From NCBI GenBank assembly GCA_053919585.1, contig CM132785.1: a DNA stretch of 64,000 nucleotides; one strand, given 5' to 3'. This DNA comes from Euprymna scolopes. Lineage: Eukaryota. Position numbers and translations under genes: made by a program. The notes below the pieces were generated by a model. The model did no database searches. It was not told the DNA's origin and was given only the letters and a program-made list of their open reading frames with translations. This document shows, piece after piece, positions 1 to 64,000 of this stretch (the stretch's first letter is position 1; each line of letters opens with the position of its first letter).

Positions 1-660
1 ATGGTTTAATAACTTTCTTTTCCCCTCAAAAAATAAGCATGTGTGCTCCTTTGTTCATAAACATCAGTCATCTTAAACTTCATGCCTTTTTTACGAGACA
101 CTCATTTAGCTAAACCTACCTAATGAACACTCATTGCAAAACTACTAAAGTTGGAATGATTTGAATTAATATTCTTAAACACGTAAATAAATGTTGTCAT
201 TTTATTTCAATACAGCAATCTCAAGTTCTTTGTCAAGTGTCGCCGTTTTTCCGAAGTTATTCAAATTTTTTATTTTATGTGTGAGGATGTGGTTTGGTGG
301 AAGCCTTTTGCAAATTGGAGATTATATTAAATTTACCATTAATGGGCTTGTGGATACTCTAATACTTTCAACTTCTAGAGACTCCTGCACCTACAACCTC
401 GATCCCCAAAATTGATAGATCCCGATTATAATTGTCGACCCACACCCTTAACCTACAAATCTGACCAGAGATATACAGAATAAGAAACAATGAAATGGAG
501 TTTCATTCTCTATTAATAAATAACTTTATTTGTTATCTTCGTTAATAGCGTGTACATGAGAGAAACAGGTTTGGAGAGTTCAGTGTTCATGCGTGCTTGT
601 ATTTATAGTAGTTGTGAAAAGAGTTCCTGATGTGGAGACGAAGATTAGACTTTAGTCAGG

Positions 661-939
661 CCTGTTGAAGGAGAAAGAAAGGGAAAGATATTCAGTGTGT
701 TTACGTGTTGTCGTGTGTGTGTGTGTGTGTGTGTGTGTGTCGGTGTATCAACGAGAATAGTTCTGTAGCATGATAAATCAAGTTTGTTTGTTGCACTCAC
801 GTTCAGTCTGGGGCCAAATTCCCAGGCTAATGTCTGCTACCAACTGAAGCCAGGGAGTAAGAGAGTAAGAGAGAGAAAGCATTCTTGATTTTACCTTTTA
901 TACACTCGGTCATGTGACTGAGAGCTGGCTTGTGATTGG
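661..939 (-). promoter_or_regulatory. Candidate Pol II promoter plus short first exon and 139-bp intron of a leftward transcript
   Basis: Minus strand, in order: CCAAT (939-935), GTCACATGAC E-box (918-909), TATAAAAG (902-895), pyrimidine-rich start region, donor GTGAGT at 800, CTGAA branch-like site near 695, polypyrimidine tract CTTTCCCTTTCTTTCTCCTTCAACAG with acceptor ending at 662. No long ORF follows in the window. Confidence 0.45.
714..740. repeat. (GT)n microsatellite
   Basis: Direct reading of the sequence. Confidence 0.95.
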
Positions 940-1413
940 ACAAGCCAGGGAGAAAATGGATTTCAAATCTCGAACTGCGAGTATTACCTCCTGCCTGTGA
1001 TTGTAGCGAGTTTCGGCTGCTACAGCTATATTAGTTTGGAAGCCAACGGAATATGATGATCGATTTCTCATTAACTGAACCAAATTGCTATAAAACTGTA
1101 ACTACTTTTGCTAAGATAATGTTGTTTTAATCTTTATTTTATGCAAAAAGCTTAAAAAATGTTCAATACCCGAGAATTTGTAAGAATTCTCAAATCAGAA
1201 ATTTTATAAGGTTACAAAGTAATTCATTATTAACAAAAGATTAAAGTGGCTAACTTGTTTACTTAAGACATCGAAATGCATTCTGATGGATTTAATTTCC
1301 AAATAAAAATTATATTTTTGAAATGGGATTAAAAAAGTTCACTTTACTATTTTACGTTATTACATTTTTATTTCAATATTAATTTCAAGATTAAAAGTAG
1401 ATTAAAAAGAAAT

Positions 1414-1461
1414 TAGTCTCGCAAGTAACTGCGAGACAAACAAAATGTTACTTAGAGACTA
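1414..1461 (+). other. Candidate Helentron-type left terminus (subterminal IR + hairpin)
   Basis: Perfect 8-bp hairpin GTCTCGCA-agtaac-TGCGAGAC (1416-1437). TAGTCTCGCAAGTAAC (1414-1429) also has a near-perfect inverted copy GTTACTTAGAGACTA (1447-1461). Confidence 0.55.
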
Positions 1462-1671
1462 CTATTGTGTAATCCAGCGTAGGGTACCGGTAGAAAAAAT
1501 AAAAAATTAATTTACTTGAGACATACTTATTGAACATTTTCTGAAATAGTACAATAATTACCTTGACATTCTTCTGTTTAGTTTAAGATATCATTTTCAG
1601 ATATTTTGATACTAATACCGTTATTAAAAAAATAAAAATTGCCGGATTTTAGTTTCATCAGAGTTTTCCAC

Positions 1672-1730
1672 GACAACCTAAACAAACCACTATTCGTACT
1701 ACCATAATAACAGCAACACAGAGAGAGAGG

Positions 1731-1768
<38 letters not shown>

Positions 1769-3007
1769 GAGGGGGGCTACTGTTCAATATTTGTGTAAAA
1801 TATTACATAACTGATTTTTCCCCTATTTTTGATTATCCGTTACATTACTACCGGTGATTTTGTGGCCTGTCAAGAATATATTATGAATATATTATTATCA
1901 TTTTTAATTTTGTAACTGGCTGTAACATTTTCTTGCATTATTTACAACTTTTTGCAAGATATATTTTCAACTACAACGTAAACAAACCACTATTCGTACT
2001 ACCATAATAACAGCAACACAGAGAGAGAGGGAGAGAGAGACAGACAGACAGACAGACAGAGAGGGGAGGGCTACTGTTCAGTATTTGTGTAAAATATTAC
2101 ATGTAACATTTTCTTGCATTATTTTCAACACGTAAGCGTACTATTTTTTTTGTTGTTGTTTGTTTACAAATACTGTGTCAATAAAATTCTTACTTTCTTT
2201 TATATTATTAAGAAAATAATAGCGTGTTACAATTAGTGCATGAGCACCAACATTTTTACTATAAGGGACTTACGTAGGACTCCTGGGACTTACGTAGGAC
2301 CCCCCCCCCTGGAGTAAATGTGGTATTGCGGTGATTTTGTGGCCTGTCAAGAATATATTATGAATATATTATTATCATTTTTAATTTTGTAACTGGCTGT
2401 AACATTTTCTTGCATTATTTACAACTTTTTGTAAATAATGCAAGATATATTTTCAACTACAACGTAAACAAACCACTATTCGTACTACCATAATAACAGC
2501 AACACAGAGAGAGAGGGAGAGAGAGAGACAGACAGACAGACAGAGAGGGGAGGGCTACTGTTCAGTATTTGTGTAAAATATTACATGTAACATTTTCTTG
2601 CATTATTTTCAACACGTAAGCGTACTATTTTTTTTTGTTGTTGTTTGTTTACAAATACTGTGTCAATAAAATTCTTACTTTCTTTTATATTATTAAGAAA
2701 ATAATAGCGTGTTACAATTAGTGCATGCGCACCAACATTTTTACTATAAGGGACTTACGTAGGACTCCTGGGACTTACATAGGACCCCCCCCTGGAGTGA
2801 ATGTGGTATTGCGGTGATTTTGTGGCCTGTCAAGAATATATTATGAATATATTATTATCATTTTTAATTTTGTAACTGGCTGTAACATTTTCTTGCATTA
2901 TTTACAACTTTTTGTAAATAATGCAAGATATATTTTCAACTACAACGTAAACAAACCACTATTCGTACTACCATAATAACAGCAACACAGAGAGAGAGAG
3001 AGAGAGG

Positions 3008-3039
<32 letters not shown>

Positions 3040-3338
3040 GAGGGGAGGGCTACTGTTCAGTATTTGTGTAAAATATTACATGTAACATTTTCTTGCATTA
3101 TTTTCAACACGTAAGCGTACTATTTTTTTTGTTGTTGTTTGTTTACAAATACTGTCAATAAAATTCTTACTTTCTTTTATATTATTAAGAAAATAATAGC
3201 GTGTTACAATTAGTGCATGAGCACCAACATTTTTACTATAAGGGACTTACGTAGGACTCCTGGGACTTACGTAGTACCCCCCTGGAGTAAATGTGGTATT
3301 GCGGTGATTTTGTGGCCTGTCAAGAATATATTATGAAT
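1672..3338. repeat. Tandem array of ~485-bp units containing (GA)n/(GACA)n microsatellites
   Basis: Marker AAACAAACCACTATTCGTACTACC recurs at about 1680, 1980, 2466 and 2949. The first unit is shorter (~300 bp). Units are nearly identical. Confidence 0.95.
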
Positions 3339-3531
3339 GATGGCAATAAAAAAGTATATGATAAAATTGCTGAAAAAGCTAGAAAAGCTGAATATTATTG
3401 AAAAAATAAAGATAAAATAAAACAAAGAGTTCAGAATTATAAAAAAAAAACTCAAAGCGGTAAATAATGATACTTATAAAAAAAAGCAAAAAGAGTCAAA
3501 TAAAAAATATTTCAATAAAAATAGAGAAAAA

Positions 3532-4194
3532 ATGCATGCGAAAATGGCCCAGTATTATAAAATAAATAGAGAAAAAATTTGTGCAAAAGCATATTATAAC
3601 AAATATAAAAATAAACATAGAAAAAAAGCATCTAAATTTACTTGCAAATTCGAAATGTCAAGCAAAGATGCTAATTTTCATCGACACAATGAAAATCAAA
3701 TTAATAACAGTGACTACAGAATATCAATGACTCGTCTGTGTAGAATCGAAGATGGCTGTCCAGACTCAGCTCAGAAATTGGAATATGCTAAAAGATTGCA
3801 TAACAATTTGTCTGATTTGAGTCCGAATTTGACAATTGCTCAAATGAGGAAGAAATTGGATAGTTTCCAAAGTTGCAAAGGTATGCATTCTGATAGAATT
3901 TATTGCTGTGGCCAAAGTGATTGCACGGACAAGCTGGCCCTGCTGAAACTCTTGTCACCACACTCGCAACACCTGAGAACAGTGATCAGAAAAATATATC
4001 GATTATTGTCGATTGGAACATGGCTTAACAAATATGACATCGCAATACTTGAAGGGGACTGGTCAATATATAGTGAGTTAATTTACCAGGTTAGCAGGGA
4101 TGCTACTATTTCTGACCTTTACAATGAATCCTTTTCAAATGAAAATGAATTTCACACTGAGGTTTATGTTACAACAAAATATGCCAATTTGTAA
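3532..4194 (+). CDS. N-terminal fragment of the element's RepHel-like protein (basic Y-x-x-N-R-E-K repeats, Cys/His-rich segment)
   Basis: 220-aa ORF directly upstream of the helicase on the same strand. Lys/Tyr-rich repeats continue upstream through stops to about 3340. No diagnostic domain recognised. Confidence 0.45.
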   Translation: MHAKMAQYYKINREKICAKAYYNKYKNKHRKKASKFTCKFEMSSKDANFHRHNENQINNSDYRISMTRLCRIEDGCPDSAQKLEYAKRLHNNLSDLSPNLTIAQMRKKLDSFQSCKGMHSDRIYCCGQSDCTDKLALLKLLSPHSQHLRTVIRKIYRLLSIGTWLNKYDIAILEGDWSIYSELIYQVSRDATISDLYNESFSNENEFHTEVYVTTKYANL

Positions 4195-4196
4195 TC

Positions 4197-5950
4197 TGTA
4201 AATCATATGAGCAATCATTACATCAAAATGCTCCATATTTGTCTGAAATGACAAATTATGAAAGTATTAAGAAAAAAATTAAAGATGCTATTGAAATAAA
4301 CAAAAAAATAGAGCAAAAATCTAAAAATTATGAAAATGAAAATAACGCTGATGATGATCAAATTGATTGCGATCCTAATATGGCTAAAGAGGCAGATAAA
4401 AATGAAGCTGATTTGAATATGCCTCAAATCAGACATGTCACTGAAGTTCAAGTTTTAGAAAATGAGCAAAAATTGAATTTCATTCAAAAAGAAATTTATA
4501 ATGAAATTATTTCCAAACTTGAGCAACAAAATCTTCATTGGAATGAGGAAAATCCTATTCACAGGTGCAATTGTGACGATTGTCCACAAATTCTCAAATT
4601 TATTAATGGTTTTGTGGATGTGGGCAAATCTTTTCTGATCAATGCACTGGCAGATAAAATTACTCTCACATATCCTGCCATCAATGGACCCAGTGTAGTT
4701 ATTTGTGCTCCTACTGGTGTCAGTGCTTACATTTTGAAAGGATCTACATGCCATAGTCTTTCAACTAAATATGCAGCATGGTTCTACACCTAAATATGAA
4801 CCATTATCAAAGGATAAAATAAAAAGTTTGAGAACCATGCTTGGATATGCGAGATTATTCATTATTGATGAAATAAGCATGGTTAGTCACTTGCAATTAG
4901 CATTTATTCACCAACGTTTGCAAGATGTTTTTGGTGATATTAGGAAACAAGTGTATCCATTTGCAAACATGTCAATTGTTGCATTTGGTGATTTATTTCA
5001 GCTTCCACCTGTTAATGAAAAACCTGTATTTTCCAAAATATCTATTCAAGATGCTAGAAAATCAAATTTGGGAATTGCTGGTATAAATTTGTGGTCATAT
5101 TTCGATTATGATGAATTGACCATAAATGTGCGACAAAAAGATGACAATGAAAACTTTGTTAATATTCTTAACAGAATAAGACTTGGGTCACCAACTGATT
5201 AGGATATTGAGATCTTGAAAAGGCATCGAATCAATCCTAAACAAAAAGCAAATATTGATCAAGTTACTGATCTTTTGCAAAATTTGCAAAAGAAAATGCA
5301 TATTATTTGCATTGTACCCACAAATGAATCTGCTGAGGAAGTGAATTATAAAATGTTGAAAAAAAATAATATTCATATCATTGAAATTTCAGCAACTGAT
5401 TCCAACTTAAGACAAAAAACCGTAACAAAAAAAAAAAAAAATCAAAACAGACACCAAAAACTTCTAAACTTAAAAAGATTTCTGACACAGCTGGACTTGA
5501 AACTGTGCTTAAAATTGGAATTGGTGCTAGATGCATGTTGCGTCGAAATATTGATATTGAAAAAGGACTTTGCAATGGTACAATGGGTACAGTCACTGAA
5601 ATACAAATGAAAGATAGCAAAGTTGTTGCTGTGACTGTAAAATTTGATCATATGCAGTCAATGTTGAATTTGTGCAAGCTGACTATGAACTTTCTCCTGG
5701 ACTCTTTGTGACTAGATCTCAAATACCTTTGTCACTCAGCTATGCTTTAACTGTCCACAAAACCCAAGGTATTTCAGTCGATGGTATCATTGTTGACTTG
5801 GGATCTGATGTCTTTTCAGATGGAATGGCCTATGTAGCTTTGTCACGTGCTAGAAAGCTGTGCAATGTCTATTTGATTGACCTTGACCCTCATAAATTGA
5901 CCATGTGTAACAAAAGTGCATGGACTGAATATAATAGATTGAGGGCCAAA
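4197..5950 (+). pseudogene. Disrupted PIF1-family (SF1B) DNA helicase
   Basis: Motifs spread over five ORF pieces: LNxxQ, degenerate Walker A FINGFVDVGKS, APTGVSA..GSTCH, IIDEISMV, FGDLFQLPPV, ELTINVRQ, LRRNIDIEKGLCNGTMG, QIPLSLSYALTVHKTQG, GMAYVALSRAR. Frameshifts near 4760, 5435 (poly-A) and 5655; in-frame TAG at 5200-5202. Confidence 0.93.
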
Positions 5951-6988
5951 AGAGACAGGGTTGATTTGCCACCGCTTCCTCCTTGTTCTGTTATGCCTCA
6001 AAGTTTGTCATTGTACAAACAGACTTATAAACGAAAAAAAACAATCGTTATAGATCATGATTTGAAGCAAAAACATAATAGTCCAAATAGAAAATGGCTG
6101 AAAATAGACAATTCAATTTCTCAAAATAATTTGGACCTCAAATTGATCAATGAAAGAAATGCTTGTTTTGCTAACAGTATTGTTCAGACAATTTACCACC
6201 TTCCTTTGTTGTCTAACATCATTAAAAGCATTCCAAACATTGATTTGCCAATTCAGCAATTAAAAAGATTGCTTGTCCCTGGCACTCACAGTGTTGCTGA
6301 TCTTAGAGAATCAATCGGAGGCGTTTTTAATAGTGGCCAACAAGAATGTGCTATTGCATTTTGGGAATTTTTGATAAACAAGTGTCCTGACAGTGCCAAA
6401 CAATTATTCACTTTTGAAGAAAGTAAAGTGATGAAATGTCTTAGAATACACAAACAAAACTGCCAAAGACTACAAGATAGTGAATGTAATTGCACCTTTA
6501 AAGTTGGCTGTGGGTTCCAAACCTTGCAGATTGCTGGAATACCACAGAGATTAGTTATTCAACTTCATCCTACTGATGGTCGACAGCAATTTAAAAGTTT
6601 GCTCAAAACTGATGCTTCAGTGCTCAAACATTGTATCAAATGTCAGCAAAATACTGAGCACTTGGAAAATGTCACTAGAACGTTTCCTACTGCAATGAAA
6701 TATTTGTGTGTTCAAATAAATAGATTTATGTTTGAAAATTATAATCCTCGGCGAATTAATGCTGAAATTATGAATTTCAGTACAAAAAAACAAAATATTT
6801 TTGGAACAAATTTCAAAGTAAAAACAGCTATTCTGCACACTTTGAATGGAGTCGATTTTGGGCATTATACTTGCATTGTTAGAAATAATATTAAGTGGAA
6901 TATTGTCAGTGACACTAACTTTTCTAATAATGTCAATTTTCCTTCCAAAATGTCCAATATTGTTGGCATTTTTTTTGAAAAAATATAA
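5672..6988 (+). CDS. PIF1 C-terminus fused in frame to a ubiquitin-specific protease (peptidase C19/USP) domain
   Basis: Cys box LINERNACFANSIVQTIYHLP; QQD-like box FNSGQQECAIAF; CxxC (CIKC); YLCVQINRF; His box AILHTLNGVDFGHYTCIVRNNIKWNIVSD. Open for 438 codons. Confidence 0.85.
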   Translation: MQADYELSPGLFVTRSQIPLSLSYALTVHKTQGISVDGIIVDLGSDVFSDGMAYVALSRARKLCNVYLIDLDPHKLTMCNKSAWTEYNRLRAKRDRVDLPPLPPCSVMPQSLSLYKQTYKRKKTIVIDHDLKQKHNSPNRKWLKIDNSISQNNLDLKLINERNACFANSIVQTIYHLPLLSNIIKSIPNIDLPIQQLKRLLVPGTHSVADLRESIGGVFNSGQQECAIAFWEFLINKCPDSAKQLFTFEESKVMKCLRIHKQNCQRLQDSECNCTFKVGCGFQTLQIAGIPQRLVIQLHPTDGRQQFKSLLKTDASVLKHCIKCQQNTEHLENVTRTFPTAMKYLCVQINRFMFENYNPRRINAEIMNFSTKKQNIFGTNFKVKTAILHTLNGVDFGHYTCIVRNNIKWNIVSDTNFSNNVNFPSKMSNIVGIFFEKI

Positions 6989-7339
6989 AGGAAGCAAACA
7001 TTTGATAAAAACAAGGTCATACATTCAATAGAAATAAATAGTGGTGGTTTTTGCTTTTAAAATTCAACCATCATCTAGGCATGGCATGGGGATGTAACTG
7101 TTACTCTGCAGGCGAACAATAGCACTGTTATGAATCATAACTAAACTGGAGACACGATTTCTGCTTCAAGAGATAAATGTAATATAAAATTTTAACCGGA
7201 AAATTATTTTACTGAAAACTATTGATCAGTATTATTACACTCTAAAAAGGAAGATACTAGAGTTAAAAAAACAACAATTTTATTTACACTCAAGCAATTC
7301 AAAATTTATCTCAAAACTGACTCTTCAATTCGCAAATAT

Positions 7340-8115
7340 TGTCAACAAAATACTGAGCATTTGCAAAAAGCCACTAGAAATAGAATTTTTCTACTGCAAT
7401 GGAATATGTGTGTGTTCAAACAAATAGATTTTTATTTTAAAATTACGATCCTCAATGAATTAATTCCGAAATTATATATTTCAATAAATTTTTTTTGCAG
7501 AAATTTCATTGTAAAACCAGATATTCTTCACTTTTATGAAAGTCGATTTGGGCATTTTACTTGCCTTATTTAGAATAATAACAAGTGAAATATTATCAGT
7601 GACACCAATATTTCATATAATTTTAATTTTCATTCCAAAATGTCGTCCATCAATATTGGCATTTCTTTTGAAAAATATAAAAGAAACAAATAATTGAGAA
7701 AAATCAGACCATATATCCAATCGAAATAGCAAAAACTTGAGTGCTAACCTCCCAATCAGCGTGGTATGGGGCTATAACAGTATCCCTGCAGGCGAACGAT
7801 AGCACTTTTATGAATCACTTAAATTCAGAATTTAAAACAAATTTCTGTAAATTTTTTTTATGTAATACTTTTCCTGTGATCATTAGCATGTTCTATTAAT
7901 TAATAAATATAATTCTATTATTTTTATTGTTGCTTACGTTGTTGATGAATAGAATTTTAAAAAGTTAGGTATTTTCTTGAAAAAGGATTTCGGCCTCAAC
8001 AGAAAGATGTTCAACAAAATGTTTAACCATAAAATTTACCAAAAACTATTAATATTAAACTATAAAAAGAAAGATACTAGAATTTAAGCAAAAAATATTT
8101 TATTTCAACTCAATC
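7340..8115 (+). repeat. Diverged tandem duplicate of 6640-7300 (3' part of USP domain plus downstream sequence), frameshifted
   Basis: GTCAACAAAATACTGAGCATTTG vs GTCAGCAAAATACTGAGCACTTG; GTCGATTTGGGCATTTTACTTGC vs GTCGATTTTGGGCATTATACTTGC; CTGCAGGCGAACRATAGCACT and GAAGATACTAG-type segments in both copies. Confidence 0.9.
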
Positions 8116-9091
8116 AGATGTGCCTTATGCACTAATAAAAATGCAATTGGCATTTTGTTGAACTTTTTAAGATTTTAAATATTTATAAATTTTCTCATTA
8201 TAAAAAACGATTATTATATTGATTATAATTTTTTGACAGAAGAAATAAAATGAATTGCATAAAAAACATTAGAAGACAAATTTTTAAATCATAAGATAAA
8301 TCTAAAGTCACTAAATTATCAATAAAGTTTGTCATAATAATACATTTATTAGATTAATTTTAATTTGGAAAGATAGAAGTACAGTTAAAACATCCAGAAT
8401 CAGCGAATTCATTAAATTTTATCATAACAAAAACGATTGTTTTATTTCAATGCTATTGATAAGAAAATATTTGTTTTACTTGATTAAAATTAATTAAACA
8501 TAGATTATATCTGTAGTATATAAATATTTTTTATAATGAAACAATTTATTAATTTTTGCTGATTTACGATTTTTTCATTGCCGGTTTTTATTTTGCAAAT
8601 TAAAAATAATCCAATAATCTTTTTTGATAATGAAAAAATGTGCTGACAATTAAGTGATTAAAAATATTTGAATATTTTTTTAAATAAACAATAAATTAAA
8701 ATCAATTTACTAAATAATCATTTTTTTTTCAAGATTTATTTACACAATTTACTAATATTTATTGATATAATTGGATAATTTTGCATTGTTCTTCTAATGT
8801 TTTATATTCATTTTATTTCTTCTGTCAAAAAATTATAATCAATATAATAATCGTTTTTTATAATGAGAAAATTTATAAATATTTAAAATCTTAAAAAGTT
8901 CAACAAAATGCCAATTGCATTTTTATTAGTGCATAAGGCACATCTGATTGAGTTGAAATAAAATATTTTTTGCTTAAATTCTAGTATCTTTCTTTTTATA
9001 GTTTAATATTAATAGTTTTTGGTAAATTTTATGGTTAAACATTTTGTTGAACATCTTTCTGTTGAGGCCGAAATCCTTTTTCAAGAAAATA
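7970..9091. repeat. Large inverted repeat, ~286-bp arms (7970-8255 and 8806-9091), ~550-bp spacer
   Basis: TATTTTCTTGAAAAAGGATTTCGGCCTCAACAG... is the reverse complement of ...CTGTTGAGGCCGAAATCCTTTTTCAAGAAAATA. No mismatches noticed by eye. Confidence 0.95.
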
Positions 9092-9099
9092 ATATATAA

Positions 9100-9720
9100 G
9101 TCACGTAGAAGGAAGAAACGCGTGAAGACACAACTATTCAGACAATTTTATTATCAAGAGTTCTGCTGTCTGAATGTGCAATGTAGAGTTGTTTCCCTTG
9201 CACTGCACCTGTGTCACGTGACAATTGCTTGGCCTCACTTTGAGATTGTGTTGAAAACATGGCGTCGGCAAGCTCTTATCTACCAACGCCGATCATTACG
9301 CTCTCTGTGAATTCATCGACGACACCTGCCTCCATTGTTGCAGTTTTACTGAAACACTTACCGCCGTTGAAACCTCTTCTGTCTCCTTTGGTTCTGCCAG
9401 TCGTTACCTGCTATTCGTGTGATAACATTAACGCCATCAGTGTCCGTCGCCCTATCGCCGCCGGCCGTCTTTGACAACAGACCCGAAGAAGAAAAAATAT
9501 ATAAATGCTACAAAAGGAATAACAACTACCACCCAGAAAGAAAAGAAAAATAGCCAAAGCAACTTCGTCTGGTACATACATTTGTATCTATATACCCCAT
9601 ATATATATATATATATTTGTGTTATGATGTATATACTTGAAACAACAGTAAAACGCAGTATACGCACGCTTACAAACACTCGCTTACAACTCTATCTCTA
9701 CTGATTCGTATTCGTTCTAA
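9100..9720 (-). promoter_or_regulatory. CpG-rich segment: candidate promoter / non-coding first exon (about 9702-9362, minus)
   Basis: Locally GC/CpG-rich; minus-strand TCAGT initiator at 9704-9700; donor GCG|GTAAGT at 9361; palindromic TGTCACGTGACA at 9212-9223; YY1-like AACATGGCG near 9256-9264. Confidence 0.4.
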
Positions 9721-11642
9721 AATTCATATTTTATTTTTGACTTGTCTTCAAAAATACGAATTACTTGATAATAACTTTTGTCAACCTTGATAATTAAATG
9801 TAGAGAGTGGCTCTCGCAGAATAATACATAAATAAATAACAAAACAATTTCACATTTTATGTAGCTAAAATGCAATAGACGGCATTAGTGAACTGAACTG
9901 ATCCCAACGTACGTTTTTATATTGTCTTTATTTTTTTCTTTAAGAATTTATTTCCTTTTTGGCTTAGAAAATATTCAGTTATTCGTCAATGATATAACCG
10001 TAGATTAACCATAAACAAATATAATCCAAAAATCATATTAAAAAAAAAATAAATAAAAATTATGCGATTAATGTTGATATCTACTGCACTAAAAATAAAA
10101 ACTATTTGTTTATAAAAGAAAAAAAAAAAAACACGCACAAAAATATGCATTGCATAAAATAATGCGAACATTTTGAATTTTTCGCACAAAATATTACAAA
10201 CTTTAAAATACGCGCTATTTTTTAAAAATATATTTTAAGGAAAGTTTATCCTTAATATTTTGATCAAGTTTTAAGTGATTTTTTTTTCTTTTATAAGAGA
10301 CCCACCCTGCCCACAACATTTCCTCAAAATAAACATTTTTATTTTATTTTTTTTTACAAAAATTCTACTCTAGCACATGTTTACTTCAGGTTCGGCAGGC
10401 ATAAAAGATAATAACGCAAACTTCTTTTAACAAAGTATTTTATAATAATTATAAAAGAAAGTAATAAAATCCATCATTCAAAGTAAAATATATGCATGAT
10501 GTTGTGTGTAAGATTCGACAAGCCTGAACACAAAAACTTTTTTACACACTCTTGACATTTTTAAAGATAACACACACTACTACAACACACTTCTTAAAAT
10601 AGTCTTGTTCTAATCTTTACCACCAACTTCTCCCGACTAAAAAAAAAAAATCTATATTTATCTGACGTTACCCGGTAGGAGATACGTTCACAATTAAAAA
10701 AACAAAAAATAGAATTAAAAAATTCTCTGTTTTCTCTTTAATTTTTGCCTTCCAAAAATATTCGATTAATAGTAAATAAAAAGGTTCAATATATATCCAT
10801 GAAAATTGCATGTAGGCAAGTAACGGAGACATACAAGATCTTTCACGGTTGAAATGGTTTTATTTTACTAGAAAAGATAGAAATTCTGTTTATTTCCGAC
10901 TTGGTCTTTTTGACGTCAGACATTGATTTGTAGCTTAAAAATAATTAACTATTTCCCCAATTGTGAAATTAAAATTCTTGAACTTGTATAACTATTAATA
11001 ACACTATTGTGAGGTGTATTTGATGCATTTCCAAAAATAAATGGCAAAACTATAATTTCCCCCCCCCCCCAACAACTAAAAAAATGCTGATATTGTCTTG
11101 AAAGTAAGGAAGTAAAAGTTAATCCTTTTTTTCCAAAATATTTGCCCTTCCTCTCATTTTCCGTTTTTTGTTCTCCTTATTTAATTTATTGGAAAATACG
11201 AAAGATCTGTCATGTAATTTCAATTAACTGATTAGGTTAATTTCACGTGCTTAAAAAATAGATTCACCAAGACATTTTGATAACATTTTTCTTGTTTTGG
11301 TTTACTTGTTTGTAAATAGTCGTTGGTTTAGATAATGCATTTATATTGCGTCTTAAGTAAGATTTAAGTTTTCTAAAAGTCGAAATAAACTGGTGAGACT
11401 ATATATTTTTTTTTCCTTAACATTTAAAAAAACTGATTTTTATTTAGTCATTTTTTTTTTTTTTTTTATTACTAACAATTGACCACTAATTTGTTTACTG
11501 TAACTCTCTATACATGAACACCTTTTTACTTTAGTTTTTTGAGAACATTTTAATGTTTCTTAAAACGAATAGACACAGCTATGTGTATTTAAAGCAGAAA
11601 TGCAATCCTCGGGTTAAAAAGAAAAAGGTAAATACGAAAACC

Positions 11643-11781
11643 NNNNNNNNNNNNNNNNNNNNNNNNNNNNNNNNNNNNNNNNNNNNNNNNNNNNNNNNNN
11701 NNNNNNNNNNNNNNNNNNNNNNNNNNNNNNNNNNNNNNNNNNNNNNNNNNNNNNNNNNNNNNNNNNNNNNNNNNNNNNNNN
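11643..11781. other. Assembly gap (139 N)
   Basis: Run of N immediately upstream of the STK11 start codon. Confidence 1.
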
Positions 11782-11793
11782 TTCTTTTGGATT

Positions 11794-12452
11794 ATGGATG
11801 AACCACAATGCACACCAGCTGCATCTTCATCGGAACCGGGGAACTTTCAAGCGGATAACTCCAAGATCACTGAAGATGAGGTTCACGTAAGCGAAACCGC
11901 TGTTGGTGGTCATCCAATGGGTCGATCTAATATTCCTCCCCCGCCGCGGTTATTGTGTGATGTAGAAGATGAAGATAGTCATCGGCACCGGGAATTTCTG
12001 CAATCGGGGAAGGCAAATGAACATTTTCTTTTATGTCAGGGCAGATTCGGTAACGATGAACAGCATGGCATTTACGGTGACCCCCCACAGTCATTCCGGT
12101 GTGGAGGTGGTGACGACGAATACCCTGATGATGAACCTGACATTATCAAGTTTGAGATGACGGACAAGAGTAGCTATTACCCGCCATGTGATTTTGATTT
12201 TCTTAATGCTGATGAGCCGCTTTCGTCGGCGCTCATTTTCCGCCGGGTCGACTCTGATCAGATTGTATACCAGCGGCGGCAACGAAGAGCTAAACATGTT
12301 GGCAAATACTTGATGGGTGATGTTCTAGGTGAAGGCTCCTACGGCAAGGTGAAGGAGGTTTTAGACACAGAAACTTTGTGTCGAAGGGCTGTCAAGATTC
12401 TCAAGAAAAAGAAGCTGAGAAAAATCCCAAGTGGGATCAAAAACGTTAAGAG
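11794..12452 (+). CDS. STK11: Serine/threonine kinase 11 (LKB1), first coding exon
   Basis: [72 protein letters not shown] closely matches the LKB1 N-lobe (human [73 protein letters not shown]). Donor AG|GTATGT at 12453 is phase 2, the same position as vertebrate intron 1. Confidence 0.97.
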
Positions 12453-12918
12453 GTATGTATCAACCATTGTATTAGGAGGTGGATGGCGTTAATAATGCAA
12501 TTATTAAAAGCAGACAACATTGTTTCTAATGTCTTATCTGGGATTTAGGTACCAATTTGAAAGATGAATTTTGGGTGCTAAAACCTGCAAAATCGAAAAA
12601 TGGTTTGAAAACCAATGTCTGCCTTTTTTTTTCATATACATTTATTAGAATTTTAAAGAATTTTCTTAATTTCAAGTTGAGAGCAGAAAACATTTTTAAT
12701 TATTTAACATTAGACTTAATCTGAAGGTGAATATATGAAATATTAATTACAATTCAAAGATCTTTAAAGATAAGATTAATCAGTGCTTATTCAAAATCAC
12801 ACTTTAAAAAAAAAAAAATGCAGAAAAATCTTTATGTATGCACTCATCACGGAATGAAACTCATATTCCAAAAATTATGTGAATTGATTAAATATTTACT
12901 TTTAAACTAAGAAAATCA

Positions 12919-12984
12919 AAAGTTATGATTTTCAGCGATTTTACTACTAAGTTTAGTAGTAAAATCGCTGAAAATCATAACTTT
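12919..12984. repeat. Perfect palindrome, 32-bp stem, 2-nt loop
   Basis: AAAGTTATGATTTTCAGCGATTTTACTACTAA-gt-TTAGTAGTAAAATCGCTGAAAATCATAACTTT. Confidence 0.95.
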
Positions 12985-13049
12985 AGTAACTAAACTGTAT
13001 TGAACATAAGGCTGATTTTGATCTGAACACTTTGAATTCTATTGTCTCC

Positions 13050-13137
13050 ATAAATTTTACGACTAAACAAGTAGTAGTGTTTTCCTTGGCCTATTGACCA
13101 AGGAAAACACTACTACTTGTTTAGTCGTAAAATTTAT
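13050..13137. repeat. Perfect hairpin, 40-bp stem, 8-nt loop
   Basis: ATAAATTTTACGACTAAACAAGTAGTAGTGTTTTCCTTGG-cctattga-CCAAGGAAAACACTACTACTTGTTTAGTCGTAAAATTTAT. Confidence 0.95.
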
Positions 13138-16099
13138 TTTTCTTGAGTAGAAAAAACTTGATCAAATTACATGATTTTTAAAAAATATTTTTTCATTCTG
13201 CGACTGGTACGCACATTTTTTTTTTTGCTTTTTAAATTTTTAATTATTGCCATAATTGCAATTCTGAATATGCACCGATTAATCTAGACGAATTTAAATG
13301 TCATTGTAATTAATTTAATTGTCTAAAATCCATGGTCGACCTTTTCTTTCATTGTAATAATAGAATCACTTTTTAAGTCTAATGTTAGAGTTGTTTTCCA
13401 CTCTTGTTGATTTTAAATAAATTAAAACAAAAAATTGTCTTAAAAATAAATATTAATAATTAATGTGCCTGGAGAAAGCAAAGGCAGATGATGGATTTGA
13501 GATCATTTTTTTAACTGTGTAGGTTTTAGTATCCTAAATTCAGTTTTTAAATCGTTCAAAAAAAAAAAAAAAAGAACTAATTCATTAGCACTAGGATTTA
13601 TTTGAAAATATTTTGAATGTAATTTAATTTACTTTTTCTAAATATTTACTTTATAGTAAGGATTTATGGACATAGTATTTACAAAGTTAACTTATACTGA
13701 TAAGATTTGTATAAAAATTGGGGTCTTGTAGTGAATGAATGGCTATCCAGAAGATTTGAATATTTTAATGGAGAATCAGAACTGAAAATGGTCAAAGTAA
13801 TTTATGATTTGAAAAAATGTAAAAAGGCAAACACTAGGGACTGCTAAAATTCACCACAGAATTACCCCCCCCTATATGTAACACGATGTAACTTTATTAT
13901 AAATGAATATTATCAATATAACTTTTGTACCATTTAAAAGAAGGGCAAAATAAACCAGTAATAATTAAAAAAATTTTTTTTCATTGAACGAAAATCGTGT
14001 TTACATAATTGGCGCTTTAAAATAACGTTCCCATGTAGTAGACATTCCGAACGTGAAAACATACCCGTATTTAATAAATCTAGCAAAAATCAACTAATGG
14101 TCAGATTTTCGTGAAATTTTCGATACTTCTCCATTTTAGAATGAAATTACATATAAAATGCAGATTTTGTAAAATATACGAACGGAAATATTTTTTTAGT
14201 ATGTGTGTGTGTCCCCACCCCATATTTATTTTTTCGAAATTCGAACAAAATATTTAAATCTATCGAAATTTCTATTATGAAACATAAGAGTTCAAGTAAG
14301 TAAAAAATATTTATTTTTTTTAAATTTAAATACACATATTGAACAAAAATTTACCTTGAAGTTGCAATTAAAAAATTAATATAAACTTAATATCATTATT
14401 GTTTTTTTTTTTTAAATAGCGTTTTTTCGAATTAATATATACTATAATCAGTTGAATTGCCAAGAAAAAGAAACTTCGTAAACATTAATTTTTAAAAGAT
14501 TAAAACGATTAAAATTCCATTATTTCAAAATGTTCCGTTACAACATAGACTTTTAAATAATTGTTTAAATTTAAAAAAAAATATTAAGTTTTAATATTAA
14601 CATGACTCTTGTCAGCTATTTTATCACCAGATTAAAACCAATTTGAAAATATTATTGCACAAATATTAAGCATTTTGTAGCCCCCCCCCCCTCATTTGGT
14701 TTGTCTCTTTTTATTGAACAAAATATGGAAGCTTGTAGGTAACTGAATGAACATTCGGTAAAACCGTATGTCATATTTAATATACAAATGTTTATAATAT
14801 TATTAATCATTAAACTGTGTAAATCTTAAAACCTAACAAAATTATAACAAAGATAATTAATTGCAGTTTGAACAAGATAAAGGTTTTAAAAAATCATTAA
14901 GGCGCTTCTGCTTTTCCATAGTTCGTATAGTTAACACAAATCTGACGTCACGTAAACATGCGGTCCATTTTTCACAATCATTTGGCAGACCCTAGCAAAC
15001 ACTAAGCATATGAAGGGTTAGGTTCAAGTGAAAGGTACTAATGCAGAATCCGGACCATGCTGAAATAATGTTATTTAGAAACCCATGCATACTTAATATG
15101 GGGAAGTTGAGCATTTTGTAACTATCCTGCACTTTAACTAAAAATTGAATTTAACTTGAAAATGATATCTAAAAATATAGCACAGTCTGTATTCAGCATA
15201 AGAACAGAGATAAAAAAAAAAAAGAAGTGTTTTAAAAATTGTAAACTGCTTTGGCCATTTCCATGACTGACTCTGGATTCTATCAAACTACTAAAATTTC
15301 TAAATACCCATCCATTGCAAATATTAAAAAAACTGAATAACTTTAGAATTATTTGTAAATTGATTGTTTTTTTATGTGAATTATGTAAACAGCATGAAAG
15401 TGATTATCAGGAGGCAGTTGAGTTTTTGAAATTAGATTCTGGTGTCGGTTTATTAAAAAAACAAAAAAAAAACAAACAATTGTTCCTACTGTGTTCGATT
15501 GTATGAAGTTGTAGGAACCTATTTTTTTCTCTCTAGTGATTAACATTGAAAACTTACTGAAAATCAAAAATAGTACAACTAGTCAAATTTAAAATTAGTA
15601 ACAAAATGCTGAACTATTAAAAAAGCAGACATGAAATCTAATTGAGTCATTAGATAAACAGAATCAAACGTTTTTTTCTTTGTTTTAACTGAATATATAG
15701 AAATGTATTGATATAAAATTCTACCTTATTAAATGTCATCCTAAAAATATTTGATTATAATAAGGTCATATATTCATTTTCTTTTTCTTCGTGTGTCATT
15801 GTTGTTTGTCAGTTGCCAATTATGTTTTACAACTTTATTAAAACGGTGGTTTTGAATCCTATCAAATAGATTGGATGAAAAAATACTTTTTTTTTTTTTT
15901 TTTGGTTCAGTGGTTTTTCTTTTCACAACACAAATGTATTTAAGTCATTTAGAAAAAGCAAACAACAAATTCTATAAAACAAAATGTAATCTAATAATCT
16001 TGTATATAATTTTATCAGCTTTTTTTTTTTTTTTAAATTTATTTATTTTATTTTTTTTCAGTATTTTAAAGAACATATTTTTAGTATAGTTTTTATTTC

Positions 16100-16320
16100 T
16101 TGTCAGATCACCAAAATTGTAAAAAACAGTGTTGGCCTTAGACAGTACTTAGATGGGTGATTGTTTTTGGAGTGCTGTGAATAAATGTAAAAAGTTAATT
16201 TCCCAAATCTTAGGAAAGGTATGAGTTCATCTCTCCTCATCCTAACTACGAGTAAAATAGTAAGGTTGATGACTCGAGTATTGGTAGAGCAACTAGTCTT
16301 GAAGACAGAAAACTAAAATA
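16100..16320 (+). mobile_element. Degenerate SINE-like repeat with 5S rRNA-derived head
   Basis: GATCACC...GGCCTTAGACAGTACTTAGATGGGTGA...GAGTGCTGT resembles the 3' half of 5S rRNA (GGCCTGGTTAGTACTTGGATGGGAGA...GGTGCTGT). It is followed by a SINE-body-like segment (GGAAAGGTATGA...GCAACTAGTCT). Confidence 0.5.
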
Positions 16321-17073
16321 GCATCAATCCTTTCTTCTATGGGAGTCAAAGGTTTGAGAAAGAGTTGGACTTGTAAGACTGCTAGGAATTGGAATCAGGT
16401 TTTTAATCGCCAAAGAATCAACAAACAGTCTGAATATTGGAAAACTTTAAAAGTTTACTTTTTATTCTTTGAGAGTACAAAGTCGACCTTGGGTTTACTT
16501 TGGGTAACCTTGTAACTCTCACTGGATTGATTTCCATAAAAATGAGTTGTAATTTTTGGAATCTTAGGAATCAGACCTTATACTTTCCAACAACAAACCC
16601 TGATCAAAGTCTGTGCAAATTGTATGACTCTAGCTAAACCTAAAAAGTGACCCATGATGACTCCTCCCCCTTTAAAAAACAAGAGGAAAATTCTTGTATT
16701 CTTTTTAAAATTGAATTCCTTTTTAGATTTCATTTATTAAAAAATCAAAAACTTGACAGCTCCTTGAAAAATAGGCTCAACATTTTTTAAACTGAAAACA
16801 ACAGAAAATTGAATTTCTTTCCTTTGTACTTTTGTGATTAATAGGTTTTTTTTTACTACAACCTGCATAAAAATCTGTTTTATCAGTGATTTATGGCACT
16901 TATATTGTCTTGTTAAAAACATATTTTATAGTCAGTCAATTTCATTGATTTTTATATTCAATCCTGATCAATATCCTTTTTATTAGTAGTAAAGGTAAAA
17001 CTTGTGGAGAATGCTCTGTTTTACGGTTGTTTTAAAAATGGAACGGAAGTTTAAATTTTGTTCCGGTACATTA

Positions 17074-17310
17074 TTACATTACGTGTAACTCACCGTTCAC
17101 ATTCGACATATCAAGTTTTACAGGTTTTCGGGTATGCTGGCAAGGTTGGGGGTGTCTATTCTGAAAGCTGTTCTTAACGTAGGGAGATTGGGAAAGCTGT
17201 TCTTAACATGGGGAGGTTGGAAGTGTTTATTCCGAAAGCCATTCTTAACATGGGGAGGTTAGGGGTAAAAGTTGACATTTTCAATGTGAACTGTGAGTTG
17301 GACTTATGTA
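17074..17310. mobile_element. MITE with ~45-bp imperfect TIRs and internal short tandem repeats
   Basis: Left AACTCACCGTTCACATTCGACATATCAAGTTTTAC vs right GTAAAAGTTGACATTTTCAATGTGAACTGTGAGTT; internal AAAGCYRTTCTTAAC present three times. Confidence 0.7.
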
Positions 17311-17426
17311 AAAAAAAAAAAAAAAAAAAATGCCAAAAAGCTATACCACATTTTAATTTTTCGTTTAAAAATTAAAATTCGTCTTTGTTAATAAAATTTT
17401 AGTTTTATATAAAAAAAAAATCTTTC

Positions 17427-17429
<3 letters not shown>

Positions 17430-17478
<49 letters not shown>

Positions 17479-17878
17479 AGTTATAAAATATATATGGCGA
17501 TTAAGCTTACTAACTAGCTCTACCTACGTATTGAGCACTGTTGAAGTAAATAAAGTTTACGCATAAATTTATACTTTCGTATATTAATTTATGTGATTAA
17601 ATGATGTAGTTATATATATATATATATATATATATAGTAATTTGTAAAATATATATGGCGATTAAGCTACACTGAATATTCGGCCTTGATTGTTAAATCT
17701 TTGAATATTCAGTGTAGCTTAATTGCCATATATATTTTATAAATTACTAACTAGCTCTATCTACGTATTAAGCACTTTTGAAGTAAATACTTAAAGTTTA
17801 CGCATAAATCTATACTTTCGTATATTAATTTTATGTGAGTAAATGAAGTAGTTATATATATATATATATATATATAGT
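17430..17878. repeat. Tandem duplication bounded by (TA)n; second copy contains a 47-bp-stem hairpin (17635-17749)
   Basis: Units share ATATATGGCGATTAAGCT...CTAGCTCTAYCTACGTATT...AAGTTTACGCATAAAT. Confidence 0.85.
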
Positions 17879-18287
17879 ACAATGTTGAATGTTAATCTTT
17901 CGATTATTTTTTGGGGGCACCTGCGCAAGTTAAAAACCAGATTAAAAAGGAACAAAATTTCAATTTCCATTCCATTTTTATAACAACTGTAAAACAGCAT
18001 TCTCCGCAATTTTTACCGTAATAAAGATGGAGTTAGAAGTCCTAATACTGTTACTCAAATTTCTGTCTACTAATTTAATAAATTTCTTTTTTTGTATTTT
18101 CACTATTGAAAAAGAGGAAGAAAAAGCTTGATTTGTCTTTTTTGTTTTCTTTCTTTCCTTTATTTTACCAAGAGAAATAAACGGGTGGGCAGCCTCTTTT
18201 ATACATTTAATAATGTCACTATTTTGTGCTTTCCCCCATAAGTCAGTCAGTTAGAAACTGTAAGGTCTAGCCTCAACCAGGGAAGAA

Positions 18288-18816
18288 TCTCTATATATAA
18301 AGTAGTAGCATTCATGTGTATGTCTGTGTGTACAGCTATCTTACAACCCACACCACTGGACCAATCATGACATGATGATGGTTCCCCACCTAGGGATGGT
18401 GCATACCATTTTCCAAGGTCAAGTGTTTATATTTGCTAGTTATTTGATGATTTGAAGCACTATTCTCATCTTGTTTTCTCCCAATGTTTCAGTCAATGTA
18501 ACCTCCAATCTTATTCACGTGCATCTTTTTCAACTCTAGAATCTATATGGAATTTCAAACTAAATCCTTTATTTAATCTACGGTGGTAGATTGTTAAACA
18601 TAAAACTGCATCTGAAGAAGGTTGCAAATTACTTTGGTCAAAACATTGTAAAAATGAAACAAAATAAGAATAACAGTGAAAATAATACACAATTCTTTTT
18701 GTTTCAAAATGAACTTTGACATTTTGAATTAGAATATTAAACAGGTTTAGTTTTATTTATTTTTTCATGTAATTTATGAAATTAGAACCTCGGGTGATGA
18801 TGAGTAACCTTGCTAG
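18288..18816 (+). mobile_element. Non-autonomous Helitron-like element with a nested palindromic Penelope-like fragment (about 18470-18650)
   Basis: A|TC-TCTATATATAA start and degenerate hairpin + CTAG|T end. Internal CAATGTTTCAGTC...TTCACGTG is inverted relative to CATCTGAAGAAGG...GGTCAAAACATTG. Confidence 0.45.
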
Positions 18817-18842
18817 TAAATAATTTATATATATTTTTATAT

Positions 18843-21800
18843 ATTATCTAATTATTATAAATATATATAAATTATCTAATTATTATAAATATATATAAAT
18901 TATCGAATTATTATAAATATATATAAATTATCTAATTATTATAAATATATATAAATTATCTAATTATAAATATATATAAATTATCTAATTATTATAAATA
19001 TATATAAATTATCTAATTATTATAAATATATATAAATTATCTAATTATTATAAATATATATAAATTATCTAATTATTATAAATATATATAAATTATCTAA
19101 TTATTATAAATATATATAAATTATCTAATTATTATAAATATATATAAATTATCTAATTATTATAAATATATATAAATTATCTAATTATTATAAATATATA
19201 TAAATTATCTAATTATTATAAATATATATAAATTATCTAATTATTATAAATATATATAAATTATCTAATTATTATAAATATATATAAATTATCTAATTAT
19301 TATAAATATATATAAATTATCTAATTATTATAAATATATATAAATTATCTAATTATTATAAATATATATAAATTATCGAATTATTATAAATATATATAAA
19401 TTATCGAATTATTATTATAAATATATATAAATTATCGAATTATTATAAATATATATAAATTATCGAATTATTATAAATATATATAAATTATCTAATTATT
19501 ATAAATATATATAAATTATCTAATTATTATAAATATATATAAATTATCTAATTATTATAAATATATATAAATTATCTAATTATTATAAATATATATAAAT
19601 TATCTAATTATTATAAATATATATAAATTATCTAATTATTATAAATATATATAAATTATCTAATTATTATAAATATATATAAATTATCTAATTATTATAA
19701 ATATATATAAATTATCTAATTATAAATATATATAAATTATCTAATTATTATAAATATATATAAATTATCTAATTATTATAAATATATATAAATTATCTAA
19801 TTATTATAAATATATATAAATTATCTAATTATTATAAATATATATAAATTATCTAATTATTATAAATATATATAAATTATCTAATTATTATAAATATATA
19901 TAAATTATCTAATTATTATAAATATATATAAATTATCTAATTATTATAAATATATATAAATTATCTAATTATTATAAATATATATAAATTATCGAATTAT
20001 TATAAATATATATAAATTATCGAATTATTATAAATATATATAAATTATCGAATTATTATAAATATATATAAATTATCGAATTATTATTATAAATATATAT
20101 AAATTATCGAATTATTATAAATATATATAAATTATCTAATTATTATAAATATATATAAATTATCTAATTATTATAAATATATATAAATTATCTAATTATT
20201 ATAAATATATATAAATTATCTAATTATTATAAATATATATAAATTATCTAATTATTATAAATATATATAAATTATCTAATTATTATAAATATATATAAAT
20301 TATCTAATTATTATAAATATATATAAATTATCTAATTAGTATTATAAATATATATAAATTATCTAATTAGTATTATAAATATATATAAATTATCTAATTA
20401 GTATTATAAATATAAATTATCTAATTATTATAAATATATATAAATTATCTAATTATTATAAATATATATAAACTATCTAATTATTATTATAAATATATAT
20501 AAATTATCTATTATTATAAATATATATAAATTATCTATTATTATAAATATATATAAATTATCTAATTATTATAAATATATATAAATTATCTAATTATTAT
20601 AAATATATATAAATTATCTAATTATTATAAATATATATAAATTATCTAATTATTATTATAAATATATATAAATTATCTAATTATTATTATAAATATATAT
20701 AAATTATCTAATTATCATTATAAATATATATAAATTATCTATTATTATAAATATATATAAATTATCTATTATTATAAATATATATAAATTATCTATTATT
20801 ATAAATATATATAAATTATCTAATTATTATAAATATATATAAATTATCTAATTATTATTATAAATGTATATAAACTATCTAATTATTATTATAAATGTAT
20901 ATAAACTATCTAATTATTATTATAAATGTATATAAACTATCTAATTATTATTATAAATGTATATAAACTATCTAATTATTATTATAAATGTATATAAACT
21001 ATCTAATTATTATTATAAATGTATATAAACTATCTAATTAGTATTATAAATGTATATAAACTATCTAATTAGTATTATAAATGTATATAAACTATCTAAT
21101 TATTATTATAAATGTATATAAACTATCTAATTATTATTATAAATGTATATAAACTATCTAATTAGTATTATAAATGTATATAAACTATCTAATTAGTATT
21201 ATAAATGTATATAAACTATCTAATTAGTATTATAAATGTATATAAACTATCTAATTAGTATTATAAATGTATATAAACTATCTAATTAGTATTATAAATG
21301 TATATAAACTATCTAATTAGTATTATAAATGTATATAAACTATCTAATTAGTATTATAAATGTATATAAACTATCTAATTAGTATTATAAATGTATATAA
21401 ACTATCTAATTAGTATTATAAATGTATATAAACTATCTAATTAGTATTATAAATGTATATAAACTATCTAATTAGTATTATAAATGTATATAAACTATCT
21501 AATTAGTATTATAAATGTATATAAACTATCTAATTAGTATTATAAATGTATATAAACTATCTAATTAGTATTATAAATGTATATAAACTATCTAATTAGT
21601 ATTATAAATGTATATAAACTATCTAATTAGTATTATAAATGTATATAAACTATCTAATTAGTATTATAAATGTATATAAACTATCTAATTAGTATTATAA
21701 ATGTATATAAACTATCTAATTAGTATTATAAATGTATATAAACTATCTAATTAGTATTATAAATGTATATAAACTATCTAATTAGTATTATAAATGTATA

Positions 21801-21931
21801 TAAACTATCTAATTAGTATTATAAATGTATATAAACTATCTAATTAGTATTATAAATGTATATAAACTATCTAATTATTATTATAAATGTATATAAACTA
21901 TCTAATTATTATTATAAATATATATAAATTA
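18843..21931. repeat. ~3.1-kb AT-rich minisatellite, 28-bp unit grading into a 31-bp unit
   Basis: TAATTATTATAAATATATATAAATTATC (28 bp) on the left; TAATTAGTATTATAAATGTATATAAACTATC (31 bp) on the right. Confidence 0.98.
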
Positions 21932-22099
21932 TTACTGAAGGAAGATTTTTAGAAGTTGACTTATTTGGGCTGAAGTCACAGTCCTGTCAACAACAATTGT
22001 TTAATTCTAATTGTCAGTTTTTTAATTCAATTACAACATGATTAACCTTAGTATAAATTGGTAACATTGGTTAATTATGTATAAAAATCCAATCAAAAT

Positions 22100-22640
22100 G
22101 GTTGCAACAACAATATGACTTTTATGAGATGGAGCAAGTTCAAGGAAATTCTGACATTGCCAACCAGCAGAGCATTACCCCTGTCGATCAAGGGAAAAGT
22201 CTATCAGGCATATGTACATAGTATGATAATGCATGGAAATGAAACTTGGTCAGAGAGGGTTAAGATCATGCATTGTATGGAAAGAAATGATATGAGAATG
22301 ATGTGATAGATGTCTGATGGTAAATCTTCAAGACAGGCTTAGTTTTGATGACCTTGAAAGAAGATTCAGAACAGTATAGGGAACTGCGTGCAGAACAGAC
22401 GATTTTGAGTTTGATAGTATTGACTGAATGAGAATTATTTGGTTAGTAAATGTAGAACAGTTAAGATAGCAGGTCCAGTTCACGGGGAAAGGAAAACAGG
22501 GGAGGAGGTGATAAAAATGGACTTGAGAGATTTAAAAAAAAAAAAAAAACTGGCCAAAGATAGGTTAGTTTGAAAATCAGTTTTTTAAAGCTCTCCAACA
22601 AATGCTAGCATGTAACATGGATGTTAAACCGAATATGATG
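22100..22640 (+). mobile_element. Degenerate RTE-clade LINE 3' fragment
   Basis: WSKFKEILTL...LSIKGKVYQAYVHSMIMHGNETW...ERNDMRMM matches the post-RT region of RTE elements. Confidence 0.8.
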
Positions 22641-23084
22641 CTGAAACTGGACTCTTTTGAGAAATATTTCATAACATAATCGAAACTGTTTTGTTTTGAG
22701 ACTTTCATTGTTCTATTTTGTACATTCTTTTTAGAGAATTCTTACAAATGAAAAGGTTAAATAAACATGACTTGTATGTGATAGTGAGTTATTGAACATT
22801 TCTGGAATTTAAACAAAACTGATTTTATAAAAAAAATTGTTCTACATATTGACAATGGGACATTTTGTATTAGGGAACCTTATTATAACCATTTCAGTTG
22901 AAAAGTTATATTTTTAAATTGATTGTTAAATCTTTGAATTTCTCTTTTATTATTGTTTCAAATTCAATTTCTCTGAATTGTTATTGATCTTGTTTTGTCT
23001 TTGTATATCATTTCTGTGAAAAATTTAAAAAGGTTTTGTTGGATATGTGTCAACTAATGTAATAAATCTACCCTTTCTATATAA

Positions 23085-23480
23085 CTAGCGGAGGTACCCG
23101 GTGTTACCCGGGTGTTTGTAGGTGTGTGTGTTGGGGGGGGGGGCGGTAGATCTAAACCCTATGTTAAACTTCTTTTGAAAAGTCTGAAAAACAAAACAAA
23201 AAAAACAACGAACATGATGTAAAAAGAAGAAAAAGTAAAATAAAAAAAACTTGTTTAAAAAAATCGGAAAAAAAATTAAAAGTTTTGGTAGGTAGGTATG
23301 ATCGAACCCGGAATGTTGAGGCGAAAACCTTGATAAGATACCCGCTCGCCCACGAAAAGAAAGTAACTGAAAGCAATTTCAATTTAACGTTTATAAATGG
23401 CAGGTGTGCGATATTTCTAATTAGCCATAACTTGTAATCAAGTGAACAAGTCACTCCTCTCTCTTTCACTGTATATTGAC
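23085..23480 (-). mobile_element. Non-autonomous Helitron (3' end clear, 5' end uncertain)
   Basis: Minus strand ACCCGGGTAACACCGGGT hairpin followed 6 nt later by CTAG|T at 23085. Confidence 0.65.
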
Positions 23481-24719
23481 TCAACCACTCAAATATTTTT
23501 AATGTTTCTGTGAGCATTTAGAAAAAAATTCATTTTTATTTTTTACTTCTTGTTTTGTCATCTAATTTACATAGTGTGTTCATACAGTGTGAATATGTAT
23601 ATAAATTAGATAATAAAATGAGTTGCTTCTATATTACACATAAGGATATAATATAGAAGTAAAGATACTTGATTTTTAGCTTTATAAGAAGAATTTCTTG
23701 CATATAGTAGAATAATCAAATAACAAATTATAGTATTAATTTTAAAGTTTAATACTTTTTCTTTCTTTAGAGGATATACGGTTTCGATGCCCCCTCCTCT
23801 AAATCGTATAGTTTAAGAAAAATATGCTCATGTTACATACCTTGTTGTTTAGAATACATATTTCATAATTTCAATAGTCTAGGATTTTACCAAGCATATA
23901 CATATTATTGACACTTTTGTATATGCACTAATTTTTTAAAACAAGTATTTACTTAACTCAAATTTTGATGTAGAGCAATTCATTTCTCTATTAAATTCTT
24001 ACAAAAAGATATGGCTATGTTACTCATCATATGCTTTAGAAATTCATTAGTTTAGTGGATTATCATGTACGAGTACACATACCTAAATTTATAGGAAGCT
24101 GATAGTCAGTATGCACTTTACTTTTAACTATTTATAACTTAGAAACATTATCTGATATAATTCATTTGTAAAAATATTTATATGCTTGATGAGTCAATTT
24201 TTTTTTTTTTTTTTGTTAGGCAAAAAAAAAAAAAATCATGATTTACTTATTACTTTTTACTAGTCTCGTCTGTGTACATTACGCAATATTATTTGGAATT
24301 CTTAGTTGAATCAAATTTTGAGTTATATTAATTAAAAAAGCTTGGATTTGTCAAAGTCATGTTAATTTCATAATTTTTTTAGTCGTTTTACTCTCTACCG
24401 TTCCTCTCTGTCTATAACATTTTTAGAATTCATAGTTTAACTTTGATGATATTATAGATATAGCTTTGTTTGTCGTTGTTTTAACAATTGCCTGTACTTA
24501 AAATCCTGTTGATAATTCTTTGAAGAATCATTCAAGATAATTGATTTTGAAAATCTAAAACTTAGGTTTTACACAAGAATTTCTCTATATTTTATAACCA
24601 TAGCAGAGGATATTTTATTTTAAAATAATTTTTTTCCTGTTATGTAATAATGAATTATCAATATGGAGATGGAATTTGAAATTTTTATGGCCCTGAGTAT
24701 GACAAAGTACTACAATGAG

Positions 24720-25361
24720 TCATGAGGCCTTAATTTGGGAAGTTGGAAAAATATGGAATCACCTGTTAGTTACCATGACTTCTTGGTTCACTCTAACCTG
24801 GAGTAGTAATCTGTAGCAAGATCTGAGATATTGATAAAATAAATTTGTACAGAACATAAGACACTCTGACACAAGGTGTTTACCTATACCCTACTCAACC
24901 ATCACAAAATCCATCTTGTTCAACCATTTTTCTTCTTTATTCTGCTTACCCTATTTCTTAAACCTATCAACTCCAACCCTAATCGCCTCCTTCCAACCGT
25001 CTGTTATGTATGTTAAAAAAAAAAAAATGCATAAAGTTGTGAGACCCTAATTTTGAAGCCTTGTTCCCTTGTTTCATGACTTTCAAGTCCAATCTGACCT
25101 GGAGTGGTAGAATCTGTTAGGATTGCATCTATTGGCTAAATACAATGTGTCACATACTCAGGACTAAACTGATTCGAACATCTTTAGGTAAAGTATTTCC
25201 CTCTGCCTCCACCCCCACCAACTTTAAATCTATCTTTTTGTATCCATTCTACATTTGTTTTTATCTTACCTATCCTATCAACTTAAGTTTTCTTTCCAAC
25301 CGTACTGGATATGATAAAGTTGCGTCCAATGATGAGACCCTAATTTTTAGCTTTGTAGAGT
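24720..25361 (+). repeat. Three diverged ~300-bp tandem copies of a dispersed repeat; the third is split by the hAT insertion and resumes at 28343-28440
   Basis: TGAGRCCYTAATTT...CTRACCTGGAGTRGTA at about 24722-24810 and 25040-25110, and at 25333 joined to 28350-28408. Confidence 0.75.
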
Positions 25362-28342
25362 TAGAGGTAGGGAGTACTGGGTCGAAAAAAGGTCACATCT
25401 TCAAAATCTGGTGGGGACCCCCTCAAATCAAAATATAAGGTGTATCTAGGTCAAAATCGAAAAAAAATTTGAAAAAAAAATTTTTTCATCTGTTGGCGGC
25501 ATTTTTTAGATCTGGGGCTGGTTTTTCAAGAAATATGTGTCCGAAATGTCAATATGAGTGATTTCAAGGCATAATTTTGCTTCTTGTGTATCTCCAATGC
25601 CCATTAATGGATATAAATAGTTTCAAATGACACAGGGTCATGTATTTAAACAGGTTTTGTGGTATTCTTGGTCAATTTCGGTCAAAAAATGGCCAAAATT
25701 GGCCGAAAAACAGGCAAAAATCACAAAAACCATCTTGGGTCACATAAATTATCCTCGTCCACCTTTATAAAGGTATATATTGCTGTAGATACCTAAAATA
25801 GACATTGGAGTACGATTATATACAGGTCTCAGATCTTTTTGGGCCTTTTTTGAAGAGAAATAGACCAAATTTTGACCCAAAATTGCCAAAAATAGGACGA
25901 AATTGCCAAAATCCTGTTCTCGGTCACTTAATCGATCCTTGTTCATTCCCAATGGATATGAATGACTTCAGACACACATATAAGGCAGAGAACCATGATT
26001 ATTGACAGGTCTTGGGGTCTTTAAGGCCAATTTTAGGGGTGAATTTGGTAAAATTGGACCTAAAATTGCTGAAAATAGGCCGAAATCGACATAATCCCGT
26101 CCTTTTATGATTTCCAAGTGCTTAACAGACTTAACAAAAGTGACTCAGATATACACTACAAGTACTACAATAATCCATCAAACTTGGCTGCAATCTCTTT
26201 GTGGTTGTGCAGTGTAAATTGCATGTTTCGGTCCGAAAGAACATCCCAGTCTCCGTTGATTTCGCATTCGACAATTTGATCTGCATCGATAGTATCACCA
26301 AAACTGCTAGACGACAGAACGTCTCGACAAGCAGCTTCACTATTTGCTTTCTATCCTCGTAGGCAAAGAACAGGGGACGGAGCGAGAACCTCTTTTTTCC
26401 AGAGAAATTGAATATAATGGCTGGCCATTCACCATCAATTTTACATCGTGATGTTGTGTCATAATGTAAGTGGCACTTCAAATTGTCGGAGTTGTTATAA
26501 AGAAAGTTGGCAGCAGCAGATTCGGCTTGAATTGCCATTATTTGCTTGTAATCAGTTATTGTTCTTGGTGCTGGCAAAACATTCTTATAACCTTCCCAAT
26601 CTGATTTGGAATGAGGCATGGGTTTTCGATTTAACTTGGCCTTCTTTTTACATGGTGCTTCATCATCTTCAATTATTTCATCACTCACTTCTGGGGGAGT
26701 TGAAGAATTGCAAGGAGAAGGATTAGCTTTGTCTGCCTCTTCCTTGTTCAAATAAAAATCATGTCCATACAGAATTTTGCAGACTATTTGAACAGCTAGA
26801 ATAGCTTTTTTCACTGAGATTCCACACTTCACACTGACTTCCACACAAACTTTTTTGATGGCTTCAGTGCAGTTTCGAATCTTACGAATCTCTGGCTGGG
26901 GTATGAAAGACTGGTCTGTTTGTGACGCAGCGTCAGCGCAATCTACAAGAACTCGAACCAGACCTGAACGAGTCATACTAACTCCTTCTTGACTGTTCTT
27001 TTCACTACCTACTGTAGTACTGTTGAGTGTGTCAACCACCTCATCCATGATGTATGAAAGTTCATCCTCCATCATTTCTACCTCAACTGCTTCTTTTTGT
27101 CGCATGTCCTCCATCTCTTTTTCAAACTCCTCGTCTACTTGTGTCAAGTCGATTCCCCAATTTCGATTCATTTTCAACTGATCATAGTAGAATGTCTTTT
27201 CCACTGGAGCAAACTTCTCAGGATCTACCGCCATGCCTTTGATGTTCAAGAGTTCGGAATGTTCCTTCTTAAACTCCATCTCTGCACGTCTTTTCTTCTT
27301 GCTGGTTGTAACAGCATTGTAGTATGACTGCAAAGATTTGCAAATCTTCTTCTTCACCGATTTCGCAGACAGAACATTAGATGCGGAGAACGCCTTCGAC
27401 CAGGTTATCATTAATCCCTTGGCGCAATCTGACACAGCTTGTTTTCTGAGTCTAGTCTCTTTCTCTTCAGTTGGTTGTCCAGATGGTGCGACTTCAAGAA
27501 TTTTAGCAATGCCTTCATATTCTGAAGGAAGAAGATCACCAAAAGAGAAAGTTGTGGACTGCTCTGCAACACTACTCATTCTACCAGCTGACTCTTCAAT
27601 ACAATCCTGAAAGAGAAATATAACTGTGTCAGGATATTCAAAATGGACCCAAATAAAAATATGAATGGACCCAAGGAGAAGGAGATTTCAACTGTGTGCT
27701 ATGATTATGATAAAAATAACATAGCAAGGAGACTCTACATTTCAGAGTCTCATTTTGAACTGACCAAATAAACAAAACAACTCCTTTCTCAGATAACACT
27801 GCAATGTTATCAATCATTCGATTCTACTAGTACTAGTCCCCAAGCCCCTTGGGAAACTAGTTAAATAACACAATTTTTGTATGAAGCTTTGTAAGAAACA
27901 TTCTTATGTAAAATTTACCAGATTTGGAACACTGGACGATTAAGGGTATTTCTTTCCGCAAAATGAATGACATCTAGGGTGTAAATCACTGTGAAAATTG
28001 TGCTAAAATCCCGATTTTGTACTAAAAAATGACTTTTATATGCTAAAATAAAACTCAATTTAGCTATACATTGTGTCATTCCTATCCTAATTCATTGACC
28101 AAGTCAAAAGAAGTGAAAATACCTAAGTTTCAACTGCTATTTCTTATCCCTTCTTTTGCAAAGATGGGTAAATGGGCGTTTTTGGGCCCCGGAGCCTAAA
28201 AATCTAAAAAATGGCGCCAACAGATGAATTTTGATTTTTTTTTTCAAAATTTTTTCGATTCTTACCTAGGTTTAGTGCATATTTTGATCTGAGGGGGTCT
28301 CCACCAAAATCTGAAGACCCGACCCAGTACTCCCTACCTCTA
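25362..28342 (-). mobile_element. hAT-superfamily DNA transposon (hATm/x/w-like), internally deleted, 7-bp TSD
   Basis: Perfect 23-bp termini TAGAGGTAGGGAGTACTGGGTCG / CGACCCAGTACTCCCTACCTCTA extending imperfectly to ~150 bp; TSD GTAGAGT at 25355-25361 and 28343-28349. Confidence 0.88.
26131..27579 (-). CDS. Truncated transposase (N-terminal half up to just past the first catalytic Asp)
   Basis: WSKA...KKKI...F...LLNI...EKTFYYDQ..R...VD N-terminal pattern and LHYDTTS first-Asp strand. Splice acceptor TTTCTCTTTCAG at 27607. Near 26300 it joins what looks like the true C-terminus in another frame (IVECEINGDWDVLSDRNMQFTLHNHKEIAAKF). Confidence 0.7.
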   Translation of the reverse strand: MSSVAEQSTTFSFGDLLPSEYEGIAKILEVAPSGQPTEEKETRLRKQAVSDCAKGLMITWSKAFSASNVLSAKSVKKKICKSLQSYYNAVTTSKKKRRAEMEFKKEHSELLNIKGMAVDPEKFAPVEKTFYYDQLKMNRNWGIDLTQVDEEFEKEMEDMRQKEAVEVEMMEDELSYIMDEVVDTLNSTTVGSEKNSQEGVSMTRSGLVRVLVDCADAASQTDQSFIPQPEIRKIRNCTEAIKKVCVEVSVKCGISVKKAILAVQIVCKILYGHDFYLNKEEADKANPSPCNSSTPPEVSDEIIEDDEAPCKKKAKLNRKPMPHSKSDWEGYKNVLPAPRTITDYKQIMAIQAESAAANFLYNNSDNLKCHLHYDTTSRCKIDGEWPAIIFNFSGKKRFSLRPLFFAYEDRKQIVKLLVETFCRLAVLVILSMQIKLSNAKSTETGMFFRTETCNLHCTTTKRLQPSLMDYCSTCSVYLSHFC

Positions 28343-29389
28343 GTAGAGTGTGGAATCCTCTCTTAATTATCACTACTCTCAGGTCCGCTCTGACCTGGAG
28401 TGGTAGTATGTCAAAGCGTCATCTATGAGGTAAACAAAAAATCTTTACAAACAAATATATGCTATATACAACAGAAAATGACTTGATGATGGTTGACATA
28501 CTGTAAAACCCAACAACTATCAAATCTTTTCCTTGCACAAGTCAGAGTGTCAGTGAAACTTCTCACTTTTGAAGTCAGTCAGGTTTGAGGATTGAATTGT
28601 TTTTTCTCTTGATTTCCCATTTCTGCTTTGCCGTCTGCTCTATAAATAAACCTAGCTCAAAAATAGAGAACACTTCTGCAAAAATACAATTGATTCTAGA
28701 ATAATATAGTATGGATTAAATAAAGAATAAATTGGAACAACTCTTAAAAAAATGTAGAAGCATTCTTTTAGGTATTGATTTTAATAAATCATAATCTCCT
28801 ATATAATAAAATGACTGCAGAAATTTCCCTCTGGACCAAAGAACGTAGGTTTGCAACAACAGATACCACATACAAATTCAATACAGCTAGGCTAATAGCT
28901 ACTATCTTATGCAACTTTCCAACATTTTATACACATTCAGTCATGATAATAAAATGCTACATTTGCTTCTGATGAGCAACACCATCACAATCACAACATC
29001 TTCAGAGAAAGGAGTCCCATTTTTCCTCTCTAAGTATTTAGTTCTACCACCGCTACCAGTTGTCACTGGAAACAATTCTACATGTTCCACAAATACTGTG
29101 GTTACACCGATCGTAACTGGCTCATATATACATAATCTTTCCTATTACAGATCCATGAATAATAAATTATTCCTTGCCAAGTTTCATCCATTCTGATTGG
29201 CTGAGCTCTGAAAATTCTCCTATTCTGAAATCTAATTATTCGCTTCATAAACGAACACTTAGTAATATTACAACATTGTATCACTAAGAGACATTTACGA
29301 CAAGGAATTCTTCACCAAAAAGTCAACAACATGGAGTTATTATACCAGTGAACACACTGCGTGTACATTGGTGATTTTTGAAAAACAAC

Positions 29390-30121
29390 ACATTATGTAT
29401 TTAAATATTGAACATTTTAGCTTCCAAATATTTGTGGATTTTATATTCAGATTTTTTCTATTAACTATTAAAATAAAACTTTGTCTTCATCGACAATGAT
29501 GCCTTCCTCAAAGTATCAACAAAACTGATTTCTTTTAGCATAAAACACACTGCTTGTCCACTGATGTTTTAAAATTACGCATTACATATGCATTTATACA
29601 TTAAGGAGTTTAGCTCCCAAATATTTTACTTTTTGGTCCCCCAACAAAAGGAGGTTGGGCCTGTTAATTCACCCTTGTCCGTTCGTCTGTCTGCACTTTT
29701 CTCAATAACTACGCGTTGGAATCTTTTGAAATTTTGCACAAACATTAAACATGATATAAGTAAAAAAAAGTAACAACAAATTTTCCATTTCCTTTTGGGT
29801 TAAAATGGCTAAAATCGACACTTTTGTGCTTATTAAAATCATTGATGCCTTGGATTTTTATAAAACTTTCTGAAAAGTTGTAACTAACTGATTTCTGTAT
29901 AATTTTGTTTGTCTATACTTTGCGATAACTCTTGGGTGTGCCTCAGGGGCTCTTTTAGGGCTGATAAAAACACTCCATTTTTGGGACTATTTTTACCATA
30001 TTTGCCCAAAATTTTCTATATACATCTATTTAGCAGTTTAGCAGCATGGTACTGAACTCAAATTTAAATATGTTAAGGCCTTGAGGACTTTTGGGGCTAA
30101 ATGCAGGGGGCAGATGATGGA

Positions 30122-30154
<33 letters not shown>

Positions 30155-30912
30155 ATGATGCAGAACTCCAATTTACATATGTTAAGTCCTAAAACTGGAC
30201 CATTTGTTTTTCACCAGAATTTGACGTCCCCTGGGGACTTTTGGAGCTAAATGTGAGGAAGGGGGGGGGGCCAATGCTGAACTTAGTCATGTTTTTTATG
30301 CCTTGTTCACTGTGCACTCATGTAGGATCATGCATGCTTCACTTAAGATTTTTCCTAAAAACTTAGAATAAACAAACGCCGACATCTTCGTCAACTATGT
30401 CGCGTTTTTTTTGTATTCTGCCGAAAAATAAATACAGAAATTTAATGAACAAACTAAAATAAACTTATTTTTTGCTAACTAAATTGAAAAGGTTAGCTCC
30501 TAAATGTGTTTTTTTGTGTTTTATTATGCTGAAAGATAAATACGGAAATTTTTACAACAATGTGTTACTTATGTATTTAAATATTGAACATTTTAGTTCC
30601 CAAATATTTGTGGCTTTTATATTAAAATTTTTCCTAATAACATAAAATAAAACAACATTGCCATTTTAGTCACCGCCACTTTCATCAAAATATCAACAAA
30701 ACTGATTTCTTTTAGCATAAAACACACTGCATTATTATACTGCATGTCCACTGGTGATGTTTCAAAACTACGCATTACATATGTATTTATACATTGTGGG
30801 GGTTAGCTCCCTTATATTTGTGTGTGTGTTTTTTTTTTTTTTACATTATGCTGACAGATAAATACAGAAATTTATTGAATGAAATAAAGCAAACTTATTT
30901 TTTTGCTAACAA
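29390..30912. repeat. Diverged direct repeats (29390-29628 vs 30567-30818; 30405-30480 vs 30840-30912) interrupted by a HINE-like insertion
   Basis: Shared TATGTATTTAAATATTGAACATTTTAG and ATCAACAAAACTGATTTCTTTTAGCATAAAACACACTGC. Confidence 0.8.
29630..30344 (+). mobile_element. DINE-1/HINE-like non-autonomous Helentron, copy 1
   Basis: T-run, GGTCCC subterminal motif, GTCCGTTCGTCTGTCTG microsatellite, core TTCTCAATAACTAC...GAAATTTTGCACAAACATTA, end TGCATGCTTCACTT. Homologous to the copies at 41728 and 43733. Confidence 0.65.
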
Positions 30913-30989
30913 TTGTATTTCTGCTACATATTTCCTTTAATAATATTTCAGTAATATATTTTTTTTCTCAAAACAAATCATTAGAAAAT

Positions 30990-31740
30990 ATGGTTGGTTG
31001 TTGCAGTGTTCACCCTGGATTGGTTGGGCTGTTCCATCCAGCAAATTCACTGCATCCTGTATAATAGCCGACTAGGCGCAGTGGTCACAGGCTGTTTCTG
31101 CTACAAATATTTGTGGTCCTATAGCCGGAGCACATGGAGGTTGGGGGCCAAGGATCATTTCAGTATCTTATTTCACCGTCCTGAAACAGATCTTGAGTTG
31201 GCGTTTCTTCCAGTCTGGTGGTGGTGCTGGGTCGATGGCTTCATGAATGAGGTCACCTGGCTGAACCAGTGAAGGCGTCTGGCAAGGAGAGATTGTTGAA
31301 GGGAGTGTATCTTGCATTGTGCTTGGACATGTTGGAGAGGAATTGTTGCCAGTGGATATGTAGGATGCAGTGTAGGCAGTGATGGTCGAATACCTAAAGG
31401 TTGCGAAGGTCACTTGCACGCATAGGCCAGGTTTTGCAACCATAAAGCAGAATAGTGTGGATTGAGGCCTGGTAGATCCTGATCTTTGTGTTGAGCTTTA
31501 TCTCTTTCTGGGACCAGAGCTGCGATCGCAGTTGGCAGAAGCCGAGACAAGCATTGCTGATGTAGTTATGGATATTTTCTTAGCCTGTCATGATGATGAT
31601 GAATCCAAGGTATTTAAACTGATTGACCTCTTTGAGGATTTTTGTGTCGAGGACAACCAGCTGTCTTTCAGTTGAAGGGAAACCAGCTGTCAGAAGCTGT
31701 AGTCTTATTGGTGTTAATCTTCATGCCGTGATCAGCATTA
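30990..31740 (-). mobile_element. Degenerate RTE-clade LINE 3' fragment
   Basis: Minus-strand translation gives KINTNKT, EVNQFKYLG, LWSQKEIKLNTKIRIYQASIHTILLYGCKTW; ends in a short (CAAC)n tail. Confidence 0.8.
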
Positions 31741-33447
31741 GGGAATGTAGTAGATTATTTGGAAACTAAACTCAATATATAAATATATATGAAATGCGTT
31801 GGTACTTCGCTCTGGTATGTTCATTTTGGCTACAGGTGCCAGTGCCCACTATTATACTGGCTGGCAGTATAACAACTGACTCATAACCGTAGCTTTTTTT
31901 TTTTTTACAGGTGGGGTGGGTCATACTTCCACGGTGCAACGCTGGTCCACAGGTCCTGTTAGTTAAATATATTTTTAAATATAAATCCATAAGGAAATGT
32001 ACTACAATAAGTTTATATTTTAGGCATAATGCCATTGCAATTTTTTTCTTCTACTGATGGTATGATTTCATAGAAGAGAATGCCAAAGTGTGTTGGCTGT
32101 AACTGACATTAGCACATAACTACTTCTAGAAAGGTCTTTCTTGCTTCCTGTAACTATCAGTTAATGTTTGGATTTGTGTTAAATCACTTTTAAGAACGTT
32201 TTGTGTAGGTGATTTAAAAATAGATATCAGTAGAAAAATATTGTTAGAATGTGAAAACGGCAGCCTTTGATGGTTTATTTAAGTGCAGTTTCTGAATTAT
32301 AATTTTAGATCAACTTCAAATAATCTAGAAAATGTTTTTAAATCTCTATAATTTTGCTAGGAATAGTACATTATAAATAACATTCAATGACCTTCAGTTA
32401 AGGTTACTACATGCAATTTTGCTTGAAGTAAAATCAGATTATTTTCATATATTTTGGACAGGGCTGTGGAGTCAGTAGCACAATTGCTTCACTCAGACTC
32501 CTGAAGTTTTGAAAGGTTGGACTCTGACTCCAACCATAAGTAAATAATATATACTGTATATTATTTTATAGTGTTTTGACTTTAAAAAAGATGACCTGTG
32601 GAATAATAAAAATACTACCATCATTTAATAAAAGCCTGAAGATTTTGATATTTTTTCTTTGGAGCATTTGTTGTATATCGCTTTTTTTATTCTATTTTTT
32701 TTTTTTTTTTTGTCAGCCAATTTTTAATTTGCTCTTGAAATTTAAAAAAAAAAAAAGCAAAAAAGCAAAACTCTAACCTTTCCACCCTTTTTTCCAGAAT
32801 AAGGTGCTCTTTACATATTTTCAACTGTTATCCTCACATTGGTTATTTTATTCACAATATTTTGATTGATATATTCTTTAGCTTTCAACGCCATCTATCA
32901 TAGTTCATCACTTTTATGGAATTTTGAACTTGCTTTTATTCTGCATTCTATGATTTTAAGATGTCTCGTAAAAGTTCCTTCATCAGGAATTGCAATTCTA
33001 GTTAAGTCACTTTAGAATATATATTAACCAGCACCTTTATCAATAAGTCCAGAAAAGGACAGGCTGTAGAGTACAATGGATATTGTGACCCTGGCAACAA
33101 CCAAGAAAATAGTTTGAAACATGTAAATAAAAACTGGGTTAAGTTAAATGATGGTTATTATTAAAAAAACAAAAAATTATAAAAAACAATCATGTCATAA
33201 GTATACTTTGTTTGAGTGATAGAATAAATGAAACATATTGTTATTTAAAGTAAATTCTGTTTATGCCTAGAGTCCAAATTTTAATATTTTTTATTTTTGC
33301 TCAGTATTAGTTTTTTTTTATTATTACTGTACCGAGTCCTTTTAATATAACTATTTTGTGATATCATTTTTTTTGTACAGCATTAATAGTATTTTAACAA
33401 AATAAAAAAATTACATTTTAAATCTATATATATGATATTATAATGTA

Positions 33448-34747
33448 CTAGCAATCGGTGCCCGGCGTTGCCCAGGTGTTTTGAGGTTAATGCTGAGAAA
33501 AAAAAAAAGGGTCAATTTTTTAAAACTTTGACCCCTATTATGACCTTTTAACATTTATTGTTTAGGGATCAAGTAAAGTTAATAAGTTAGATCCATGTCC
33601 AAGGAATCTATATCTAAAATATCACGTGTTTACTGTTTAGACCCAAAATTGTAGGAGGAGTTTGGTAGAGTTCTCAAAGGTCAAATCGTTGAATATATTA
33701 AATATTATTTTTTAAAGCAGTTTGGCCTTCAAAATTTTTGTTTGGCCTTTTTCTTCACCGATGAAATCTGGAGACGCAACGGGAATTTTCGGCAAAAAAA
33801 TGTTGTTACTATGCACATCTATGTAATGAAATACAATTTGTGGCAAAATTTCAGGAAAAACTAATGGATGGTTATCTCGCAATAGTCCGGACAATTCGCT
33901 AAATTATCTCGTCAAAACCTTAAATCTCGAATTTTTGTGCATTTTTTTTTTTTTGGAGGGGGGGCTAATTTGGCATAATAGTGTCCATTTAATAGTATTA
34001 TCTTGAAAAAATAAAAAAATAAGGAAAATTACCAAAAAAAACAAACAAGAACAACAAAAGTGTGCCGTATTTTTAAAAGTTTTATTGCGTTGTTTTTATT
34101 TGCTTCTTTTATTTCATCGGTGAAGAAAATGGCCAAACAGAAATTTTGAAGGCCAAACTGCTTTAAAAAATGGCCAAATTCGCGAAATTTGGCCTCGCTA
34201 TAAAAAAAAAGGGGGAAATCCCCCTACTTGAACTTTCTGTTTAATTTCGCTTGTAGCGTTGATTTTTTTCTTTTTTCGCTATAAAAAAATAACTACTTGA
34301 TGAAATTATGTGATTTTTTCTGTAGGAAAACTTTATCCCATGACGAGTACGTACAATATATTTTTTTTAAAAATATTTCCATTTTTTAATGTCAATGGAA
34401 AACTGCACACGTACCCAAACCCGAAATGTAAAGACCACGAGTGAACGCGGGTTTTTTTTTTTTAGTTTAGTTTCATAATGACGGCCGTGATGTCGGAGGT
34501 TCGATTGTTAGATTGTAAGTTAGTTTCGTATCTTTGTAATTTGTAAATCGCAAGTTAGGAAAAAATTAAACCCTTCCAAGATGGACAATAAATAAAGCCA
34601 TAATATTTTATGGTATCGTTAAAAGCCTACGAACCATAGTTTTTTAGGAGATGTGATTATTGGATTAACCAATCAGAAATCGTCTGTGGCACACACATCT
34701 CTGTTTTTATAGATATATAGATAGATAGATATAGATATAGATATAGA
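33448..34747 (-). mobile_element. Non-autonomous Helitron, both termini present
   Basis: 5' A|TCTATATCTAT... at 34747; 3' CCTGGGCAACGCCGGG hairpin then CTAG|T at 33448; internal 60-bp inverted repeat 33708-33767/34111-34170. Confidence 0.8.
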
Positions 34748-35481
34748 TTTAAACGTTTTGTCAGAATTGTCCTTGTTTTATTTTGATATAACAATGAAAA
34801 ATTAAGAAAAAGAATAAACATTTAAAACTTTTTTGAGGGGGGGGGGGCTTCAAGAGGTAAAAATGTAACCAAAAAGTAAAAACAAAATATTTGTTGTATG
34901 TAGCAGATATTATGTAGAATTGAACAACTTAAAAGCTGTAGAGGAGTGTTGAATATTGGTTGAAATTTTCATACAGATTTTATTTAGTGCAAGATGCCTG
35001 AACATAGTTATAAATCTGGCCAAGTTCATCTTTAGCCATAATTCTTTTTCTACTTGTAAAATTACAGCTTTATTTATTTTTTGCATTTATATATATTCTT
35101 TAATGTAACTATTTTAAGGAACAGCAGATTAAATTGGAATTTAGAAAAAGTAGTGTAATTGTAGTCCTAGGAATATTCCTAGAATTTCATAGTAGTGCGA
35201 TCTAAAATAAATAAAGTAAATATTTTTCCAAAGCACAAAGTTTTTTTTATTCATTTGTTGGTAAAAAAAGATAGATTTAAAATATGGTGACACAAATTAT
35301 AATTAATATTGATTAATGATCTTAATTATATCTATAGAATTTTGCTTGCATTGTCTTTAATACAGGCACTCTCTTCTATCACAGTATATTGCCATTTCTG
35401 CCCCCCCCCCCAAAAAAAAAATGTGTTGGAGAAAAAATGGAAAAATAAAAAAAGCAACTGAATAATCAATAAAAGTAAATA

Positions 35482-36732
35482 TTAGGTTGATTAGAGTGTT
35501 CTTGCGGAATGTCTAATTTTGATTTTAAACAAGGTATTTTCAAATAAAGTTTTGTTATAATAATTTTGTATGTTTTAAAGAACGTTTTTTGCTCTATCTA
35601 ATCGTTTAAATTACAATCATTTTAAGACAATAATGTCTTTTCAGAACGTTGAATACAAGATGGAAAAAAGCAAATTCACACAGTTTTTTTTATTTTGATT
35701 CAACCTAGGACAAAAAAACAGTTTGCGCTATCAACGAAGTGTTTAGCTCGGGAACCACTACTGAATGCACAGCACAATGGTGGTTCAAGAAATTTTGTGG
35801 TGGCAACGAGAGTCTTGAAGATAAGTTTAGTAGTTGACCATTGGATGTTGACAACGATCAATTAAAGAGCCTTAGTCGAAGCCAATCCATGCACAAGTGT
35901 TCGAGAACTTGCTTCTGAATTAGAGATTACGATGATTTCCAACCACTTGAGAGAGATTGGAAAGACCAAGAAACTTGATAAATTGGTGCCTCACGAATTG
36001 AATGACAACAAAAAGAAACGCCATTATGAAGTGTCGTCTTCTCTTCTTTTACGTAACAAACATGACCCGTTTCTTGACCAAGTTGTGACTTGCAATGAAA
36101 AGTGGATTCTTTATGACAGCTGTCGACACTCGGCTCAGTGGTTAGACGCTGACAAAGCTCCACGACAATTCCCAAAGCCAGTTGCACCAAAAAAATGTCA
36201 TGCTGATTGTTTAGTGGTCTGCGACCAGTCTCATCCATTAGTGTTTTGAATGCAGGTGAAACCACTACGGCGGATAAGTACTGTCAACAAATGGATAAAA
36301 TGCATCAGAAACTTCGACAACACTCAACATTAGTCAACAGAAAATGCCCAATTCTCCTCAGTGACAATGTCAAACTGCACGTTGCTAAACAGACCCTGCA
36401 GAAGTTGAACGAATTGGACTACGAAACTCTGCCTCATCCGCCATACTCTCTAGACCTCTCACCTACCGATTACTATTTTTTCAAGTATATCGACAAATTT
36501 CTGTAAGAAATGCTTCAGAAACCTAAGCAATATCAAAAATACCTTCAGTGACTTCATCACCACCAGAATGCAAGATTTTTATGTTACTGGCATAAATACA
36601 CTTATTTTGCTTTGGCAAAAATGTGTTGATTCTGGTGGCGCTTATTTTGATCAATATATTTTTGTTTGAGCCGAGATATGTTCATCTGAATTTAAAAGTT
36701 AAAAAAACACAAGAACTTTCTTGTCAACCTGA
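35482..36732 (+). mobile_element. Full-length degenerate mariner (DD34D type)
   Basis: TA-flanked TIRs TTAGGTTG.../...CAACCTGA; transposase remnants LVPHEL, VTCNEKWILYD, LLSDNVKLH, LPHPPYSLDLSPTDY; multiple frameshifts. Confidence 0.93.
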
Positions 36733-37229
36733 TATAATTCAGACAACTTTGGGTGTTTATTACATTAAAGTTACTTTGATAATTACACACTGAATCTGAA
36801 AAAAAAGATTCAATAGTGAAAATAAAATGAAATTTAAAAACTATTTAAAAATAATAAAAGCAATTGAATTATAAACTCCACCAACATGCATTTTATTATC
36901 TTTTTATGGATGAGTCATTGCTTATCGAGACCTGGAAGCTACTCAATGATAAGGATTCAAGTGATTGTGAGTTGGGTAATGATCGCCACTATGGAAGGAT
37001 TGAAGATGATAACCCTAATGGATAGAAAATTACTCAAGAGGAATTTATTATCCAAGAGGATGGCTCAATACATATTTGTTTACATTAGACTTGAAGGTAA
37101 CTATGCTGTAGTCAGTTGGGAAGCAAACTCCTTTCTTGTTCCATGGATGAGATGTTCTAGGAAAGAAATTTTGTTCATGGGCGTTCTATTTGTGCATTTT
37201 GAAAGAGAAGGGAAAGTTTCTTATGGTTG

Positions 37230-37960
37230 AAGCTAATATCTTTGCTGTGTGAAAAAAGCTCTAGAGAAGAGAAGAGACCATCTCCAACTAAATTGTGAAG
37301 TTGATTTTACATTCTGTCAAAACAAGAAAGAGTGCTCAGAGTGGTACTTACCAAGATATGACAACAGTACTCTATCTTAGAGAGTATCTGTCTCTTATAC
37401 AGATAAAGAATTGTGTCAAGAGTAAAGTATTTTCTGGAGCAGTAGAATGGTCTAACCATTGTCAGCAACCTTAAAAGATTTGATGCAAGTCTTCCATTTT
37501 AGGTTTGGGGTGAAAGTCAGTCCTAGAAGCTTATCAAAGAAAGAGAAAACCATTCATTTTGACTGAAGAAAAGTGAAGCTACAACCATTGGTGGTGAAAA
37601 GAGGGAAGTTTGATTTTTAGAGATATTAAATCTAACAAGCAGCTTTTTTCCTATTGCACCATGTGCTCCGAATCGAAGAGTCAGAAAGATCATCAATACT
37701 CTTTGAAATGTTGCCAGAAATAATTGTCTGCCTAAATGTCAACAAATAATCTCAGAATATGATTTGGAAGATCATGAAGAGGGTTGCACTTATAATGAAT
37801 CTTTGAGGAAAGCTGTCATTAATGGTATGTGCTTCAGACTGTTTTTTTGTTAACTACTTTTATAAACCTATCAGAAAGAAATAATTTGATGGTTGAGTGG
37901 ACATTTGCAGATATTCCATAACTAACAAGCTTGTGGAGCAAACCTTTGATATAACCGAAA
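37230..37960 (-). mobile_element. Old CR1-group LINE RT fragment
   Basis: Colinear similarity to the 50.2-52.3 kb LINE, e.g. AAGCTTCTAGGACTGACTTTCACCCCAAACCTAAAATGG = KLLGLTFTPNLKW, and GGTTTGCTCCACAAGCTTGTTAGTTATGGA = GLLHKLVSYG. Confidence 0.7.
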
Positions 37961-39424
37961 TTATCGTTCTAGAAATGAAATCCCTCATTTCTTCATAAAT
38001 AAACAAGTCAACAATTTTAATCTATTGTTGATAGTAGAAAAAAGAATTTATTACTCTTAGAAATTTGAAAGCAATTTAGAAATACTTAAAATGTCAAATA
38101 AAGTCATTTCTGGTTTTAAAATTCTTAGCAAATCTTTGTATTGAAAGTTTTGTCAGTTATTTGCATTTAATAATTTTATAAATAAAGATTAAAAACATGT
38201 AAGCGAAATTATAATTTTATAACAATTTGGTTCAATTAATAATTTAATGACTGAACAAAATTCTACTAAAATAATAATTTGGTTAAAATTAACAAAAATG
38301 AGTCTTTTAGAAAAACATAAACTCACATGTCAGTCTCGGTTTCTTTCCATTTTTTTTTTTTTTTTGTTTTTTTTTTAATGAATTTTTGTTTAATACCAAG
38401 CAAAGCTGGATACATCTAATTAAATAAAATAAAGAAACAAGAAAGCAGAAAAAAGATTATTGGGGTTGAATAGTATAAATAAATAGTATATAGTTATTAT
38501 TGCCCCACCCATCTTCCTCAGGAAGTAGAGGTCTTATTTTCTGCCCCTCCCACTCCCCAAATTTTAGCACATTGGTGTGTGTTAAATTATATCTACAACC
38601 AACCATGAGAATGTGTGTTGTAAGCCAATCAATTTTAGATTCCAATAATTCTCTGTTGAATTTCTCCTAATAAACATAATAGTTTGTCATTTTAAATTTC
38701 TTTCCAACCAATAATTTTCAATATTATTCATTATTTACATTGACTATAATTCTATACATTTAAACATGAAAGCCTCATGTCTCTGTTTATGTATAGTTTA
38801 CTAAGCCATTTAACCTGGCAAGTTTCTCATTTTAAATAAACCCTCTTAACCTTACTAACCTAACATTTTTTTCTATTTTTAATTATTTACTACTATATAA
38901 TACTTAGCCATATTATGTAACAAAAAAGTTAACATTTTCATTTTTTAAATCTAAATAATAATAAAATATAGAGATATCATATTGTCATGTTCAAACATTA
39001 CTTTAAATTAACTTATTTTAAAGTATGTTATAATTTTAAACAATTGTTACTAATCTAATGACCAAATAATACTGGAAATAATGAAACTTTATAAAAAATC
39101 TGATTAAAAAAAAAAAAAAGAAGACTGGCACACAGTTGTTTTGTAAAAATATATAATTTAATACCAGATCTATTTCATTGTTAAAAGAAAAATAAACTCC
39201 AAACTAATTATGAGATTTAAATATAAATATTTTGCAAGATGTCCTATCGAACGCTTAAATTCTGTATTATTGAAAAGCATCAATTCTAAATAAGTAATAA
39301 AAAAAAAAAGAAAATGACTGAAAGTAACTTTATTTACAATACGAATGATTAGACACTATCTCTAGATAATTGCCCACCAAGACTAAAGAGCACTTCACCT
39401 GCCCTTTCGTTTTGTGTGTGTGTT

Positions 39425-40040
39425 TTTTATTGCATTTTCATCCCAAACAAGGCACAGTGCCACTTTGATGTAGGAGGCTACTATCTGAGGCATAATTAGC
39501 AGGAGTACTACGTAGGGAGTTGAGCAGCAACATGTCTGTTTACATTACACTTGAACTTCTGCATGTCAGTACAGTCAAAGAAGCAGGAACCTGAAAGGAA
39601 ATTTCAAAATCTAGCAGTCTTAGGGAAGAAACTATTAGAGTAGAAGGCTTTTTTACATCCAGGAATCTCTACTGTGTAGGGGTGGGATTTTGCTGCTTGT
39701 CGGGTTTGTCAAGGGAGAGGACAAGGATTGTAGTTCGTCGGAGCACCTACCATTAAAATACTTGTAGAACAGGCAGAGGGATGCAACATTTCATCGATGG
39801 GACAGCGGTTGAAGCTTAGCTGATAGTGCGGGACCTATTAGGTTAGTAACTCTTTTGAACCATGTCTAAAAGGGAGAGGCTAGTCGCAGATGCATCAGCC
39901 CAAATGTGGCAACAATACTCCATACATGGGCAAATGGTGGCCTTTTAGAGGTACAGAATACTCTCAGGCGTAAGTAACTTTCTAGCATGGTAGAAAGAGC
40001 TCACCTTCTTTGCAGCAGCCTTGGCAATGCCCTCAATGTA
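39425..40040 (-). mobile_element. Degenerate CR1-group LINE 3' fragment
   Basis: 3' end homologous to 44975-45318 (GTACTGACATGCAGAAGTTCAAGTGTAATGTAAACAGACAT); LYLxKATICPCMEYCCHIWA-like coding remnant. Confidence 0.8.
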
Positions 40041-40453
40041 TCACAATATTACAATGCAAATGACCAGTTTCATTGCAAAATTATGTCTTTTAAATAGTAA
40101 AAAAAACAAAAAAAAAACAGATTGCTGCAATTCAGTTGAAGGGGGAGAGCATTATTTGTATTTACATATTTATTTAAAGAGTTTGTTAAAGTGTAACCAA
40201 AAATGTCTTTATAGTTTCATATTAAAAAAATATTAAAAATAATAAACTTGTTCGAATTTGGAAATGGATGTTTAGTATGAATATTGCTGAAGCAGACTGT
40301 ATTCCAGCATTTTTCATCAAATTCTATTTCCTGTACTTTGAGATCATGTTCAACTAATAATTATCAATATCAGAACTGTTTAACTAGTATTATAAAAAAT
40401 ATTTAATGAATAATAACAATGTTACAAAGATTTATTACTTATTTACTCATGTA

Positions 40454-40961
40454 TCTTTATTATAAATTTTCCTAATGTCTGTCTGTGAGTGAGTGTGTGA
40501 CACGGTTTATCTCAGCTTACAGGCAATCCACCTAGGCAAGTAAGGTACCAAAATGAAACTCATGACCCAGCGAATGTTTTAGTGATATTTATATCCATGT
40601 TTGATGTATGGAAATGCAAAAAAAATGTAAAAAATGCAAGAAAATAACGATTTACTAAACATTTTATTTACTGGATATTTTTCTGGTATTCACCGGAAGT
40701 TATCTCCCTTAGTAAGTTCGATTTTACTCTGTGTGTGTGTATGTGACGCGGTTTATTTCAGCCTACCGGCAACCCACTCAGGCAAGTAAGGTACCGAAAT
40801 GAAGCTTATGACCCAGCGGATGTTTTAGTGATATTTATATCCATGTTGGGTGTGTGGAAATGCAAAAAAAATAACGATTTACTAAACAGCGTTTTATTTA
40901 TTGGATATTTTTCTGGTACAAGGACCCAAGTTTGCTCAGCTGGGCAAACTTGGGTTCTTGT
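40454..40961 (+). mobile_element. Helitron-like non-autonomous element with internal ~200-bp duplication and 44-bp terminal palindrome
   Basis: A|TC start; 40495-40690 duplicated at 40740-40918; ACAAGGACCCAAGTTTGCTCAG|CTGGGCAAACTTGGGTTCTTGT at 40918-40961. Confidence 0.6.
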
Positions 40962-41376
40962 TTACTTAAAAATCTTAAGCTTTAAAACTGTCATTTCATT
41001 TTAAACATTTGAAATGATTATATCTACCCTCTGATTTTTATAGTTTTGTTTGAAACATTTGATATATGCTAGTTCATATGAAAACGATACCTTTTCACTC
41101 ATTACTATAAAAACAATTCTGTTCACTAATTATTTTTAAACAGTGTCTTTAAAAATGTTGTAATCCATATGCAGAACACTGTTACTAGTACATTTTTCTG
41201 AATAATTTATTGGAATGTAAATTAAAATGAAGAAAAATGTGCAATTTTCTTCTAAATTACTTGAAGTATTGAAGATCAGATATTTTATTATTAGCAACCT
41301 TTCAATAATTTTTTTTTAATAATTGATATCTTGTAAAAATCAAAATTTCTATTTCAATGATGAATTAGATTCGGAC

Positions 41377-41556
41377 CAGGGTTGTAGAATTGGAAAATAT
41401 AAGGTGTGACTCTGACTCCAAGTATTCCAAAATATCTGACTCTGACTCTTTTCAAGTCTTCTAATATTTAAAGACTCTTTGGAAATTAAAAAAAAAAAAA
41501 AAAAAATGACTATTCTTAAGAATCTGATCAAGACTTCTTCCCACTTTGCAACCCTG
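41377..41556. mobile_element. hAT-type MITE (CAGGGTTG...CAACCCTG) with GACTCY subterminal repeats; related half-copy at 32458-32535
   Basis: 8-bp terminal inverted repeat and GACTCTGACTC repeats; TSD degenerate. Confidence 0.55.
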
Positions 41557-41727
41557 ATTTTGATCGAACTCATTAGGTAAATATCAAAAGATGAAACCGA
41601 GCTGAGCATTAGATGTTCATACTGGCCTGTTTTCTAATTTTATTCTGAATATTCTAAAATATTTCTTGGGTTTATTTAAAAATATATTTTATGGTCATAA
41701 ATCTTCATGTTCTGGCAGTATAGGGTA

Positions 41728-42056
41728 TTTTTATTGGTCCTCCGACAAAGGAAGGATTGAACCTAATTCACTCCTTTTCATCCGTTTGCTTGTTTGCACT
41801 TTTCTCAATAACTACACCTTGGATATTTTGTAAATTTTGCACAAACATTAGTCATAGTGAAAGTAAATTTTTGCCAGAATGGATTTTCTGGGATAACTCT
41901 GGTTACCCCTCCCCTCCCAGCAGGGGTTAAAATTGCCCCCAAATCATTTGTCCGTAAAAATGTTCCCAAATCATTTGTCCGTAACTACTTGAATTAAAAA
42001 AAAAAAAAAATGCACAAACATTAGTCATGGAGGGGGACCCTGCATGCTTGACTTGT
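41728..42056 (+). mobile_element. DINE-1/HINE-like element, copy 2
   Basis: 5' TTTTTATTGGTCCTCC and 3' GGAGGGGGACC subterminal IRs, then TGCATGCTTGACTT; shared core. Confidence 0.7.
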
Positions 42057-42323
42057 ATAATACTGAATTTCTTACTGCATGTCTGAAAATTATAGATGGG
42101 ATCTTGAAATTTGAAGTAGACAATTGTTATAGGATTATGAGTTTGGTTTTTCGAAAAACTAACTTGAAGGTTCTATTTTTAATCCCAACTCCCATCTATG
42201 AGGTTAGAAGTTGGAATTGGATATTTTAAAACCGATTCAAGAATTCTTTTTTTCAACCGGCTCACTCATGAAAAAGCAAGTGGAGACATGCAAACTTATA
42301 TTTATACCACATTGGTTGTCTGA

Positions 42324-42515
42324 ACTATTTTTACTCTCTGGTGTTGCTTATAATAAATGTACTTGTTGTCATGCACACCTGCTGCATCTGAAGCTGTTGC
42401 AATAAATTTCCTCTGTAAATTCTATTTGAAATGTTCTTTTTTCCTTTATATACTCATCCTTGCTATCTCGCGTGGCAAAAAATCCATGTGCTTCCTTAAA
42501 CTTTATATTCTTTCT
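42324..42515. repeat. Dispersed repeat, second copy at 59762-59950
   Basis: TGGTGTTGCTTATAATAAA...TTGTTGTCATGCACAC...CTGAAGCTGTTGCAATAAATTTCCT present in both places; family not identified. Confidence 0.8.
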
Positions 42516-43732
42516 TCATTGCAATAGCTTAATTTCATTCACTGATTTTATGTACTTTATAATTGAATATCCTTGCTTTCTCTGATTGACCTGTACATCA
42601 GCACAGGTTTCAGTTAATGACTTAATTAAACTGTTGATTAGGAAATAAGTCATGTATGCATTTCCAATATTGACTGACCTTGAAAAAACAAAACCATTTT
42701 TTTTACCATTTATTTTAATTAAAGAACTGGCAAGATTTTGTGAAGCATGAAAAAGTGTTCTAGAAATTTGATAATGATCATTATTAAATACACTCAAAGA
42801 ACCTGTATAAACAGCAAAATGGAGATATTAAAATCCTCTGTTCTATAATAAAGACCAATGGGTATTTATTTATTTATACATAAATATATTCACTTCTGTT
42901 ATGCGAGTTAAAAACGTACCAAGCAAAATGATTTTGAGTATTTAGAAGAAAAACACCCAGTCCCCCTTCTGAAATAAATTAAGAAAAAAATCTTCCCCTC
43001 TATTTCTATAATGAAATGCTTTTCTCCTCCCCCTTTCTAAATAGATTGATACATTTTTCATTTTTTTTTTTTAACTTTGCGGTTTATGTTTTCCTTTTTA
43101 TTGTTAACTTCATCGGTTGAAACCTTATGAATATTAGTGCAAACACTGGCAAAGCATAATTTATTTTGTTTGTCATTTTTTGACTGGTGTACACTTGTAG
43201 TTCACAATGGTGTTACAGCTTCTTGATTTCAAGCTTATTTGTGCAGCTTGTGAAGAGAATCCCCTTGATGCATAGTTTGAAAAGACTGGACCTTCACTAT
43301 TAAATATTTTTAGAATAATTGCTTAAAGACAGCATATTTTTCTTTTACATTTCTATATTTTTAAGAGGAGGATTAATATTTCATATTATTTAGGTTATGT
43401 GGATTACTGTTTTCATCTACCAAAACGTTATGCAAATGACACTAAAGATGCGACCAGCAGTCCTAATAAACCAAATAATACTATTTTTTGCTTTCAGTTA
43501 TTGTATGATGTTAACCCTTTTAAATTGAATTTTCTAAAATAATTTATTATAATCTGAGAAATGTGTTACTTTCACGTTTTTAAATGAAAGAATAAACTCA
43601 ATGATTGCAACATTAATCTTAATTTGAGAGAGTTGTTCTAAAAATAATACTTCCTATTTTTTTGACTCTAAAATTTGGAGAGCTACCAAGATGGGAAGGT
43701 ACCATTAAATTAAGCAATCTTTGTGCCCTAGA

Positions 43733-44100
43733 TTTCATTTAGGGCCTCCGAAAAAGGAGGGATTGGACTTAGTAATTCACTCCTATTCGTTTGTTCGTTT
43801 GTTTGCACTTTTCTCAATAAGCACGCCTTGGATTTAAAAAAAAAAGAAAAAAAAAAAAAAATTGCATAAACATTAGTCATGGTAAAAATAAATTTTTGTC
43901 CAAATGGATTTTCTGGGGTAACTGTGCCCCTCCCCCTCCCTACAGGGCATTATGGGGGTAAAATTGCTCCAAAATTCGTTTGTTCATACTTTTCTCAATA
44001 ACCACCCCTTTAATTTTTTTTGAAATTTTGCACAAACATTAGTCATGGTAAAAATAAGTTTTTCATTTGTGAAGGGGGACCTCACATGCTCTGCTTTTTT
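43733..44100 (+). mobile_element. DINE-1/HINE-like element, copy 3
   Basis: GGGCCTCCGA start, (GTTT/GTTC)n, duplicated core, GAAGGGGGACC...CATGCTCTGCTTTTTT end. Confidence 0.7.
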
Positions 44101-44104
44101 CTAC

Positions 44105-44707
44105 ATAGTCACCACCATTCTCAATTCTTTGACTTTATACTGATTCAACGTCCTGACAGACATCACGTCGGGGATCATTTTGGTTCTACATGAGCATTTA
44201 TGGAACCAATCTAACATACACTTTGCTGTATTCTGGGGATGATAACATTGTTTCCAGTGCATTGATACCCACATTCAACTTTACACACGTTTCATTCTCC
44301 ATTATCTGCCGAACAGTGCGGATGAGTTGGTCGAGGCGCACAGTGTTTTCTGATGTGGTGGCTGTGCATGGGTGTCCAGAGCATGCTTTATAGCTCGCAT
44401 CTCTGTCACCATTCTGAAATCAATGAATCTATATTGTAACTGTGCTGACATCGACTGCATGAGCTTCATAAACGTTCAACAGGCGCCGGTAATTTTGATT
44501 GGTTTTGCATCGAGGAATTCAGTGATGTATTTCTACTTCTGATGCGCATTTATGACAAAGATTGCTTTCTTAGTCTCACACCATCAATATCTGCAACAGA
44601 GTTGAAACTTTCAGCTCATGAATGCATAACATTGCGATTTACAATCCTCTCTGATCTATTTGTGCAGAATAAAAAATAGGAGGTATTACTTTTGAAATGG
44701 CCCTCAT
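44105..44707 (-). mobile_element. Mariner 5' fragment (irritans-like terminus)
   Basis: Minus-strand start TATGAGGGCCATTTCAAAAGTAA followed by degenerate HTH-region coding sequence (SGHPCTATT, KVECGYQ in place of KVxARWVP). Confidence 0.6.
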
Positions 44708-44974
44708 ATAATTCTCAAGAAAAATGAAACCCTCCCAAAATATTTGGTAAAAACCGTTTAGATTAGTCAGCTACAGAAGTGTATTAATTTAATAGTTCAA
44801 ATTTATTGATTTTTTTTTTTTAAATACATGTAACTATTTTACTTAAAAAATATACACTTTTTAGTTACAGAGAAAAATCTTATTGTAGCTATGAACAAAT
44901 TACTTTCCCGTAATAGTAATCAGAATATAATAAATGCATATACATTAAAGGCTATATATAGATTCTCTTTATTA

Positions 44975-45318
44975 TTCAAACCTGACGAACTGCAAGCACT
45001 TGTGCCCCCACAACGTAAACACCCTCGACAAACTCGACAGATAGCTAAATTTCACTCCCACACAGTAGAGATCCCTAGATGTAAAAGATCTTTCTACTCC
45101 AGTAGTTTCTTCCCCAGAACCGCTAGACTTTGGAATTCCATTCCAGGTCCTTGCTTCCCTAACTGTACTGACGTGCAGAAGTTCAGGTGTAACGTGAACA
45201 GACATCTTGTTGCCCAATCCCCACATAGTACCCCAGTAGATGTTACCCCTGATAGTAGCCCCCTACACCAAAGTGGCAATGTGTCTTGTTTGGGGTGAAA
45301 ATGTAATAAAAAAAAAAA
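44975..45318 (+). mobile_element. 5'-truncated CR1-group LINE 3' end with A-tail
   Basis: ELQALVPP...HTVEIPRCKRSFYSSSFFPRTARLWNSIPGPCFP, homologous to the C-terminus of the 50256 ORF; poly-A at about 45308-45318. Confidence 0.88.
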
Positions 45319-45661
45319 CCCTACAATTCCATGTAAAAATTCAAATCTCATTAAAGGAAATTTTGTATAAGCATTGTTTATCATTAATATTAATAAAAAG
45401 TGAACAATAAGGAAAAAGTAGCAATGACCCTTCAATGTATCTGATATTCAGTTATTCATAGGTTTTATATTCATTTTTATCCAAATATTGTTTATAAAAG
45501 AACAGAACTGTACGAAATATAAAGAAAATTTCATTCGCATCTATAATTTACATATCTTTATGGTTTCTATAAAGCTGTATTTTTAAAATGTGAAGAAATT
45601 CATTTTTACTTGAAGTATTCTTTATCTCTCTCTCTCTCTCTCAAATCCAATGAAACTTCAG

Positions 45662-45735
45662 TTTTTTTGTTTTTTTTACATAGGCATCACCACTTATCAA
45701 GGCCCAGGGGCCACTCGAGGATAAGGGTTATAGCA
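45662..45735 (-). mobile_element. Very short 3'-UTR copy of the CR1-group LINE (similar piece at 52894-52945)
   Basis: ATCACCACTTATCAAGGCCC...GCCACTCRRGGATAAGGGTTA shared with 50195-50240, next to a T-run. Confidence 0.75.
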
Positions 45736-48700
45736 TAGTGCTTGATAACAGGTAGAACTGTATTAGAATATACATATTTTTTATTTATTTGGACATTTGT
45801 ATGTGTGTGTAAATTAAAAGAAAATTATACTATGTTTTAATGTTGTGTTTTTAGTATAGGAGAAATGATTAGAGTGCTCAATTACATATCTAAGAACATA
45901 TCTTTTTTATTTCAAAGAACACTATACATTAGTCTGATTATTCTTCAGTTTTATGAAACACTGGAAACTGTCCACAGGGCTAGAAAGTGTATCAGTTCCA
46001 TGTTATAGTGACCTAATATTTTCTTTTCATTATATATTTCCTTTCCCTAGAAGGGAAAGAAAATATATAATGCTGATGAAAAAGAGACAAAGTAGGAAAA
46101 TTTTTCTTTGAAAATGTTTCTGAACAACATATGTATATAAGTTTTTCTTTGTTTTTTTTTTTTTTTCATTATTTTGTCTTTCAGCTACATTTATTATTTT
46201 ATTTTTAATATGTATGTGTCAAACAGTATAAGATAAAATATGAACTAATTCCAACAATATGAAGTAGATGAACATTCATTTATAACTTTTATGATACTAA
46301 TTTATGTATAGAAGTGGTCCTTGCTTGATTCTTCAGCTAAAGAAAAATCTGAGAGTATTTAAAGACCATAAGACTTATGTAAAAGGGAAGCAGAAAAATC
46401 TGGTATTCCAATGCATAGTTGGATAGGGAAGGAGAGAGAGAGGGAGAAATAGTTGATTAATTTTAGTTACTTGATCAAGAACATTATTTGATAGCAAACA
46501 GAATTGAAAGAGGTGACATTTGTTTGTTACTAAATATGTCAGGTCAGTATACATTACAATGAGGTCTATTTTTCTTTTATTAACTGGGTCAATGTAGACT
46601 TCCTTTTGTATAAATTGAAATCGTTTGTGTCACATTAGGGATTTCTTTTTAGATGCAATCTATATGTATCTTGTATCATGAAAATAAACTAATGTAGATT
46701 GGTATTATTTGAACATGTGTAATCGCTTGTACAATAGTCTGTCCTCCTCAGCTGCTAAACAAGGGTGGTGACACCGATTCAGTGGCTAAGACAGTATTGC
46801 TATCAGACAGGATACAAAAAATTGTGCTCAACTTTATAGATTCATAATGTCTTATTGAAACACGTTTACATTCGGTCATTAATGACATTGTGCATCATCA
46901 ATGCTCGATGGATCATGGGGAATAATAATTTGTTATGCATGTTTCATCTTTGTGTTTTGACCAAATTCAGCTTGGCACCTGTTGCTGTGGTTTTTAAGAC
47001 CTGTGGCCAGTAATGCGTTGGTACCTTATATTTTAAAAGAAATAGAAATTTATTTTAAAACAAATTATATGCATGCAGTATTTCATTCTGCTTTTAGTAA
47101 CTTCATTAATAAGGGGGGGGGGGAAATAAACTTAGAATTTTTCTTTCTTTTTTTTTTTTCAAAAAACTTAGCAACAACATATTTATGATCATTTTCATAT
47201 GGTATCTTCTGAGAACAGATATTTTGAGTTTGGGTGTGGCTATAAACGATTCAGAGTTTGGATGAATCTAATAGAAAATAGCACTTAATCTGCATTACAA
47301 CAAAGTTGCTTCTGACATTTTTTTTTAGTGCTCTGCATTCTTTGCTTAAAAGCATGCTATAATGTGTCAGAATATACTATAATGTTTGTAAGGAATTTGG
47401 GATTTTGTTTGTAAGGTTTTAAAATTCTTTACAAAATGTATATTTTTTATATAATTTTATAGACGTGTTAGTTATAGAAATATGTTAACAAAGGGGATTT
47501 TATATTATGAACCATCTTTTAGTGCTTTAATTATTTTCTAGTTTAAATTATATTGAAATATTTTGTTTATAAAAAAGTCTTAATGTAATACATGTAAAAT
47601 AGTGCAATACAAACATGGTTCAGATTTGGAATACTTAAGTTTATTTTTAACTGGTGATTTGTGTATGGATGTGGCATGTTCATTTTAATTGAACGTTTCA
47701 AATACATAATCAAGTTTGAGTAACAATACAAAAAAAAAAAAAAACAAGATTGAAATGGTATACGTGCAGTTGGCATGAAAAAAAAACAGTAAAAATAAAT
47801 CTGTAGTTTAAGTGATCAAGTTAATTTTGTCACCAAATATTTTAGTCGGTCCCATCGACACTCCCATCACAAAGTTGAATGTCTCGAACTGCAGGCAATA
47901 AACCTATCTCCCTCTAAAAGGAGGTGGTAATATCTGGGAGGATAGTCTCTTAACTTTGAAACTATGATGATGAATTCAAAATAACACAAAAAACTCTGTT
48001 TCTTTACATCGTAATGTTAACCATAAATTCGTGTGGCAATGCAAAGCAAAAAAGAAAAATAAGATGAAATTTATGCACTCACAATGTGTGCAGTGGAGCC
48101 GATAAAAGTCAGTGTATAGGTTAATGGAACATTAAGTCAATTGTGCTCCCGAAATAGTCTTTTTGTCTGAACATTCTCAGTCATCAACTGCAACATTTAT
48201 CATCAGCATAGTGAACAAATCAAACTGCTGCTGTGTGTCCTGTAAGTCAACTGAAAGAGACGAGACCTAATGAAAAATGAAAATAAAATAAGGGGATGTA
48301 TTCCATTAAGCTGAGAATATACAAACCTGTTGTCCATTTTAATTGAATATCACATGGTAAACCATGTTTGTAACCATTTTTTGAAGAGCAAAAAGAATCA
48401 TTAAATATAACTAATGTTTATCAGAAATGCAAAAAATATATAATGATTTGTCTAAATTGATGCTGAAATAGATTTGCTTATGTCATTTTTAAACAGAATC
48501 TACATTCATCAAAGGAAGATTGCTTTGTTGTGATATAGATGCTTAAGATTTATTCTAAAAGTGGCTAGTAATGTAGTAATATAGCAGTTTATAAGTTTAA
48601 AAAATTCTTTCATTTACAATAGGTTTACTCTAGATTGCTAAAAACACATTAACTAGTTAGATCTGAATTGACAAGTAGCAGTGTTTAAAATATAAACTAA

Positions 48701-50164
48701 TTTGTTCTTAAACCTTTTGAAAAGTTAATTTTAGCTATGTTAAATGAGACAAGTTAATTACTTTAAAAACGTTTTATTTTTGCTATAAATAGCTAATTGC
48801 TATACAATGAATGAGCCAGTAGTTTTGTGTGTTGAAAATATTCTTTTAACTTTGATAGATTTTAAAGTTTTGTTTTTGACCCTTCAATCATCAGATTATA
48901 TCCAATATCAAGAAATTTTGTTTAAACTGAATATTGCACAAAAAATATAGTTTGAAATTTAAAAAAAAAATAGTAATTATTCTTTGCTTCTTCCTTTCTG
49001 TGGAACATTAACTTGGGACTGCTTATCTGTTGATTATAACATGATGATCTTATTCAAATGTTAACAAATGTGTCCTAATCATCTTAGTTTCTTCCAGTAA
49101 TCATTTTCAATCTTCATTCCTTTTTCATTCAATATTCATTCCTTTTCAATAACTCTTATCCTTTAGTAGCTTTTAGCTTTGATAAGTGAGAATTTATTGG
49201 TAAAAATATTTTTCTGTAAAATAAATTTTGGTTATAATAAAACTTATATCTTAGAACTATAATTTCTTTAATAACTAGCCGACATATTTGGTGTTACCCA
49301 GGTTTCTTTATCAATACATTTTTTATTTCAAGATTTAATACATCTTTTTAAGTAATTAAACGTTTGATTCTTATCAATAAAATTTCTGGATAAACATTAC
49401 CATTTGTCTTTCTGTATGGAGCATGATAACATGAACACAATGGTGACATTCTTGTAGTATTCATAATGTGTGAAAAAATACTGGTATGAGGGTAAAAGCC
49501 ATCCCCATTTTCATAATACTAGTGTAATTTTGTATATATGTATTTAAGTTGTTTTTAAATGCCAACTAATTAAAATTAATCAATTTTGTGACTGTTTTTT
49601 AAATTTAACTTATTTAAAATCAATTGTTGCTATTTAAAAAAAGATATTTTTTGATATGTTATTCTTCCTAATCTTTTTATATTCAAAATAGCAATTTATC
49701 TTGATTAAAAAAAAAAAAAAAAAAAAAAAACTTAAAAAAAAACACTATTTAAAAATTTGTTAGTTATTTTAATTTTTAACAAAGTTGTTTTTGTTCTCTC
49801 CACCCCTGTTTATTCTGAATTCCTTAAAACATGAAGCAGCATTACTACAAATGGCAACAACACCAATGGATGCAACAAGCTGCTATTAACAATTTTGAAT
49901 CTGTGCTTGACTTCTAAGCTGGACCCTGAATAGTGCAAACACTGAACTTTATTCCTGCTTTGCCCAATTTGAGTCTCTTTCTTATGTGCTGGAATTTATA
50001 AAAGAGAATGTCCACTAAGATTTTTTTTGTTCTAGCTATGAGGTGGCACTGCAACCTACTGATCAATGTTGATTGGATCAAGAACAAAAACTTTGTGGCA
50101 TGTAAACTAAATGATTTTATGCTAATTACATAATCATGGCCACTTTTATTGTACAGAGCCAACA

Positions 50165-52486
50165 TTTTTTTTTTTTTTTTTTTTTTACACAGTGATCACC
50201 ACTTATCAAGGCCCGGAAGCCACTCAGGGATAAGGGTTAGTGCAAGTACATCACGTTAGTGAGGAGATTTTATGAAGTGTTTAATTAGGGGGGGGCGGTT
50301 CATTAGGAATTTGTTAACATTAGACTTGAAGACATCCAAGTTGTAGTCCGGAGGGAAGCAGGCAGACGGAACAGAGTTCCACAGGCGTGCAGTTCTAAGA
50401 AAGAAGCTTTGCTCATGAAATCCGCGTTTTGATTTAGGCACAGATATAGAGTGGGGGAAATTTTTCACAGTGGATTCAGCTAGACGGGTGTTTTTCGTGA
50501 AAGTTTGGCGAGGGGGGACCAGGGATTGGAGTTCAGACGAGCACCTGCCATGAAAATAACGATAAAACAAGGATAGGCTCGCAACGTCTCTTCTGTGGGA
50601 GAGGGGTTGCAGGGTAGAGGAAAGGGCATCCCCCACTAAACCACGAAATCTATTTTGTACTCTGTCAAGGCATGATAGGCTGTTTTTGGCAGCTCCTGCC
50701 CAGATATGGCAACAGTATTCCATCCTTGGCCGTACTTGGCTTTTATATAGATAGAGAATTGCATCAGTAGTGAGATATCTTCTGGAGCGGTAGAAGGATC
50801 CCACCATCTTTCCTGCGACCTTGGCAACAGACTTGATGTACGTGTTCCATTTCAGATCAGGAGTAAAGGTCAAACCCAGAAGCTTGTCAAAACACGGGGC
50901 CTCACCCAGACGAGAGCCATCCATCACAATTGATGCCAGCTGGGGATCAGAGCGTTGATGATGTAAGGATAGGAGTTTGGTTTTAGATGCATTAAAGGTA
51001 ACTAGCCACATCTTCCCCCACTGAACCACGCGCTCGAGATCAGAGGAGAGAGAATCCGAGAGAACTCTGTCATTTACAGCCTTTGATGTGTTGCCGTAGA
51101 TGGTCGTGTCATCAGCATAGATGTCAACGAATGATTTAAGTATGTGTTTAGGGAGGTCATTGATGTAGATCAGGAAGAGAGTTGGGCCCAGGATTGACCC
51201 CTGAGGGACTCCAGCATTTATATTGCAGGCCTCCGATTTTTGTCCATCTACCACTACTCTTATGAGCCTATCGGAGAGAAATGATTTAATGATTGAGAAA
51301 ACATTTCCAGTTATACCGTAGCTGGAAATCTTGTGAAGTAGACCCTTATGCCATACTTTGTCAAAGGCCTTTGATATGTCAAGAGCAATTGCCCTAGAAA
51401 GGAAGCATTTGTCAAGAGATTCACTAATCCTGTGGGATATAACCGTCAGCACATCTGCGGTAGATCTTGCAGAGCGGAAACCATATTGTGTGTCACTAAG
51501 AAGGTTATTCCTGCTGAGGTGGTTGACTATTTTTCTATTTAATATTGATTCCAGTAACTTACTCATAACACAGAGAAGACTTATTGGTCTGTATTGAGAG
51601 GGAGAGGACTTATCACCTGAATTCTTAAATACAGGGCAAACTGATGAGGTCTTCCAGGGGGTCGGAAAGCACTTCTCCTTAAGGCAGCGCTTAAATAGTT
51701 TCGTAAGTATGGGAGCAAGTTCTGGTTGAAGCTTTTTTAACACTATAATTGGGATGCCATCAGGGCCAGTTGCTTTACTGGAATCTAGGTTTTTTATTAG
51801 CTTGGCGACCTCATGCACGGATATTTGTATGTTACCTAGCTTGTTCTGTGTTATAGAAGGAAATATGGGGAGTTGATGGCCTTCGTCGCATAGGGTAGAA
51901 TTAGCTGCAAAGTTCTTTGCAAATAGTTTGGCCTTGTCTGACGCTGACGAGATAACCTCTGGTCCATTGATAATGGTTGGGATAGAACGCACACTTCTGT
52001 TCAGGATCCTATTTGTTATTTGCCAAAACTGGTGGGAACCAAGTCGCTGATCAGCTACCTTGGATTTAACAGACTGGGCATATAGCTCTCTTGCATTTTT
52101 TATTACTCTTTTACAGTGGTTGCTGGCAGTCCTGAAAGCAGCTTTAGTCTCAGTGCATCTATTACGTTGGTAGTTATGGAAAAGGTGATTTCTGTGCGCG
52201 ATAGCAGCAGCACATTCTGGGGAGAACCATGGCTGGCTGTTAGGTTTTTGTTGGAATTTTTTAGATGGTATGAATTGGTCCTATGGCTGACTGGGATAGC
52301 TTCCGTACATTCATATCTGATTCGATACTCTATGGCTGACTGGGATAGCTTCCGTACATTCATATCTGATTTACCTCTGCACTCCATGTTTAAAAAGGAA
52401 GTGTCCTCTATAGTATCATATCTGACCGAATGGTTAATTGTAGGCATAGACCAATTCATACCATCTAAAAAATTCCAACAAAAATT
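50165..52486 (-). mobile_element. Young CR1-group (Crack/Daphne-like) LINE, 5'-truncated with 5' inversion; TSD CCAACATTTT
   Basis: Poly-A tail (T22 at 50165-50186); TSD at 50159-50168 and 52487-52496; inverted upstream piece at 52281-52486. Confidence 0.95.
50256..52280 (-). CDS. LINE ORF2 reverse transcriptase (5'-truncated, no disabling mutations)
   Basis: KATGPDGI, YRPISLL, QYGFR, ALDISKAFDKVWH, GVPQGSILGPTLFLIYINDL, YADD. The frame stays open upstream of 51992 to the inversion point (DQFIPSKKFQQKPNSQPWFSPEC). Confidence 0.96.
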   Translation of the reverse strand, partial: DQFIPSKKFQQKPNSQPWFSPECAAAIAHRNHLFHNYQRNRCTETKAAFRTASNHCKRVIKNARELYAQSVKSKVADQRLGSHQFWQITNRILNRSVRSIPTIINGPEVISSASDKAKLFAKNFAANSTLCDEGHQLPIFPSITQNKLGNIQISVHEVAKLIKNLDSSKATGPDGIPIIVLKKLQPELAPILTKLFKRCLKEKCFPTPWKTSSVCPVFKNSGDKSSPSQYRPISLLCVMSKLLESILNRKIVNHLSRNNLLSDTQYGFRSARSTADVLTVISHRISESLDKCFLSRAIALDISKAFDKVWHKGLLHKISSYGITGNVFSIIKSFLSDRLIRVVVDGQKSEACNINAGVPQGSILGPTLFLIYINDLPKHILKSFVDIYADDTTIYGNTSKAVNDRVLSDSLSSDLERVVQWGKMWLVTFNASKTKLLSLHHQRSDPQLASIVMDGSRLGEAPCFDKLLGLTFTPDLKWNTYIKSVAKVAGKMVGSFYRSRRYLTTDAILYLYKSQVRPRMEYCCHIWAGAAKNSLSCLDRVQNRFRGLVGDALSSTLQPLSHRRDVASLSLFYRYFHGRCSSELQSLVPPRQTFTKNTRLAESTVKNFPHSISVPKSKRGFHEQSFFLRTARLWNSVPSACFPPDYNLDVFKSNVNKFLMNRPPLIKHFIKSPH

Positions 52487-53091
52487 CCAACATTTTGGAA
52501 TTCTTTGGCTTTGAAACTGATTTTTTGTGCCTATTTTCTAAACCTCACTCACTGTCCATCAGCAGTCACGATTTTTCCTAAATTGACCTTTAATTCTAAA
52601 CACGTGTTCATAATACTTGAAGTATGAATGGGTTGTTGCATTGTGTAAAGGCATATGATGCAATATTTTCCAAAGACCCTATTTTAGAAAGATGGTCTTA
52701 AACATTTGTTAATGACTGTTCAATGTAAATTCTAATTTGACTTTTGCTCAGATTTGATGACACTAATTACCAATTTTGAAACTGATATATTTTTTGGATA
52801 AAAATTCGGTGAATGTCTTTGTAAAAAAAAAAAAAAAAAAAAAAAATAAATAAATAAACTCATGTATTTTCAGAAAGATGTTTTGGGACAAGCTTTTTTT
52901 ATGAGAGTCACTACTTAAGGTCCAAAGGCCACTCGAGGATAAGTGTTCATGAATGTATGGTGGCCACTGAGACTCCTTGCACATTAAAGTATTCAAGAAT
53001 GTCTTATGAACATCTTCGGATGGATAATTCCACTGTAGTGTGTGTGTGTGTGTATATATTTGTAGTTTGCTTGAAGCATTGTGCATCCCCC

Positions 53092-53123
<32 letters not shown>

Positions 53124-53848
53124 CTTATTTAGTTTAAATCCAATGATCGAGAAATAGAAAATACATAATTTTTTCAGACTTCTATTCTAGCTTGACAGTG
53201 ATTGATAGAGGAAACCATATTATTTGTACACACATGAAATATAAGAAAGATGCCACTGTCTAATGAGCACTGACAGTGATAGTCCTGACTTGAGCTATGT
53301 GGTCATCAGAAAAAAATCAAAGGACTGACCTATTTTAAAAGAAGCAACTAAAATAACAATTCTTAAACTTTCATATGTAGATTACAAAACTAATATTATA
53401 CAATACATGAAAATGGAAAACAACATTGGATATGTTAGACAAACAACAAATTATATGGCTATCAACCAACAGAGATAAAATGTGGGTTTGCTGCTTTGCA
53501 GAAGAAATAACGTATTAAGCATCAAAATTGAACATATGCATAATCACTAGAAGTGGAAGTTTCACTTCTGTACACCTTTTGCAATCAGCTACCTGGTTAA
53601 ACATATTTCGGTAGGCTGTAAAAAAAAAAAAAAAATAGGAATACCCACAAGAAATACTATCACCTGTCATACCACACAACATAATGCTTTAAAAAAAAAT
53701 GTGCCTACTACTAAGTTACCTGAAAAAAATAAATAGTCCCCAGCTTCTGTATAAGTAACCAAAGATCCAATTAAATAACTTTGTTGAACTTATCAAATGA
53801 TTATTTAAAAAATATATTAGGATACAAAATGACATAATGTTGATATGC

Positions 53849-53885
<37 letters not shown>

Positions 53886-54381
53886 CTCTTAGTTCTAAAG
53901 ATTGACATTTCATATCACTGTGAACAAGGAAGTAATTTTAAAATATCATGTCAACGTGATTTTAAATAAAATATATTTTAAGATTCTTAAATTAACGAAA
54001 AATATTAGAATGGTTATTTTGAAAAATAAACTATTTTATTATGGCATTTTGGACCATTTCCCTAATTCCCAACGATTTCTTTGATTTCTATTTGTTATTA
54101 TTTCTGAATTCATCCGATTCTATTTAAAAGAAAATTCATTGCGTCATGTGATCTGATAATTTCCAAAAATGTATTAGAAAAATTCCAATTGGTTAATAGA
54201 TTGTTTTAAAATCTGCCTGAAGAGTGGATTTCAAGATTGATGGAAAATCTGTTTTAATTATAGTTAGAAATTCTATTTTTTTCTCCTCCCTGCTACTTCT
54301 TTCTAATAGAAGAGATGTTGTGAACCTGTCTCTTCTATCATTATAAATCCATTAACATTTATCCCTGATAAGAAGTGATTG

Positions 54382-54414
<33 letters not shown>

Positions 54415-55286
54415 ATATATATATATGTATATAAGTGAACCTGTCTGTGTGTACATTTCCCTACGCAATAACTCTGTCAATTTTCAGTCTATAGACTCGA
54501 AATTTGATATACAGGGTACTAAGATTTGGGAAAATCTTTGTGATCGGTTTCTGGCCAGAAATTTGGCTGTTAAGGGGTCAAAGTTCAAGGATTTGACCTT
54601 TGAGAACTCTACCAAACTCCTCCGCTAATTTTGGGTCTAAACACTTGAAATTTTAGATATAGGTTCCTTTGACATGGATTTAACTTAACTTGATTTGAGC
54701 CCCAAACAATAAATGTTAAGGGGTCAAAGTTAAAAAAAAATTGACTGCTTTGGTCTCTACCAAATTACTCAGACAATTTCTGGTCTAAACATTTGAAATT
54801 TTACATAAAGGGTATTCAGAGATATGGGAAGCTTTTTAATCGGTTTGGGTTGAAAATTTTTAGTTACCAATATACAAATGTATGCATGTTTGCATGTCTG
54901 CCTTAAACTTACGACAGAGGCTACGGATTTTTACAAGATCAGTATCGTTTTGAAGTTTGACCTTTCAGACGACAAATATTGAAAAATTGGCTAAAAACAT
55001 TAATATCTTCACCTTCAACTGGGCACTTTTCTACAGGGGGAGGGTCGTTTTTTTTTTTTGCCGATATTTTTGAAAGTCATTCTCTCCTTTCGATTGTCTA
55101 GCCTTAATTTAAACCTACATCACTTCCGGTTTGGTGGTGGTCATAACAGCAAAGACGTCAGGGTTTTTTTCCCCCGTTCCTTTCCTCCTCCGTGGTACAG
55201 GTTCCAGCCTGCCTTCCTACTACCACTTTTTTTTGTTCAATACACACACATCCAAACACCCGGGCAACGCCGAGCTGAAATGCTAG
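54382..55286 (+). mobile_element. Non-autonomous Helitron, both termini present
   Basis: (TCTA)n/(TA)n 5' end; CCCGGGCAACGCCGAG hairpin and CTAG|T 3' end; 54590-54730 is homologous to the reverse complement of 33540-33690. Confidence 0.8.
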
Positions 55287-57129
55287 TATATTAAAAAACA
55301 AAAAACAAAAAAAAAACAAATAAAATAATATTCAGTTATTTTATTTTTTTTTTTTTCATACTAATGAAATCCCGTTTACTATATAAATCCCTTTTTTTTT
55401 TTTCTAGTTATTAACTTCAGTGTCTGGGTTTTATTATGTGTGGAAAATGGGATGGGCATTATTTCAGATAATCCACTTGAAAAATATAGTATTCTATTCC
55501 AATACATAGCTTACATATTGCATTTATAAAGGTCGGTTCTTAACTGGCTAAAGATGTTTTGGAATAAATCCAAGATTCTCTGAATTTCTTTTTATTATTT
55601 TGGTAAACTGAATTTGATGCTTTCTCTACAAAATATTTTACTTGGAATCTCTTGAGGTTTTTATTTTTAACTAGCTGCACTTGCACGGTGTTGCCTGGGA
55701 GTATTTTTACTTTGATTTTTGTTTCATCCATTGTCATATCTCCTTTTGTTTTGTTTTTCTTCATTTATTGTAAGAAACTATTTATATCTTTGAAGATAAT
55801 GAAAGAATATGTTATTTAAAAAAAAATCGATTTTGCAATAAATCCAATAAATGCTTCTACTTTTTTGTTTTTAAACTAGTCCTTTTTTTTTTTTTTGAAT
55901 TGGACCTTGAAAGTTTAATTAGAACAGCATTGTATGATCATTAAATTATTAATTGAGCCAGTTGTTATAAAACTAAACTAAACGGAAGAAAAGATGGGGT
56001 TTCTTGTTTAATGCCACAGAAAACGAAGTTACTTTAGCACAGGCATGAAATTATTTTATGGTTTTATTAATGTGAATATGTTAGAATAGAAACATGACAG
56101 ATTAACACTTGAACTCATATCTGCTGATGTCCTCATCTTTTATAGACTCTCAATGTATCGTAAGATATTTTATCTCAACTGCTTTTCACTCCATGACAGT
56201 AGCAAAATACCTTAAAATTCAATACAAATCTTAGTAGATCCTTGGTTGCAAAAAGGAATGTCCATTTTTGCCTCTGTAAACAGAACTGTTAACAACCTTG
56301 AAAGGTGATAGCCTTTCATCTTCAACAGGAACTGGAAGCACTTTCATCTGTCTTTGAAGATGTGAGTTTACAGCCGTTTGAAGGAGGTCAATATGATGCC
56401 TTCTGATGAAAAAGATACTATTCTTGCATTGAGACGATATTGCAGAAGTTCATAATTAATGTTCATGTAAGGAATGGTTCTTAAAAACAGGTCGGCAATT
56501 CAGACAAAAATCTCAGGCAGACTTAAATAATAATTATTGAGCCTAATCATTTAGACTTAAATAAAAGTCTCAAGGAGATGAACAGAAAGAGCTGTGCAAT
56601 GATTCTCATTCAGAGAGTTGAAGTTCTGATCCTCCATCATGGCTATTTTTTGTGGAACTCTGTTCCATCCTTCTTGTATGGCTGCTTGAGTGGAACCGCA
56701 AAAGAAGAGGCCCACGTGCAAAAAGCCCACCAAGGCGAAACCCGCACCAAATACAATTGACCAATTTGAATGGTCCAAAACAGATATATTGGTAGGTATG
56801 ATGTAATTGTCAAATTTCTTACAGTATTTATCATATTGCACCATTTTGGGGAAGTATACAGTTTATTCATTATTGTCTTTTAATTTAATTGTTTATTTTA
56901 CAAATCTTCACCTAATAAATAGGGTAATTCTTAAGCCTTGATTATGCAACGACTTTAGGAAGAAGAAAGTTGTATTTCTTTTGTATTTATTCCCCACTCC
57001 TCTCTCTCTCTACTCACCTCCTCTGTCTCTTTCTTTAAAGTCCATTTTTATCATTTCCTCCCATGTTTTCCTTGTGAACTGAACCTGCTATTTTAACTGT
57101 TCTAATGTAAGAACTTTCTTCCATTCTTT

Positions 57130-57545
57130 TCAATACCATCGAAGTCTCATGTTTTACATGGATCTCCGTATACTGTCTAGATTTAATCCTGCTTTGAAGT
57201 CATCACCTTTAAGTCAAGTCTATTTTTAAGACTGACATAACACATCCATTGTATGATTCTCATGCCATTTTTTTCCATGCAACACATATCCTCAACCCAT
57301 ACTGGCCAGATTTCACTTTCACACATGTCTGATAGACTCTTCCTTTGATCAACTATAGTAACGCTCTGCTGGTTATTAATGAAACAAGTTCCCTGAACTT
57401 ACTGCATTCACTCCCAACTCTTCCAATCATACTAGCACCTGCTCCACCCTATGCTCTAATGGTATCACTAAAATAACAAAACTTCTTATTAACTTTGGCA
57501 TCCAAATATACTTTGTCCACATCTGAGTTATCATCCATCTCAGTT
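57130..57545 (-). mobile_element. Degenerate RTE-clade LINE fragment
   Basis: Reverse-complement similarity to 22100-22400 (AGTAAGTTCAGGGAACTTG...ACCAGCAGAGCGTTAC...GATCAAAGGAAGAGTCTATCAGACATGTGT). Confidence 0.75.
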
Positions 57546-58764
57546 GTCTCACTTCTCATTTATCCATATTGTTTAATCACTGCTTATTTATGATTTTTTT
57601 TTTAAAATTATGTAAAACCTTTTTATTGTACCCAATAAAATATTCAAATAAAAATATATAGAACATTAAAATGAGTGTTAGCAATTTTTTTTATTTCCTA
57701 TATGCTCAATGGTTTTGTTTTCTAATCAGTTTTCATAAACTTTGCAAAATTTATTTGCCTCACTTGAGACCATTGACAGGTTGTTCCGTGTTCTTTGTCA
57801 CTAGGTTTACAGTTTACATCCTGTAATGTTCTTGTGAAGCATCTTTGTAAATCCCTTTGTAAATGTTATTGAAACACAAGAAAATAAACTATAGCTTGCT
57901 TTCCTGAAATAGATGCAGATTTCATCAAAGTTGCTTCCTTGCTGGTAGAACCGAAATACCTTTTGTTTTTACTCTTCTCTCTCTCCTCACCTCCTCTGTC
58001 TCTACCCTCTTTATATACCACTACCTCTCTTTGTACATCTTCCTCTCTTTCTCTCTCTACATTTCTCTATGTACTTCTATGTTTTGTTTCTGTCTACACT
58101 TACTACCTTTATTGTATCTTTTTCTTTCTCTCTCCTTCTTTCTTCAAATGATAGGGAATGAGAATAACTTTCTAGCTTTTCCTCATTTGCTTTTTTGTTT
58201 GTGATAATGACAGATCAACATGAGCTATAAGTTGGTTCTATTTTCTATGTAAATAGAAGTTGTTAACCTTGTGTATGTATAAGGGTGGGGAAACAGTTGC
58301 TATTTGGCATATCTACAAAAAGTAATGGTAGATCTTACCCAATGGTTTTGTATCCTATTGTCAGGATGTTTGTTATTCTGTTTGAATTTTTTATTCTTGT
58401 AATTACTCGATACCAGCATTTTAATGATATCTTAATAAACATACAAATGCTTATATTTCCACTGTGTGCCCCCTTTTAACAAAATAAGTTATTTTGTTAA
58501 TTTTTTTTTTTTAATCTTAAAAATGACAAATTTATAGATCGTAAATTAATTTTATCCTAAAATTGAATTCATAATTTTTATTTTTTTAACGTTGAAGACG
58601 ATTCACAAGGAAAGGTTCATTATTTACAAAAAATAACTTTCATGATTACTTTTTCATTTACTTGGTTTAGTTTATTTTTTTTTTTAATTTGGACTTTTCC
58701 CATGTATGCTCAGTTTTGGATTTCTTTTTATAATTAAATCTACTTAATATTTTAAGTATTTGTT

Positions 58765-58910
58765 TTCATTTAACTGCATCTACATTTTTTTTATTTAACT
58801 ACATCTACATTTTTTTTTTTATTTAACTACATCTACATTTTTTTCATTTAACTGCATCTACATTTTTTTTTATTTAACTACATCTACATTTTTTTTATTT
58901 AACTACATTC
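58765..58910. repeat. Short tandem repeat, ~24-28-bp unit (TTTAACTRCATCTACATTTT) x6
   Basis: Direct reading of the sequence. Confidence 0.9.
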
Positions 58911-59174
58911 TCGAAATGTAAAAACTTGAACATTGTGTATCGAAGGATCTTATGTATTCCCATTTGTACTTTAAGAGTGAGTGGAAAGTGGTAATTGAAA
59001 CGGAGTTGGTCTGCTTAACAACCTAAACCGACACAATGTTTCTACTTCTAAAATCCAATCTCTAGTCCACATCATGAGAGGTGCTAACACGATTAAGTGG
59101 AAGAGCTGTGTATCTGGAAATACGATATCACTTTTTAATATATTTTGAATTATTTTTCTTGGGCAATATGTCTC

Positions 59175-59205
59175 TATCCGGGCATCACCGGATAAATACA
59201 GCTAG
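59175..59205 (+). mobile_element. Isolated Helitron 3' terminus (degenerate minus-strand ones also at 49275 and 55671)
   Basis: TATCCGG-gcatca-CCGGATA hairpin, 7 nt, then CTAG. Confidence 0.55.
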
Positions 59206-60678
59206 CCTTTTAATAAAACCTAAGAAATTATCACATTTTTATTTTAAAGTCTGCATTGACTTTAGAGGTTACTTCTATAGGAAGCTGGTGGGTTCTTTGT
59301 TTAGAATAATAAAAAAAGGAATTAATTTGAATGAGTAAGAAAAAAAAAATGGAGAAAAGTGATACAATATAACTCACAATATATTATCAGTGTTTCAAAT
59401 TGATAGTTTCTATTTACTTCCCTCCCTAGAAGGGCCGAGTTATTCAATTAGAACATAGAATGGAGTTTAATTTTTGTCTATACTATTTCATTTTAGTTGA
59501 TGTGTGTATAACCTTCATTACATTAGGCACTGCTGACATGATGGGGCTCACTGATGTGGATGTTGCTAATATAGTGTTGATCGCTCCCAATCAATGTTAT
59601 ATTTACCATTGTTTAAAAGAATTTTAAACAACATTTAAAATTCTTTTAAAAAACATTTTGAATCTGTAAAGAATATAAAAATTCTATTTAGGATATTCAT
59701 TTTAGGGTCCATGTTTTTATTAAGTGTTCATTTTATGTCTGGTAATAATATAAGAAATAATCTATTTTCACTCTTTGGTGTTGCTTATAATAAACCTACT
59801 TGTTGTCATGCACACACCTGCTGCGTCTGAAGCTGTTGCAATAAATTTCCTTTGTAAATCCAAGCTGGGCAGTTCGTTTTCTCTTATATACTCGTCCTTG
59901 TTATTCACTGCAAAAAGTTAATCCACTTCCTTAAGCTCTTTATTCTCTTTTCATGTTTACCGTGGTCGTCATTTCAATAGTTCCATTTAAGGCTTTCTTT
60001 TACTTTAACATTCTTGCTTTTTTATCTTCTGTCTCATAATGAATTTTAGTTAGGTAGGTATATTTAGAGAATGATTTTATTAAAAAAAAGACTTTACTGT
60101 ATGAATTATGTATTTTTTGTATATACATTACCGTCTTTGGAACATCAACCAAAGATCAAAGGCTAATAGGGAAGCAATAGTATTTCTTCTTTTAAAAAAT
60201 CACTAGCACATAAAAATGATTATTTTGCAGTAAGTTTTATATTTTCTTAAAAATAAATACAAGTTAAGGTTTATATCATTGTTTTGATTCTATTTTGCAA
60301 TAAAACCATATTTACACAAGAATAATAGCATACCGAGGAGTTGTCTTAAAAAAAATGTCAAAAATTCAGAGGTAAATTAATTGCCTGAAAACAATTTGAT
60401 TACCAACTCCCTGAGTTGGTTTTAAGAAACCGAATCTCATAAAAAGTAGACTTCCTAATTATTGTTACTGTCTTCTAGTCTTCATATAATAGAATGCACA
60501 GATACTGTTCTCTCATTTAAATAAAGATCAACAAAAGAAACTCCAATTTATTATGGTGCAGATTTAAAGTTTCTAGTCAAATACTGAAAGAATTAGTAAA
60601 AAGTTCTGCTTTGTTTCAGAATTGATTATTCAAGATCTAAAAGTTTCTGATTTTGACCACGATTAAATATATACGTAT

Positions 60679-60984
60679 ATTACAATAGAAAAATGCGAGC
60701 ATGAAAAAGTAAAGGATTAGTTAAAACTGGAAAAGAAAAGGACAAGATATTCTAGTAACAAATATAATAAATTTATAACTGAAAATATTGCAACATTAAG
60801 AAAGTATTATATAATGTTATAAATTGAACTAAAAAAATTCTTAATGCTGCAATATTTTATTTTTTTATTGTATTTTTTACTAGAATATCTTGTCCTTTTC
60901 TTTTCCAGTTTTAACTAGTCCTTTACTTTTCCATGTTTAAGCTTAACCATATTACTTTTCATGCTCACATTTTTCTATTGTAAT
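60679..60984. repeat. Foldback/MITE-like inverted repeat, ~120-bp imperfect arms
   Basis: TAGTTAAAACTGGAAAAGAAAAGGACAAGATATTCTAGTAA vs TTACTAGAATATCTTGTCCTTTTCTTTTCCAGTTTTAACTA; outer ATTACAATAGAAAAATG vs CATTTTTCTATTGTAAT. Confidence 0.85.
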
Positions 60985-62228
60985 CCATGATTTTTTCAGG
61001 CTTTCAATAAATTCACTTGTTCTTTGTTTAATTTCAGTCTTATTTTGTTTTGCCCATATAAACACATATGTAATAACAATGTTCAGCACTCGTCTACTTT
61101 CAATAAAATCCCCCAAGTATCTTCCTTTCATGCTTTCATTCTGTTTCACTTGTTACTTCTCTTTTTGAGACAGCAGTGAATTAGTACCAACAATAGTCGC
61201 TGAAGCGACATGGTTGCTATGGAAACTTGTCATAAAAAGCGTTGCTCACCTCCTTACATGTTTTTACGATTTTGAACACCAGAAAATTCATCATGACTTT
61301 TATTTTACTGAACGAAAATTGAAAATTTTTTTTTCACAATATAACTGAGAAGGTGATCTATAAACTGTAATAATTGTTTGAAATTTGGTCGAAAAATGAG
61401 TGAGTGATGAAGCTTTAAAGCAGTTCTAAATGACTAAAACTGCCACTTAACCATATATTCAAACACTACCGTGTTTGAATGATATGTAAAACTTAGTGCA
61501 AATGCCAAACATGTTTCTATGACTTTTTATGACCTTGTGTGGCACGTGCGTGACTAATAAAGCACTCATTTGTATTCCTGACTTTGTATCTGTTGTCTCG
61601 ACTTTGAGGTAATCAATTCATAAATATTGCAGATTAAAACTAGAAAACGTTAATCTGTTTTGTTGAAAATTAAAAAGAACAGAAGTTTCACTTCTATCTT
61701 CGTGGCTATAACAAGTAACATTTGGCAACTTAGCATATGAAGCAGGGAACTGTTTTGAAGGTACACCTTTTAATTTGTACTGATAACATCAAAAGAAGTT
61801 TCAATTATTTTATCATTTAATCTTTAAAAGTGAAAGTGTTTATATGAAAAAAAAAAAAAAAAAAAAAAAAAATGTCCCCCCCCCACCTCAATATTGGCTT
61901 ATGAATAAAAATAAATATTTATCTATTTTTAAAATCAAATATGTTTTTTTGTAGGAAGATCGAGAGGAGAACGTTAGCATATGTATCTAATGAAACTTGA
62001 TCTTAAGAATGTTTTGGATTCTAAACGAAGCTAAAACAAGATGTAAGATCTTTAAATGCTTTTAATTCTAATTTAAGCAATATCCAACTTGTTTGTTGTG
62101 CACTACGAACAATTTCGAAATATCTGATTTTAGAATATCATTGGTCAGCTTTGCTTTTTTAGTAGGTGAAGAAAAAAAACAGCAAAAATGTTTGTGTTCA
62201 CTGATTGCATTCTATTTTTATAGAATAA

Positions 62229-62721
62229 CTAGCAGGCTGTCCGGCATTGCCTTGGTGTAAAATACGCATAAATATTATATTTTAATTTGTACAGAAACTG
62301 AGACCTGTGCATGCAAGTATTGTTTTTTCTAAACAATTCACTTTATGTAAGTAAAAAAAAGCATATTTGAGCTTGGATTGAAACCTAAAGATAGTAAGTC
62401 AAGTACAGTAACCATTAGGCCAGCTTAGCACAATATTTAAAAAGTGTTTTCAAACCCACTTATTCTTAACATAAGGAATGTCATGTGAACCATTTATGTA
62501 TGTGCATTCGTGAATCAGTTGACAGATAAAAATCCACATAACAATTTTTCAATTTTAGCTCCTTAGTAGCTGTTTTTTCTGAATGAAAACTGATTAAAAA
62601 GTTTTCCACATGTCTGAATATCCTATGTACCAAATTTCAAGCCTGGAGATCAAAAATTCGTTGAGCATATAGGTTGAGAAGTGTCCTCACACACACATTC
62701 TCACTTTTATAGATATATAGA
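62229..62721 (-). mobile_element. Non-autonomous Helitron, both termini present
   Basis: 5' A|TCTATATATCTATAAAAG at 62721 (similar to the 34747 end); 3' degenerate CCAAGGCAATGCCGG hairpin and CTAG|T at 62229. Confidence 0.75.
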
Positions 62722-64000
62722 TTTTCTTTTGTTTTGAAGTCGTACATTTATGTAAGCTATTATTTTTATGATCTACTTGGTTATACTGCTATGTCGTCAT
62801 CATTTTAGTTTAAACTTAAGTGTTGATAGGTTTATACTGTGTCTGATAGTTGTCCGAATAATGATGGTAATAAAACTAGTGTGAATGAGAACACACGTCC
62901 TAAAAAGCACACAGTTCTACATATGATCTTAAAGTTCATCTAATGATCCTATTTTACCCACAACTGGAGGTGCAAATGGGTGTTTGTAATTAATATTTCA
63001 CTGCAATATATTATGGCATAGTTGAATACAATAGATTTGATGAGATTTTAATTCAGCTTGAATAATTTGATGGACCGCAAATCGTATCTATTACAGCAAT
63101 CATGCATCCTTGTTTGTGGGTAATGAATGACTTCAGTTAATGAGAATGGCATACAATTCTAAGTAAATTGCATAAAATTTGTGCAATGTAAAAATATGTG
63201 TTTATGTGTGTGAAAATGATCTGTCATTTAGGTTTTGAATCTCTGGGTTGATTCGCTTATGTCTAGACACACTGATGAATCATGAAATGAAACAGATGTC
63301 AATGGATGACTTTGCTTTATATATATATATATATAATGTATCTCCCCTCCGGGTGGAGCACTCTGGTAGAAGAAATAATGGTTTCCACTTAATGTAATGC
63401 AATACTTTTTGTAAAAAAAAAAATTCAGTTTTCTAAGTTACCAGTGTCATAAATTTGTAAACAAATGAATAAATTAATTTAAGCAATATAATTTCCTCTA
63501 CATCTAATTAGTTTTGAATCTTGAAGTTGATTTATTTGCTACATCTAGTCACACTGATGAGTCGTAAAATAACAAAACATCCCAGAATTGGTCACACACA
63601 CATTATATAAAACTAGCAAGGAAACTTTACATTGCCCAAGATTGAATGAGGATCAATGTATATTCCACACTTCCAATACTTTTATTGTCATTGAAATCTG
63701 TGAAATTGCCCACTTTTCAGCCAAATCAATTGTTTGCTCTCGTCAAGGGACCCATCGCAGTACACTGGGAAGAAGATTTACATGCCTCCTCTGCAGTGAC
63801 TTAGTCTAAAATACATTGTAATCTACATTGTACTGTAGAGAACCTATTGTTTTTATAAAAGTATTTAATTGCTTGAAGTAAAGTTTCATATGCAAAAGTC
63901 AAGTATCATGGTTTAATTATGCTCTAGGCAGAAACATTCATTTCAAACACCCCTCCTCTCTTATCAAAGAACCTACTGTTGATTTTATATGCTAGACCCA

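What the first reader, a model, noticed from the sequence alone, without database searches (positions are those of the whole stretch)
3340..6988. Rolling-circle-type element encoding a PIF1 helicase fused to a USP (C19) deubiquitinase
Seen: PIF1 motifs V/VI run in frame into a compact domain with the USP Cys box (N-x4-C-F-x-N-S), a QQ box, a CxxC finger and a His box (GHY...W...SD), with no introns. Known: Helentrons typically carry an AP endonuclease after the helicase, and OTU cysteine proteases are described as Helitron accessory domains. A C-terminal USP-fold protease is not an architecture I recognise as standard. Inference: a transposon family that carries its own deubiquitinase, possibly to protect its RepHel protein from degradation or to strip ubiquitin from chromatin or replication factors at its sites of action.
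Basis: partly seen in the sequence, partly recalled or inferred. Interest (0 to 1): 0.85.

Follow-up and report, generated by a model that had tools for sequence, protein, structure and literature searches.

The report
Dead Helitron-like copy with USP deubiquitinase
This is a decayed, Rep-less copy of a high-copy rolling-circle (Helitron-like, group 2) transposon in a mollusc. Its helicase runs in frame into a genuine USP-type deubiquitinase domain, an architecture that is real but was already catalogued in 2024 and occurs from sponges to fish.

Summary
ORF 5672-6988 joins PIF1 helicase motifs V/VI to a compact USP (C19) domain. The domain scores above the Pfam UCH cut-off. The catalytic Cys, His and Asp and four zinc cysteines are intact. 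A confident model matches USP2, USP21 and USP8.

Relatives elsewhere encode DUF6570, a Helitron Rep, PIF1 and UCH, several of them in one uninterrupted ORF. The rolling-circle reading is therefore right for the family.

This copy is not autonomous:
- About 900 residues carrying DUF6570 and Rep are deleted, with the junction near 4191-4196.
- The helicase carries three frameshifts and a TAG stop.
- Near-identical copies carry different private lesions.

The Rep-less form is high-copy in the genome and is present in poly-A RNA libraries.

The architecture is not new. The HELIANO paper (NAR 2024) lists UCH among domains stably carried by group-2 Helitron-like elements. Full-length RepHel-USP proteins are already in public databases for whitefly, psyllid and sturgeon, and a PIF1-UCH protein for a sponge.

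What this adds is a mollusc member and evidence that UCH is fused in frame to the helicase, whereas that paper does not name it among the domains sharing the RepHel ORF. Deubiquitinase activity is untested.

Earlier scan notes on this genome mention other Helitrons, not this fusion.

The parts
3339..7137 (+). One copy of the repeat: a Rep-less, non-autonomous derivative of a group-2 Helitron-like element
   Evidence: The 5' limit is set because contigs of other runs start at, or diverge before, 3336-3340. The 3' limit is set because homology with the second 3' end stops after ...TTATGAATCA at 7137.
3421..4191 (+). Open frame for the N-terminal, Cys-rich region of the transposase
   Evidence: Positions 3775-4026 match aa 194-277 of the 1400-aa RepHel of L001 (E 1.4e-8). 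Positions 3898-4065 match aa 391-446 of P0084. There is no Pfam hit.
4191..4196 (+). Junction of the internal deletion that removed DUF6570 and the Rep (HUH) domain, about 900 residues
   Evidence: Full-length relatives align up to about 4065 and again from about 4200. Nothing in the window matches P0084 aa 447-1344 or L001 aa 278-1200. Three raw RNA reads carry other sequence before 4196.
4206..5700 (+). PIF1-like helicase, broken
   Evidence: PF05970 hits. The reading frame goes 0, then 1, then a TAG stop, then 1, then 0, then 2. Compared with the near-identical copy L007, the window has a 2-bp deletion at 4755-4757, TAG at 5200-5202 where L007 has CAG, five extra A in the run 5427-5441, and a 7-bp indel at 5651/5652.
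5648..6985 (+). Uninterrupted 446-codon frame: helicase motifs V/VI, a linker, then the USP domain
   Evidence: It aligns end to end with the C-termini of P0084, P0128, P0131, P0133 and P0136.
6119..6985 (+). USP (peptidase C19) catalytic domain, 289 aa. Cys is at 6164-6166, His at 6863-6865, Asp at 6911-6913.
   Evidence: Pfam UCH above cut-off, conserved motifs, model pLDDT 90.2, USP fold matches, codons checked.
7106..7137 (+). Best-conserved block at the 3' terminus (CTGCAGGCGAAC...TTATGAATCA)
   Evidence: Nearly identical in both 3' ends (7106-7137 and 7786-7817). Similarity ends immediately after it.
7293..7817 (+). Second, older, 5'-truncated copy of the 3' end (tail of the USP domain plus terminus), same orientation
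   Evidence: 74% nucleotide identity to 6585-7137. The protein match is 45% identity over 137 aa, E 4e-16. Alignment.
1852..3338 (.). 483-bp tandem array abutting the 5' end. It is a neighbour and possibly a related non-autonomous array.
   Evidence: TRF finds 3.1 copies at 96%. The same junction is in Logan contig L008. Another contig has different sequence before 3336. Bivalve Helitron-type elements often carry such arrays (PMC7348941).

Best explanation
The stretch 3339-7137 is a decaying, non-autonomous copy of a group-2 Helitron-like element (HLE2) family. In that family the RepHel transposase ends in a USP-type deubiquitinase domain. In intact relatives one polypeptide carries an N-terminal Cys-rich region, DUF6570, the HUH Rep nuclease, a PIF1-type helicase and a C-terminal USP. 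In the lineage sampled here an internal deletion removed DUF6570 and Rep. The deleted form was then amplified to high copy number in a mollusc genome, presumably mobilised in trans by a Rep-bearing partner (inferred). Individual copies are now accumulating private frameshifts, stops and deletions. In this copy the helicase is broken and the USP part happens to remain open with all catalytic residues. For the intact family, the likely role of the USP is to remove ubiquitin, either from the transposase itself or from host replication or repair factors recruited during rolling-circle transposition. That would stabilise them or counter a ubiquitin-based host restriction. This is inference by analogy with the OTU and VTD deubiquitinases of related elements.
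For: The USP domain is real. Pfam UCH scores 39.9 bits against a cut-off of 23.9. The Cys, His and Asp residues and the zinc cysteines are conserved in a 27-sequence alignment. The model has pLDDT 90.2 and matches the USP fold at E 6e-18, TM 0.78.

The family is rolling-circle. P0002 and P0004 (helicase C-terminus plus UCH) each lie just downstream of a 1388-1400-aa gene with DUF6570 + Helitron_like_N + PIF1, on two contigs of one metagenome. P0084 is a single 2245-aa ORF with DUF6570, Helitron_like_N, PIF1, Pif1_2B and UCH. P0128 and P0131-P0136 carry DUF6570 + Helitron_like_N + PIF1 + UCH, and P0129 and P0130 carry PIF1 + UCH only. All of the full-length proteins tested (P0084, P0128, P0129, P0131-P0136) align to the window from about 4200 onward, most of them to 6985, and none matches the window in its Rep region.

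The copy is decayed: frames and stop, lesion-by-lesion comparison with L007. L007 itself has an intact helicase but a broken USP (two 1-bp insertions and a 32-bp deletion), so the lesions are private to each copy.

The family is multi-copy. 1163 contigs of one DNA run lie on the 6-kb stretch at 95% identity or more. A contig across the Rep-less junction (3940-4251, no differences) has word depth 2113, against 10-40 for rare joint contigs.

It is present in RNA libraries. Contigs from oligo-dT RNA runs cover 3336-7900 at 99% identity or more.

Literature: UCH is listed as an HLE2-associated domain and DUF6570 as an HLE2 marker (PMC11417382). Helentron VTD domains were shown to be active deubiquitinases, and protection of transposition proteins from degradation was proposed (PMC9741609).
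Against: No Rep-bearing copy of this particular family was seen in the window or in the Logan contigs of this organism, so mobilisation in trans is assumed, not shown. The terminal inverted repeats and 3' stem-loop expected of HLE2 were not found convincingly. The target site could not be checked without empty sites. Word depths are not calibrated copy numbers. RNA-library contigs do not prove element-driven transcription. Deubiquitinase activity and its substrate are untested. The open USP frame in this copy may be luck (446 codons with no lesion, against four lesions in about 480 helicase codons).
Confidence: 0.85

Rival explanations
1. The Rep-less helicase-USP unit is not merely a dead deletion derivative. 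It is an amplified module of which some copies still make a working helicase-deubiquitinase. That protein would act in trans, as a helper or parasite of the autonomous element or as something co-opted by the host.
For: The Rep-less junction itself is high-copy. Copies are about 97-99% identical, so they are young. Different copies keep different halves intact: the helicase in L007/P0058 and the USP in the window. The unit appears in oligo-dT and poly-A RNA libraries.
Against: All three copies examined that cover coding sequence have at least one disabling lesion. Lesions are scattered as expected for neutral decay. No copy with a complete open Hel-USP frame was recovered. Presence in RNA libraries is common for silent repeats through read-through.
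Confidence: 0.1
2. It is a host gene, or a domesticated transposase, encoding a PIF1-USP fusion.
For: There is a long open frame with intact catalytic residues and it is present in RNA libraries.
Against: The helicase half has three frameshifts and a stop. There are hundreds of contig variants and a very high word depth. A second truncated copy lies 155 bp downstream. Relatives sit behind Rep domains.
Confidence: 0.03
3. It is a one-off capture of a host USP gene fragment by a single Helitron copy, or an assembly chimera.
For: Helitrons are known for capturing gene fragments (PMC11417382).
Against: The same helicase-USP junction is found in independent contigs and in distant animals, with the USP always C-terminal and in frame. 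Contigs of other runs cross the junction (L007).
Confidence: 0.02

Closest known systems
UCH-carrying group-2 Helitron-like elements (HLE2 subgroups c and d of Li et al., HELIANO, NAR 2024, PMC11417382)
   Same: A PIF1 helicase of Helitron type with a Pfam UCH domain downstream. Relatives carry the HLE2 marker DUF6570 and Helitron_like_N.
   Different: That paper found subgroups c and d mostly in lungfish and axolotl, and it does not name UCH among the domains sharing the RepHel ORF. Here the host is a mollusc and the UCH domain is fused in frame to the helicase. The fusion is also seen in uninterrupted 2000-3200-aa ORFs of relatives. The window copy lacks Rep. Assignment to subgroup c or d was not tested.
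Helentrons with VTD and/or OTU deubiquitinase domains (Erven et al., Nat Commun 2022, PMC9741609)
   Same: A rolling-circle transposase polyprotein that carries its own cysteine-protease deubiquitinase. The same functional rationale applies: stabilising proteins needed for transposition.
   Different: The protease fold is different (USP/C19, not VTD or OTU). It sits at the C-terminus after the helicase. There is no AP endonuclease in the window or in the relatives' Pfam lists. The VTD domains were shown to be active, whereas the USP domain has not been assayed.
Cellular USP catalytic domains (USP2, USP21, USP8, USP12/46, USP30)
   Same: The fold, the catalytic triad motifs and the zinc-ribbon cysteines.
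   Different: Only 12-16% identity. The domain is compact (289 aa). It has a Cys-rich insertion between the first two zinc ligands, which is the low-confidence part of the model (residues 110-135) and is shared with its closest relatives P0064 and P0065. It is attached to a transposon helicase.
Non-autonomous Helitron/Helentron elements of bivalves that carry tandem arrays (PMC7348941)
   Same: A high-copy, Rep-less rolling-circle derivative in a mollusc, lying next to a tandem array.
   Different: Those elements are short and non-coding. This derivative keeps about 3.4 kb of helicase-USP coding sequence.

Membership tests
USP / peptidase C19 (Pfam UCH PF00443) | Profile match above the curated cut-off | tested here: met
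   39.9 bits against 23.9, E 4.7e-10, aa 158-418 of the ORF.
USP / peptidase C19 (Pfam UCH PF00443) | Cys box with the catalytic Cys and the preceding Asn; His box with the catalytic His; third residue Asp or Asn | tested here: met
   N-x4-C-F-A-N-S with Cys at 6164, GHY with His at 6863, W..SD with Asp at 6911. N11, C16, N19 and Q23 are nearly invariant in 27 relatives.
USP / peptidase C19 (Pfam UCH PF00443) | Palm-thumb-fingers fold with a four-Cys zinc ribbon in the fingers | tested here: met
   Model pLDDT 90.2. The top 50 PDB matches are all USP catalytic domains, TM up to 0.78. C107, C172 and C175 are invariant and C123 nearly so.
USP / peptidase C19 (Pfam UCH PF00443) | Hydrolysis of ubiquitin or ubiquitin-like conjugates | not testable with these tools
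   Needs a Ub-PA or Ub-AMC assay.
Helitron-like element, group 2 (HLE2) | HUH Rep nuclease (Helitron_like_N) upstream of the helicase | tested here: not met
   Absent from this copy: no Pfam hit and no tblastn match to the Rep regions of nine full-length relatives. Present in the relatives. The copy therefore qualifies only as a non-autonomous derivative.
Helitron-like element, group 2 (HLE2) | PIF1-type helicase homologous to that of RepHel proteins | tested here: met
   PF05970 hits. Positions 4200-5700 align with the helicase of P0084, P0128 and P0131-P0136. It is broken by four lesions.
Helitron-like element, group 2 (HLE2) | DUF6570, proposed as the marker that separates HLE2 from HLE1 | tested here: not met
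   Deleted in the window copy. Present in L001, L002, P0084, P0128 and P0131-P0136. Marker status comes from PMC11417382.
Helitron-like element, group 2 (HLE2) | Short terminal inverted repeats (12-16 nt) and a stem-loop at the 3' end | tested here: inconclusive
   No terminal inverted pair stood out among 268 chance-level pairs. Folds of both 3' ends are no better than shuffles, z -0.76 and +0.67. Only two 3' ends and one 5' end were available.
Helitron-like element, group 2 (HLE2) | Insertion between T and T | tested here: inconclusive
   A T precedes 3339 here and in a second copy's contig, and a T follows 7137. However, the boundaries are uncertain by 1-4 nt and no empty site was available.
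Helitron-like element, group 2 (HLE2) | Dispersed multi-copy family with a conserved 3' terminus | tested here: met
   1163 DNA contigs at 95% identity or more on 6 kb, with word depths in the thousands. Near-identical copies L007 and L008. Two 3' ends share the terminal block.
Helentron in the strict sense | AP endonuclease (Exo_endo_phos) after the helicase | tested here: not met
   No such domain in the window ORFs or in the relatives scanned. The USP domain occupies that position.

The most novel reading that the evidence does not exclude
USP is a third, independently recruited deubiquitinase fold (after OTU and VTD) that is a true in-frame part of the HLE2 transposase across Metazoa. In this mollusc a Rep-less helicase-USP module has been selectively amplified and is still expressed. 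It would then act as a trans-acting helicase-deubiquitinase (helper, parasite or host-co-opted factor) and not as junk.
Probability: 0.1. Interest if true: 0.55.

Novelty: new member of a known kind. Interest (0 to 1): 0.3.

Why it matters
It matters only modestly. The finding confirms that some rolling-circle transposons carry a USP-class deubiquitinase as an integral C-terminal domain of the transposase. It extends the known hosts to a mollusc. It also suggests a correction to the published catalogue, which does not name UCH among the domains sharing the RepHel ORF. Together with the OTU and VTD domains of related elements, it strengthens the case that deubiquitination is a recurrent need of these transposons. 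That could be tested biochemically with an intact family member. The copy in this window is itself a dead, non-autonomous relic.

Tried and rejected
- A single-sequence search of PDB sequences with the USP part gave only weak hits (best E 0.011, USP15). All were USPs, so I relied on Pfam and the fold search instead.
- The search for terminal inverted repeats and for a 3' hairpin gave nothing above chance.
- A homology search with the N-terminal ORF 3421-4191, meant to find Rep-bearing copies in the same species, returned only the identical ORF. That ORF lies on contig L008, which carries the same tandem-array junction and is probably the same locus in another individual.
- DNA around the 2245-aa single-ORF relative P0084 could not be fetched because the sample file was too large.
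- Comparing L001 with L002 did not give clean element boundaries. The two are about 70% identical across the gene and share further sequence downstream.
- The ESM Atlas look-up gave only unnamed eukaryotic clusters and viral UCH clusters, with nothing usable.
- One literature search with synonyms returned only cancer deubiquitinase papers.
- I considered and rejected introns as the cause of the frame changes. Comparison with L007 shows them to be small indels and a C-to-T stop.
- I considered assembly error. The 2-bp deletion at 4755 is absent from three other runs and from L007 and L008, so it may be an allele or an error of this assembly. The TAG at 5200 was not contradicted by the RNA-run contigs laid on it.
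- Supplementary tables of the HELIANO paper are not held, so the species list for UCH could not be read.
Full report
**Setting.** The window is AT-rich animal DNA (about 30% G+C). It has an STK11/LKB1-like kinase exon at 11794-12492. Public runs that hold the element are labelled as one coded organism, or as mollusc or invertebrate metagenomes, so the host is a mollusc.

- ORF 5672-6988 (438 aa; the frame is open from 5648, 446 codons) begins with PIF1 helicase motifs V and VI.
- Pfam gives UvrD_C_2 at aa 23-67 (26.2 bits, just under its cut-off of 27.4) and UCH (PF00443) at aa 158-418 (E 4.7e-10, 39.9 bits against a cut-off of 23.9).
- Upstream pieces hit PIF1 PF05970: 4771-5202 at E 1.1e-10, and 4239-4793, which carries the P-loop, at E 1.3e-4.
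- In an alignment with 26 relatives, the window keeps the Cys-box Asn and Cys, the QQ box, four zinc-ribbon cysteines, the GHY histidine and the W..SD aspartate. The codons are TGT at 6164, CAT at 6863 and GAC at 6911.
- An AlphaFold2 model of the 289-aa domain built on that alignment is confident (pLDDT 90.2, pTM 0.88). The only weak stretch is a Cys-rich insertion at about residues 110-135.
- All 50 listed Foldseek PDB matches are USP catalytic domains: USP2 6dgf_A at E 6.4e-18 and TM 0.78, then USP21, USP8, USP35, USP12/46 and USP30.

**Is it a rolling-circle element?** For the family, yes.
- A word-indexed search with the ORF found proteins that span the helicase C-terminus plus USP in one frame (P0001, P0002, P0004, P0007; 27-33% identity).
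- P0002 and P0004 lie on two different contigs of one metagenome. Each sits just downstream of a 1388-1400-aa gene with DUF6570, Helitron_like_N and PIF1. The gap between the two genes in L001 looks like two short introns plus one in-frame stop.
- An exhaustive HMMER search with the USP part alone found 65 representatives. Eight of them still show the helicase C-terminus in front of the USP.
- One representative, P0084, is a single uninterrupted 2245-aa ORF with DUF6570, Helitron_like_N, PIF1, Pif1_2B and UCH.
- A further search from P0084 found the same five-domain architecture in P0128 and P0131-P0136. These include named proteins of Cyamophila willieti, Bemisia tabaci and Acipenser ruthenus. 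It also found a PIF1+UCH protein of the sponge Dysidea avara.

**What is this particular copy?** It is a non-autonomous, decaying derivative.
- Nine full-length relatives align to the window from about 4200 onward, most of them to 6985 (helicase through the end of the USP). P0084 also aligns in a short N-terminal stretch (3898-4065), and the L001 RepHel does so at 3775-4026.
- Nothing in the 64 kb matches their DUF6570 and Rep regions. About 900 residues are therefore missing, between roughly 4065 and 4200.
- Three raw RNA reads carry different sequence immediately before 4196. This places the right breakpoint there and hints at longer variants.

The helicase frame runs 0, then 1, then a TAG stop at 5200-5202, then 1, then 0, then 2. 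Comparison with a 97%-identical Logan contig (L007, encoding P0058 with an uninterrupted helicase) pins the lesions in the window:
- a 2-bp deletion at 4755-4757;
- TAG where L007 has CAG;
- five extra A in the run 5427-5441;
- a 7-bp indel at 5651/5652.

L007 in turn has its own lesions in the USP half: single-base insertions near 5758 and 6033 and a 32-bp deletion at 6267-6298. Lesions are thus private to each copy, as expected for neutral decay after a recent burst. The open USP frame here needs no special explanation, although zero lesions in 446 codons against four in about 480 is mildly unusual.

The 2-bp deletion at 4755 is absent from two RNA runs, one DNA run, L007 and L008. It may therefore be an allele or an error of this assembly. 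The TAG is not contradicted by the RNA-run contigs.

**Copy number and expression.**
- One DNA run contributes 1163 contigs at 95% identity or more to the 6-kb stretch, with summed word depths of about 2000-13000.
- A 312-nt contig that crosses the Rep-less junction without a difference has depth 2113. Rare joint contigs have 10-40.
- These are not calibrated copy numbers. They do show that the deleted form itself is highly repeated.
- Contigs from small oligo-dT RNA libraries cover 3336-7900 at 99% identity or more, with depth falling from 5' to 3'. This shows presence in RNA libraries, not element-driven transcription.

**Ends.**
- Contigs of other runs begin at, or diverge before, 3336-3340.
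- A second, older, 5'-truncated copy of the 3' end lies at 7293-7817, at 74% identity.
- The two 3' ends share a strongly conserved terminal block (7106-7137 and 7786-7817). Similarity stops right after ...TTATGAATCA.
- I could not demonstrate the short terminal inverted repeats or the 3' stem-loop described for group-2 elements, nor the T|T target.
- The 483-bp tandem array at 1852-3338 abuts the 5' end. Such arrays are typical companions of bivalve Helitron-type elements (PMC7348941).

**Comparison with what is known.** The HELIANO study (PMC11417382):
- lists UCH among 20 domains stably included in Helitron-like elements;
- reports it as almost exclusive to group HLE2 and enriched in subgroups c and d, which come mostly from lungfish and axolotl;
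- names DUF6570 as the HLE2 marker;
- names only DUF6570, Herpes_Helicase, Herpes_teg_N and UvrD_C_2 as sharing the RepHel ORF, and says the others are in different ORFs.

The data here show an in-frame helicase-USP fusion in the window and in many relatives, including uninterrupted ORFs of 2000-3200 aa.

Erven et al. (PMC9741609) showed that VTD domains of zebrafish Helentrons are active deubiquitinases. They noted OTU domains in the same elements and proposed protection of transposition proteins from proteasomal degradation. No paper in the searchable library assays or discusses the USP domain of these elements beyond the catalogue entry.

**Mechanism.**
- Shown: a USP fold with an intact catalytic apparatus, covalently attached to the C-terminus of a Helitron-type helicase, conserved across distant animals.
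- Inferred: in intact elements the domain removes ubiquitin, or a ubiquitin-like modifier, from the transposase or from host replication or repair factors engaged during rolling-circle transposition. That would stabilise them or counter host restriction.
- Inferred: the Rep-less derivative was mobilised in trans.
- For this copy, no function is expected.

**Verdict.** Novelty is low: this is a new mollusc member of a catalogued kind, with a small correction on ORF structure. An earlier scan note reports another Helitron type, with an AP endonuclease, in this genome (s1-250432; not checked here).

Noticed in passing
window 7970-8255 and 8806-9091: A perfect 286-nt inverted repeat (100% complementary) with a 550-nt spacer. 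DNA word depth there is the highest of the stretch laid (about 72,700 at 8001-8200). It looks like a very high-copy foldback or MITE-like repeat, or possibly an assembly artefact.
   Followed up: partly
window 1852-3338: A 483-bp tandem array (3.1 copies, 96% matches) with an internal (AGAG)n/(CAGA)n tract. Every unit contains the octamer TTATGAAT (1881, 2358, 2841, 3331). The element starts right after the last one, and the same octamer closes both 3' ends (7128, 7808). It may be a head-to-tail array of a related non-autonomous element, or it may be chance in AT-rich DNA.
   Followed up: partly
window 18838-21932: A 28-bp minisatellite with about 106 copies, in a region of only 10-15% G+C.
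   Followed up: no
window 11553-12492: An STK11/LKB1-like kinase exon (ORF 11794-12492) directly after an N run at 11643-11781. The element lies about 4.5 kb upstream of this host gene.
   Followed up: no
L001 9700-10060: In the metagenomic full-length relative, the RepHel frame is interrupted between the PIF1 half and the Pif1_2B/UCH half. The interruption looks like two short (about 60-nt) introns plus one in-frame stop, so some family members are not intron-free.
   Followed up: partly
window 6440-6520 (ORF aa 256-278): A Cys-rich insertion between the first two zinc-ribbon ligands of the USP fingers. It is shared with the closest relatives P0064 and P0065 and is modelled with low confidence. 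It may be an extra metal site.
   Followed up: no
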